Below, piece by piece: positions 1-64,000 of a stretch of DNA of 64,000 nucleotides; the first letter of the stretch is position 1, and the number at the start of each line of letters is the position of its first letter. The notes beneath the pieces are model-generated. The model had not been told where the DNA came from. It saw only the letters and a list, made by a program, of their open reading frames with translations, and ran no database searches. The DNA comes from Escherichia coli (GTDB lineage Bacteria > Pseudomonadota > Gammaproteobacteria > Enterobacterales > Enterobacteriaceae). A program made the translations under genes and the position numbers. The stretch lies in NCBI RefSeq assembly GCF_011045215.1, contig NZ_CP049201.1. One strand, written 5' to 3'.

Positions 1-503
1 GTAACAGTAGGAAGCGGATCACTGGAATTCAGGTTGATCTGCATCGATGCCGTGGTGGTAGTTTTCGCTGCCATCAGGGTATTCGGGATCGAAATATTGG
101 TCGGATTCGCCCCTTGCTGAATAGTCGGCGGCGTACCGGTTGCCGGGTAACCCGTCAGCTGTAAACCTTGCATATTCACCAGGTTACGGTTTTCATCCAG
201 CTTAAATTGTCCGTTACGGCTGTAGAACACCGAACCGTTGCTGTCTACCAGACGGAAAAAACCGTTCTGGCTGATAGCAACGTCCAGACCTCGCCCGGTG
301 TTGGTGGTCGTGCCATCGGTAAAGTCCTGAGTGATACCGGCAACTTTTACCCCCAGTCCCACTTTCGAACCGGCAAACATATCGGCAAAAGAGGCCGTGC
401 CTGATTTAAAGCCGTAGGTGGCGGAGTTGGCGATATTGTTGCCAATAACATCGAGGTTGGTGGCGGCAGCGTTTAATCCGCTAACCGCTTGAGAAAAGGC
501 CAT
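1..503 (-). CDS. flgE: flagellar hook protein FlgE, 5' portion (gene runs off the window start)
   Basis: ATG at 501-503 on minus strand; translation begins MAFSQAVSGLNAA..., matching FlgE N-terminus; 24 nt downstream of flgD stop; no stop in window so absent from ORF track. Confidence 0.9.
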   Translation of the reverse strand, partial: MAFSQAVSGLNAAATNLDVIGNNIANSATYGFKSGTASFADMFAGSKVGLGVKVAGITQDFTDGTTTNTGRGLDVAISQNGFFRLVDSNGSVFYSRNGQFKLDENRNLVNMQGLQLTGYPATGTPPTIQQGANPTNISIPNTLMAAKTTTTASMQINLNSSDPLPTV

Positions 504-527
504 GACTGACTCCTGAAATGTGAAGGC

Positions 528-1223
528 TTAAATTATCTGCCGTACTTCGTCGAGGGTGGTGGTGCCGTAAGTGCCGAGATCCAGCGTATTACCGCTGTTG
601 CCGCGGATCACACCCTGCACCAGAGCAAACTGCAGCGGCTGGGCAACCAGTTGTGTACCACCGTTACTGGCGCTAATCGCTACATTGTAAGAACCGTTCG
701 GCGCAGTGCTGCCGTCAGTCAACGTACCGTCCCAGGTGAAACTGTGAACTCCGGCGGTCAGTTCACCAATATCAATGGTGCGCACAACCGCACCATTTTT
801 ATCGGTGATGGTGGCCGTAACTTTGTCTGCCGCCTGTTGCAGCTCAACACCAAACGGCGTGGTCGTGGTCACAGCTCCTTCTTCACTGCCGGTTCCCGCA
901 AGAACAGTGGTGCCGGGGATCATCACGCCGTGACCGATCAGGTTACTGGCCTGTAACGACTGGCTGTTATCAATCTGTCCGGAAATAGATCCGAGTGTGG
1001 TATTGAGTTTTTCAATCCCGCTGACCGTGCTGATTTGTGCCAATTGCGACGTCAGCTCGTTGTTTTCCATTGGATTGGTCGGGTCCTGGTTTTTCAGCTG
1101 CGCCACCAGCAAAGTCAGAAAACTGCTTTGTAAATCTGCGGCGTTGCTGCCCGTGAGCGAACTACTGCTGGTGGTACTGACGCCGGTATTTGTCGGATCG
1201 GTGGTGGTTACCGCAATGGACAT
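528..1223 (-). CDS. flgD: flagellar hook assembly/capping protein FlgD
   Basis: ORF track 231 aa, MSIAVTTTDPTNTGV..., recognised as FlgD; flgB-C-D-E operon order. Confidence 0.95.
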   Translation of the reverse strand: MSIAVTTTDPTNTGVSTTSSSSLTGSNAADLQSSFLTLLVAQLKNQDPTNPMENNELTSQLAQISTVSGIEKLNTTLGSISGQIDNSQSLQASNLIGHGVMIPGTTVLAGTGSEEGAVTTTTPFGVELQQAADKVTATITDKNGAVVRTIDIGELTAGVHSFTWDGTLTDGSTAPNGSYNVAISASNGGTQLVAQPLQFALVQGVIRGNSGNTLDLGTYGTTTLDEVRQII

Positions 1224-1234
1224 AGCTTTCTCCT

Positions 1235-1639
1235 TTATTGACCGAGCGTAAGGGTTTTCAGCATCATGCTTTTCACCGTGTTGAGCACTTCAACGTTGGC
1301 CTGATAGCTGCGTGACGCCGACATGGTGTTAACCATCTCCCCGACGACATCAACGTTCGGCATTTTTACGTAGCCCTTTGCATCTGCCAGCGGATTACCC
1401 GGTTCATAAACCAGTTTGTCCGGGGCCTGACTTTCTATAACATCGGCAACCTTTACGCCGCCTGTCGCAGCACCTGGTGCAGCGTTAACCTGGAATACCA
1501 CCTGTTTTGCCCGATATGGCTGTCCATCAGGACCGGTCACGCTATCAGCATTTGCCAGATTACTGGCCGCCACGTTCAGGCGCTGGGACTGGGCAGTTAA
1601 CGCCGACCCGGCGATATCAAAAATATTCAGCAGTGCCAT
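1235..1639 (-). CDS. flgC: flagellar basal-body rod protein FlgC
   Basis: ORF track 134 aa, [23 protein letters not shown]..., recognised as FlgC. Confidence 0.95.
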
Positions 1640-1642
1640 CCG

Positions 1643-2059
1643 TTAATTTCCGCTCTGTAAAACGTTCATCATGCCTTTGATTTGCCCGCTCAACGCGCTA
1701 AGGCTCATCTGGTATTGCAGGCTGTTATCGGCAAACTGGGTGCGTTCGCGATCCATATCGACGGTATTACCGTCAAGCGAAGGCTGGTCCGGAATACGGT
1801 ATTGCAGTTCTGCGGTAGGAGGCGTCAGCGCCTGCGCCGGGATGTGTTGCGTTGAGGTCATCGTCAGTGCAACCACACTGGTTGCATCCCGTCCACGTTG
1901 CATGACTTTTTTAAGTTCACTGGCAAAATCGATATCGCGCGCCTGATAACCAGGGGTATCGGCATTGGCGATGTTTGCTGCCAGCACTTCCTGACGCTGG
2001 GCGCGCAGATTGAGCGCCTCTTGTTGAAAACGTAAGGCGGCGTCGAGCTTATCGAGCAT
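1643..2059 (-). CDS. flgB: flagellar basal-body rod protein FlgB
   Basis: ORF track 138 aa, [42 protein letters not shown]..., recognised as FlgB. Confidence 0.95.
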
Positions 2060-2213
2060 ATCTCCTCCGCAGGTATCAAAATTCTGCCATCAGCTTAAAT
2101 GCCTTTACGCGCGCGTTATCGGCGGAATAAACGCAAAATGGGTCGCTATTTATGCCGTTGATGACCATTGCGGACAGGTACAATTTACGTTGTAGAAATG
2201 GCTGGGGGGCGAA
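2060..2213. promoter_or_regulatory. divergent flgA / flgBCDE promoter region (class 2 flagellar promoters expected)
   Basis: 154-bp spacer between divergent flgB and flgA starts; role inferred from known flagellar regulon architecture, no motif mapped here. Confidence 0.5.
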
Positions 2214-2874
2214 AATGCTGGCAATAAAACGTAGCGTGGCGATCATTGCGATACTGTTCAGTCCGTTAAGTGCGGCGAGCAATCTCACATCGCAATTGCA
2301 AACCTTTTTTAGCGCCCAGCTCGCGGGGGTAAGTGATGAGGTTCGTGTTTCTATTCGTACAGCGCCCAATCTACTACCGCCGTGCGAGCAGCCATTGCTT
2401 TCGATGAGCAATAATTCCCGCCTGTGGGGCAATGTGAATGTGTTGGCACGCTGCGGTAACGACAAACGATATTTACAGGTTAATGTACAGGCCACAGGAA
2501 ATTTTGTGGTTGCCGCGATGCCCATTGCGCGGGGAGGAAAGCTGGAAGCTGGCAATGTCAAACTGAAACGCGGACGGCTGGATACCCTGCCACCGCGTAC
2601 GGTGCTGGATATCAATCAACTTGTTGATGCCATTAGCCTGCGCGATCTATCACCCGATCAACCAATCCAGTTAACCCAGTTTCGCCAGGCATGGCGGGTA
2701 AAAGCGGGACAACGCGTCAATGTGATCGCCAGCGGTGATGGGTTTAGCGCCAACGCAGAAGGTCAGGCGCTGAACAATGCAGCCGTCGCACAGAATGCGC
2801 GGGTGCGCATGGTATCGGGACAGGTAGTCAGCGGCGTTGTTGATGCAGATGGGAATATTCTTATAAACCTGTAA
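2214..2874 (+). CDS. flgA: flagellar P-ring assembly chaperone FlgA
   Basis: ORF track 2152..2874; in-frame ATG at 2214 gives 219 aa MLAIKRSVAIIAILFSPLSAAS... with signal peptide, FlgA-like. Confidence 0.9.
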
Positions 2875-2879
2875 GCTGT

Positions 2880-2906
2880 TAAAGATTACCCGTCCCTTGC
2901 CGATAA
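2880..2906 (+). promoter_or_regulatory. sigma-28 (FliA) class 3 promoter for flgMN
   Basis: TAAAGATT-N11-GCCGATAA read directly at 2880-2906, near-perfect match to FliA consensus TAAAGTTT-N11-GCCGATAA, 44 nt upstream of flgM ATG. Confidence 0.85.
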
Positions 2907-2949
2907 ATAAGCAACACATGATAAAAGCGCCCTCAATGAGGAATAAACC

Positions 2950-3243
2950 ATGAGTATTGATCGCACTTCGCCTCTGAAGCCTGTAAGCACCGTTCAACCG
3001 CGCGAAACCACTGACGCGCCGGTAACGAACACCCGAGCGGCAAAAACAACAGCCTCCACCAGCACCAGTGTGACGTTAAGCGACGCGCAAGCAAAACTGA
3101 TGCAACCCGGCAGCAGTGATATCAATCTTGAACGTGTCGAAGCGTTAAAACTGGCGATTCGTAACGGTGAACTAAAAATGGACACCGGCAAAATTGCCGA
3201 TGCGCTGATCAACGAAGCGCAGCAAGACTTGCAGAGTAACTGA
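2950..3243 (+). CDS. flgM: anti-sigma-28 factor FlgM
   Basis: ORF track 97 aa, [25 protein letters not shown]..., recognised as FlgM. Confidence 0.95.
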
Positions 3244-3247
3244 TCGT

Positions 3248-3664
3248 ATGACACGTCTTGCAGAGATCCTCGACCAGATGTCCGCTGTGCTTAACGATCT
3301 CAAAACGGTAATGGATCAAGAACAGCAACATCTCTCTATGGGGCAGATCAACGGCAGCCAGTTGCAATGGATTACAGAACAAAAAAGCTCACTGCTGGCG
3401 ACGCTGGATTACCTCGAACAGTTACGCAAGAAAGAACCCAATACAGCAAATAGCGTTGATATTAGTCAACGCTGGCAGGAAATTACTGTGAAAACGCAGC
3501 AACTACGCCAAATGAATCAACATAACGGCTGGTTACTGGAAGGACAGATTGAGCGCAATCAACAGGCGCTGGAAATGTTGAAACCGCATCAGGAACCGAC
3601 GCTATATGGGGCGAACGGTCAGACCTCAACAACCCATCGCGGCGGTAAAAAGATTTCGATCTGA
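3248..3664 (+). CDS. flgN: flagellar export chaperone FlgN
   Basis: ORF track 138 aa, MTRLAEILDQMSAVLNDLKTVMDQEQQHLS..., recognised as FlgN; 4 nt after flgM. Confidence 0.95.
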   Translation: MTRLAEILDQMSAVLNDLKTVMDQEQQHLSMGQINGSQLQWITEQKSSLLATLDYLEQLRKKEPNTANSVDISQRWQEITVKTQQLRQMNQHNGWLLEGQIERNQQALEMLKPHQEPTLYGANGQTSTTHRGGKKISI

Positions 3665-3673
3665 ATATTATCT

Positions 3674-3694
3674 CCGGCCTGCACTGCAGGCCGG
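3674..3694. terminator. bidirectional hairpin between convergent flgN and murJ
   Basis: inverted repeat CCGGCCTGCA/CTGCAGGCCGG in the 39-nt gap between the two convergent stop codons. Confidence 0.6.
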
Positions 3695-3703
3695 AATGCA
3701 TTG

Positions 3704-5326
<1,623 letters not shown>

Positions 5327-5348
5327 CTACCGCCAGATGTTACAGGGT

Positions 5349-6272
5349 TTATTCACTCATCGCATCGCGCCAGATCTTGTCAACGATACGTTGCGCCAGC
5401 ACGGCCTGTTCGCCGGCGGTTTGCGGAACTGTCTGATTTTGCACACATTCAATGAAGTGCCGCGCACAGCCGACAAATCCACGTTGTTCAAGAGTGCTCT
5501 GCCAACCAGGAATCGGTTTATGCACTACGCCCTGCCCGCGCTCCTCACGCCATTCGCGCATATCCGTAATGTCGATGAGCGCACCGTCAGTCACGGCCTG
5601 CACGGTTTCACGCTGACTTCCGGCACGGCGATGCATACAGGTGGTGATCTGCAAAGGACCAGCCGAAAAATGGTGCTCGGCAAACAGCATTTCGCCAGCG
5701 TCGTTAGTCAGTAGCGTACCGCCATCCAGAGAGGCTTTGCCACCCGACAACCACAGCGCGGTATCCACCACATGCAGATAATCATCCAGCAACGTGAAAT
5801 AAAGATCGTGTGGCCCGACGCTATTGCTACGATGTTTATCCATTCTTAGCGAAGCTGCGGTGGCGAGTTGCGTTTTTAACTCTCCGTAGAGTGGTGCGAA
5901 ACGACGGTTAAAACCGACCATCAACGTCAGTTTTTTCCGCGCCGCCAGTTCCACCAGCCGTTCAGCATCGCGCAGATTTTCTGCCAGCGGTTTATCGACA
6001 CAGACATGTACCCCCGCATTGAGTAACGTACTGACCACGTCAAAGTGGCTGGCGGTGCTGGAATGCACAAAAACCGCATCGCAACTGGCGGCAAGGCTGG
6101 ATAACGAATCGGCATAAGGAATGCGCCAGCTTTCACAAATTGGCAGGGCTTTCGCGCGCGTAGGCGACCAGGCTCCTTGTAACATCCAGTCAGACGCTGC
6201 CGCCAGCACCGGTAACCACGCTTTTTGCGCAATGCCGCCTAATCCCACAACGCCGATACGTAATTTTTTCAC
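5349..6272 (-). CDS. yceM: Gfo/Idh/MocA-family oxidoreductase YceM (MviM)
   Basis: ORF track 5349..6305; in-frame Val codon at residue 12 (probable GTG start) gives 307 aa KKLRIGVVGLGGIAQKAWLPV...; start choice uncertain. Confidence 0.85.
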   Translation of the reverse strand: MKKLRIGVVGLGGIAQKAWLPVLAAASDWMLQGAWSPTRAKALPICESWRIPYADSLSSLAASCDAVFVHSSTASHFDVVSTLLNAGVHVCVDKPLAENLRDAERLVELAARKKLTLMVGFNRRFAPLYGELKTQLATAASLRMDKHRSNSVGPHDLYFTLLDDYLHVVDTALWLSGGKASLDGGTLLTNDAGEMLFAEHHFSAGPLQITTCMHRRAGSQRETVQAVTDGALIDITDMREWREERGQGVVHKPIPGWQSTLEQRGFVGCARHFIECVQNQTVPQTAGEQAVLAQRIVDKIWRDAMSE

Positions 6273-6273
6273 T

Positions 6274-7516
<1,243 letters not shown>

Positions 7517-7751
7517 TCTATACCTACTCCTTCCCGTAACGTCTTTAATACGCTGTAAGTATTACTATACCTGCGCAACCAGACCCTGTGAAAAGTCCAA
7601 AATGCCATTTTCTGCATTATTCACATATTTGATAAAAACTCTCTATCAAAGCGACGTTTTGATAAAAAAATATTGTCCCCTAAGTGATGGGAAAAGTCTT
7701 AGCGGCAATGCAGAATAGAAAGTGCTCATCTTTTATTTCCCGGGAGGGGAA

Positions 7752-8960
7752 ATGTCCCGCGTATCGCAGGCGAGGAACCTGGGTAAATATTTCCTGCTCA
7801 TCGATAATATGCTGGTCGTGCTGGGGTTCTTTGTTGTCTTCCCGCTGATCTCTATCCGCTTCGTTGATCAAATGGGCTGGGCCGCCGTCATGGTCGGTAT
7901 TGCTCTCGGTCTACGCCAGTTTATTCAGCAAGGTCTGGGTATTTTCGGCGGCGCAATTGCCGACCGCTTTGGTGCCAAACCGATGATTGTTACCGGTATG
8001 CTGATGCGCGCCGCCGGATTCGCCACAATGGGTATCGCCCACGAACCGTGGCTATTGTGGTTTTCATGCCTGCTCTCGGGACTCGGCGGCACGTTGTTTG
8101 ATCCGCCGCGTTCGGCGCTGGTGGTGAAACTAATCCGTCCACAACAACGTGGTCGTTTTTTCTCGCTGTTGATGATGCAGGACAGTGCCGGTGCGGTCAT
8201 TGGCGCATTGTTGGGGAGCTGGCTGTTGCAATACGACTTTCGCCTGGTCTGCGCCACAGGGGCCGTTTTGTTTGTGCTGTGTGCGGCGTTCAATGCGTGG
8301 TTGTTACCGGCATGGAAACTCTCCACCGTACGCACGCCCGTTCGCGAAGGCATGACCCGCGTGATGCGTGACAAGCGTTTTGTCACCTATGTCCTGACGC
8401 TGGCGGGTTACTACATGCTGGCTGTACAAGTGATGCTGATGCTGCCAATTATGGTCAACGACGTGGCTGGCGCACCCTCTGCCGTTAAATGGATGTATGC
8501 CATTGAAGCGTGTCTGTCGTTAACGTTGCTCTACCCTATCGCCCGCTGGAGTGAAAAGCATTTTCGTCTGGAACACCGGTTGATGGCTGGGCTGTTGATA
8601 ATGTCATTAAGCATGATGCCGGTGGGCATGGTCAGCGGCCTGCAACAACTTTTCACCCTGATTTGTCTGTTTTATATCGGGTCGATCATTGCCGAGCCTG
8701 CGCGTGAAACCTTAAGTGCTTCGCTGGCGGACGCAAGAGCTCGCGGCAGCTATATGGGGTTTAGCCGTCTGGGTCTGGCGATTGGCGGCGCTATTGGTTA
8801 TATCGGTGGTGGCTGGCTGTTTGACCTGGGCAAATCGGCGCACCAGCCAGAGCTTCCGTGGATGATGCTGGGCATTATTGGCATCTTCACTTTCCTTGCG
8901 CTGGGTTGGCAGTTTAGCCAGAAACGTGCCGCGCGTCGTTTGCTGGAACGCGACGCCTGA
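7752..8960 (+). CDS. mdtH: MFS multidrug efflux transporter MdtH
   Basis: ORF track 7722..8960; ATG at 7752 gives 402 aa [27 protein letters not shown]... Confidence 0.92.
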
Positions 8961-9023
8961 TTTGATACTCCCCCCTGACTCCTCCATACTGAAAGTGAAC
9001 TGACAGCCAAATGGAGGAGTCAC

Positions 9024-9671
9024 GTGAAGCTATACATTTACGATCACTGCCCTTACTGCCTCAAAGCCCGCATGATTTTCGGCCTGAAAAATATCCCCGT
9101 CGAATTACATGTTCTGCTCAACGACGACGCAGAAACACCCACCCGGATGGTCGGTCAAAAACAGGTTCCCATTCTGCAAAAAGATGACAGCCGCTATATG
9201 CCAGAAAGCATGGATATCGTTCACTATGTCGATAAACTCGACGGCAAACCGTTACTGACCGGCAAACGTTCCCCTGCAATTGAAGAGTGGCTGCGCAAGG
9301 TCAATGGCTACGCCAACAAACTGCTGTTGCCGCGTTTTGCCAAATCGGCATTTGATGAGTTTTCTACTCCCGCCGCGCGCAAATATTTCGTCGACAAGAA
9401 AGAGGCCAGCGCGGGTAATTTTGCCGACCTGCTGGCCCACTCTGACGGTCTGATTAAGAATATCAGCGATGATTTACGTGCGCTGGACAAACTGATCGTC
9501 AAACCGAACGCCGTGAATGGCGAACTTTCGGAAGATGATATTCAGCTATTTCCACTACTGCGTAATCTGACGCTGGTAGCCGGAATCAACTGGCCAAGCC
9601 GCGTTGCTGATTACCGCGATAATATGGCGAAACAGACACAAATCAATTTGTTATCCTCAATGGCGATTTAA
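9024..9671 (+). CDS. grxB: glutaredoxin 2 GrxB
   Basis: ORF track 215 aa, MKLYIYDHCPYCLKARMIFGLKNIPVELHV... with CPYC active site; apparent GTG start preceded by GGAGG. Confidence 0.93.
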   Translation: MKLYIYDHCPYCLKARMIFGLKNIPVELHVLLNDDAETPTRMVGQKQVPILQKDDSRYMPESMDIVHYVDKLDGKPLLTGKRSPAIEEWLRKVNGYANKLLLPRFAKSAFDEFSTPAARKYFVDKKEASAGNFADLLAHSDGLIKNISDDLRALDKLIVKPNAVNGELSEDDIQLFPLLRNLTLVAGINWPSRVADYRDNMAKQTQINLLSSMAI

Positions 9672-9804
9672 TCCTGACCCGCCGCGGCAGCCTGTATTCG
9701 CGGGTTGCCGCCGTTTTCAGTTTTTTCTGCTGGCGAGTTTATCGCTGGTGACACATGCTGCGTTGTGTCAGGATATTGACGCAGATTTCATGTCGAGGAC
9801 TACC

Positions 9805-10365
9805 ATGAACAAGTTTTTATTTGCCGCTGCATTGATCGTCAGTGGCCTGCTCGTTGGCTGTAATCAACTCACCCAATACACCATCACCGAACAAGAAATT
9901 AACCAGTCGCTTGCGAAACATAATAATTTCTCAAAAGATATCGGTTTACCCGGCGTGGCTGACGCCCATATTGTTCTGACAAACTTGACCAGCCAAATTG
10001 GTCGCGAAGAGCCGAATAAGGTTACCCTAACCGGAGACGCCAATCTGGACATGAACTCCCTGTTCGGTAGTCAGAAAGCGACCATGAAACTGAAGCTGAA
10101 AGCGCTGCCCGTGTTTGATAAAGAAAAAGGTGCGATCTTCCTGAAAGAGATGGAAGTGGTCGATGCGACGGTACAACCGGAAAAAATGCAAACGGTGATG
10201 CAAACGTTGCTTCCCTATTTGAACCAGGCATTACGCAATTACTTTAACCAGCAACCTGCTTACGTCCTGCGCGAAGATGGCAGTCAGGGCGAAGCAATGG
10301 CGAAAAAACTGGCGAAAGGCATTGAAGTGAAGCCAGGCGAAATTGTCATTCCGTTTACGGATTAA
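9805..10365 (+). CDS. yceB: lipoprotein YceB
   Basis: ORF track 9604..10365; ATG at 9805 gives 186 aa MNKFLFAAALIVSGLLVGC... (lipobox LVGC); the upstream part of the ORF overlaps the grxB 3' end. Confidence 0.9.
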   Translation: MNKFLFAAALIVSGLLVGCNQLTQYTITEQEINQSLAKHNNFSKDIGLPGVADAHIVLTNLTSQIGREEPNKVTLTGDANLDMNSLFGSQKATMKLKLKALPVFDKEKGAIFLKEMEVVDATVQPEKMQTVMQTLLPYLNQALRNYFNQQPAYVLREDGSQGEAMAKKLAKGIEVKPGEIVIPFTD

Positions 10366-10470
10366 TGACGAGGGCGCATTCGCGCCCTTTATTTTTCGTG
10401 CAAAGGAAAACGTTTCCGCTTATCCTTTGTGTCCGGCAAAAACATCCCTTCAGCCGGAGCATAGAGATTA

Positions 10471-11517
10471 ATGACTGCACCATCCCAGGTATTAAAGATC
10501 CGCCGCCCAGACGACTGGCACCTTCACCTCCGCGATGGCGACATGTTAAAAACTGTCGTGCCGTATACCAGCGAAATTTATGGACGGGCTATTGTAATGC
10601 CCAATCTGGCTCCGCCCGTGACCACTGTTGAGGCTGCCGTGGCGTATCGCCAGCGTATTCTTGATGCCGTACCTGCCGGGCACGATTTCACCCCATTGAT
10701 GACCTGTTATTTAACAGATTCGCTGGATCCTAATGAGCTGGAGCGCGGATTTAATGAAGGCGTGTTCACCGCTGCAAAACTTTACCCGGCAAACGCAACC
10801 ACTAACTCCAGCCACGGCGTGACGTCAATTGACGCAATCATGCCGGTACTTGAGCGCATGGAAAAAATCGGTATGCCGCTACTGGTGCATGGTGAAGTGA
10901 CACATGCAGATATCGACATTTTTGATCGTGAAGCGCGCTTTATAGAAAGCGTGATGGAACCTCTGCGCCAGCGCCTGACTGCGCTGAAAGTCGTTTTTGA
11001 GCACATCACCACCAAAGATGCTGCCGACTATGTCCGTGACGGAAATGAACGGCTGGCTGCCACCATCACTCCGCAGCATCTGATGTTTAACCGCAACCAT
11101 ATGCTGGTTGGTGGCGTGCGTCCGCACCTGTATTGTTTACCCATCCTCAAACGCAATATTCACCAACAGGCATTGCGTGAACTGGTCGCCAGCGGTTTTA
11201 ATCGAGTATTCCTCGGTACGGATTCTGCGCCACATGCACGTCATCGCAAAGAGAGCAGTTGCGGCTGCGCGGGCTGCTTCAACGCCCCAACCGCGCTGGG
11301 CAGTTACGCTACCGTCTTTGAAGAGATGAATGCTCTGCAGCACTTTGAAGCATTCTGTTCTGTAAACGGCCCGCAGTTCTATGGCTTGCCGGTCAACGAC
11401 ACATTCATCGAACTGGTACGTGAAGAGCAACAGGTTGCTGAAAGCATCGCACTGACTGATGACACCCTGGTGCCATTCCTCGCCGGGGAAACGGTACGCT
11501 GGTCCGTTAAACAATAA
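10471..11517 (+). CDS. pyrC: dihydroorotase PyrC
   Basis: ORF track 348 aa, [29 protein letters not shown]... Confidence 0.95.
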
Positions 11518-11551
11518 AAATCGTAGCTTCCTGTTGTCATTAGGTTATTTT

Positions 11552-11571
11552 ACCTGTATAAATAACCAGTA
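11552..11571 (+). promoter_or_regulatory. LexA (SOS) box upstream of dinI
   Basis: ACCTGTATAAATAACCAGTA read about 20 nt upstream of dinI ATG; fits CTGT-N8-ACAG-type LexA operator with one deviation (CCAG). Confidence 0.7.
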
Positions 11572-11590
11572 TATTCAACAGGGGGCTATT

Positions 11591-11836
11591 ATGCGAATTG
11601 AAGTCACCATAGCGAAAACTTCTCCATTGCCAGCTGGGGCTATTGACGCCCTGGCTGGCGAACTTTCCCGCCGTATTCAGTATGCGTTTCCTGATAATGA
11701 AGGCCACGTATCGGTACGTTATGCCGCAGCGAATAATTTATCGGTTATTGGCGCAACAAAAGAAGATAAACAGCGCATTAGCGAAATTCTCCAGGAAACG
11801 TGGGAAAGCGCCGATGACTGGTTTGTCAGCGAATAA
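11591..11836 (+). CDS. dinI: DNA damage-inducible protein DinI
   Basis: in-frame ATG at 11591 inside ORF 11459..11836 gives 81 aa MRIEVTIAKTSPLPAGAIDALAGELSRRIQYAFPDNEGHVSVRY... Confidence 0.93.
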   Translation: MRIEVTIAKTSPLPAGAIDALAGELSRRIQYAFPDNEGHVSVRYAAANNLSVIGATKEDKQRISEILQETWESADDWFVSE

Positions 11837-11856
11837 TATGCAGTGATTTTTGTTTT

Positions 11857-11886
11857 TGCCGGGTCGCCCCGGCTTTTTTATTTTAC
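11857..11886 (+). terminator. rho-independent terminator after dinI
   Basis: GC hairpin GCCGGGTCGCCCCGGC followed by TTTTTTATTTT. Confidence 0.7.
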
Positions 11887-12125
11887 TTACAAATTTTGAG
11901 TACAAAATTTCTACACTTCCTCAAAATAATTGCACAATATGCTAAAAAAATATGAATGACATGCTGTTTTATTGTTCATATAAATCTTAAAAGCAGAAAT
12001 TTATCTGTTCCCCCCTTTAAAAATTCGGTGAATACCCTTACTTATTGGTATACTGAAGTTGCTTCAGATAAAAACGCATTGAACCTCGAATAACGTTGTC
12101 TAGTAACACGAATTAGGGGGCCATG

Positions 12126-12380
12126 ATGGAAAAAAATAATGAAGTCATTCAGACTCATCCGCTCGTAGGGTGGGACATCAGCACCGTTGATAGCTATGAT
12201 GCGCTGATGTTGCGTTTGCACTACCAGACCCCAAATAAGTCCGAGCAGGAAGGGACTGAAGTTGGTCAGACGCTCTGGTTAACCACTGATGTTGCCAGAC
12301 AATTTATTTCGATATTAGAAGCAGGAATCGCCAAAATTGAATCCGGTGATTTCCCGGAAAACGAGTATCGGCGTCATTAA
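12126..12380 (+). CDS. bssS: biofilm regulator BssS (YceP)
   Basis: ORF track 12123..12380; 84 aa from second Met MEKNNEVIQTHPLVGWDISTVDSYDALMLRLHYQ... Confidence 0.9.
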   Translation: MEKNNEVIQTHPLVGWDISTVDSYDALMLRLHYQTPNKSEQEGTEVGQTLWLTTDVARQFISILEAGIAKIESGDFPENEYRRH

Positions 12381-12494
12381 CATGACATGACCATCCACCC
12401 AAAAGGCACCTCACCGGTGCCTTTACCATTTCTGGGTTGTATATCTGCATTCAGTTAATTACTCTGCTTAAACCATGAGAGCAGAGAGAAAAAA

Positions 12495-13613
12495 ATGAAA
12501 TACGATCTCATCATTATTGGCAGCGGTTCCGTAGGCGCTGCCGCCGGGTATTATGCAACCCGCGCCGGTTTAAACGTGCTAATGACCGACGCCCATATGC
12601 CACCGCATCAACACGGCAGCCACCATGGCGATACGCGATTAATTCGCCATGCTTATGGTGAAGGCGAAAAGTATGTCCCGCTGGTCCTCCGCGCGCAAAC
12701 GCTGTGGGATGAACTTTCCCGCCACAACGAAGATGATCCCATTTTTGTACGCTCTGGTGTCATTAACCTCGGCCCGGCTGACTCCGCATTTCTCGCCAAC
12801 GTCGCCCACAGCGCCGAACAGTGGCAACTCAACGTTGAAAAGCTCGATGCGCAAGGGATTATGGCCCGCTGGCCAGAAATACGCGTCCCGGACAACTACA
12901 TCGGCTTATTTGAGACTGATTCCGGTTTTTTGCGCAGCGAACTGGCGATTAAAACCTGGATCCAACTGGCGAAGGAAGCGGGCTGTGCGCAACTGTTCAA
13001 CTGCCCGGTCACCGTAATTCGTCATGACGATGATGGCGTAACTATTGAAACGGTTGACGGTGAGTATCAGGCGAAAAAAGCGATTGTCTGCGCGGGAACA
13101 TGGGTAAAAGACCTGCTCCCGGAGCTGCCTGTCCAGCCCGTACGTAAAGTATTTGCCTGGTATCAGGCCGATGGCCGCTATAGCGTGAAGAATAAATTCC
13201 CGGCGTTTACCGGTGAACTGCCCAATGGCGATCAATATTATGGTTTTCCGGCAGAAAACGACGCGTTGAAGATTGGCAAACATAACGGAGGCCAGGTTAT
13301 CCATTCAGCGGATGAACGTGTTCCGTTTGCGGAAGTGGTCAGCGATGGTTCGGAAGCCTTCCCGTTCTTGCGCAATGTATTGCCGGGTATCGGTTGCTGC
13401 CTGTACGGCGCTGCCTGCACCTATGATAATTCGCCTGACGAAGATTTTATTATCGATACCCTACCCGGCCACGATAATACACTGCTCATTACCGGCCTGA
13501 GTGGGCACGGTTTTAAATTTGCGTCAGTTTTAGGGGAAATAGCTGCCGATTTTGCGCAAGACAAAAAAAGCGATTTTGATTTGACGCCATTCAGGCTTTC
13601 CCGCTTCCAATAA
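12495..13613 (+). CDS. solA: N-methyl-L-tryptophan oxidase SolA
   Basis: ORF track 372 aa, [32 protein letters not shown]... with FAD-binding GSGSVG motif. Confidence 0.95.
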
Positions 13614-13621
13614 TCATCATT

Positions 13622-13650
13622 ACGGCCTCCAGAATGAGGCCGTTTTTACA
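13622..13650 (+). terminator. rho-independent terminator after solA
   Basis: hairpin CGGCCTC-N7-GAGGCCG followed by TTTTT. Confidence 0.65.
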
Positions 13651-13660
13651 GGAGTATTTA

Positions 13661-13774
13661 ATGCGTCGGCTGTTGCACTATCTCATCAATAATATTCGCG
13701 AGCATCTGATGCTTTATCTTTTTCTCTGGGGATTGTTGGCAATTATGGATCTGATCTATGTGTTTTATTTTTAG
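13661..13774 (+). CDS. yceO: small protein YceO (37 codons as read)
   Basis: short ORF below the ORF-track cutoff, [37 protein letters not shown], between solA and yceJ; identity from recollection, boundaries approximate. Confidence 0.5.
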
Positions 13775-14034
13775 TTTTCCGCACTGACATAAACTGACAA
13801 ATATTTAATCTCCCTTTCATTTGGCGTGAAAAATTGAATGAGATTATTCCTGCTTCTACAGCACTCACCAGACATCTCTGATGCTGAACCCACTAAACTT
13901 ATGAAGATTCTTTCATTATTAATTCAAAATTATTGAAATAAAAATAAATATCATTCAATTTGTTATTTTTGTGTTGCAATTCATTCTCCGACACGCCATT
14001 TTCTTTCTCTCGCAAATTCGTATTGGATGCACTT

Positions 14035-14601
14035 ATGTCATTCACAAATACCCCTGAACGCTATGGTGTTATATCTGCGGCCTTCCATTGGCTAAGCGCA
14101 ATTATTGTCTACGGCATGTTTGCTTTAGGTCTGTGGATGGTCACGCTCAGTTATTACGATGGCTGGTATCACAAAGCACCCGAACTGCATAAAAGCATCG
14201 GTATTTTGTTAATGATGGGGCTGGTTATTCGCGTTCTGTGGCGTGTCATATCTCCACCGCCGGGTCCGCTGCCGAGTTATTCGCCCATGACTCGTCTTGC
14301 CGCAAAGGCTGGACATCTCGCATTGTACCTATTGCTGTTCGCCATCGGCATCAGCGGCTATCTGATCTCAACTGCCGATGGTAAACCGATCAGCGTTTTT
14401 GGCTGGTTTGACGTCCCCGCGACCCTTGCCGACGCTGGCGCACAGGCAGACTTTGCCGGTGCCCTGCATTTTTGGCTCGCGTGGAGCGTCGTAGTACTGT
14501 CCGTTATGCACGGATTTATGGCCCTGAAGCATCATTTCATCGATAAAGACGACACTCTGAAGCGCATGCTGGGAAAGTCGTCATCTGACTATGGAGTATA
14601 A
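14035..14601 (+). CDS. yceJ: cytochrome b561-family protein YceJ
   Basis: ORF track 13960..14601; ATG at 14035 gives 188 aa MSFTNTPERYGVISAAFHWLSAIIVYGMFALGLWMV... Confidence 0.88.
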   Translation: MSFTNTPERYGVISAAFHWLSAIIVYGMFALGLWMVTLSYYDGWYHKAPELHKSIGILLMMGLVIRVLWRVISPPPGPLPSYSPMTRLAAKAGHLALYLLLFAIGISGYLISTADGKPISVFGWFDVPATLADAGAQADFAGALHFWLAWSVVVLSVMHGFMALKHHFIDKDDTLKRMLGKSSSDYGV

Positions 14602-14604
14602 AAA

Positions 14605-15180
14605 ATGAAAAAAAGCCTGCTTGGTTTAACCTTCGCGTCCCTGATGTTCTCTGCCGGTTCAGCGGTTGCCGCCGATTACAAAATTGACAAAGAAGGTCAG
14701 CACGCCTTTGTTAATTTCCGCATCCAGCACCTTGGCTATAGCTGGTTATACGGCACCTTTAAAGATTTCGACGGTACTTTTACCTTTGACGAAAAAAATC
14801 CGGCTGCAGATAAAGTGAATGTGACAATTAACACCACCAGCGTCGATACTAATCACGCCGAACGCGATAAACATCTTCGCAGTGCAGATTTCCTCAATAC
14901 CGCAAAATATCCACAGGCAACATTCACCTCCACCAGCGTGAAGAAAGACGGTGACGAACTGGATATTACCGGCGATCTGACGCTGAATGGCGTAACCAAA
15001 CCCGTCACGCTGGAAGCGAAATTAATTGGTCAGGGCGACGACCCATGGGGTGGTAAACGTGCAGGCTTCGAGGCCGAAGGCAAAATTAAGCTCAAGGACT
15101 TCAATATCAAGACAGATTTAGGTCCAGCTTCTCAGGAAGTGGATCTGATTATTTCAGTGGAAGGCGTACAGCAGAAGTAA
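14605..15180 (+). CDS. yceI: periplasmic protein YceI
   Basis: ORF track 191 aa, [47 protein letters not shown]... with signal peptide. Confidence 0.92.
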
Positions 15181-15190
15181 GAGTGAAATG

Positions 15191-15215
15191 TTGCCGGATG
15201 GCACGCATCCGGCAA
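15191..15215. terminator. bidirectional hairpin between convergent yceI and yceA
   Basis: TTGCCGGATG-GCAC-GCATCCGGCAA perfect inverted repeat in the 41-nt gap. Confidence 0.65.
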
Positions 15216-15221
15216 TGATAT

Positions 15222-16274
15222 TTATTCCGTTGGATCAGGAATGCCCAGTGTTGTATTCAGACGTCCACGAGACTTATTAAAGATCTTATTGCCATTTTCA
15301 CGTCCTGCCCGACGGCGTCGCTGTTCTTCTGGCGGTAACGCGCTTTCTTCGCAGCAAATCTCACTACAACAACCTTTGTATTTTTCCGCACATACTGGAC
15401 ACTGAATAAACAGCAGGTGGCAGCCATCATTTTTACAGTTGGTATGGCTGTCGCACGGCGCGCCGCACTGGTGGCAATGCGCGATAATCTCATCCGATAT
15501 ACGTTCGCCCATCCGCTCGTCAAAAACAAAATTTTTGCCAATAAAACGCACCGGCAAGCCCTGCTCGCGCGCCTTACGGGCGTATTCAATAATTCCGCCC
15601 TCGATATGCCAGACTTTGTTGAATCCGTTATGTTTCATCCAGGCACTGGCCTTTTCACAACGAATGCCGCCGGTGCAGTACATGACGATTTTTTTATCTT
15701 TATGTGCCTGCATCATCTCGACTGCTTTTGGCAGCTGCTCACGGAAGGTATCTGCCGGAATTTCGAGCGCGTTTTCAAAGTGCCCCACTTCATACTCATA
15801 GTGGTTACGCATGTCGATAAATAGTGCATCGGGATCGTCAAGCATGGCGTTCACTTCCGCCGCTTGCAGATACTCACCAACATTGCTGGCATCAAAGTGA
15901 GGATCGTCAATACCGTCGGCAACAATGCGATCGCGTACCTTCATGCGCAGTACCCAGAAAGATTTCCCGTCATCATCCAACGCGATATTCAGGCGTAAAC
16001 CCTCTAAAGCCGGGTCGAAGGCATAGAGCTGCGCGCGAAATGTTTCAACATTGCTCGCAGGTACGCTGATTTGCGCGTTAATGCCCTCATGCGCCAGATA
16101 CACTCGCCCAAAAACATTCAGCGCGGTAAACAGCTGATATAAAGCGTCACGGGTCGCCTTAGGATCGGCGATGTGGAAATACTTGTAAAACGAAATGGTG
16201 GTTCGCGGTTCGCTCTCAGCCAACATTTTGGCTTTTAGCGCGTCGTTGGAAATGCGGTTGTGTAACACTGGCAT
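15222..16274 (-). CDS. trhO: rhodanese-domain tRNA uridine(34) hydroxylase YceA/TrhO
   Basis: ORF track 15222..16328; residue 19 Met gives 350 aa [33 protein letters not shown]... Confidence 0.9.
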
Positions 16275-16498
16275 GGTGTACGGTTCCTGCGAGATGGGAA
16301 AGTAAAAATCCGCGGCATGATATAGCAATTATCGATAATTAACATCCACACATTTTACGCTACATTTGCGCATTAAAAATTATTTGTTATTTACAAGCGC
16401 GGCAATTTCGCCCAGTCTTCAGCCACAAATTTTGGTTGCGGGCGAAAAAATGCGACAATACATACAATTGCCCGAATAGGTTGAAAAACAGGATTGAT

Positions 16499-17419
16499 AT
16501 GACGAATCTACCCAAGTTCTCCACCGCACTGCTTCATCCGCGTTATTGGTTAACCTGGTTGGGTATTGGCGTACTTTGGTTAGTCGTGCAATTGCCCTAC
16601 CCGGTTATCTACCGCCTCGGTTGTGGATTAGGAAAACTGGCGTTACGTTTTATGAAACGACGCGCAAAAATTGTGCATCGCAACCTGGAACTGTGCTTCC
16701 CGGAAATGAGCGAACAAGAACGCCGTAAAATGGTGGTGAAGAATTTCGAATCCGTTGGCATGGGCCTGATGGAAACCGGCATGGCGTGGTTCTGGCCGGA
16801 CCGCCGAATCGCCCGCTGGACGGAAGTGATCGGCATGGAACACATTCGTGACGTGCAGGCGCAAAAACGCGGCATCCTGTTAGTTGGCATCCATTTTCTG
16901 ACACTGGAACTGGGCGCGCGGCAGTTTGGTATGCAGGAACCGGGGATTGGCGTTTACCGCCCGAACGATAATCCACTGATTGACTGGCTACAAACCTGGG
17001 GCCGTTTGCGCTCAAATAAATCGATGCTCGACCGCAAAGATTTAAAAGGCATGATTAAAGCCCTGAAAAAAGGCGAAGTGGTCTGGTACGCACCGGATCA
17101 TGATTACGGCCCGCGCTCAAGCGTTTTCGTCCCGTTATTTGCCGTTGAGCAGGCTGCGACCACGACCGGAACCTGGATGCTGGCACGGATGTCCGGCGCA
17201 TGTCTGGTGCCCTTCGTTCCACGCCGTAAGCCAGATGGCAAAGGGTATCAATTGATTATGCTGCCGCCAGAGTGTTCTCCGCCACTGGATGATGCCGAAA
17301 CTACCGCCGCGTGGATGAACAAAGTGGTCGAAAAATGCATCATGATGGCACCAGAGCAGTATATGTGGTTACACCGTCGCTTTAAAACACGCCCGGAAGG
17401 CGTTCCTTCACGCTATTAA
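16499..17419 (+). CDS. lpxL: lipid A lauroyl acyltransferase LpxL (HtrB)
   Basis: ORF track 16436..17419 begins with an alternative TTG; ATG at 16499 gives 306 aa [28 protein letters not shown]... Confidence 0.92.
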
Positions 17420-17590
17420 ATCTCCCCTGCCGGATGCTTCAGAATGGCATCCGGCATTACCACAGCAAATCCCCCTGATTTAGCGATAAAAGCTCTCTGG
17501 ATTGCGCCCCCTGGAAGTCGGGCGCATAATTAGTGTGCTTATCTTTTCTTCTTATGTTCACCGCGCCTGGCGCACCAACAGCGGATTGCT

Positions 17591-18817
17591 ATGTCACCCT
17601 GTGAAAATGACACCCCTATAAACTGGAAACGAAACCTGATCGTCGCCTGGCTAGGCTGTTTTCTTACCGGTGCCGCCTTCAGTCTGGTAATGCCCTTCTT
17701 ACCCCTCTACGTTGAGCAGCTTGGCGTTACCGGTCACTCCGCCCTGAATATGTGGTCCGGTATTGTCTTCAGCATTACATTTTTATTTTCGGCCATCGCC
17801 TCACCGTTTTGGGGTGGACTCGCCGACCGTAAAGGCCGAAAACTCATGCTATTACGCTCTGCCCTCGGCATGGGCATCGTGATGGTGTTGATGGGACTGG
17901 CACAAAATATCTGGCAGTTTTTGATCCTACGGGCGCTTCTTGGGTTACTTGGCGGATTTGTCCCCAACGCTAATGCTCTTATCGCCACACAAGTACCGCG
18001 TAATAAAAGCGGCTGGGCGCTGGGTACGCTCTCCACAGGCGGCGTTAGTGGTGCGTTGCTCGGCCCAATGGCTGGCGGCCTGCTCGCCGATAGCTACGGC
18101 TTACGTCCGGTATTCTTTATTACCGCCAGTGTGCTCATACTCTGCTTTTTCGTCACCCTGTTCTGCATCAGAGAAAAATTCCAGCCGGTCAGCAAAAAAG
18201 AGATGCTGCACATGCGGGAAGTGGTGACATCACTTAAAAACCCGAAACTGGTACTCAGCCTGTTTGTCACCACGTTAATCATCCAGGTGGCGACAGGCTC
18301 AATTGCCCCCATTCTGACGCTGTATGTCCGCGAACTGGCGGGTAACGTCAGTAACGTCGCCTTTATCAGTGGCATGATCGCCTCGGTGCCAGGCGTGGCG
18401 GCTCTGCTAAGCGCACCACGACTCGGCAAACTTGGCGATCGAATCGGACCCGAAAAGATCCTGATTACAGCGCTGATCTTTTCTGTACTGCTGTTGATCC
18501 CAATGTCTTACGTTCAGACGCCATTGCAACTTGGGATTTTACGTTTTTTGCTCGGTGCCGCCGATGGTGCACTACTCCCCGCCGTACAGACACTGTTGGT
18601 TTACAACTCGAGCAACCAGATCGCCGGGCGTATCTTCAGCTATAACCAATCGTTTCGTGATATTGGCAACGTTACCGGACCATTGATGGGAGCAGCGATT
18701 TCAGCGAACTACGGTTTCAGAGCGGTATTTCTCGTCACCGCTGGCGTAGTGTTATTCAACGCAGTCTATTCATGGAACAGTCTACGTCGTCGTCGAATAC
18801 CCCAGGTATCGAACTGA
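17591..18817 (+). CDS. mdtG: MFS multidrug efflux transporter MdtG
   Basis: ORF track 408 aa, [41 protein letters not shown]... Confidence 0.92.
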
Positions 18818-18899
18818 TTTTTCGCCTTTCATACTTGCAAAAGCGGAGAATCAGCTATCCTTTTCCCTGAAACCTCATCAACTCAAAGGGAGAATCGTG

Positions 18900-19274
18900 A
18901 TGACCATGTACGCAACGCTTGAAGAAGCCATTGACGCTGCACGCGAAGAATTTCTTGCAGACAACCCCGGCATCGACGCCGAAGATGCGAATGTGCAACA
19001 GTTCAATGCCCAAAAATACGTTTTGCAGGACGGCGACATCATGTGGCAAGTTGAGTTTTTTGCCGACGAAGGGGAAGAAGGTGAATGTTTACCTATGCTT
19101 AGCGGTGAAGCCGCGCAAAGTGTTTTTGATGGCGACTATGATGAGATAGAGATACGCCAGGAGTGGCAGGAAGAGAATACATTACATGAATGGGACGAGG
19201 GGGAATTTCAGCTTGAGCCACCGCTGGATACCGAGGAAGGACGCGCAGCAGCTGATGAGTGGGATGAACGTTAA
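18900..19274 (+). CDS. msyB: acidic protein MsyB
   Basis: ORF track 18897..19274; 124 aa from ATG at 18900, MTMYATLEEAIDAAREEFLADNPGIDAEDANV..., very acidic. Confidence 0.9.
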   Translation: MTMYATLEEAIDAAREEFLADNPGIDAEDANVQQFNAQKYVLQDGDIMWQVEFFADEGEEGECLPMLSGEAAQSVFDGDYDEIEIRQEWQEENTLHEWDEGEFQLEPPLDTEEGRAAADEWDER

Positions 19275-19502
19275 TCACTCATACGGGCCATGATGAATGT
19301 CGATCGGCAGCAGTAAAGTATCAAAAACCAGAGAGAATGGCAGATCAAGGATCGTGACATAACGCCAGGCGGAGTCACGCACATCCCATTGCACACCGGG
19401 ATAATATTGGTTGCCATGCCCCTGCCCCGGTATAGTGCGACTAATAATGCTGCCACAGCCACTCAGCAAGGTCACCATGATGCTCACCACAATTAAACGC
19501 AT
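19275..19502 (-). CDS. yceK: lipoprotein YceK
   Basis: ORF track 75 aa, MRLIVVSIMVTLLSGCGSIISRTIPGQGHGNQYYPGV... (lipobox LSGC); convergent with msyB with no spacer. Confidence 0.88.
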   Translation of the reverse strand: MRLIVVSIMVTLLSGCGSIISRTIPGQGHGNQYYPGVQWDVRDSAWRYVTILDLPFSLVFDTLLLPIDIHHGPYE

Positions 19503-19518
19503 TTGATACCTCTTTCGT

Positions 19519-19551
19519 AAAAAAATACCGGCATAACGCCGGTATTTTTAT
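19519..19551 (-). terminator. rho-independent terminator after opgGH
   Basis: perfect hairpin ATACCGGC-ATAA-GCCGGTAT flanked by A-run and T-run. Confidence 0.7.
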
Positions 19552-19559
19552 TGGCTCGT

Positions 19560-19670
19560 TGTTTTTGCCGGATGCGGCGTGAACGCCTTATCCGACCCAC
19601 AAAATCTTGCAAAATCAATAAATTGCAGGAACGATGTAGGCCTGATAAGCGTAGCGCATCAGGCAACTAC
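19560..19670. repeat. REP (repetitive extragenic palindromic) element cluster
   Basis: GCCGGATGCGGCGTGAACGCCTTATCCGACC and GTAGGCCTGATAAGCGTAGCGCATCAGGC read directly, typical E. coli REP units. Confidence 0.75.
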
Positions 19671-19674
19671 GTTT

Positions 19675-23857
<4,183 letters not shown>

Positions 23858-24139
23858 TCAGCACGCTGGCTCATGGATTAAGCACCTGATTGCAACCGTT
23901 TTCACTTTCCGTGCTTCTCCTAAAGACAGAAGCATCGACTTCGTGTAGGGTTTGCCAGCAATTTTATTTATCAACCGTCTTACAGACGCTTCCATTCTGG
24001 TTAGTGGTAGCGATGATGCTATGCATAAAAACCTTGAAGCCTGCGCCTGGCGCGGTCAGGTCGGTGTCGCTATGGCAACAAGCCTAAAGGCATAACCCGA
24101 CAGGGATAAGACGAAAAATCCGAGATTAGTTAACCATAT

Positions 24140-25297
24140 ATGAATCCAGTACCCGCGCAACGTGAATATTTCCTCGACTCCATCCGCGCCTGGCTGATGT
24201 TGTTAGGGATCCCTTTTCATATTTCTTTAATCTATTCGAGCCATACATGGCATGTGAATAGCGCCGAACCGTCATTGTGGCTGACCCTTTTTAATGACTT
24301 CATCCACTCGTTCCGCATGCAGGTATTTTTCGTTATATCCGGCTACTTTTCCTACATGCTTTTTTTACGCTATCCCTTGAAAAAATGGTGGAAAGTACGT
24401 GTCGAACGTGTAGGTATCCCGATGTTAACAGCCATCCCCCTACTGACATTGCCGCAATTTATTATGCTGCAATACGTCAAAGGGAAAGCGGAAAGTTGGC
24501 CTGGGCTGTCATTGTATGACAAATATAATACGTTGGCCTGGGAATTAATATCACACCTGTGGTTTTTACTGGTGTTAGTAGTCATGACGACGCTGTGCGT
24601 ATGGATATTTAAACGCATCAGAAATAATTTAGAAAATTCTGATAAAACGAATAAAAAATTCTCGATGGTAAAACTATCGGTGATTTTTTTATGCCTCGGC
24701 ATCGGCTATGCGGTAATAAGAAGAACGATTTTTATTGTGTATCCGCCCATTCTGAGTAATGGCATGTTCAATTTTATTGTCATGCAAACGCTATTTTATT
24801 TGCCGTTCTTTATCCTCGGTGCACTGGCTTTCATTTTCCCTCATCTTAAAGCCTTGTTTACCACGCCGTCTCGTGGCTGTACCCTTGCAGCAGCATTGGC
24901 ATTTGTCGCTTATTTACTCAACCAGCGCTATGGCAGTGGCGATGCCTGGATGTACGAAACCGAGTCGGTGATCACCATGGTCCTCGGTCTGTGGATGGTG
25001 AATGTGGTCTTCTCCTTTGGCCACCGTTTGCTTAACTTCCAGTCAGCGCGGGTGACTTACTTTGTTAACGCATCGCTATTTATCTATCTGGTTCACCACC
25101 CGTTAACGCTGTTTTTCGGCGCATACATTACACCGCACATCACCTCCAACTGGCTTGGTTTTCTCTGTGGCCTGATATTCGTAGTAGGGATTGCGATAAT
25201 TCTGTATGAAATTCATTTACGCATCCCGTTACTGAAGTTTTTGTTTTCTGGTAAACCGGTTGTTAAGCGTGAGAACGATAAAGCACCAGCCCGTTAA
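24140..25297 (+). CDS. opgC: OPG succinyltransferase OpgC (MdoC)
   Basis: ORF track 385 aa, [39 protein letters not shown]..., polytopic membrane protein. Confidence 0.92.
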
Positions 25298-25304
25298 GCC
25301 ACAT

Positions 25305-26735
25305 TTACAATAACCATTCCACGGGCAATATCGACGCCAGTCTGACCATAACCCGCTTCCAGAAACTGGTGGCGGGTTCTTTTTTGAGAATAATCTCTTT
25401 CTTTGCATGACGATCAACCCAGTTGATCCGTCCCCACCTGTCCAGACGGAGCTGCCAGGCCGCATCATACTGGCTCTGAATAAAGCGTTTATCAATTAAC
25501 TGTGCCAGCGTTTCGCTCTCTATCACGAAGCCCATTTCAGTATTGAGCAATGTTGAACGCGGATCGAAATTGAAAGAGCCGATAAACACCGTTTTACCAT
25601 CGATGCTAAAGGTTTTAGCATGCAGGCTGGCTCCGGAATTACCGGTTATGCCGCGATCGTGTAACGTACTACTTTGTTCACGCGTCGGCTTGAGTTCATA
25701 TAATTCCACGCCATAGCGGAGCAATTTTTTGCGCCAGCGCGCGTATCCGGCATGGACGACAGCAACATCGTTAGCGGCAAGAGAATTGGTTAGGATCGCA
25801 ATCTTTACCCCTTTTCTCACCATCCGTAAGAGTTGCGCCACACCTGCGCGTGTCGGTACAAAATAGGAAGAGATAATATCGATGCGTTCACTGGGTGAGC
25901 CCATGATATCGAACAGGCGCTGCGGTAACAGTGAATGCCGTTTTGCCTTGCCCTCCCCTTTCGCCGGATCATCACTTAATAAACGTGTTTTCGCCCAGAT
26001 AAGCGGCAACGTTCCATCAACCAGATGATTTATAAACGGACTGGATTCCATTTTGCGTAAGTAACGATGCGTCATAGCATCGTTATGCCAGGAGGCGGGT
26101 AACTCGATGCGATCCGCCATTTCACCTTCCGGGACATCCAGCACTTGCTGTAAGGGTGAAACCGATTTGCAATACCAGTAGCGGGCGAAATCATCGGCAA
26201 CGTCCTCTACCACGGGCCCTATTGCCATAACATCTAAATCCGAAAAAAGTGGCTCTTCCCCTGCCCCAAAATAGGCATCACCAATATTTCGCCCCCCTAC
26301 CAGCGTCACCACGCCATCGACAGTGAAACTTTTATTGTGCATACGGCGATTGAGACGGGAAAAGTCGGTGATATAACCAAGCGGACGCAGCAAGCGAAAC
26401 GAGAAAGGATTAAAAAGCCGGACTTCAATGCGGGGATGGCTGTCAAGCAAGCGTAAAATGTCGTCAAGTCCGGGCGTATTGTTGTCGTCCAGCAACAAAC
26501 GGACGCGAACGCCACGCTTTGCTGCGGCTAACAGGGCGGAAAACAGTAACCGACCCGACATATCGTCCTGCCAGATGTAATACTGAACATCCAGCGTATG
26601 CTCTGCCATTTCGGCCAGACGATACCGGGCGGCAAACGCATCCAGACTTTTCTCCAGAGGGAAAAGACCACACTGACCGGGATGTTGCGAACACAGTGGC
26701 AGCACCGCGCTCGCCAGCCGGGGCAAATCATTCAT
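25305..26735 (-). CDS. clsC: cardiolipin synthase C ClsC (YmdC), phospholipase D family
   Basis: ORF track 25305..27002 (565 aa); the upstream part overlaps ymdB, so start placed at residue 90 Met, [21 protein letters not shown]..., 476 aa; start choice moderately uncertain. Confidence 0.85.
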
Positions 26736-27261
26736 CTCCTTGTTGGGTAAGGAGTCTTTCGTAGAGGTGGGCGTTTTCTTCATCATAACAGACAAAGTAT
26801 ACCTGTTCGGGTAAAGCGTGACGGGTAATAAATTCTGAAACGGTTTTAACTGCGATTTCAGCCGCTGCCGCACGAGGGTAACCATAAACCCCAGTACTGA
26901 TTGCAGGAAAAGCCACTGACGTATAGCTGTTTGCCGCCACCAGTCGTAGGCTATTGAGATAGGCATCCTGCAAAAGCTGGTCTTCGTTTTGTTCACCACC
27001 ACGCCAGACTGGCCCGACGGTGTGCACTACGGCTTTAGCGGGAAGAGCGCCTGCAAGCGTAATAACGGCATGCCCCGTAGGGCAATCGCCCTGCTGTTGC
27101 CTGACTTTTAAACAGGCATCCAGCAGGGCCGGACCCGCTGCGCGATGAATGGCCCCATCGACGCCGCCGCCTCCCATTAATGACGGATTAGCCGCATTCA
27201 CAATCACATCAACGGCCAGTTTGGTAATATCACCCTGCACAACATGAATACGCGTTTTCAT
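26728..27261 (-). CDS. ymdB: macro-domain O-acetyl-ADP-ribose deacetylase YmdB
   Basis: ORF track 177 aa, [43 protein letters not shown]...; stop overlaps clsC start by 8 nt. Confidence 0.93.
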
Positions 27262-27355
27262 AACGCCTCCTTACACCTTCTTGTTTCTTAAGTGTACAGC
27301 AGGCTTTTTGGTTAAATCGCATTTTTCTGCTCAGCAACGTGCGTTGTTCAGAAAC

Positions 27356-28120
<765 letters not shown>

Positions 28121-28138
28121 ATTCTTCTCCCGAAAAAA

Positions 28139-28166
28139 AACAGGGCTTGCGCCCTGTTTCTGTAAT
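28139..28166 (-). terminator. terminator after csgBA
   Basis: hairpin ACAGGGC-TTGC-GCCCTGT with T-run on the minus strand, between csgA stop and csgC start. Confidence 0.65.
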
Positions 28167-28178
28167 ACAAATGATGTA

Positions 28179-28634
28179 TTAGTACTGATGAGCGGTCGCG
28201 TTGTTACCAAAGCCAACCTGAGTCACGTTGACGGAGGAGTTAGATGCAGTCTGGTCAACTGCAGCACCGTTGCCACCACCGAACTGTTTAACCGTCATTT
28301 CAGAATTTTTGCCGTTCCACTGATCAAGAGTGGCGCTGTTACCGAAGCCACGTTGGGTCAGATCGATTGAGCTGTCATCTGAGCCCTGACCTACATCTGC
28401 ACCATTACCACCGCCATGCTGGGTAATAGTCAAGTCAGAGTTACGGGCATCAGTTTGCAGAGCAAGTGCAGAGTTACCGCCACCGTACTGGTAAATGTTC
28501 AGCTCTGAATTTGGGCCGCTATTATTACCGCCACCACCGTGGTTACCGCCGCCGCCGTACTGAGGAACAACACCTGCCAGAGCGCTACCGGAGAATACGA
28601 TTGCTGCAATTGCTGCTACTTTTAAAAGTTTCAT
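28179..28634 (-). CDS. csgA: major curlin subunit CsgA
   Basis: ORF track 151 aa, MKLLKVAAIAAIVFSGSALAGVVPQYGGGGNHGGGGNNSGPNSELNIYQYGGGNSALALQTDARNSDLTITQHGGGNGADVGQGSDDSSIDLTQRGFGNSATLDQW... Confidence 0.97.
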   Translation of the reverse strand: MKLLKVAAIAAIVFSGSALAGVVPQYGGGGNHGGGGNNSGPNSELNIYQYGGGNSALALQTDARNSDLTITQHGGGNGADVGQGSDDSSIDLTQRGFGNSATLDQWNGKNSEMTVKQFGGGNGAAVDQTASNSSVNVTQVGFGNNATAHQY

Positions 28635-28674
28635 GTAAAACCCCCATCGGATTGATTTAAAAGTCGAATGGAAA

Positions 28675-29130
28675 TTAACGTTGTGTCACGCGAATAGCCA
28701 TTTGCGACTGTCTCTGCACTACAATTGCCGTTTTTTGAGTACCATACTGTGTAATATTTGCTTTATTACCAGAACCTTTCTGGATAATCATCGCAGTATT
28801 ACCATAAGCACCTTGCGAAATACTGGCATCGTTGGCACTGCCCGCCTGATCAATATATGCAAGGTTATAATCTCCTGTCTGGTCAATCTTTGCCCGGTTG
28901 CTACTACCTTCTTGCGCAACAACCGCCAAAAGTTTTGAGCCTCCCTGCCGTAACTGAGCACTATTATTCGTCCCAGCTTGACCAATTATGGCTGCCTGAT
29001 TAAATGAAGACTTACTCAATTCATTTACCGCGAAGTTATATTCTGAATTAGCTAAATCATAACCTGCTGCGGCTGCAATCCCAGGCGCACCCAGTATTGT
29101 TAACATCATAAATAACAATTTGTTTTTCAT
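28675..29130 (-). CDS. csgB: minor curlin / nucleator CsgB
   Basis: ORF track 28675..29157; residue 10 Met gives 151 aa MKNKLLFMMLTILGAPGIAAAAGYDLANSEYNFAVNELSKS... Confidence 0.95.
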   Translation of the reverse strand: MKNKLLFMMLTILGAPGIAAAAGYDLANSEYNFAVNELSKSSFNQAAIIGQAGTNNSAQLRQGGSKLLAVVAQEGSSNRAKIDQTGDYNLAYIDQAGSANDASISQGAYGNTAMIIQKGSGNKANITQYGTQKTAIVVQRQSQMAIRVTQR

Positions 29131-29883
29131 GTTGTCACCCTGGACCTGGTCGTACATTTAAGAAATTAAATCATTTCAACTTGGTTGTTAACGCAACCTG
29201 TATTTTGTTAACGCTGCGTTACGATGGAAAGTATGTCTGCGGAAATATTTTTAATAACTCACCCGCGCGTTGTATTTTTCTTTTTTTGTTCATACCAAAG
29301 TATTAAAACCCACGTAAATACGCTGTTATCTACGCAAAAAATATTTTGTTTTCTTTTAAATCTCCGTTTTCCGCTATCAAAAATCACCAGACAGTCATTT
29401 TTCTTGCCCGTCGCTGATTGCTGCGATATGTCTTGCGCACAAGCCGTGACAAACCTCGTCTTTTTGCAGTAAAAAATTGTCCACGGAGGTGCGGAGAAAA
29501 AACAAGAACGTTTCACATGACGAAAGGACTACACCGAAATATTTTTTATATGTATTATTAGTAAGTTATCACCATTTGTATGATTTTTTAAAATTGTGCA
29601 ATAAAAACCAAATGTACAACTTTTCTATCATTTCTAAACTTAATAAAACCTTAAGATTAACATTTTAATATAACTAGTTACATTTAGTTACATGTTTAAC
29701 ACTTGATTTAAGATTTGTAATGGCTAGATTGAAATCAGATGTAATCCATTAGTTTTATATTTTACCCATTTAGGGCTGATTTATTACTACACACAGCAGT
29801 GCAACATCTGTCAGTACTTCTGGTGCTTCTATTTTAGAGGCAGCTGTCAGGTGTGCGATCAATAAAAAAAGCGGGGTTTCATC
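29131..29883. promoter_or_regulatory. csgBAC / csgDEFG divergent intergenic regulatory region
   Basis: 753-bp AT-rich spacer between divergent csgB and csgD; contains the GTTACATTTAGTTACATGTTTAACAC stretch recalled as the OmpR-binding region upstream of csgD; individual sites not mapped. Confidence 0.8.
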
Positions 29884-30534
<651 letters not shown>

Positions 30535-30538
30535 AGCC

Positions 30539-30928
30539 ATGAAACGTTATTTACGCTGGATTGTGGCGGCAGAATTTCTGTTCGCCGCAGGGAATCTTCA
30601 CGCCGTTGAGGTAGAAGTCCCGGGATTGTTAACTGACCATACTGTTTCATCTATTGGCCATGATTTTTACCGAGCCTTTAGTGATAAATGGGAAAGTGAC
30701 TATACGGGTAACTTAACGATTAATGAAAGGCCCAGTGCACGATGGGGAAGCTGGATCACTATAACGGTCAATCAGGACGTTATTTTCCAGACTTTTTTAT
30801 TTCCGTTGAAAAGAGACTTCGAGAAAACTGTCGTCTTTGCAATGATTCAAACTGAAGAAGCACTAAATCGTCGCCAGATAAATCAGGCGTTATTAAGTAC
30901 GGGCGATTTGGCGCATGATGAATTCTAA
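30539..30928 (+). CDS. csgE: curli secretion specificity factor CsgE
   Basis: ORF track 129 aa, [36 protein letters not shown]... Confidence 0.95.
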
Positions 30929-30952
30929 ATAAAAAATTGTTCGGAGGCTGCA

Positions 30953-31369
30953 ATGCGTGTCAAACATGCAGTAGTTCTACTCATGCTTATTTCGCCATTA
31001 AGTTGGGCTGGAACCATGACTTTCCAGTTCCGTAATCCAAACTTTGGTGGTAACCCAAATAATGGCGCTTTTTTATTAAATAGCGCTCAGGCCCAAAACT
31101 CTTATAAAGATCCGAGCTATAACGATGACTATGGTATTGAAACACCCTCAGCGTTAGATAACTTTACTCAGGCCATCCAGTCACAAATTTTGGGTGGGCT
31201 ACTGTCGAATATTAATACCGGCAAACCGGGCCGCATGGTGACCAACGATTATATTGTCGATATTGCCAACCGCGATGGTCAATTGCAGTTGAACGTGACA
31301 GATCGTAAAACCGGACAAACCTCGACTATCCAGGTTTCGGGTTTACAAAATAACTCAACCGATTTTTAA
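30953..31369 (+). CDS. csgF: curli assembly component CsgF
   Basis: ORF track 138 aa, [49 protein letters not shown]... Confidence 0.95.
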
Positions 31370-31395
31370 GCCCCAGCTTCATAAGGAAAATAATC

Positions 31396-32229
31396 ATGCA
31401 GCGCTTATTTCTTTTGGTTGCCGTCATGTTACTGAGCGGATGCTTAACCGCCCCGCCTAAAGAAGCCGCCAGACCGACATTAATGCCTCGAGCTCAGAGC
31501 TACAAAGATTTGACCCATCTGCCAGCGCCGACGGGTAAGATCTTTGTTTCGGTATACAACATTCAGGACGAAACCGGGCAATTTAAACCCTACCCGGCAA
31601 GTAACTTCTCCACTGCTGTTCCGCAAAGCGCCACGGCAATGCTGGTCACGGCATTGAAAGATTCTCGCTGGTTTATACCGCTGGAGCGCCAGGGCTTACA
31701 AAACCTGCTTAACGAGCGCAAGATTATTCGTGCGGCACAAGAAAACGGCACGGTTGCCATTAATAACCGAATCCCGCTGCAATCTTTAACGGCGGCAAAT
31801 ATCATGGTTGAAGGTTCGATTATCGGTTATGAAAGCAACGTCAAATCTGGCGGGGTTGGGGCAAGATATTTTGGGATCGGTGCCGACACGCAATACCAGC
31901 TCGATCAGATTGCCGTGAACCTGCGCGTCGTCAATGTGAGTACCGGTGAGATCCTCTCCTCGGTGAACACCAGTAAGACGATACTTTCCTATGAAGTTCA
32001 GGCCGGGGTTTTCCGCTTTATTGACTACCAGCGCTTGCTGGAAGGGGAAGTGGGTTACACCTCAAACGAACCCGTTATGCTGTGTCTGATGTCGGCTATC
32101 GAAACAGGGGTCATTTTCCTGATTAATGATGGTATTGACCGTGGTCTGTGGGATTTGCAGAACAAAGCAGAACGGCAGAATGACATTCTGGTGAAATACC
32201 GCCATATGTCGGTTCCACCGGAATCCTGA
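31396..32229 (+). CDS. csgG: curli secretion channel lipoprotein CsgG
   Basis: ORF track 277 aa, MQRLFLLVAVMLLSGCLTAPPKEAARPTLMPRAQSYKDLTHLP... Confidence 0.96.
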   Translation: MQRLFLLVAVMLLSGCLTAPPKEAARPTLMPRAQSYKDLTHLPAPTGKIFVSVYNIQDETGQFKPYPASNFSTAVPQSATAMLVTALKDSRWFIPLERQGLQNLLNERKIIRAAQENGTVAINNRIPLQSLTAANIMVEGSIIGYESNVKSGGVGARYFGIGADTQYQLDQIAVNLRVVNVSTGEILSSVNTSKTILSYEVQAGVFRFIDYQRLLEGEVGYTSNEPVMLCLMSAIETGVIFLINDGIDRGLWDLQNKAERQNDILVKYRHMSVPPES

Positions 32230-32235
32230 CAGATA

Positions 32236-32305
32236 AAAAAGCCGGAATTATCATCCGGCATTTTACTGCTTAAGCGAAAGCGTGAGTGCCCCTCACGCTT
32301 TATTT
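32236..32305. terminator. two hairpin terminators between convergent csgG and ycdZ
   Basis: GCCGGAATTATCATCCGGC+ATTTT and AGCGTGAG-TGCCCC-TCACGCT+TTATTTTT read directly. Confidence 0.7.
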
Positions 32306-32784
32306 TTGATTTCCTGCTCACGGTGCGCCGTCTTTGCACTACGCGCCGCCAGCCACAGGCCGCTGTTTTTCATTGCGTAACCAAATATCAGCCCAAGCGC
32401 CAGCGAAGGTAACACCAGTTTCCAGTCACCCTGCCCGGCAAACGTCGCGCATGCGCCTATAAACGTCCCCGGAACAAATGAAAGCAGCAGCTGTTTGGCC
32501 TGAATACACATCAGAAACGCGACAATACCGGTTATGACATAACCGAGAATTTCCAAATGTGGCGTCAGTGCACTACCGTAAATAATGACCATCGCCCACA
32601 CCACGCCACTAAGCAGGGTTGCAGCGGAGATCGCCAGCCCTTTCAGCCCACCTTGCGGGCAGGCAAAGTAGGCCGTACAGCCCAGGAAGCCCGCCCAGCT
32701 TAGTAAGCCCAGGGAAACAGCCACCCATCCCCAGATACCGGAGAGAATGCCTGTTGTGATTGCAATAGAGAGAAGTATGTTCAT
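32293..32784 (-). CDS. ycdZ: inner membrane protein YcdZ (DUF1097)
   Basis: ORF track 32293..32832; residue 17 Met gives 163 aa MNILLSIAITTGILSGIWGWVAVSLGLLSWAGF... Confidence 0.88.
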   Translation of the reverse strand: MNILLSIAITTGILSGIWGWVAVSLGLLSWAGFLGCTAYFACPQGGLKGLAISAATLLSGVVWAMVIIYGSALTPHLEILGYVITGIVAFLMCIQAKQLLLSFVPGTFIGACATFAGQGDWKLVLPSLALGLIFGYAMKNSGLWLAARSAKTAHREQEIKNKA

Positions 32785-32885
32785 GCCGCGCATGATAGCA
32801 GAAAACGCGGCCATGAATGAGATCGAGCACACATTTTATGCAACAACAAATTATCTGTTGCAGTTATGAGTGACGATGATCACAT

Positions 32886-33440
32886 TTACTCTTCAGAATC
32901 TTCTTCCAGCTCGTCCCACATTGCACTAATGGCATCACGGGTTAGCGGTGCCATGGTGCGCCAGAAAGGCGTGGTTGCATGGGCCTCCACTTTGCCGAGG
33001 AACGCACCACACCAGGGTAACAGATACTCACTGAACAGTGTTTCCAGTGCTTCGCTCTCATCTTCCGTTGACTGATCTTCCAGCCAGGAAGCCGCAAGCA
33101 GCAATGTGCCGATGTGATCGGCTGGCGTATCCGCCAGTGGCATCCCTCGTTCGGAAAGAAAAGCGCGCACTTCCGCTTCCGTTGCGTCCTCAACCCATGC
33201 GCTACGATATGGCGGCACGGCACATTCATCGCCGATAAACAACGCATTGTAATCGGCAGAGACTTGCGCCATATCACAGCTTTTCTGTAAACGCGTCAGT
33301 AACTCATCCTGCTCCAGTGGCCAGTTCGCAGCCAGTTTCCCCTCACGAATCAGGGTAAACAGCGGCACCAGTAAAGGATCTTGCGGTTGGCGGTAATAGA
33401 GCGAACCCAGCACACGACAGAGGATAGAAAACTCGTTCAT
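32886..33440 (-). CDS. ycdY: TorD-family redox enzyme maturation chaperone YcdY
   Basis: ORF track 184 aa, MNEFSILCRVLGSLYYRQPQDPLLVPLFTLIREGKLAANWPLEQDELL... Confidence 0.9.
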   Translation of the reverse strand: MNEFSILCRVLGSLYYRQPQDPLLVPLFTLIREGKLAANWPLEQDELLTRLQKSCDMAQVSADYNALFIGDECAVPPYRSAWVEDATEAEVRAFLSERGMPLADTPADHIGTLLLAASWLEDQSTEDESEALETLFSEYLLPWCGAFLGKVEAHATTPFWRTMAPLTRDAISAMWDELEEDSEE

Positions 33441-33463
33441 TAATATATTTCCATTACTAGTAA

Positions 33464-34201
33464 TTAAAGGTCTGCAAATTCCGCAATCGGTGCCATACCG
33501 CGAGATTCAAGGAAGTTCAGTAAGCGGCGCGGCGAAACATTCAAAATGCGCTCTGGCGGAAAATCTACCGCGTCGAGGATTTTAAGACACTCTTCAAATT
33601 CCCCCATGGTAAACGCGGTGTGAGAATCCGAGCCTAATGCCACCCAACCTCCAGCATCACGTACCGCTGCGGCTACCGCACGACAGTTGTCTTCACTGCC
33701 CTTACGTGAGTGTAAAAATGAAGAATTATTGATTTCCAGCGCCACCTGATGTTTCGCGGCTGCTTCAGCAACGGCTTTCACATCTATTTCATATTTGGGA
33801 TTTCCGGGATGGCTTATTATATGCACATTGCCGCTGGCGATAGTGGCGATCATCGCTTGTGTATTGGTCGCTTTGTCATGTGGTGCAAAAACCGGCTCAT
33901 GAAAACCGGCAATAATCAGATCCAGCGAGTCAAACATTTTACCGCTGCAATCAATTTCACCATCAACATTTTTAATGTTAGCTTCGATGCCGCGCAGGAT
34001 CCCTACCCCATCAACCACTCGCGGCCAGATACGCATGTTAATGAAGTGCCAGTGATGCGGAGCATCTTCCATATCCGGGCCATGATCGGTGATCGCAAAA
34101 AGTTTAATGCCCTTTTGTTTGGCCTGGGCAATGTAATCACTCAATGTGCTATATGCATGTGTGCTGGCAACGGTATGCATATGAAGGTCGACGGGATACA
34201 T
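33464..34201 (-). CDS. ycdX: PHP-family zinc phosphatase YcdX
   Basis: ORF track 245 aa, [53 protein letters not shown]... Confidence 0.92.
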
Positions 34202-34255
34202 AACTCTCTCCTGTATTCAATTCCCGCCAAGGATAGCAGGAATCCTGATGCTTTA

Positions 34256-35233
<978 letters not shown>

Positions 35234-35427
35234 TTATCGTTATGATCTACAAAGACCACCAGCATAACAAATCCGTGGTCGGTGGCAAAAAAAGCAGATT
35301 TCGCTTATTAAAACCACATATTGATTGAAGTTTGAATAAACGCGCGATTTTTTAAAAAAGTTTGTTGACCTCAGGTCATGATTTCCCTAAATTAGCGCCC
35401 GTTCCAGCAAGACAGGAACGACAATTT

Positions 35428-35515
35428 GGTGAGGTGTCCGAGTGGCTGAAGGAGCACGCCTGGAAAGTGTGTATACGGCAACGTATCGGGGGTTCGAATC
35501 CCCCCCTCACCGCCA
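35428..35515 (+). tRNA. serX: tRNA-Ser (anticodon GGA)
   Basis: 88-nt sequence GGTGAGGTGTCCGAGTGGCTGAAGGAGCACGCCTGGAAAGTGTGTATACGGCAACGTATCGGGGGTTCGAATCCCCCCCTCACCGCCA; anticodon loop CTGGAAA, long variable arm, GGTTCGAATCC T-arm, CCA end; coordinates anchored to overlapping ORF 35442..35702. Confidence 0.95.
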
Positions 35516-35518
35516 GAT

Positions 35519-35552
35519 TATAAGCGCATGTTATTGTTTAACATGCGCTTTT
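35519..35552 (+). terminator. rho-independent terminator after serX
   Basis: AAGCGCATGTT-ATTGTTT-AACATGCGCTT followed by TTTTTATTTT. Confidence 0.8.
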
Positions 35553-35664
35553 TTATTTTCCCTTTCAGACAGTATGCCATCGGGTATGCCATCTGAAACC
35601 GGTTTATATGCCCCGCGATCATATCTTATCGGACAATTTCCGATCTTTGAGCATACTGGCAAAG

Positions 35665-36507
35665 CTATACTGCCAGCATATCAGGATAGTGTTTTGCGAT
35701 AATATCATTCAGTCTGTCAACCAGTTCTGGTTTTCTGAACGTGATATGCGCGGAGCCCTTCTTAAAGTATCTGATGCTGAACATCTCATCTTCATAGCTC
35801 TCTTTACCCTGAACAGACTGAATGTGATCATCCAGACGAAGGGTGATGTTTCCCCGGTTGTCGGGGATTGGTTTACCGCTGAACAGGTGCAACATTCTTT
35901 CCAGATCGGCGAGTCGATCTGCCTGTTGCCCGGTGATAAGGTGAAATCCCCACCGGTCCCACCTCACCAGGTTGTTGACGATAATTTTACTGCCAAATTT
36001 GCAGGGGCAATTGGTTTTGTAATTCCAGTTCAATCCTCTGAAGACGTTGATCACCCCTCGCTCAAACACCTCATCCTTATTCTGGTGCAGTTGTTCAAAT
36101 GTGCTCAGAATGTTCGCTTCGCTGATTTCCGGAAAATTATCGTACTCCAGTGACCGGTACCATGTATCACGGGCCTGCGTATCCATTAATGACAGCATCC
36201 CGGAACGTTGCATCAGGTCACGCCAGATTTCGCGATCAAGATTCCGGGTAATGGCTTTCATTGCTGTTTCGGGTTTCTCCATCAGCCAGCAACCGCAGCG
36301 AAAATCCTGTTTCATGGCCCAGTCCGGGGCAGTTTTACCTCCGATGCTTTCCGTCAGCACCGAGATTTCAGCCAGTTGTCGGATAAGTGTGTCGATTTGC
36401 AACAGTGTACTCTTTCGTACAGCCAGAATGTGGCGAATGCTGGTTGAGCAGATAACGTCCGTATGCCCGTTGACCACTTCCGGACGGGAGATTGTGATAT
36501 CTGACAT
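35665..36507 (-). CDS. island protein of unknown function, recalled as DUF4942-like
   Basis: ORF track 280 aa, MSDITISRPEVVNGHTDVICSTSIRHILAVRKSTLLQIDTLIRQ...; first gene of the island next to serX; family from recollection of CP4-like islands. Confidence 0.6.
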   Translation of the reverse strand: MSDITISRPEVVNGHTDVICSTSIRHILAVRKSTLLQIDTLIRQLAEISVLTESIGGKTAPDWAMKQDFRCGCWLMEKPETAMKAITRNLDREIWRDLMQRSGMLSLMDTQARDTWYRSLEYDNFPEISEANILSTFEQLHQNKDEVFERGVINVFRGLNWNYKTNCPCKFGSKIIVNNLVRWDRWGFHLITGQQADRLADLERMLHLFSGKPIPDNRGNITLRLDDHIQSVQGKESYEDEMFSIRYFKKGSAHITFRKPELVDRLNDIIAKHYPDMLAV

Positions 36508-36591
36508 AATCGATATTCCTTTTTGCAGATAAATGAAAACGCCAGCCCTGTTCAGGCTGGCGTCAGAGGAATGAAGTCTGGTGAGTGAGCT

Positions 36592-36789
36592 TCACCGGTT
36601 CTGGTGCAGAAGCTGCAGATGACGCAGGGTACGGACATCCTCCCGGGCCTGTTCGATACAGGGCAACAGTGCTGCTGAATCCGTTTTATCCTCATCGTTG
36701 TCAAAGATAATTCCCGATCCGCAGTCGATATTGTCCTGCAGCCACGCAATCAGAATATCCAGCGCTGTTTCCGTGGTTAATGATTTCAT
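36592..36789 (-). CDS. small island protein, recalled as DUF957-like
   Basis: ORF track 36592..36834; residue 16 Met gives 65 aa MKSLTTETALDILIAWLQDNIDCGSGIIFDNDEDKTDSAALLPCIEQAREDVRTLRHL... Confidence 0.6.
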   Translation of the reverse strand: MKSLTTETALDILIAWLQDNIDCGSGIIFDNDEDKTDSAALLPCIEQAREDVRTLRHLQLLHQNR

Positions 36790-36800
36790 GTTGTTTCTGG

Positions 36801-37289
36801 TTACCAGTCGAAAGTGGGTAAACCCGGCAGGCATTCAGCGCTGGCATCCAGATGAATGAGACTGACGCCATAACGTCGGGTAAGTGTGACAACCAGACGA
36901 CGGAACGTTTTTGACAGGCCCAGGCGCTTAAGCCGCAGAACCGGGTATGACCACGCATCGGTACGTAACAGATATCCGCTACCTGTGAAATGAATCCATT
37001 CTGATTCGCCGGTGTCATTCGTCTGATGTGACAGCGAGTACAGCCAGGCGTTGTCCTTTTCCGTGATATGTGCGGTACTGCAGCGTATGCCGGTAAGGGC
37101 AGCAAATGGTGGCGTGCAGTCTGCTGAGGTCCGGTCAGATTCATCAACAACACGAAGGGAGTAGCCGTTATCGCAGACCATGTTAATCAGTTCAGCGAGC
37201 TCAATACCATCAACGTCAACGACAATGCGCCCCATGTTCAGTGCCTGCACGTTAATGCTGTCGGCTTCCAGCGTCAGGGCCAGTTTCAT
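36801..37289 (-). CDS. YeeW-like protein downstream of the toxin gene
   Basis: ORF track 162 aa, MKLALTLEADSINVQALNMGRIVVDVDGIELAELINMVCDNGYSLRV...; ATG overlaps the toxin stop (ATGA). Confidence 0.7.
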   Translation of the reverse strand: MKLALTLEADSINVQALNMGRIVVDVDGIELAELINMVCDNGYSLRVVDESDRTSADCTPPFAALTGIRCSTAHITEKDNAWLYSLSHQTNDTGESEWIHFTGSGYLLRTDAWSYPVLRLKRLGLSKTFRRLVVTLTRRYGVSLIHLDASAECLPGLPTFDW

Positions 37290-37663
37290 TGTTTCGCCCC
37301 CGGATGTTTACCCAGGGTAATGTTATTTACCGTTCTGTAGTTGTCGCGTGTCATCAGGCCGGTTGCCCGGCGTGCCCGGAGGATATCAATACTGTTTATT
37401 AACTGAGAACGGGTACAGGCGCTGAATCCCGGCTGGTCGGTACGCACCAGTGCGTATTTTTCAACGAGAAAGTTCACCGCATTGCACAGTGAAATGCCTG
37501 CCTCAATATGCTGCTCAATCACACGTTCATCAGCGAACGGTGTGTCATTCAGTGTGAGACCGTAATGCTGGTCCAGCAGTCGGGTGAGCAGTGTCTGCCA
37601 GATGGTGACGGGAGACGGGCAGCGCGATGCCTCCCGTACGTGTGTGTCAGGTAATGTTTTCAT
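37286..37663 (-). CDS. CbtA/YeeV/YkfI-family type IV toxin (cytoskeleton-targeting)
   Basis: ORF track 37286..37765; residue 35 Met gives 125 aa MKTLPDTHVREASRCPSPVTIWQTLLTRLLDQHYGLTLNDTPFADERVIEQHIEAGISLCNAVNFLVEKYALVRTDQPGFSACTRSQLINSIDILRARRATGLMTRDNY..., near-identical to recalled CbtA/YpjF. Confidence 0.9.
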   Translation of the reverse strand: MKTLPDTHVREASRCPSPVTIWQTLLTRLLDQHYGLTLNDTPFADERVIEQHIEAGISLCNAVNFLVEKYALVRTDQPGFSACTRSQLINSIDILRARRATGLMTRDNYRTVNNITLGKHPGAKQ

Positions 37664-37709
37664 CTTAAGTTCTCTGTAACTGGTAGTGCTAAAGGTGAGA
37701 TATTCGGGG

Positions 37710-38084
37710 TTATGAGGTGGTTGCGGGTGCCAGTGTCGAATAAACAGCCATATAAACGTAACCACAGCTGCCGAGGGTGTCGGCTTCGCAGGTCAGCCCT
37801 CTGGCATACAGCGTGACGGTATGCTGATGGCGGGGATTCAGTTCACCGCTGGTGAGCATGAGTTCCAGTTGTTTCATCAGCAGCGGAAAGGCCTGGTCCA
37901 GATGGTACGCATCCGCGTCGCTGAACCGGCCTCTGATACCGGCGCGGTCTGCAAGGTAATGCAACCGGTTACCCTCCTGCACCAGACGTGCTCCGAAACA
38001 AGGTGTCACGGTACAGGGCAGTCCCCACCAGGGGCGGCCGCGATTGTCGTCGGGATGAGTTGTCTCATGGAGTGTGTCTGACAC
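37710..38084 (-). CDS. CbeA/YeeU/YfjZ-family antitoxin
   Basis: ORF track 124 aa, MSDTLHETTHPDDNRGRPWWGLPCTVTPCFGARLVQEGNRLHYLADRAGIRGRFSDADAYHLDQAFPLLMKQLELMLTSGELNPRHQHTVTLYARGLTCEADTLGSCGYVY...; directly upstream of the toxin. Confidence 0.9.
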   Translation of the reverse strand: MSDTLHETTHPDDNRGRPWWGLPCTVTPCFGARLVQEGNRLHYLADRAGIRGRFSDADAYHLDQAFPLLMKQLELMLTSGELNPRHQHTVTLYARGLTCEADTLGSCGYVYMAVYSTLAPATTS

Positions 38085-38158
38085 AATAAAATCCTCACAA
38101 AAAATCAGTTAAGAATGGTCCGGTGGCAGCGATAATTCTGCTCATCATTTCTCCTGAC

Positions 38159-38380
38159 TCAGTTCAGAGTGACGCTCATCAGCCGGACATACGGGCCAAA
38201 ACTGTCCTTACGGCGTTCTGCAAACACGGCCAGCACACCGGGAATATCCTGCACTTCACGACCGGTATACGCCTCAGCACTGCCGTGCCAGCGGTATTTG
38301 CCGGTACAGAACGGAAAAAGACGGGATGCAGGATGTTGTTGGTGAATACGCATGGCTTCACCACGGGTGATAATTTTCAT
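38159..38380 (-). CDS. YeeT-like protein (DUF987)
   Basis: ORF track 73 aa, MKIITRGEAMRIHQQHPASRLFPFCTGKYRWHGSAEAYTGREVQDIPGVLAVFAERRKDSFGPYVRLMSVTLN. Confidence 0.85.
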   Translation of the reverse strand: MKIITRGEAMRIHQQHPASRLFPFCTGKYRWHGSAEAYTGREVQDIPGVLAVFAERRKDSFGPYVRLMSVTLN

Positions 38381-38448
38381 GGTGGGATACCTCTGAAGAC
38401 AGAAGATAAAAGTGAAAACAGGTGTGATGTGGTTGTGACGGTGACGGG

Positions 38449-38940
38449 TTAAAGCAGACCGTGTTCCGCAAAGGAGAAAACCTGGTTGCCTCCGACTATC
38501 AGATGGTCCGGCACCCGGATGTCCACCAGGGCCAGCGCCTGTACCAGACGTTCGGTGATAAGCCGGTCTGCCTTACTGGGTGTGACTTCACCGGACGGAT
38601 GATTGTGTGCCAGCACCACGGCTGCGGCATTGTGATACAGGGCGCGTTTAATCACTTCCCGGGGATGGACTTCCGTGCGGTTGATAGTGCCGGTGAAGAG
38701 GGTTTCACCGGCAATCAGCTGATTCTGGTTATTCAGATACAGCACCCGGAATTCTTCACGCTCCAGTCCCGCCATGTTCAGAATCAGCCATTCCCGTGCC
38801 GCATGCGTGGAGGTGAAGGCCACGCCGGGTTCATGAAGATGGCGGTCCAGGGTTTTCAGGGCCCGCTGAATGAGACTGCGCTCGCCGGGCGTCATCTCTC
38901 CGGGCAGAAAGGAAAGCTGTTGCATTGCCCCTGCCTCCAT
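38449..38940 (-). CDS. RadC-like JAB-domain protein (YeeS/YkfG/YfjY family)
   Basis: ORF track 163 aa with HNHPSGEVTPSKAD (JAMM-like HxHPSG) motif; alternative ATG at 38925 (MQQLSFLPGEMTPGERSLIQRAL...). Confidence 0.88.
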   Translation of the reverse strand: MEAGAMQQLSFLPGEMTPGERSLIQRALKTLDRHLHEPGVAFTSTHAAREWLILNMAGLEREEFRVLYLNNQNQLIAGETLFTGTINRTEVHPREVIKRALYHNAAAVVLAHNHPSGEVTPSKADRLITERLVQALALVDIRVPDHLIVGGNQVFSFAEHGLL

Positions 38941-39426
38941 TCAGTCGATGATGCGCATAATGGCGCTGCATTCCGGATGTTGCAGGGCGTAATCCCGCAA
39001 CCGATAATAATGGACCGTCATGGCATAACACTCCGTACGACAGGCATGATGACTGTACGTCATCAGACAGGCGGCAATGCCGGCGGCTTCCGGACTCATT
39101 TCAGCGCGGTTACCGTTCATGGCATTGAACAGTACCCATGTTTCGTCATCATCGTCATCCGGTTCGGGTGCCATAAATGCCCCGCCGTTGTTCAGGGTGT
39201 ACAGATTCCAGATACCACCGCAGTAGTCTTCGCACAGACGGTCCATCCAGCCGAAGACACGGGGTTCCAGGGTCACCCACTGTGGAATGAGGCCAAAGTG
39301 CTGCGGCCAGAAGCTGATGCGCTGTTCATCAGGGACGGGAGTGGCAACCAACTGAGACTGGTTATTCCCTGATGCAGTAGTTACGGAAACAGAAGGTGTG
39401 GTGGAGCTATGCGAAAAGGTTGTCAT
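38941..39426 (-). CDS. antirestriction protein, ArdB/KlcA family (YfjX/YafX-like)
   Basis: ORF track 161 aa; C-terminal 120 aa (RISFWPQHFGLIPQWVTLEPRVFGWMDRLCEDYCGGIWNLYTLNNGGAFMAPE...HYYRLRDYALQHPECSAIMRIID) match recalled YfjX/KlcA. Confidence 0.85.
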   Translation of the reverse strand: MTTFSHSSTTPSVSVTTASGNNQSQLVATPVPDEQRISFWPQHFGLIPQWVTLEPRVFGWMDRLCEDYCGGIWNLYTLNNGGAFMAPEPDDDDDETWVLFNAMNGNRAEMSPEAAGIAACLMTYSHHACRTECYAMTVHYYRLRDYALQHPECSAIMRIID

Positions 39427-39517
39427 GAGATGATTCCTTATAAAAAGTAAATGAATGGAAGAATGCCTGGGGATTGGTACAGACGTGAGTCAGGGCTGCA
39501 CTTTCAGGGAAACAGCA

Positions 39518-40336
39518 TTAGCGCATGCTCTCCAGCAGCGTTTCTGCCATCACCCACAATGCGCGATTGAGCTTAATGTCCGTGTCGATGCTGTGAATGG
39601 CACGGGTGTGGATACGTTTTCCTTTAGCGCTGCGACCGGAAATTCCGCCTTTCAGCATATTCTCCTGAATGGTCTGATAAGCACTCCACAGGTCCTTACC
39701 GTAATCCTCCCTGCGTCGTGGTGTCAGAATGTCGGCGGTGGTGACGGGCTGATGTTCGTCACCATAACGGTAAGTCAGTGCCGCCTGTGCCAGCGCCTGG
39801 TGTGCCGGTGGCGGCAGAATCAGCGACTGCATGGCATCACGCTTTTCCTCAATCCGGTCAAAAACGCCCACCACTTCGTAAGCCCCTTCAATAACTTTCT
39901 CCACCACGTCTCCCCGGTGCGGAACACGCACCTCTCCCAGAGACTGACCGCAGACGCACCCGTTCTGACAAACGAATCTGAAGTAACCCGGCAGCATCTG
40001 GTAGCTGGAGGTACCGTCATGGGAATTGAGCAGGATGATTTCCGGGACATGCTGTCCGTTTATCTCTCCGGCCCGCCGCAGACGCAGCATGTGTTTGGTA
40101 TACCCCCGGCGGCCCGGGTCACGTACGCGGGTCTGGCAGGCGAAGAAGGGCTGAAAGCCCTCCCGCTGCAGACTTTCCAGCACGGTGATGGTGGGGATAT
40201 ACGTATAGCGTTCACTGCGGGAGGTATGCCGGTCTTCCCCAAAAATACCGGGTACATAGTGCATCAGCTCTTCATGTGTCAGCGGACGGTCACGGCGTAT
40301 CTGGTTCGCATAACCAAAACGACTTGCTAATCGCAT
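39518..40336 (-). CDS. DUF932-domain protein (YafZ/YfjQ-like)
   Basis: ORF track 272 aa, MRLASRFGYANQIRRDRPLTHEELMHYVPGIFGEDRHTSRSERYTYIPTITVLESLQREGFQPFFACQTRV... Confidence 0.75.
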   Translation of the reverse strand: MRLASRFGYANQIRRDRPLTHEELMHYVPGIFGEDRHTSRSERYTYIPTITVLESLQREGFQPFFACQTRVRDPGRRGYTKHMLRLRRAGEINGQHVPEIILLNSHDGTSSYQMLPGYFRFVCQNGCVCGQSLGEVRVPHRGDVVEKVIEGAYEVVGVFDRIEEKRDAMQSLILPPPAHQALAQAALTYRYGDEHQPVTTADILTPRRREDYGKDLWSAYQTIQENMLKGGISGRSAKGKRIHTRAIHSIDTDIKLNRALWVMAETLLESMR

Positions 40337-40544
40337 GATCTGCTCCTTATGAATGATTAAGCGGTATAAATGAAAAAGCCGCAGCTCCCGGAGAAGACGC
40401 GGCCTGATGGATGATGTTTATTGTCTGAGGTACCCTTCACGGGCGGGCCACGCATTAAGCTGTTATGACAGCAACCGCCTGCCCGTATGAGAAAGATCCT
40501 TCAGCCAGGACATACTCTGTGTAACCCGGCATATCTGTTTTCTC

Positions 40545-40585
40545 CTGATAAATAAAAAGCCTCTGCCACGCGTTGTGACAGAGGC
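40545..40585 (-). terminator. terminator after the secreted-protein gene
   Basis: hairpin GCCTCTG-N11-CAGAGGC with T-run on the minus strand. Confidence 0.6.
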
Positions 40586-40610
40586 TGAAGCATGAAACTG
40601 ACTTCAGGGA

Positions 40611-41066
40611 TCAGTTAACGTTTTTTCCGGAAACGGTAATTAGCAGTGGATGGTAGTCCTGGGGATCGAAAACCGATAACGGCAGACTGACACGATGGCC
40701 GTTACTTTCTTCAGTTGCTTTAATGATTTCGGTTGTGGCGACATTTTCCACGCACTCCGTTTCCAGAAATGCGTCTGTGGTTCGCGTGGCATCACTGTCA
40801 CCAAAGGCTTCCGTTTCCATTTTTCTGGTCACCAGCCTCTGACCATATTTGTCTTTGAGTTGCAGAGTGATGGTGAGGGGGCCAAATCCTTCTCCGTTTC
40901 CGCCATTATCCAGCCGGAACTGGTAAGCACAAATATTTCCCGGGAGCCATATCGTATCTGTATTGCGTATACTGATGTAACGTTGATCCTGTGCCCGGAG
41001 TGGGGCAGACCACGTTAACCCCAGAATGACGCCGGTAATAATGCAGGTTTTGAACAGGTGAATCAT
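40611..41066 (-). CDS. hypothetical secreted protein
   Basis: ORF track 151 aa, MIHLFKTCIITGVILGLTWSAPLRAQDQRYISIRNTDTIWLPGNICAYQFRLD...; predicted cleavable signal peptide; no family recognised. Confidence 0.6.
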   Translation of the reverse strand: MIHLFKTCIITGVILGLTWSAPLRAQDQRYISIRNTDTIWLPGNICAYQFRLDNGGNGEGFGPLTITLQLKDKYGQRLVTRKMETEAFGDSDATRTTDAFLETECVENVATTEIIKATEESNGHRVSLPLSVFDPQDYHPLLITVSGKNVN

Positions 41067-41141
41067 GGTATTTACCTCTCTGAGTCATGACGATGACACT
41101 GACAAATCAGGTGATAAAACGTAAAAGGTGCAGAATACTCG

Positions 41142-50309: not shown

Positions 50310-52748
50310 ATGGCTATCAAAAAAACCGAACTCTATTCTTCCCTGTGGGCAAGCTGCGACGAACTGCGTGGCGGGATGGACGCCAGCCAGTACAAAGACT
50401 ATGTACTGACCCTGCTGTTTATGAAGTACGTTTCCGATAAGTATAAAGGCGATCCTTACGGGATGATCGTGATACCCAAAGGAGCCAGCTTTGACGATAT
50501 GGTTGCGCTGAAAAATGACAAAGAGATCGGCGACAAAATCAACAAAATCATCCACAAGCTGGCGGAAGAGAACGGCCTGAAGGGCGTCATCGACGAAGCC
50601 GACTTTAACGACGAAGATAAGCTCGGCAAAGGCAAGGAAATGATTGACCGCCTGAGCAAGCTTGTCGGTATCTTTGAAGGGTTAAATCTCTCCAGCAACC
50701 GGGCCGAAGGCGACGATCTGCTGGGCGATGCCTATGAATATCTGATGCGTCACTTCGCAACCGAATCCGGTAAGAGTAAAGGGCAGTTTTACACTCCAGC
50801 GGAGGTGTCACGTATTCTGGCGAAGGTGATTGGTATTACTCCCGATACTCCGCAAGATGCAACGGTTTATGACCCAACCTGTGGCTCTGGTTCGCTGCTG
50901 TTGAAAGTGAATGATGAAGCCCGGCGCGGACTGTCGATTTTCGGCCAGGAGATGGATAACGCTACCAGTGCGCTGGCGCGGATGAACATGATTCTGCATA
51001 ACAATGCCACCGCGAAAATCTGGCAGGGCAATACGCTGAGCGATCCGCAGTGGAAAGAGGCGAACGGCAAACTGAAAGCCTTCGATTTTGCCGTGGCGAA
51101 CCCGCCTTTTTCCAATAAAAACTGGACCAACGGGCTGACGCCGAAAAAAGATCCGTTTGAACGCTTCGGCTGGGGTATTCCGCCGGAAAAAAACGGCGAT
51201 TATGCTTTTTTGTTGCATATCATTAAAAGCCTGAAAAGTACCGGCAAAGGCGCGGTGATCCTGCCCCACGGCGTACTGTTTCGCGGTAACGCCGAAGCGA
51301 ATATCCGTGAAAATCTAATCAAGCAGGGCTATATCAAAGGCGTTATTGGTTTGCCAGCCAACCTGTTTTACGGCACCGGCATCCCGGCGTGCATCATTGT
51401 GATTGATAAAGAGCACGCCCACAGCCGCAAAGGCATTTTTATGATCGACGCCAGCCGGGGCTTTATCAAAGATGGCAACAAGAACCGCCTGCGTAGCCGA
51501 GATATTCACCGCATTGTGGACGTGTTCAACCATCAGCGAACGGTACCTGGCTACAGCCGGATGGTGCCCTCCAGCGAGATCGCCGGAAATGATTACAACC
51601 TGAATATTCCTCGCTATATCGAGAGCGGCGAGCCGGAAGATTTACACGATCTGACCGCGCACTTACAGGGCGGTATTCCGGCACGCGATGTGGATGCTTT
51701 GCAAGATTACTGGCGGGTATTCCCTGCCCTGCGCAACGTGCTGTTTGCTGACGACCGTCCCGGTTACTGTCGGGCGCAGGTGAACGCGCAACAGGTGAAA
51801 CCGACCATTCTGGCGCATCAGGAGTTTAAGGATTTTGCCACCCGCAGCCTGCTACCGTTTAAAGCGTGGGTGAAAGAGGCAAGTCTGGAAGAGATTCGCA
51901 AAGGTGATAAACCCAAAGCGCTAATCCACGATATCAGCGAAATGCTATTGGCGCAGTACGCCAACAGTGAGTTGCTGAACAAATACAGCGTGTACCAGAT
52001 CCTGATGGATTACTGGACTGATGTCATGCAAGACGATGTGTATGCGATTATGCAGGATGGCTGGCAAGCCGCCGCGCAAATCCGCGAGCTTCAGCCGGTG
52101 AAAGGCAAAGATGGCAAAAACATCTGGAAAGAAACGCACGATTTCGAGTTTACCAAACGGCGCTACAAGGCCGATGTGCTGCCCCGTTCGCTGGTGGAAA
52201 TTCGCTGTTTCCCGGAACTGCTGGATGCGCTGAACCGCGCGCAGGAGCGCAGTGAAGAAGCCAGTCGTCAGCTAGTGGAATTCATCGAGGAGCAGGCAGG
52301 TGAAGAGGATCTGCTGGCCGAGGCGAAGAACGATAAAGATAAGGTGACGCAAAAGCTGGTGAATGCCCGTCTAGCACAGTTAAAGAAAACCACTGCCGGC
52401 CCAGATGAGCTGGCAGTGCTGAACCGCTGCCTGGCGCTAATTAAGGCCGAAGCCAGTGCGAAAAAAGCGCTGAAAGCCGCACAAGAAGCGCTGGATCGGG
52501 CGGTGTTTAAACATTATCCCACGCTGGATGAAGCAGCGATTAAAACGCTGGTAGTGCAGGATAAGTGGCTGGCAACGTTGCAGGCAGGGATCAAGGCGGA
52601 GATTGAGCGTATTACCCAGCAACTGGCGTCGCGCGTAAAGGAGCTGGAAGAGCGTTATGCTGAACCGTTGCTAGCGCTTGAAGCCTCCGTTGAGGCGTTG
52701 AGCGAGAAAGTGGCCGGGCATTTGCGGGCGATGGGGCTGGAGTGGTGA
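50310..52748 (+). CDS. hsdM: type I restriction-modification system methyltransferase subunit HsdM (long form)
   Basis: ORF track 812 aa; AdoMet motif DPTCGSGSLL and catalytic motif VANPPFS read directly; stop overlaps hsdS start. Confidence 0.9.
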   Translation: MAIKKTELYSSLWASCDELRGGMDASQYKDYVLTLLFMKYVSDKYKGDPYGMIVIPKGASFDDMVALKNDKEIGDKINKIIHKLAEENGLKGVIDEADFNDEDKLGKGKEMIDRLSKLVGIFEGLNLSSNRAEGDDLLGDAYEYLMRHFATESGKSKGQFYTPAEVSRILAKVIGITPDTPQDATVYDPTCGSGSLLLKVNDEARRGLSIFGQEMDNATSALARMNMILHNNATAKIWQGNTLSDPQWKEANGKLKAFDFAVANPPFSNKNWTNGLTPKKDPFERFGWGIPPEKNGDYAFLLHIIKSLKSTGKGAVILPHGVLFRGNAEANIRENLIKQGYIKGVIGLPANLFYGTGIPACIIVIDKEHAHSRKGIFMIDASRGFIKDGNKNRLRSRDIHRIVDVFNHQRTVPGYSRMVPSSEIAGNDYNLNIPRYIESGEPEDLHDLTAHLQGGIPARDVDALQDYWRVFPALRNVLFADDRPGYCRAQVNAQQVKPTILAHQEFKDFATRSLLPFKAWVKEASLEEIRKGDKPKALIHDISEMLLAQYANSELLNKYSVYQILMDYWTDVMQDDVYAIMQDGWQAAAQIRELQPVKGKDGKNIWKETHDFEFTKRRYKADVLPRSLVEIRCFPELLDALNRAQERSEEASRQLVEFIEEQAGEEDLLAEAKNDKDKVTQKLVNARLAQLKKTTAGPDELAVLNRCLALIKAEASAKKALKAAQEALDRAVFKHYPTLDEAAIKTLVVQDKWLATLQAGIKAEIERITQQLASRVKELEERYAEPLLALEASVEALSEKVAGHLRAMGLEW

Positions 52749-54088
52749 TGGTGGATTTAATGGTGAATGAGCAACGGTCGAGTACGGCGGGGAAAGATGT
52801 GCCTGCGGGGTATAAACTGACTGAGGTGGGCGTGATTCCTGAGGATTGGGATTGCGTACCATTTGGTAATCTGTTTAAAACAAACACAAAGAAAAAAAAA
52901 GTCAGCGATTATGAGCTAGTTTCATTTATTGGGATGCAGGATGTTAGTGAAGATGCACAATTAAAAAATAATACTCAACTTCCTTTTAAAGAAGTTAAAA
53001 GTGGTTTTACTTACTTTGAAAAAGGGGATGTTTTATTAGCTAAAATAACCCCTTGTTTTGAAAATGGAAAAGGATGTCATACCGCTGATTTACCTACTAA
53101 TGTAGGTTTTGGGAGTACGGAATTTCATGTATTAAGGGAAAATGAAGACTCCGATTCTCGCTTCATCTATTTTTGGACAACTGATAAAAAATTCAGAGCA
53201 TCACTGGAATCTGAAATGGTGGGAAGTGCGGGACACCGTCGTGTGCCGCTAGTTGCTATAGAAAAATATTTGATTCCATGTCCCCCAAATTTGCAAGAGC
53301 AAAGTGCTATTGCTGATTCATTATCTGATATTAATAATTTTATTCTAGCTCTAGAAAAGCTTATCGTTAAAAAACAAGCCATTAAAACCGCTACTATGCA
53401 GCAACTACTGACGGGTAAAACCCGTTTGCCACAGTTTGCGTTACGCAAAGATGGCTCTGCTAAGGGATATAAAAAGAGCGAGTTGGGGGCGATTCCTGAA
53501 GATTGGGTAGTCACAAGCATTGGACAATTTACTGACTGCTGTGCTGGTGGAACTCCGAGTACTAAAATTTCAGCATATTGGGGAGGAACTCATCCTTGGA
53601 TGAGTTCCGGCGAATTACACTTAAAACAAGTGTATGCTGTAGCCGATTATATAACCGACGAAGGGCTTGTTAACTCCAGTACAAAGTATGTGCCTAAAAA
53701 TTCTGTATTAGTCGGATTGGCAGGACAAGGAAAGACTCGAGGGACTGTAGCAATTAATCGCATTGAATTATGTACTAATCAGTCTATTGCTGCGATTTTC
53801 CCCAGCAAACATCATTCCACAGAATTCCTGTTCTATAACCTCGACAGTCGTTATGAGGAACTGAGAAGTTTATCTACTGGTGATGGGGGGCGTGGTGGGT
53901 TGAATCTTACTATTATCAGGAAATTACATCTTGCATTTCCGCCAAAAGAAGAACAAGCCGCCATCGCCGCCATCCTCTCCGATATGGACAAGGAAATCCA
54001 GATCCTGCAACAGCGTCTGGACAAAACCCGCCAGCTTAAGCAAGGGATGATGCAGGAACTGTTAACCGGGAAAATCCGCTTAATATAG
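52748..54088 (+). CDS. hsdS: type I restriction-modification system specificity subunit HsdS
   Basis: ORF track 52742..54088 (448 aa); ATG at 52748 overlaps the hsdM TGA; two target-recognition-like halves with AT-rich codon usage. Confidence 0.88.
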   Translation: MVDLMVNEQRSSTAGKDVPAGYKLTEVGVIPEDWDCVPFGNLFKTNTKKKKVSDYELVSFIGMQDVSEDAQLKNNTQLPFKEVKSGFTYFEKGDVLLAKITPCFENGKGCHTADLPTNVGFGSTEFHVLRENEDSDSRFIYFWTTDKKFRASLESEMVGSAGHRRVPLVAIEKYLIPCPPNLQEQSAIADSLSDINNFILALEKLIVKKQAIKTATMQQLLTGKTRLPQFALRKDGSAKGYKKSELGAIPEDWVVTSIGQFTDCCAGGTPSTKISAYWGGTHPWMSSGELHLKQVYAVADYITDEGLVNSSTKYVPKNSVLVGLAGQGKTRGTVAINRIELCTNQSIAAIFPSKHHSTEFLFYNLDSRYEELRSLSTGDGGRGGLNLTIIRKLHLAFPPKEEQAAIAAILSDMDKEIQILQQRLDKTRQLKQGMMQELLTGKIRLI

Positions 54089-54100
54089 AAGGGAAAGCAC

Positions 54101-54757
54101 ATGGCTTATGATTACAGCGCCAGCCTCAACCCGCAAAAAGCTCTGATCTGGCGTATCGTCCATCGGGACAATATCCCGTGGATTCTGGATAACGGGCTGC
54201 ACTGCGGCAACAGTCTGGTGCAGGCGGAAAACTGGATCAATATCGGCAACCCGGAGCTGATCGGCAAGCGTGCCGGGCATCCGGTACCTGTCGGAACGGG
54301 CGGGACACTGCATGACTATGTGCCGTTTTATTTTACCCCCTTCTCGCCAATGCTGATGAACATCCACAGCGGGCGCGGCGGCATTAAGCAACGCCCCAAT
54401 GAGGAGATCGTTATTCTGGTCAGCAACTTGCGGAACGTGGCAGCACACGACGTGCCCTTCGTGTTTACCGACAGCCATGCTTACTATAACTGGACCAACT
54501 ACTACACCAGTCTGAATAGTCTGGACCAGATCGACTGGCCCATTTTGCAGGCACGGGACTTTCGCCGCGATCCAGACGATCCGGCTAAATTTGAACGCTA
54601 TCAGGCAGAGGCGCTAATCTGGCAACACTGCCCGATCTCTCTGCTGGATGGGATAATTTGTTACAGCGAAGAGGTCAGGTTACAATTAGAGCAATGGCTG
54701 TTTCAGCGTAATCTAACAATGTCCGTTCACACACGGGCTGGATGGTACTTCTCATGA
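54101..54757 (+). CDS. darT: DarT, DNA ADP-ribosyltransferase toxin (DUF4433)
   Basis: ORF track 218 aa; motifs [18 protein letters not shown] and C-terminal GWY(F) line up with recalled DarT; starts 13 nt after hsdS stop. Confidence 0.88.
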
Positions 54758-55821
54758 TCACATATACACAAGGCAATTTACTGGACGCACCGGTGGAAGC
54801 TCTGGTGAATACGGTTAATACCGTCGGTGTCATGGGGAAAGGCATCGCGTTGATGTTTAAAGAGCGCTTCCCCGAAAATATGAAAGTCTATGCCCTCGCT
54901 TGCAAACAAAAGCAGGTGATCACCGGCAAAATGTTCATTACCGAAACCGGGGAACTGATGGGACCGCGCTGGATTGTTAATTTTCCGACCAAACAGCACT
55001 GGCGCGCTGATTCCCGCATGGAGTGGATTGAAGATGGCTTGCAGGACTTACGCCGCTTTTTGATTGAAGAGAACGTGCAGTCCATCGCCATTCCACCACT
55101 GGGCGCAGGCAACGGTGGTTTGAACTGGCCGGACGTTCGGGCGCAGATTGAATCTGCCCTTGGCGACCTTCAGGACGTTGATATCCTGATTTACCAACCG
55201 ACTGAAAAATACCAGAACGTTGCCAAAAGCACTGGCGTAAAAAAGCTCACTCCCGCCAGAGCCGCCATCGCTGAACTGGTGCGTCGCTACTGGGTATTGG
55301 GGATGGAGTGCAGCCTACTGGAAATCCAGAAACTGGCCTGGCTGTTACAACGCGCCATTGAGCAGCATCAACAGGACGATATCCTCAAACTGCGGTTTGA
55401 AGCTCACTATTATGGCCCCTATGCGCCCAATCTGAACCATCTGCTTAATGCGCTGGACGGCACCTATCTAAAAGCCGAGAAACGCATCCCGGACAGCCAA
55501 CCGCTGGATGTGATCTGGTTTAACGATCAAAAAAAAGAACACGTTAATGCGTATCTGAACAACGAAGCCAGAGAGTGGCTACCTGCGCTGGAGCAGGTCA
55601 GCCAGTTAATTGACGGCTTTGAATCGCCGTTTGGTCTGGAGTTGCTGGCAACCGTAGACTGGTTGCTGAGCCGTGGCGAATGTCAACCAACGCTGGATTC
55701 CGTTAAGGAAGGACTGCACCAGTGGCCTGCGGGCGAACGCTGGGCCAGCCGTAAGTTGAGGCTGTTTGATAATAATAATCTGCAATTTGCCATTAACCGC
55801 GTAATGGAGTTCCATTGCTGA
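54754..55821 (+). CDS. darG: DarG, macrodomain antitoxin (DNA ADP-ribosyl glycohydrolase)
   Basis: ORF track 54742..55821; ATG at 54754 overlaps darT stop (ATGA); N-terminal macrodomain signature [39 protein letters not shown]; about 200-aa C-terminal domain. Confidence 0.88.
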
Positions 55822-55839
55822 GGGTTTAAGGAGCGCCTT

Positions 55840-58800
55840 TTGAGTACCGTGGGCCAGCGCGAACGCGCCACACAGCAGCGTCTGATTCAGTTTTTTGTTG
55901 AAGATTTAGGATACCGCCATCTGAGTCACCGCACCGGGTACACCGGGAACAGCAACATCGACACTAATATACTGAGCGCGTGGCTAAAACGGCGCGGCGT
56001 TAATGATACGTTGATCACCCGGGCGTTGCGGCAACTGGATTCCGCCGCCGCCCTGGGCGAAGGCAAAAAACTCTATTACGCCAATAAAGAGGTCTATCGC
56101 CTGCTGCGTTACGGCGTGAAAGACAAAGAAGGTGCAGGCGAGCAGAACCAAACCGTGTGGCTGATTGACTGGGCCAACCCACAAGCCAATGATTTCGCCA
56201 TCGCCGATGAGGTGACGGTCAAAGGCGAGTACTGCAAGCGCCCGGATCTGGTGCTGTACGTTAACGGCATTGCGCTGGGCGTGATTGAACTTAAGCGTTC
56301 GTCAGTGCACGTCAGCGAAGGTATCCGGCAGAATCTCGATAATCAAAAGAAAACCTTTATCCGCGATTTCTTCACCACTATGCAGTTAGTGATGGCAGGC
56401 AACGATACGCAGGGCCTGCGCTACGGCACCATCGAAACCCCGGAAAAATACTATCTGGAGTGGAAAGAAGATAATCCAGGCGACTATACACATAAACTCG
56501 ACTTTCATTTAAGTCGTCTGTGTAGCAAATCCAGGCTGTTGGATATCGTCCATAATTACATTGTCTTTGATGTCGGGGTGAAAAAACTCTGCCGCCATAA
56601 TCAGTTCTTCGGCGTCGAGGCGGCTAAGCAACATATTGCCCGTCGTGAAGGCGGTATTATCTGGCACACACAGGGATCGGGTAAAAGCCTGACGATGGTC
56701 TGGCTGGCGAAGTGGATCCGTGAAAATGTGCCAAACTCCCGCGTGTTGATTGTGACTGACCGCACCGAACTGGATGAACAGATCGAAAGCGTGTTTATGG
56801 GCGTGAATGAAGATATTTATCGCACCTCCAGCGGCAACGATCTTATCGCAACGCTCAATCATCCTAACCCGTGGCTTATTTGCTCGCTGGTGCATAAATT
56901 TGGTTGTCGCAGCGAAGCTGAAGACAATGCGGCTACCGACGCCTTTATCACCGAATTACAGCAGTCCCTGACGAAAACATTCCGCGCCAAAGGCGATCTG
57001 TTTGTTTTTGTGGACGAGTGCCACCGCACACAATCCGGCAAGCTGCATAACGCCATGACTGCCATTCTGCCGGACGCCCTGTTTATCGGTTTTACCGGCA
57101 CACCGCTGATGAAGAAAGATAAGAAGAAGTCGGTTGAGGTGTTCGGCCCTTATATCCATACCTATAAATTTGATGAAGCGGTGGCCGACGGTGTGGTGCT
57201 GGATCTGCGCTACGAGGCGCGCGATATTGACCAGTATCTGACATCAGAGAAAAAGGTCGATGACTGGTTTGAAGCCAAGACTCGCGGTTTGTCGAATTTA
57301 GCCAGGACCCAGCTTAAGCAAAAGTGGGGATCAATGCAGAAGCTGCTCTCCAGCAAGTCGCGGCTGGAGCAGATCGTTAACGACATTTTGCTGGATATGG
57401 ATACCCGTCCACGCCTGATGGACGGGCGCGGCAACGCCATGCTGGTATGCAGCAGTATCTATCAAGCCTGCAAGGTTTACGAGATGTTCAGCCAGACCGA
57501 GCTGGCAGGAAAAGTAGCGATTGTGACCAGCTATCGCCCCGATGCCGCCAGCATCAAAGGCGAAGAAACGGGCGAAGGGTTAACGGAGAAACTCTCTAAA
57601 CACGCCACCTATCGTAAAATGTTGGCTGACTATTTTGAACAAAGTGAAGAGAAGGCCGCCGCACGCATTACCGAGTTCGAGCGGGAAGTGAAACAACGTT
57701 TTATTGAAGAGCCGGGGCAAATGCGCCTGCTTATCGTGGTGGACAAGCTGTTGACTGGCTTTGACGCGCCGTCCGCCACCTATCTCTACATTGATAAAAC
57801 CATGACCGACCATACGCTGTTTCAGGCGATTTGTCGGGTGAACCGGCTGGACGGTGAGGATAAAGAGTATGGCTATATTATCGATTATAAAGATCTGTTC
57901 CGTTCGCTGGATAAAGCGATTACCGATTACACCACGGGCGCGTTTGATGATTACGATCGGGACGATGTGGCCGGGTTGCTGAAAGACAGGCTGGAGCAGG
58001 CGCAACTGGATCTCGACAGCGCGCTGGAGATGGTTCGCAGCTTATGTGAGCCCGTCAAAACCCCGCGCAGCCTGCAGGACTATCAGCACTATTTTTGCGG
58101 TAAATCAGGAGAGAATCAGACTTCGTTAAACGAAAAAGAGGCGCTGCGCCTGACATTTTACCAGTGCGTCGCCCGTCTGCTACGCGCTTATGCCAGCATC
58201 GCCAATGAAATGCCGGAAGCAGGCTACACTGCCGAAGAGGTAGAGAGCATTCGCGCCGAAGTCGCTGAATTCGAAAAACTGCGCTATGAGATTAAGCTGA
58301 CCAGCGGCGATCTTCTGGATATGAAGCGCTTTGAACCCGCTATGCGTCATTTACTGGATATGTATGTTCGCGCCGATGGTAGCGAAGTGCTGATGGATTT
58401 TGAAGAGTTAAGTCTGATTGAACTGATTGTCGAGAAAGGCTTGGCGGCGACCGTCGCCCTGCCGGATGATATCCGTAATAATCAGGATGCGATGGCGGAA
58501 ACCATCGAAAACAACGTGCGCAAAACCATCGTGGATGAAAACCCGGTTAACCCAAAATACTATGGACGCATGTCGCAGCTGCTGGATGAACTGATTACCC
58601 TTCGCCGACAAAATGCGCTCAATTATCAGCAGTATCTGGAACGTATCCGCGATTTGTGTAAACAGGTCATCCGCCCGGAGCAAACCGCCGGAGCGTGCTA
58701 CCCTGCCACCATGGATACACAAGCAAAGCGCGCCTTCTATGACAACTTCGGCCACGACGAGGTACTGGCGACCCGCATAGATACGACAATTCGCTATACC

Positions 58801-58935
58801 AAAAGGGCAGAGTGGATTGGCGATCGTTTTAAAGAACGGGAAATTGCCAACGCATTACGTGAAGAGACCGCCAGCTATAATATTGATATTGATGAGGTGA
58901 TAGCGCTTGCCCGTCAGCAGAAGGAATATCACTGA
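55840..58935 (+). CDS. hsdR: type I restriction enzyme endonuclease/translocase subunit HsdR
   Basis: ORF track 1031 aa; nuclease-like DLVLYVNGIALGVIELK and helicase DECH (FVFVDECHRTQ) motifs read; starts 19 nt after darG. Confidence 0.92.
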   Translation: MSTVGQRERATQQRLIQFFVEDLGYRHLSHRTGYTGNSNIDTNILSAWLKRRGVNDTLITRALRQLDSAAALGEGKKLYYANKEVYRLLRYGVKDKEGAGEQNQTVWLIDWANPQANDFAIADEVTVKGEYCKRPDLVLYVNGIALGVIELKRSSVHVSEGIRQNLDNQKKTFIRDFFTTMQLVMAGNDTQGLRYGTIETPEKYYLEWKEDNPGDYTHKLDFHLSRLCSKSRLLDIVHNYIVFDVGVKKLCRHNQFFGVEAAKQHIARREGGIIWHTQGSGKSLTMVWLAKWIRENVPNSRVLIVTDRTELDEQIESVFMGVNEDIYRTSSGNDLIATLNHPNPWLICSLVHKFGCRSEAEDNAATDAFITELQQSLTKTFRAKGDLFVFVDECHRTQSGKLHNAMTAILPDALFIGFTGTPLMKKDKKKSVEVFGPYIHTYKFDEAVADGVVLDLRYEARDIDQYLTSEKKVDDWFEAKTRGLSNLARTQLKQKWGSMQKLLSSKSRLEQIVNDILLDMDTRPRLMDGRGNAMLVCSSIYQACKVYEMFSQTELAGKVAIVTSYRPDAASIKGEETGEGLTEKLSKHATYRKMLADYFEQSEEKAAARITEFEREVKQRFIEEPGQMRLLIVVDKLLTGFDAPSATYLYIDKTMTDHTLFQAICRVNRLDGEDKEYGYIIDYKDLFRSLDKAITDYTTGAFDDYDRDDVAGLLKDRLEQAQLDLDSALEMVRSLCEPVKTPRSLQDYQHYFCGKSGENQTSLNEKEALRLTFYQCVARLLRAYASIANEMPEAGYTAEEVESIRAEVAEFEKLRYEIKLTSGDLLDMKRFEPAMRHLLDMYVRADGSEVLMDFEELSLIELIVEKGLAATVALPDDIRNNQDAMAETIENNVRKTIVDENPVNPKYYGRMSQLLDELITLRRQNALNYQQYLERIRDLCKQVIRPEQTAGACYPATMDTQAKRAFYDNFGHDEVLATRIDTTIRYTKRAEWIGDRFKEREIANALREETASYNIDIDEVIALARQQKEYH

Positions 58936-59651
58936 TGCCAATCATGCAAATAGGCTCGTTACACTTGCTGGTCAACCGTAAGGCGATTAAGAATCTGCAT
59001 ATCAGCGTGCTGCCGCCTGATGGCAAAGTCCGCGTTTCAGCGCCGGAACATATGACGGAGACGGCGATTCGTATGGCGGTTGCTTCACGCTTTCGCTGGA
59101 TCAGAAAACAGCAGCAGGATTTCGCCAGACAGCCTCGTCAATCAGAGAGGGAAATGGTCAGCGGAGAGTGCCACTATCTTTGGGGCCGAAGATATCGCCT
59201 ACTTGTGATTGAGCGTCACGGGCGTCACGAAGTAAAAGTTGCGGGAAATAATAAGCTCCAGCTTTATGTTCAACCGGGAACCCGTGATGAAAATAAGGCA
59301 TTGGCGTTAAGTGAATTTTATCGACATGAACTAAAACAGCAGGTGGCTAAGCTTCTACCTGAATGGCAAGACCGAATCGGTGTTCCCCTAACATTCTGGG
59401 GCATCAAAAAGATGAAAACCTTTTGGGGCACCTGTAACACTACAACAAAACGAATCTGGCTCAATCTGGAGCTAATTAAGAAGCCGCCGGAGTGTCTGGA
59501 GTATATTCTGGTGCATGAACTGGTTCATCTTCTGGAACGTCACCATAATGCTCGCTTCCGGTTGCATATGGATCGGTTTATTCCTGACTGGCGTGAGCGT
59601 CGGGATTTGTTAAATAATATGCCGTTAGCGTTTGAGGCATGGGAGTATTGA
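58935..59651 (+). CDS. DUF45/YgjP-like zinc metallopeptidase-domain protein
   Basis: ORF track 238 aa; HEXXH motif ILVHELVHLLERHH; ATG overlaps the hsdR stop by 1 nt. Confidence 0.8.
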   Translation: MPIMQIGSLHLLVNRKAIKNLHISVLPPDGKVRVSAPEHMTETAIRMAVASRFRWIRKQQQDFARQPRQSEREMVSGECHYLWGRRYRLLVIERHGRHEVKVAGNNKLQLYVQPGTRDENKALALSEFYRHELKQQVAKLLPEWQDRIGVPLTFWGIKKMKTFWGTCNTTTKRIWLNLELIKKPPECLEYILVHELVHLLERHHNARFRLHMDRFIPDWRERRDLLNNMPLAFEAWEY

Positions 59652-60258
59652 TTGAGCCTGTAACTGTTTTTTGTCCATAAATTAACCTTCATTTGATGCT
59701 GGATAGAACATATCAAAATCAGACAATTACACAAATCTATGTACAGGCTCAACTCCTGCCATGGAACGTAGTACTCACCAATAAGTAAGCATCAATACGG
59801 CGCTCCGTTAACGCTTACTAGCATGGTTATCTCCTTAAAAAATTGAGGCGACAACTATGCTGACACAGGGGGTTACTCACCGATCTCCTTCACGGTAATA
59901 CGCAGTTCTTCAGAACCCGCCTCCGATACCAGCCTGGCGGTCGCCCCGGCGCAAGCAAAATAAATCGACCATTGTCAGACTGCGATCGTTCGGATGCCCC
60001 GCCACCGACGCATCAGTATGAGTTAACCGAAACGATACAAAATTGCCTGAGAATCATTACGCTGGCTGATGGAAGGCACACCAAAAGCCTCTGCACAGAA
60101 CGATGTTCGGCAACAACAGAAACATGATTGCGTTCATGGCAATAGTCATTCGTACCGTTACAGGCGGTATTGATTTATTACAGACAAGCGGTACATATAT
60201 GTACCGCTTGGTTAAGTAAAAAAACAGATATGAACGCTATTATGTTCATTCTACTTTA

Positions 60259-64000: not shown

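What the first reader, a model, noticed from the sequence alone, without database searches (positions are those of the whole stretch)
59652..60258. About 600 bp of non-coding-looking DNA with possible gene remnants after the RM operon
No ORF of 60 aa or more lies here. The minus strand contains a 30-codon hydrophobic ORF (MTIAMNAIMFLLLPNIVLCRGFWCAFHQPA) and a C-terminal-looking open frame (...GATARLVSEAGSEELRITVKEIGE-stop) with no start. These may be decayed genes marking a junction between island modules.
Basis: inference. Interest (0 to 1): 0.25.

Follow-up and report, generated by a model that had tools for sequence, protein, structure and literature searches.

The report
Nested insertion-sequence scars at island junction
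The 600-bp "empty" stretch is an ordinary recombination scar made of broken ends of five insertion sequences plus the last 44 codons of a plasmid relaxase gene, and it joins a restriction-modification module to a plasmid-derived outer-membrane-protein gene.

Summary
In detail: no sizeable ORF lies inside 59652-60258, and both minus-strand frames exist as described. Neither frame is a decayed gene.

From left to right the region resolves into:
- 59654-59750: IS1414 (IS256 family) left end, inverted.
- 59751-59818: ISEc23 (IS66 family) right end.
- 59821-59871: left end of an unnamed IS3-family element, inverted.
- 59872-59904: outer 33 bp of the ISEc12 (IS21 family) right terminal repeat.
- 59905-60038: non-coding 3' tail of a second IS66-family element.
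- 60039-60173, plus strand: last 44 codons and stop of a MOBP-type TraI relaxase.
- 60174-60258: hairpins 3' of the Ail/Lom gene.

The "C-terminal-looking" frame runs through the IS66 tail and ends inside the IS21 repeat. A codon-phase test shows that the tail is conserved as DNA, not as protein. The 30-codon hydrophobic ORF is antisense to the traI remnant, and its start and stop codons are missing in intact plasmid traI genes.

Every IS piece is the right-hand part of its element. That fits nested insertions followed by one leftward deletion ending 2 bp after the intact M48/YgjP stop codon. A crossover inside the IS66 tail (about 59955) then joins an EC5654/O157-type left half to a 52F4/porcine-ETEC-type right half.

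This is a genuine module junction, but an ordinary one of low interest.

The parts
58935..59651 (+). Last gene of the R-M operon: an M48/YgjP-like metallopeptidase, intact at its 3' end.
   Evidence: Pfam PF01863 at 1.4e-61 covers residues 25-228 of 238 and profile positions 5-206 of 207. Annotated as M48 family metallopeptidase in EC5654.
59654..59750 (-). Left end of IS1414 (IS256 family), inverted: terminal repeat, 5' UTR and about the first 9 transposase codons. It starts 2 bp after the M48 stop codon.
   Evidence: 96-97% identical to the ends of IS1414 copies in L015 (p948 of H10407), L014 and L018. The N-terminal codons and terminus ...GTACAGGCTC line up by eye in the sequences, and the reference N-terminus is.
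59751..59818 (+). Right end of ISEc23 (IS66 family): last 12 codons of tnpC (LLPWNVVLTNK-stop, TAA at 59786-59788) and the terminal repeat ...CGCTTAC.
   Evidence: 94% identical to L016 and L019, where this sequence ends intact ISEc23 copies. C-terminal peptide is identical.
59821..59871 (-). Left end of an unnamed IS3-family element, inverted: outer end, 5' UTR and only the orfA start codon (CAT at 59823-59825).
   Evidence: 98% identical to L017 and L018. The same sequence precedes the transposase start in the full copies L020-L023.
59872..59904 (+). Outermost 33 bp of the right terminal repeat of the IS21-family element ISEc12 (...TTACTCACCGATCTCCTTCACGGTAATACGCA).
   Evidence: 100% identical to L004, L005 and L006. 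In L005 and L006 it follows istB and abuts the interrupted Ail/Lom and ypfH genes.
59905..60038 (+). Last 134 bp of the non-coding 3' tail of a second IS66-family element, with its terminus ...GAGTTAACCGAAACGATAC at 60038. It contains the crossover and a private +G at 59955.
   Evidence: Aligns with the sequence downstream of tnpC in L002, L008, L009, L010 and L011. The terminal 20 bp pair 16/20 with the left repeat of the 52F4 copy. No codon-phase signal.
59873..59953 (-). It is a spurious frame spanning the IS66 tail and the IS21 repeat. RefSeq annotates it as a 41-aa hypothetical protein in EC5654 and as a 59-aa variant in K_EC180.
   Evidence: No Pfam match.
60039..60173 (+). Remnant of a TraI/MobA(P) relaxase gene: the last 44 codons plus the stop, with one internal stop (TGG to TGA at codon 4). 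It is cut at its 5' side exactly at the IS66 terminus.
   Evidence: tblastn with plasmid TraI gives 69-71% identity over 45 positions, E about 1e-16, with stop codons co-located. DNA is 80-85% identical to plasmid traI 3' ends.
60057..60149 (-). It is a shadow frame antisense to the traI remnant.
   Evidence: In intact plasmid traI genes the same antisense frame is open but lacks this ORF's ATG (Ile there) and its stop (Gln there). No Pfam match.
60152..60170 (+). Terminator-like hairpin at the end of the traI remnant.
   Evidence: Terminator scan. Present in the plus-strand fold.
60185..60210 (.). Perfect palindrome (CAAGCGGTACATATATGTACCGCTTG) between the convergent traI remnant and the Ail/Lom gene. 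Probably a bidirectional terminator element.
   Evidence: Self-inverted blast match. 11-bp stem in the folds of both strands, z about -5.
60222..60256 (-). Hairpin followed by a U-run directly after the Ail/Lom stop codon. Probably the intrinsic terminator of Ail/Lom.
   Evidence: Fold of 60165-60262 (-): -26.8 kcal/mol, z = -5.35, 0 of 200 shuffles fold as well. The consensus scan did not call it, because its stem has too few G-C pairs.
60259..60816 (-). Ail/Lom family outer-membrane beta-barrel gene, intact. It is the right-hand neighbour of the scar.
   Evidence: Pfam PF06316 at 3.5e-23. RefSeq annotation in L002, L003 and L014.

Best explanation
The region is a non-functional scar built in steps.

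1. A plasmid-derived segment carried the 3' end of a MOBP traI relaxase gene convergent with an Ail/Lom gene. An IS66-family element had inserted into traI 44 codons before its stop.
2. Four further elements then inserted, each inside the previous one. An ISEc12-like IS21 element went into the IS66 tail. An IS3-family element went 33 bp inside the IS21 right end. ISEc23 went just after the IS3 orfA start codon. IS1414 went 68 bp from the ISEc23 right end.
3. One deletion (or an equivalent illegitimate join) removed everything to the left of a point about 97 bp inside IS1414. That left only the right-hand portion of each nested element and placed the stack 2 bp after the stop codon of the M48/YgjP gene that ends the type I R-M/DarTG operon.
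4. Homologous recombination between two diverged IS66 tails, with a crossover at about 59955-59975, joined an EC5654/O157-type left arm to a 52F4/porcine-ETEC-type right arm carrying traI'-Ail/Lom.

Shown here: the identity, coordinates and orientation of each fragment, the intact flanking genes, and the hybrid nature of the tail. Inferred: the order of events and the single-deletion model.

The only likely present-day activity is transcription termination between the convergent R-M operon and Ail/Lom, by the hairpins at 60152-60256.
For: - Fragment identities: IS1414 end 96-97%; ISEc23 end 94% with an identical TnpC C-terminus; IS3 end 98%; ISEc12 repeat 33/33, abutting interrupted genes in L005 and L006; IS66 tail aligned to five other copies, with IRL/IRR pairing 16/20.
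- traI remnant: tblastn E about 1e-16 with a co-located stop. Conjugative plasmids of the pUMNK88_Hly type carry intact traI - vapBC - Ail/Lom at 92% identity.
- All five IS pieces are right-hand portions in window orientation.
- The M48 gene is intact.
- Hybrid tail: 59905-59954 is 50/50 identical to EC5654 and 39/50 to 52F4; 59998-60038 is 41/41 identical to 52F4 and 28/41 to EC5654.
- No complete E. coli genome carries the joined arrangement.
- The left arm occurs in 46 genomes and the right arm in 25-32.
- The tail is not coding: tnpC substitutions by codon position are 43/25/90 (p about 5e-10), while the tail gives 9/9/11 and 8/11/17.
- Hairpin folds have z about -5.
Against: - No genome was found that keeps the full nest, so the order of insertions and the single deletion are inferred from geometry alone.
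- The 52F4 IS66 copy has no matching 8-bp target duplication, so that copy has also been rearranged.
- Three private differences (+G at 59955, A>G at 59967, C>T at 59973) sit in the crossover zone. They could mean the window carries a third tail allele rather than a simple two-parent recombinant.
- IS names come from RefSeq annotation of matching copies, not from ISfinder.
- Two bases (59819-59820) and 59652-59653 are unassigned.
Confidence: 0.9

Rival explanations
1. One reading: the two minus-strand frames are remains of ordinary protein-coding genes (a small hydrophobic protein and the C-terminus of a larger protein) that decayed at the junction.
For: Both frames exist. RefSeq annotates the equivalent of the second frame as a hypothetical protein of 41 aa (EC5654) or 59 aa (K_EC180).
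Against: - The second frame lies in an IS66 tail and ends inside an IS21 terminal repeat.
- There is no codon-phase bias in the tail, while tnpC next to it shows a strong one.
- The frame is broken by stops in several tail copies.
- The first frame is antisense to a traI remnant, and its start and stop codons are absent in intact plasmid traI genes.
- Neither has a Pfam match.
Confidence: 0.03
2. The IS66 tail encodes a genuine small accessory protein on the strand opposite tnpC (the frame is open for more than 110 codons in L008 and L009), and the window carries a frameshifted, truncated copy of it.
For: The minus-strand frame is long, open and similar across diverged tails (L008 and L009 have no stops). 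The tail is more conserved than tnpC, at about 14% against 27% divergence between L009 and L010.
Against: - Substitutions are evenly spread over the three phases.
- Stops interrupt the frame in L002, L003, L010 and L011.
- The frame simply continues as the antisense shadow of tnpC.
- The conservation is better explained by cis-acting subterminal repeats (CAGTACTTC, three copies).
- No Pfam family matches.
Confidence: 0.04
3. The region is a functional non-coding element, for example a small RNA or a type I toxin-antitoxin pair in which the 30-codon hydrophobic peptide is the toxin.
For: The peptide is short and hydrophobic like type I toxins. Strong hairpins lie nearby.
Against: - No Rfam hit and no promoter-like site on either strand.
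- The sequence is the 3' end of traI, with the ORF limits not conserved in plasmids.
- The segment occurs in only 32 of 5426 genomes and always with this Ail/Lom gene.
- The hairpins sit where the terminators of two convergent genes are expected.
Confidence: 0.02

Closest known systems
M48 - IS debris - CDI junction of E. coli EC5654 (NZ_CP095086) and O157-type genomes
   Same: Window 53399-59997 is 99.5% identical to it: hsdS, darT, darG, hsdR, M48, then the same IS1414/ISEc23/IS3/IS21 stack and the start of the IS66 tail.
   Different: In EC5654 the IS66 tail is of the L009 type and is cut about 20 bp before its terminus. It is followed directly by a terminator-like hairpin, a 124-aa ORF and cdiA. 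The window switches to the 52F4-type tail at about 59955 and continues into traI'-Ail/Lom.
IS66 - traI' - Ail/Lom segment of E. coli 52F4, C5 and porcine ETEC (e.g. K_EC180, pheV-type island)
   Same: Window 59955-61075 is about 98-100% identical to it: the same IS66 terminus, traI remnant, palindrome and Ail/Lom gene.
   Different: 52F4 keeps a whole IS66-family element (tnpA, tnpB, tnpC, itself hit by an IS110) to the left. K_EC180 keeps about 250 bp of tail next to a sulfatase pseudogene. Neither has the R-M operon or the four other IS fragments.
Conjugative plasmids of the pUMNK88_Hly type (MOBP relaxase)
   Same: They carry the intact counterpart: a full-length traI whose last 44 codons match the remnant (69-71% at protein level, 80-85% at DNA level) and a convergent Ail/Lom gene, with 92% identity over the matched pieces.
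   Different: traI is complete, and a vapBC toxin-antitoxin pair lies between traI and Ail/Lom. There is no IS66 insertion.
Nested IS 'graveyards' at the borders of genomic islands and on virulence plasmids (general knowledge; e.g. p948 of ETEC H10407)
   Same: Truncated IS ends from several families are stacked inside one another. IS1414, IS21-family and IS66-family fragments are adjacent in p948 as well.
   Different: The combination, order and breakpoints differ. The stack in the window is specific to the M48-linked lineage, found in 46 genomes.

Membership tests
IS256 family (IS1414) | Sequence identity to the terminal repeat and 5' region of annotated IS1414 copies, ending where those copies end. 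| tested here: met
   59654-59750 is 96-97% identical to L015, L014 and L018, with the terminus ...GTACAGGCTC at the same point. This is a fragment only. The transposase beyond about codon 9 is absent.
IS66 family (ISEc23) | Match to the tnpC 3' end and the right terminal repeat ending ...GCTTAC (GTAAGC... in inverse). | tested here: met
   59751-59818 is 94% identical to L016 and L019. The TnpC C-terminus LLPWNVVLTNK* is identical, and the terminus coincides with the end of intact copies.
IS3 family (unnamed element) | Match to the left end and 5' UTR up to the start of an orfA/orfB transposase gene with a programmed frameshift. | tested here: met
   59821-59871 is 98% identical to L017 and L018. 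Full copies are annotated as IS3 family with a programmed frameshift. The exact outer terminus is not fully defined.
IS21 family (ISEc12) | Terminal repeat ending in ...CA next to istA/istB in intact copies, abutting the interrupted target DNA. | tested here: met
   33/33 identity with the ISEc12 right end in L005 and L006, where istA/istB precede it and split genes follow it. Only the outer 33 bp are present in the window.
IS66 family (second element, 52F4/ISEc49-like) | Position downstream of tnpC in intact copies, and a terminal repeat complementary to the left repeat. | tested here: met
   Alignment A2 with five copies. IRL/IRR pairing is 16/20. The 8-bp target duplication could not be shown.
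MOBP (TraI/MobA(P)) relaxase gene | Protein-level similarity in one frame with a co-linear stop codon. | tested here: met
   tblastn gives 69-71% identity over 45 positions, E about 1e-16, with the stop at the same place. Only the last 44 codons are present, with one internal stop. The relaxase domain itself is absent, so this is a pseudogene fragment.
Protein-coding gene (the 41/59-aa 'hypothetical protein' of RefSeq) | Substitutions between diverged copies concentrated at third codon positions, and the frame kept open. | tested here: not met
   Tail substitutions by phase are 9/9/11, 8/11/17 and similar (not significant), against 43/25/90 in tnpC. Stops occur in four of six copies.
Type I toxin (small hydrophobic peptide with antisense RNA) | A conserved small ORF with its own start, stop and promoter, plus a matching RNA family. 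| tested here: not met
   The start and stop are not conserved in plasmid homologues. No promoter-like site. No Rfam or Pfam match.
Rho-independent terminator | Stable hairpin followed by a U-run, just 3' of a gene. | tested here: inconclusive
   A hairpin plus U-run lies directly after the Ail/Lom stop, and a perfect palindrome lies nearby, with z about -5.3. The consensus scan called only the plus-strand hairpin at 60152-60170. There are no transcript data.

The most novel reading that the evidence does not exclude
The IS3-family fragment in the scar is one instance of a target preference. This unnamed IS3-family element seems to insert at a fixed distance (about 10 nt) from a GATC(T/G) motif inside the terminal repeats of IS21-family elements. 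That was seen in four different IS21-type repeat variants, plus one simple insertion in yiaY at a look-alike site (GTGATCTCCTT, duplication GCGAT). If this is general and undescribed, one IS would be homing on the ends of another IS family.
Probability: 0.4. Interest if true: 0.25.

Novelty: already known. Interest (0 to 1): 0.08.

Why it matters
It matters mainly for clean annotation.
- The gap should be annotated as IS remnants plus a traI pseudogene fragment, not as hypothetical proteins. RefSeq currently-aa and 59-aa ORFs inside an IS66 tail.
- It documents how a type I R-M/DarTG defence module became linked to a plasmid-derived Ail/Lom gene and to CDI orphan toxin modules. The route was IS nesting, deletion and recombination between IS66 tails.
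- It gives a lineage marker: the exact stack is shared by 46 complete E. coli genomes.

No new biology is implied.

Tried and rejected
- Rfam scan of 58500-61500 at a permissive threshold gave only two chance-level hits, both outside the region.
- The sigma-70 promoter scan found no sites.
- Pfam on the 30-aa, 41-aa and 59-aa peptides found nothing. The 40-aa traI remnant peptide gave only a chance-level hit, to Paralemmin.
- An exact-pattern scan of the species-representative genome collection for the window's private allele (+G at 59955) found no match.
- I first took 59872-59904 plus 59905-60004 to be a single repeated element. Contexts showed two different IS families abutting at 59904/59905.
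- I considered that the long open minus-strand frame in IS66 tails might be a real gene. The codon-phase test rejected this.
- I looked for a target-site duplication around the 52F4 IS66 copy to prove a simple insertion into traI, and found none.
- Two literature searches, on IS3 insertions into IS21 ends and on IS66/IS679 structure, returned nothing directly relevant.

Full report
**Observation**

- No ORF of 60 aa or more lies inside it. The only one touching it is a 70-aa TTG ORF (59540-59752, minus strand) that is mostly antisense to the preceding gene.
- The 30-codon ORF sits at 60057-60149 (-).
- The start-less frame ...GATARLVSEAGSEELRITVKEIGE* is present on the minus strand. By my count from the sequence, its stop codon is at 59873-59875.
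- Rfam finds nothing in the region, and a consensus scan finds no sigma-70-like promoter.

**Surroundings**

To the left is a plus-strand operon: hsdS, darT, darG, hsdR and an M48/YgjP-like metallopeptidase (58935-59651). It is annotated this way in the 99.5%-identical stretch of E. coli EC5654. The peptidase is intact: Pfam PF01863 covers residues 25-228 of 238.

To the right, all on the minus strand, are:
- an intact Ail/Lom outer-membrane gene (60259-60816; PF06316);
- a 77-aa ORF (61082-61315);
- an orphan CdiA C-terminal piece with a PT-VENN domain (61312-62208).

Beyond about 62.3 kb the window matches a conserved arcA (arginine deiminase) region.

**Two halves with different relatives**

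Megablast of 59400-60500 against 5426 complete E. coli genomes found no record covering 80% of it. EC5654 and many O157 genomes match up to 59997. A different, small set (52F4, C5, porcine ETEC such as K_EC180) matches from about 59900 onward. The region is therefore a real junction.

**Anatomy, left to right**

1. **59654-59750: left end of IS1414 (IS256 family), inverted.** It is 96-97% identical to annotated copies. It comprises the terminal repeat, the 5' UTR and about nine transposase codons, and it begins 2 bp after the M48 stop codon.
2. **59751-59818: right end of ISEc23 (IS66 family).** It is 94% identical to intact copies. It has an identical TnpC C-terminus (LLPWNVVLTNK-stop) and the terminus ...GCTTAC.
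3. **59821-59871: left end of an unnamed IS3-family element, inverted.** It is 98% identical to the reference copies and retains only the orfA start codon.
4. **59872-59904: outer 33 bp of the ISEc12 (IS21 family) right terminal repeat.** It is identical at 33/33 positions. In L005 and L006 this sequence follows istB and abuts the split Ail/Lom and ypfH genes.
5. **59905-60038: last 134 bp of the non-coding tail of a second IS66-family element.** In intact copies this tail follows tnpC (alignment A2; contexts). The terminal 20 bp pair 16/20 with the left repeat of the 52F4 copy.
6. **60039-60173, plus strand: last 44 codons and stop of a TraI/MobA(P) relaxase.** tblastn with plasmid TraI proteins gives 69-71% identity, E about 1e-16, with the stop codons co-located. 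The remnant begins exactly at the IS66 terminus, so that IS had inserted into traI.
7. **60174-60258: sequence 3' of Ail/Lom.** It holds a hairpin plus U-run directly after the stop codon and a perfect 26-nt palindrome (60185-60210). The folds have z about -5. A plus-strand terminator-like hairpin covers the traI stop (60152-60170).

The "C-terminal-looking" frame runs through the IS66 tail, and the IS21 terminal repeat supplies its last 11 codons. RefSeq annotates equivalents as 41-aa and 59-aa hypothetical proteins.

The minus-strand frame is open for more than 110 codons in some tails, so I tested coding potential directly.
- Between diverged copies, tnpC substitutions pile up at third codon positions (for example 43/25/90, p about 5e-10).
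- Tail substitutions are spread evenly (9/9/11, 8/11/17; not significant).
- The tail is less diverged than tnpC, at about 14% against 27% between L009 and L010.

The tail is thus conserved as DNA. That is consistent with cis-acting subterminal repeats: CAGTACTTC occurs three times. It is not conserved as protein.

The 30-codon hydrophobic ORF is antisense to the traI remnant. In intact plasmid traI genes the same antisense frame has Ile instead of its ATG and Gln instead of its stop. Neither peptide hits Pfam.

**How it arose (inferred)**

All five IS fragments are the right-hand portions of their elements in window orientation. This is what a nest of insertions would leave after one leftward deletion starting inside the innermost element. 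The nest would be IS66 in traI, IS21 in the IS66 tail, IS3 in the IS21 end, ISEc23 in IS3, and IS1414 in ISEc23. The deletion ended 2 bp beyond the M48 stop codon.

The stack is 100% conserved in EC5654 and covers at least 80% of the query in 46 genomes, so it is an inherited structure.

The window's IS66 tail is a hybrid.
- 59905-59954 is 50/50 identical to EC5654 but only 39/50 to 52F4.
- 59998-60038 is 41/41 identical to 52F4 but only 28/41 to EC5654.
- Three private changes lie in between: +G at 59955, A>G at 59967 and C>T at 59973.

Recombination between two diverged IS66 tails is the simplest way to join the R-M/IS-stack arm to the traI'-Ail/Lom arm. The private allele was not found in the species-representative genome set.

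**Intact counterparts**

Conjugative plasmids of the pUMNK88_Hly type carry a full traI, then vapBC, then a convergent Ail/Lom gene, at 92% identity over the matched pieces. The Ail/Lom module is therefore plasmid-derived.

**Function and verdict**

Nothing suggests that the stretch does anything beyond possibly terminating the convergent transcripts at 60152-60256.

It is a junction, and it does contain a gene remnant. That remnant is traI on the other strand, the rest is non-coding IS ends, and the two named frames are artefacts. This is a well-known kind of structure, so interest is low.

**Side observations**

The IS3-family element was found next to four different variants of IS21-type terminal repeats, always about 10 nt from a GATC(T/G) motif. 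It was also found once as a simple insertion in yiaY, at a site containing GTGATCTCCTT, with a GCGAT duplication. In L020 the unit of IS21-type end, IS3 and IS21-type end is flanked by a CCTGG duplication. This hints at a target preference. Two literature searches found no description of it, but I did not test it systematically.

Noticed in passing
window 54101-55821: A DarT/DarG (DNA ADP-ribosyltransferase / glycohydrolase) toxin-antitoxin pair sits inside the type I R-M operon, between hsdS and hsdR. The M48/YgjP-like peptidase is the last gene. Annotated this way in the 99.5%-identical EC5654 locus.
   Followed up: partly
window 59821-59904; L017, L018, L020-L023: An unnamed IS3-family element abuts four different IS21-type terminal-repeat variants at the same relative position, about 10 nt from a GATC(T/G) motif. 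It also has one simple insertion in yiaY at a look-alike site (GTGATCTCCTT, duplication GCGAT). In L020 the whole unit is flanked by a CCTGG duplication. This may be a target preference for IS21-family ends.
   Followed up: partly
L002, L008, L009, L010, L011 (IS66-family tails); window 59905-60038: The roughly 300-350-bp tail after tnpC in this IS66-family group is more conserved than tnpC (about 14% against 27% divergence between L009 and L010). It carries three CAGTACTTC repeats and shows no codon-phase bias. RefSeq nevertheless annotates small hypothetical proteins in it (41, 47 and 59 aa).
   Followed up: yes
L014 (pUMNK88_Hly) 2245-2277 and 3021-3053; window 60131-60163: In the plasmid, the same roughly 33-bp sequence appears to lie on both sides of the vapBC pair inserted between traI and Ail/Lom. 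This is inferred from two blast matches overlapping on the window; the plasmid coordinates are estimated and the two copies were not aligned to each other. It would suggest that vapBC arrived or left by recombination at a short repeat. The window has the vapBC-less arrangement.
   Followed up: no
window 61082-62316: An orphan CDI toxin module on the minus strand: a 298-aa ORF with a PT-VENN pre-toxin domain (61312-62208), followed by a 77-aa ORF that looks hydrophobic by eye and has no Pfam hit (61082-61315; possibly the immunity gene). Window 62042-62316 is 92% identical to part of cdiA in EC5654, and neighbouring genomes annotate CdiA-o11 there.
   Followed up: partly
window 35428-35515: The only tRNA gene in the window, tRNA-Ser(GGA). 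It may be the integration site of the island that holds the R-M, Ail/Lom and CDI modules. The right island border seems to lie near 62.3 kb, against an arcA (arginine deiminase) region.
   Followed up: no
window 59653-59750: A roughly 98-bp sequence 90.8% identical to this IS1414 end appears to be very widespread. 5382 of 5426 complete E. coli genomes match some part of the 220-bp query, and most best matches fall in the 90-95% identity band. In the listed rows it is usually annotated as a hypothetical protein, which suggests an old, fixed IS256-family remnant in the core genome.
   Followed up: no
window 59955, 59967, 59973: Three differences private to the window (+G, A>G, C>T) cluster exactly at the apparent crossover between the two IS66-tail types. 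The allele had no exact match in the species-representative genome collection.
   Followed up: partly
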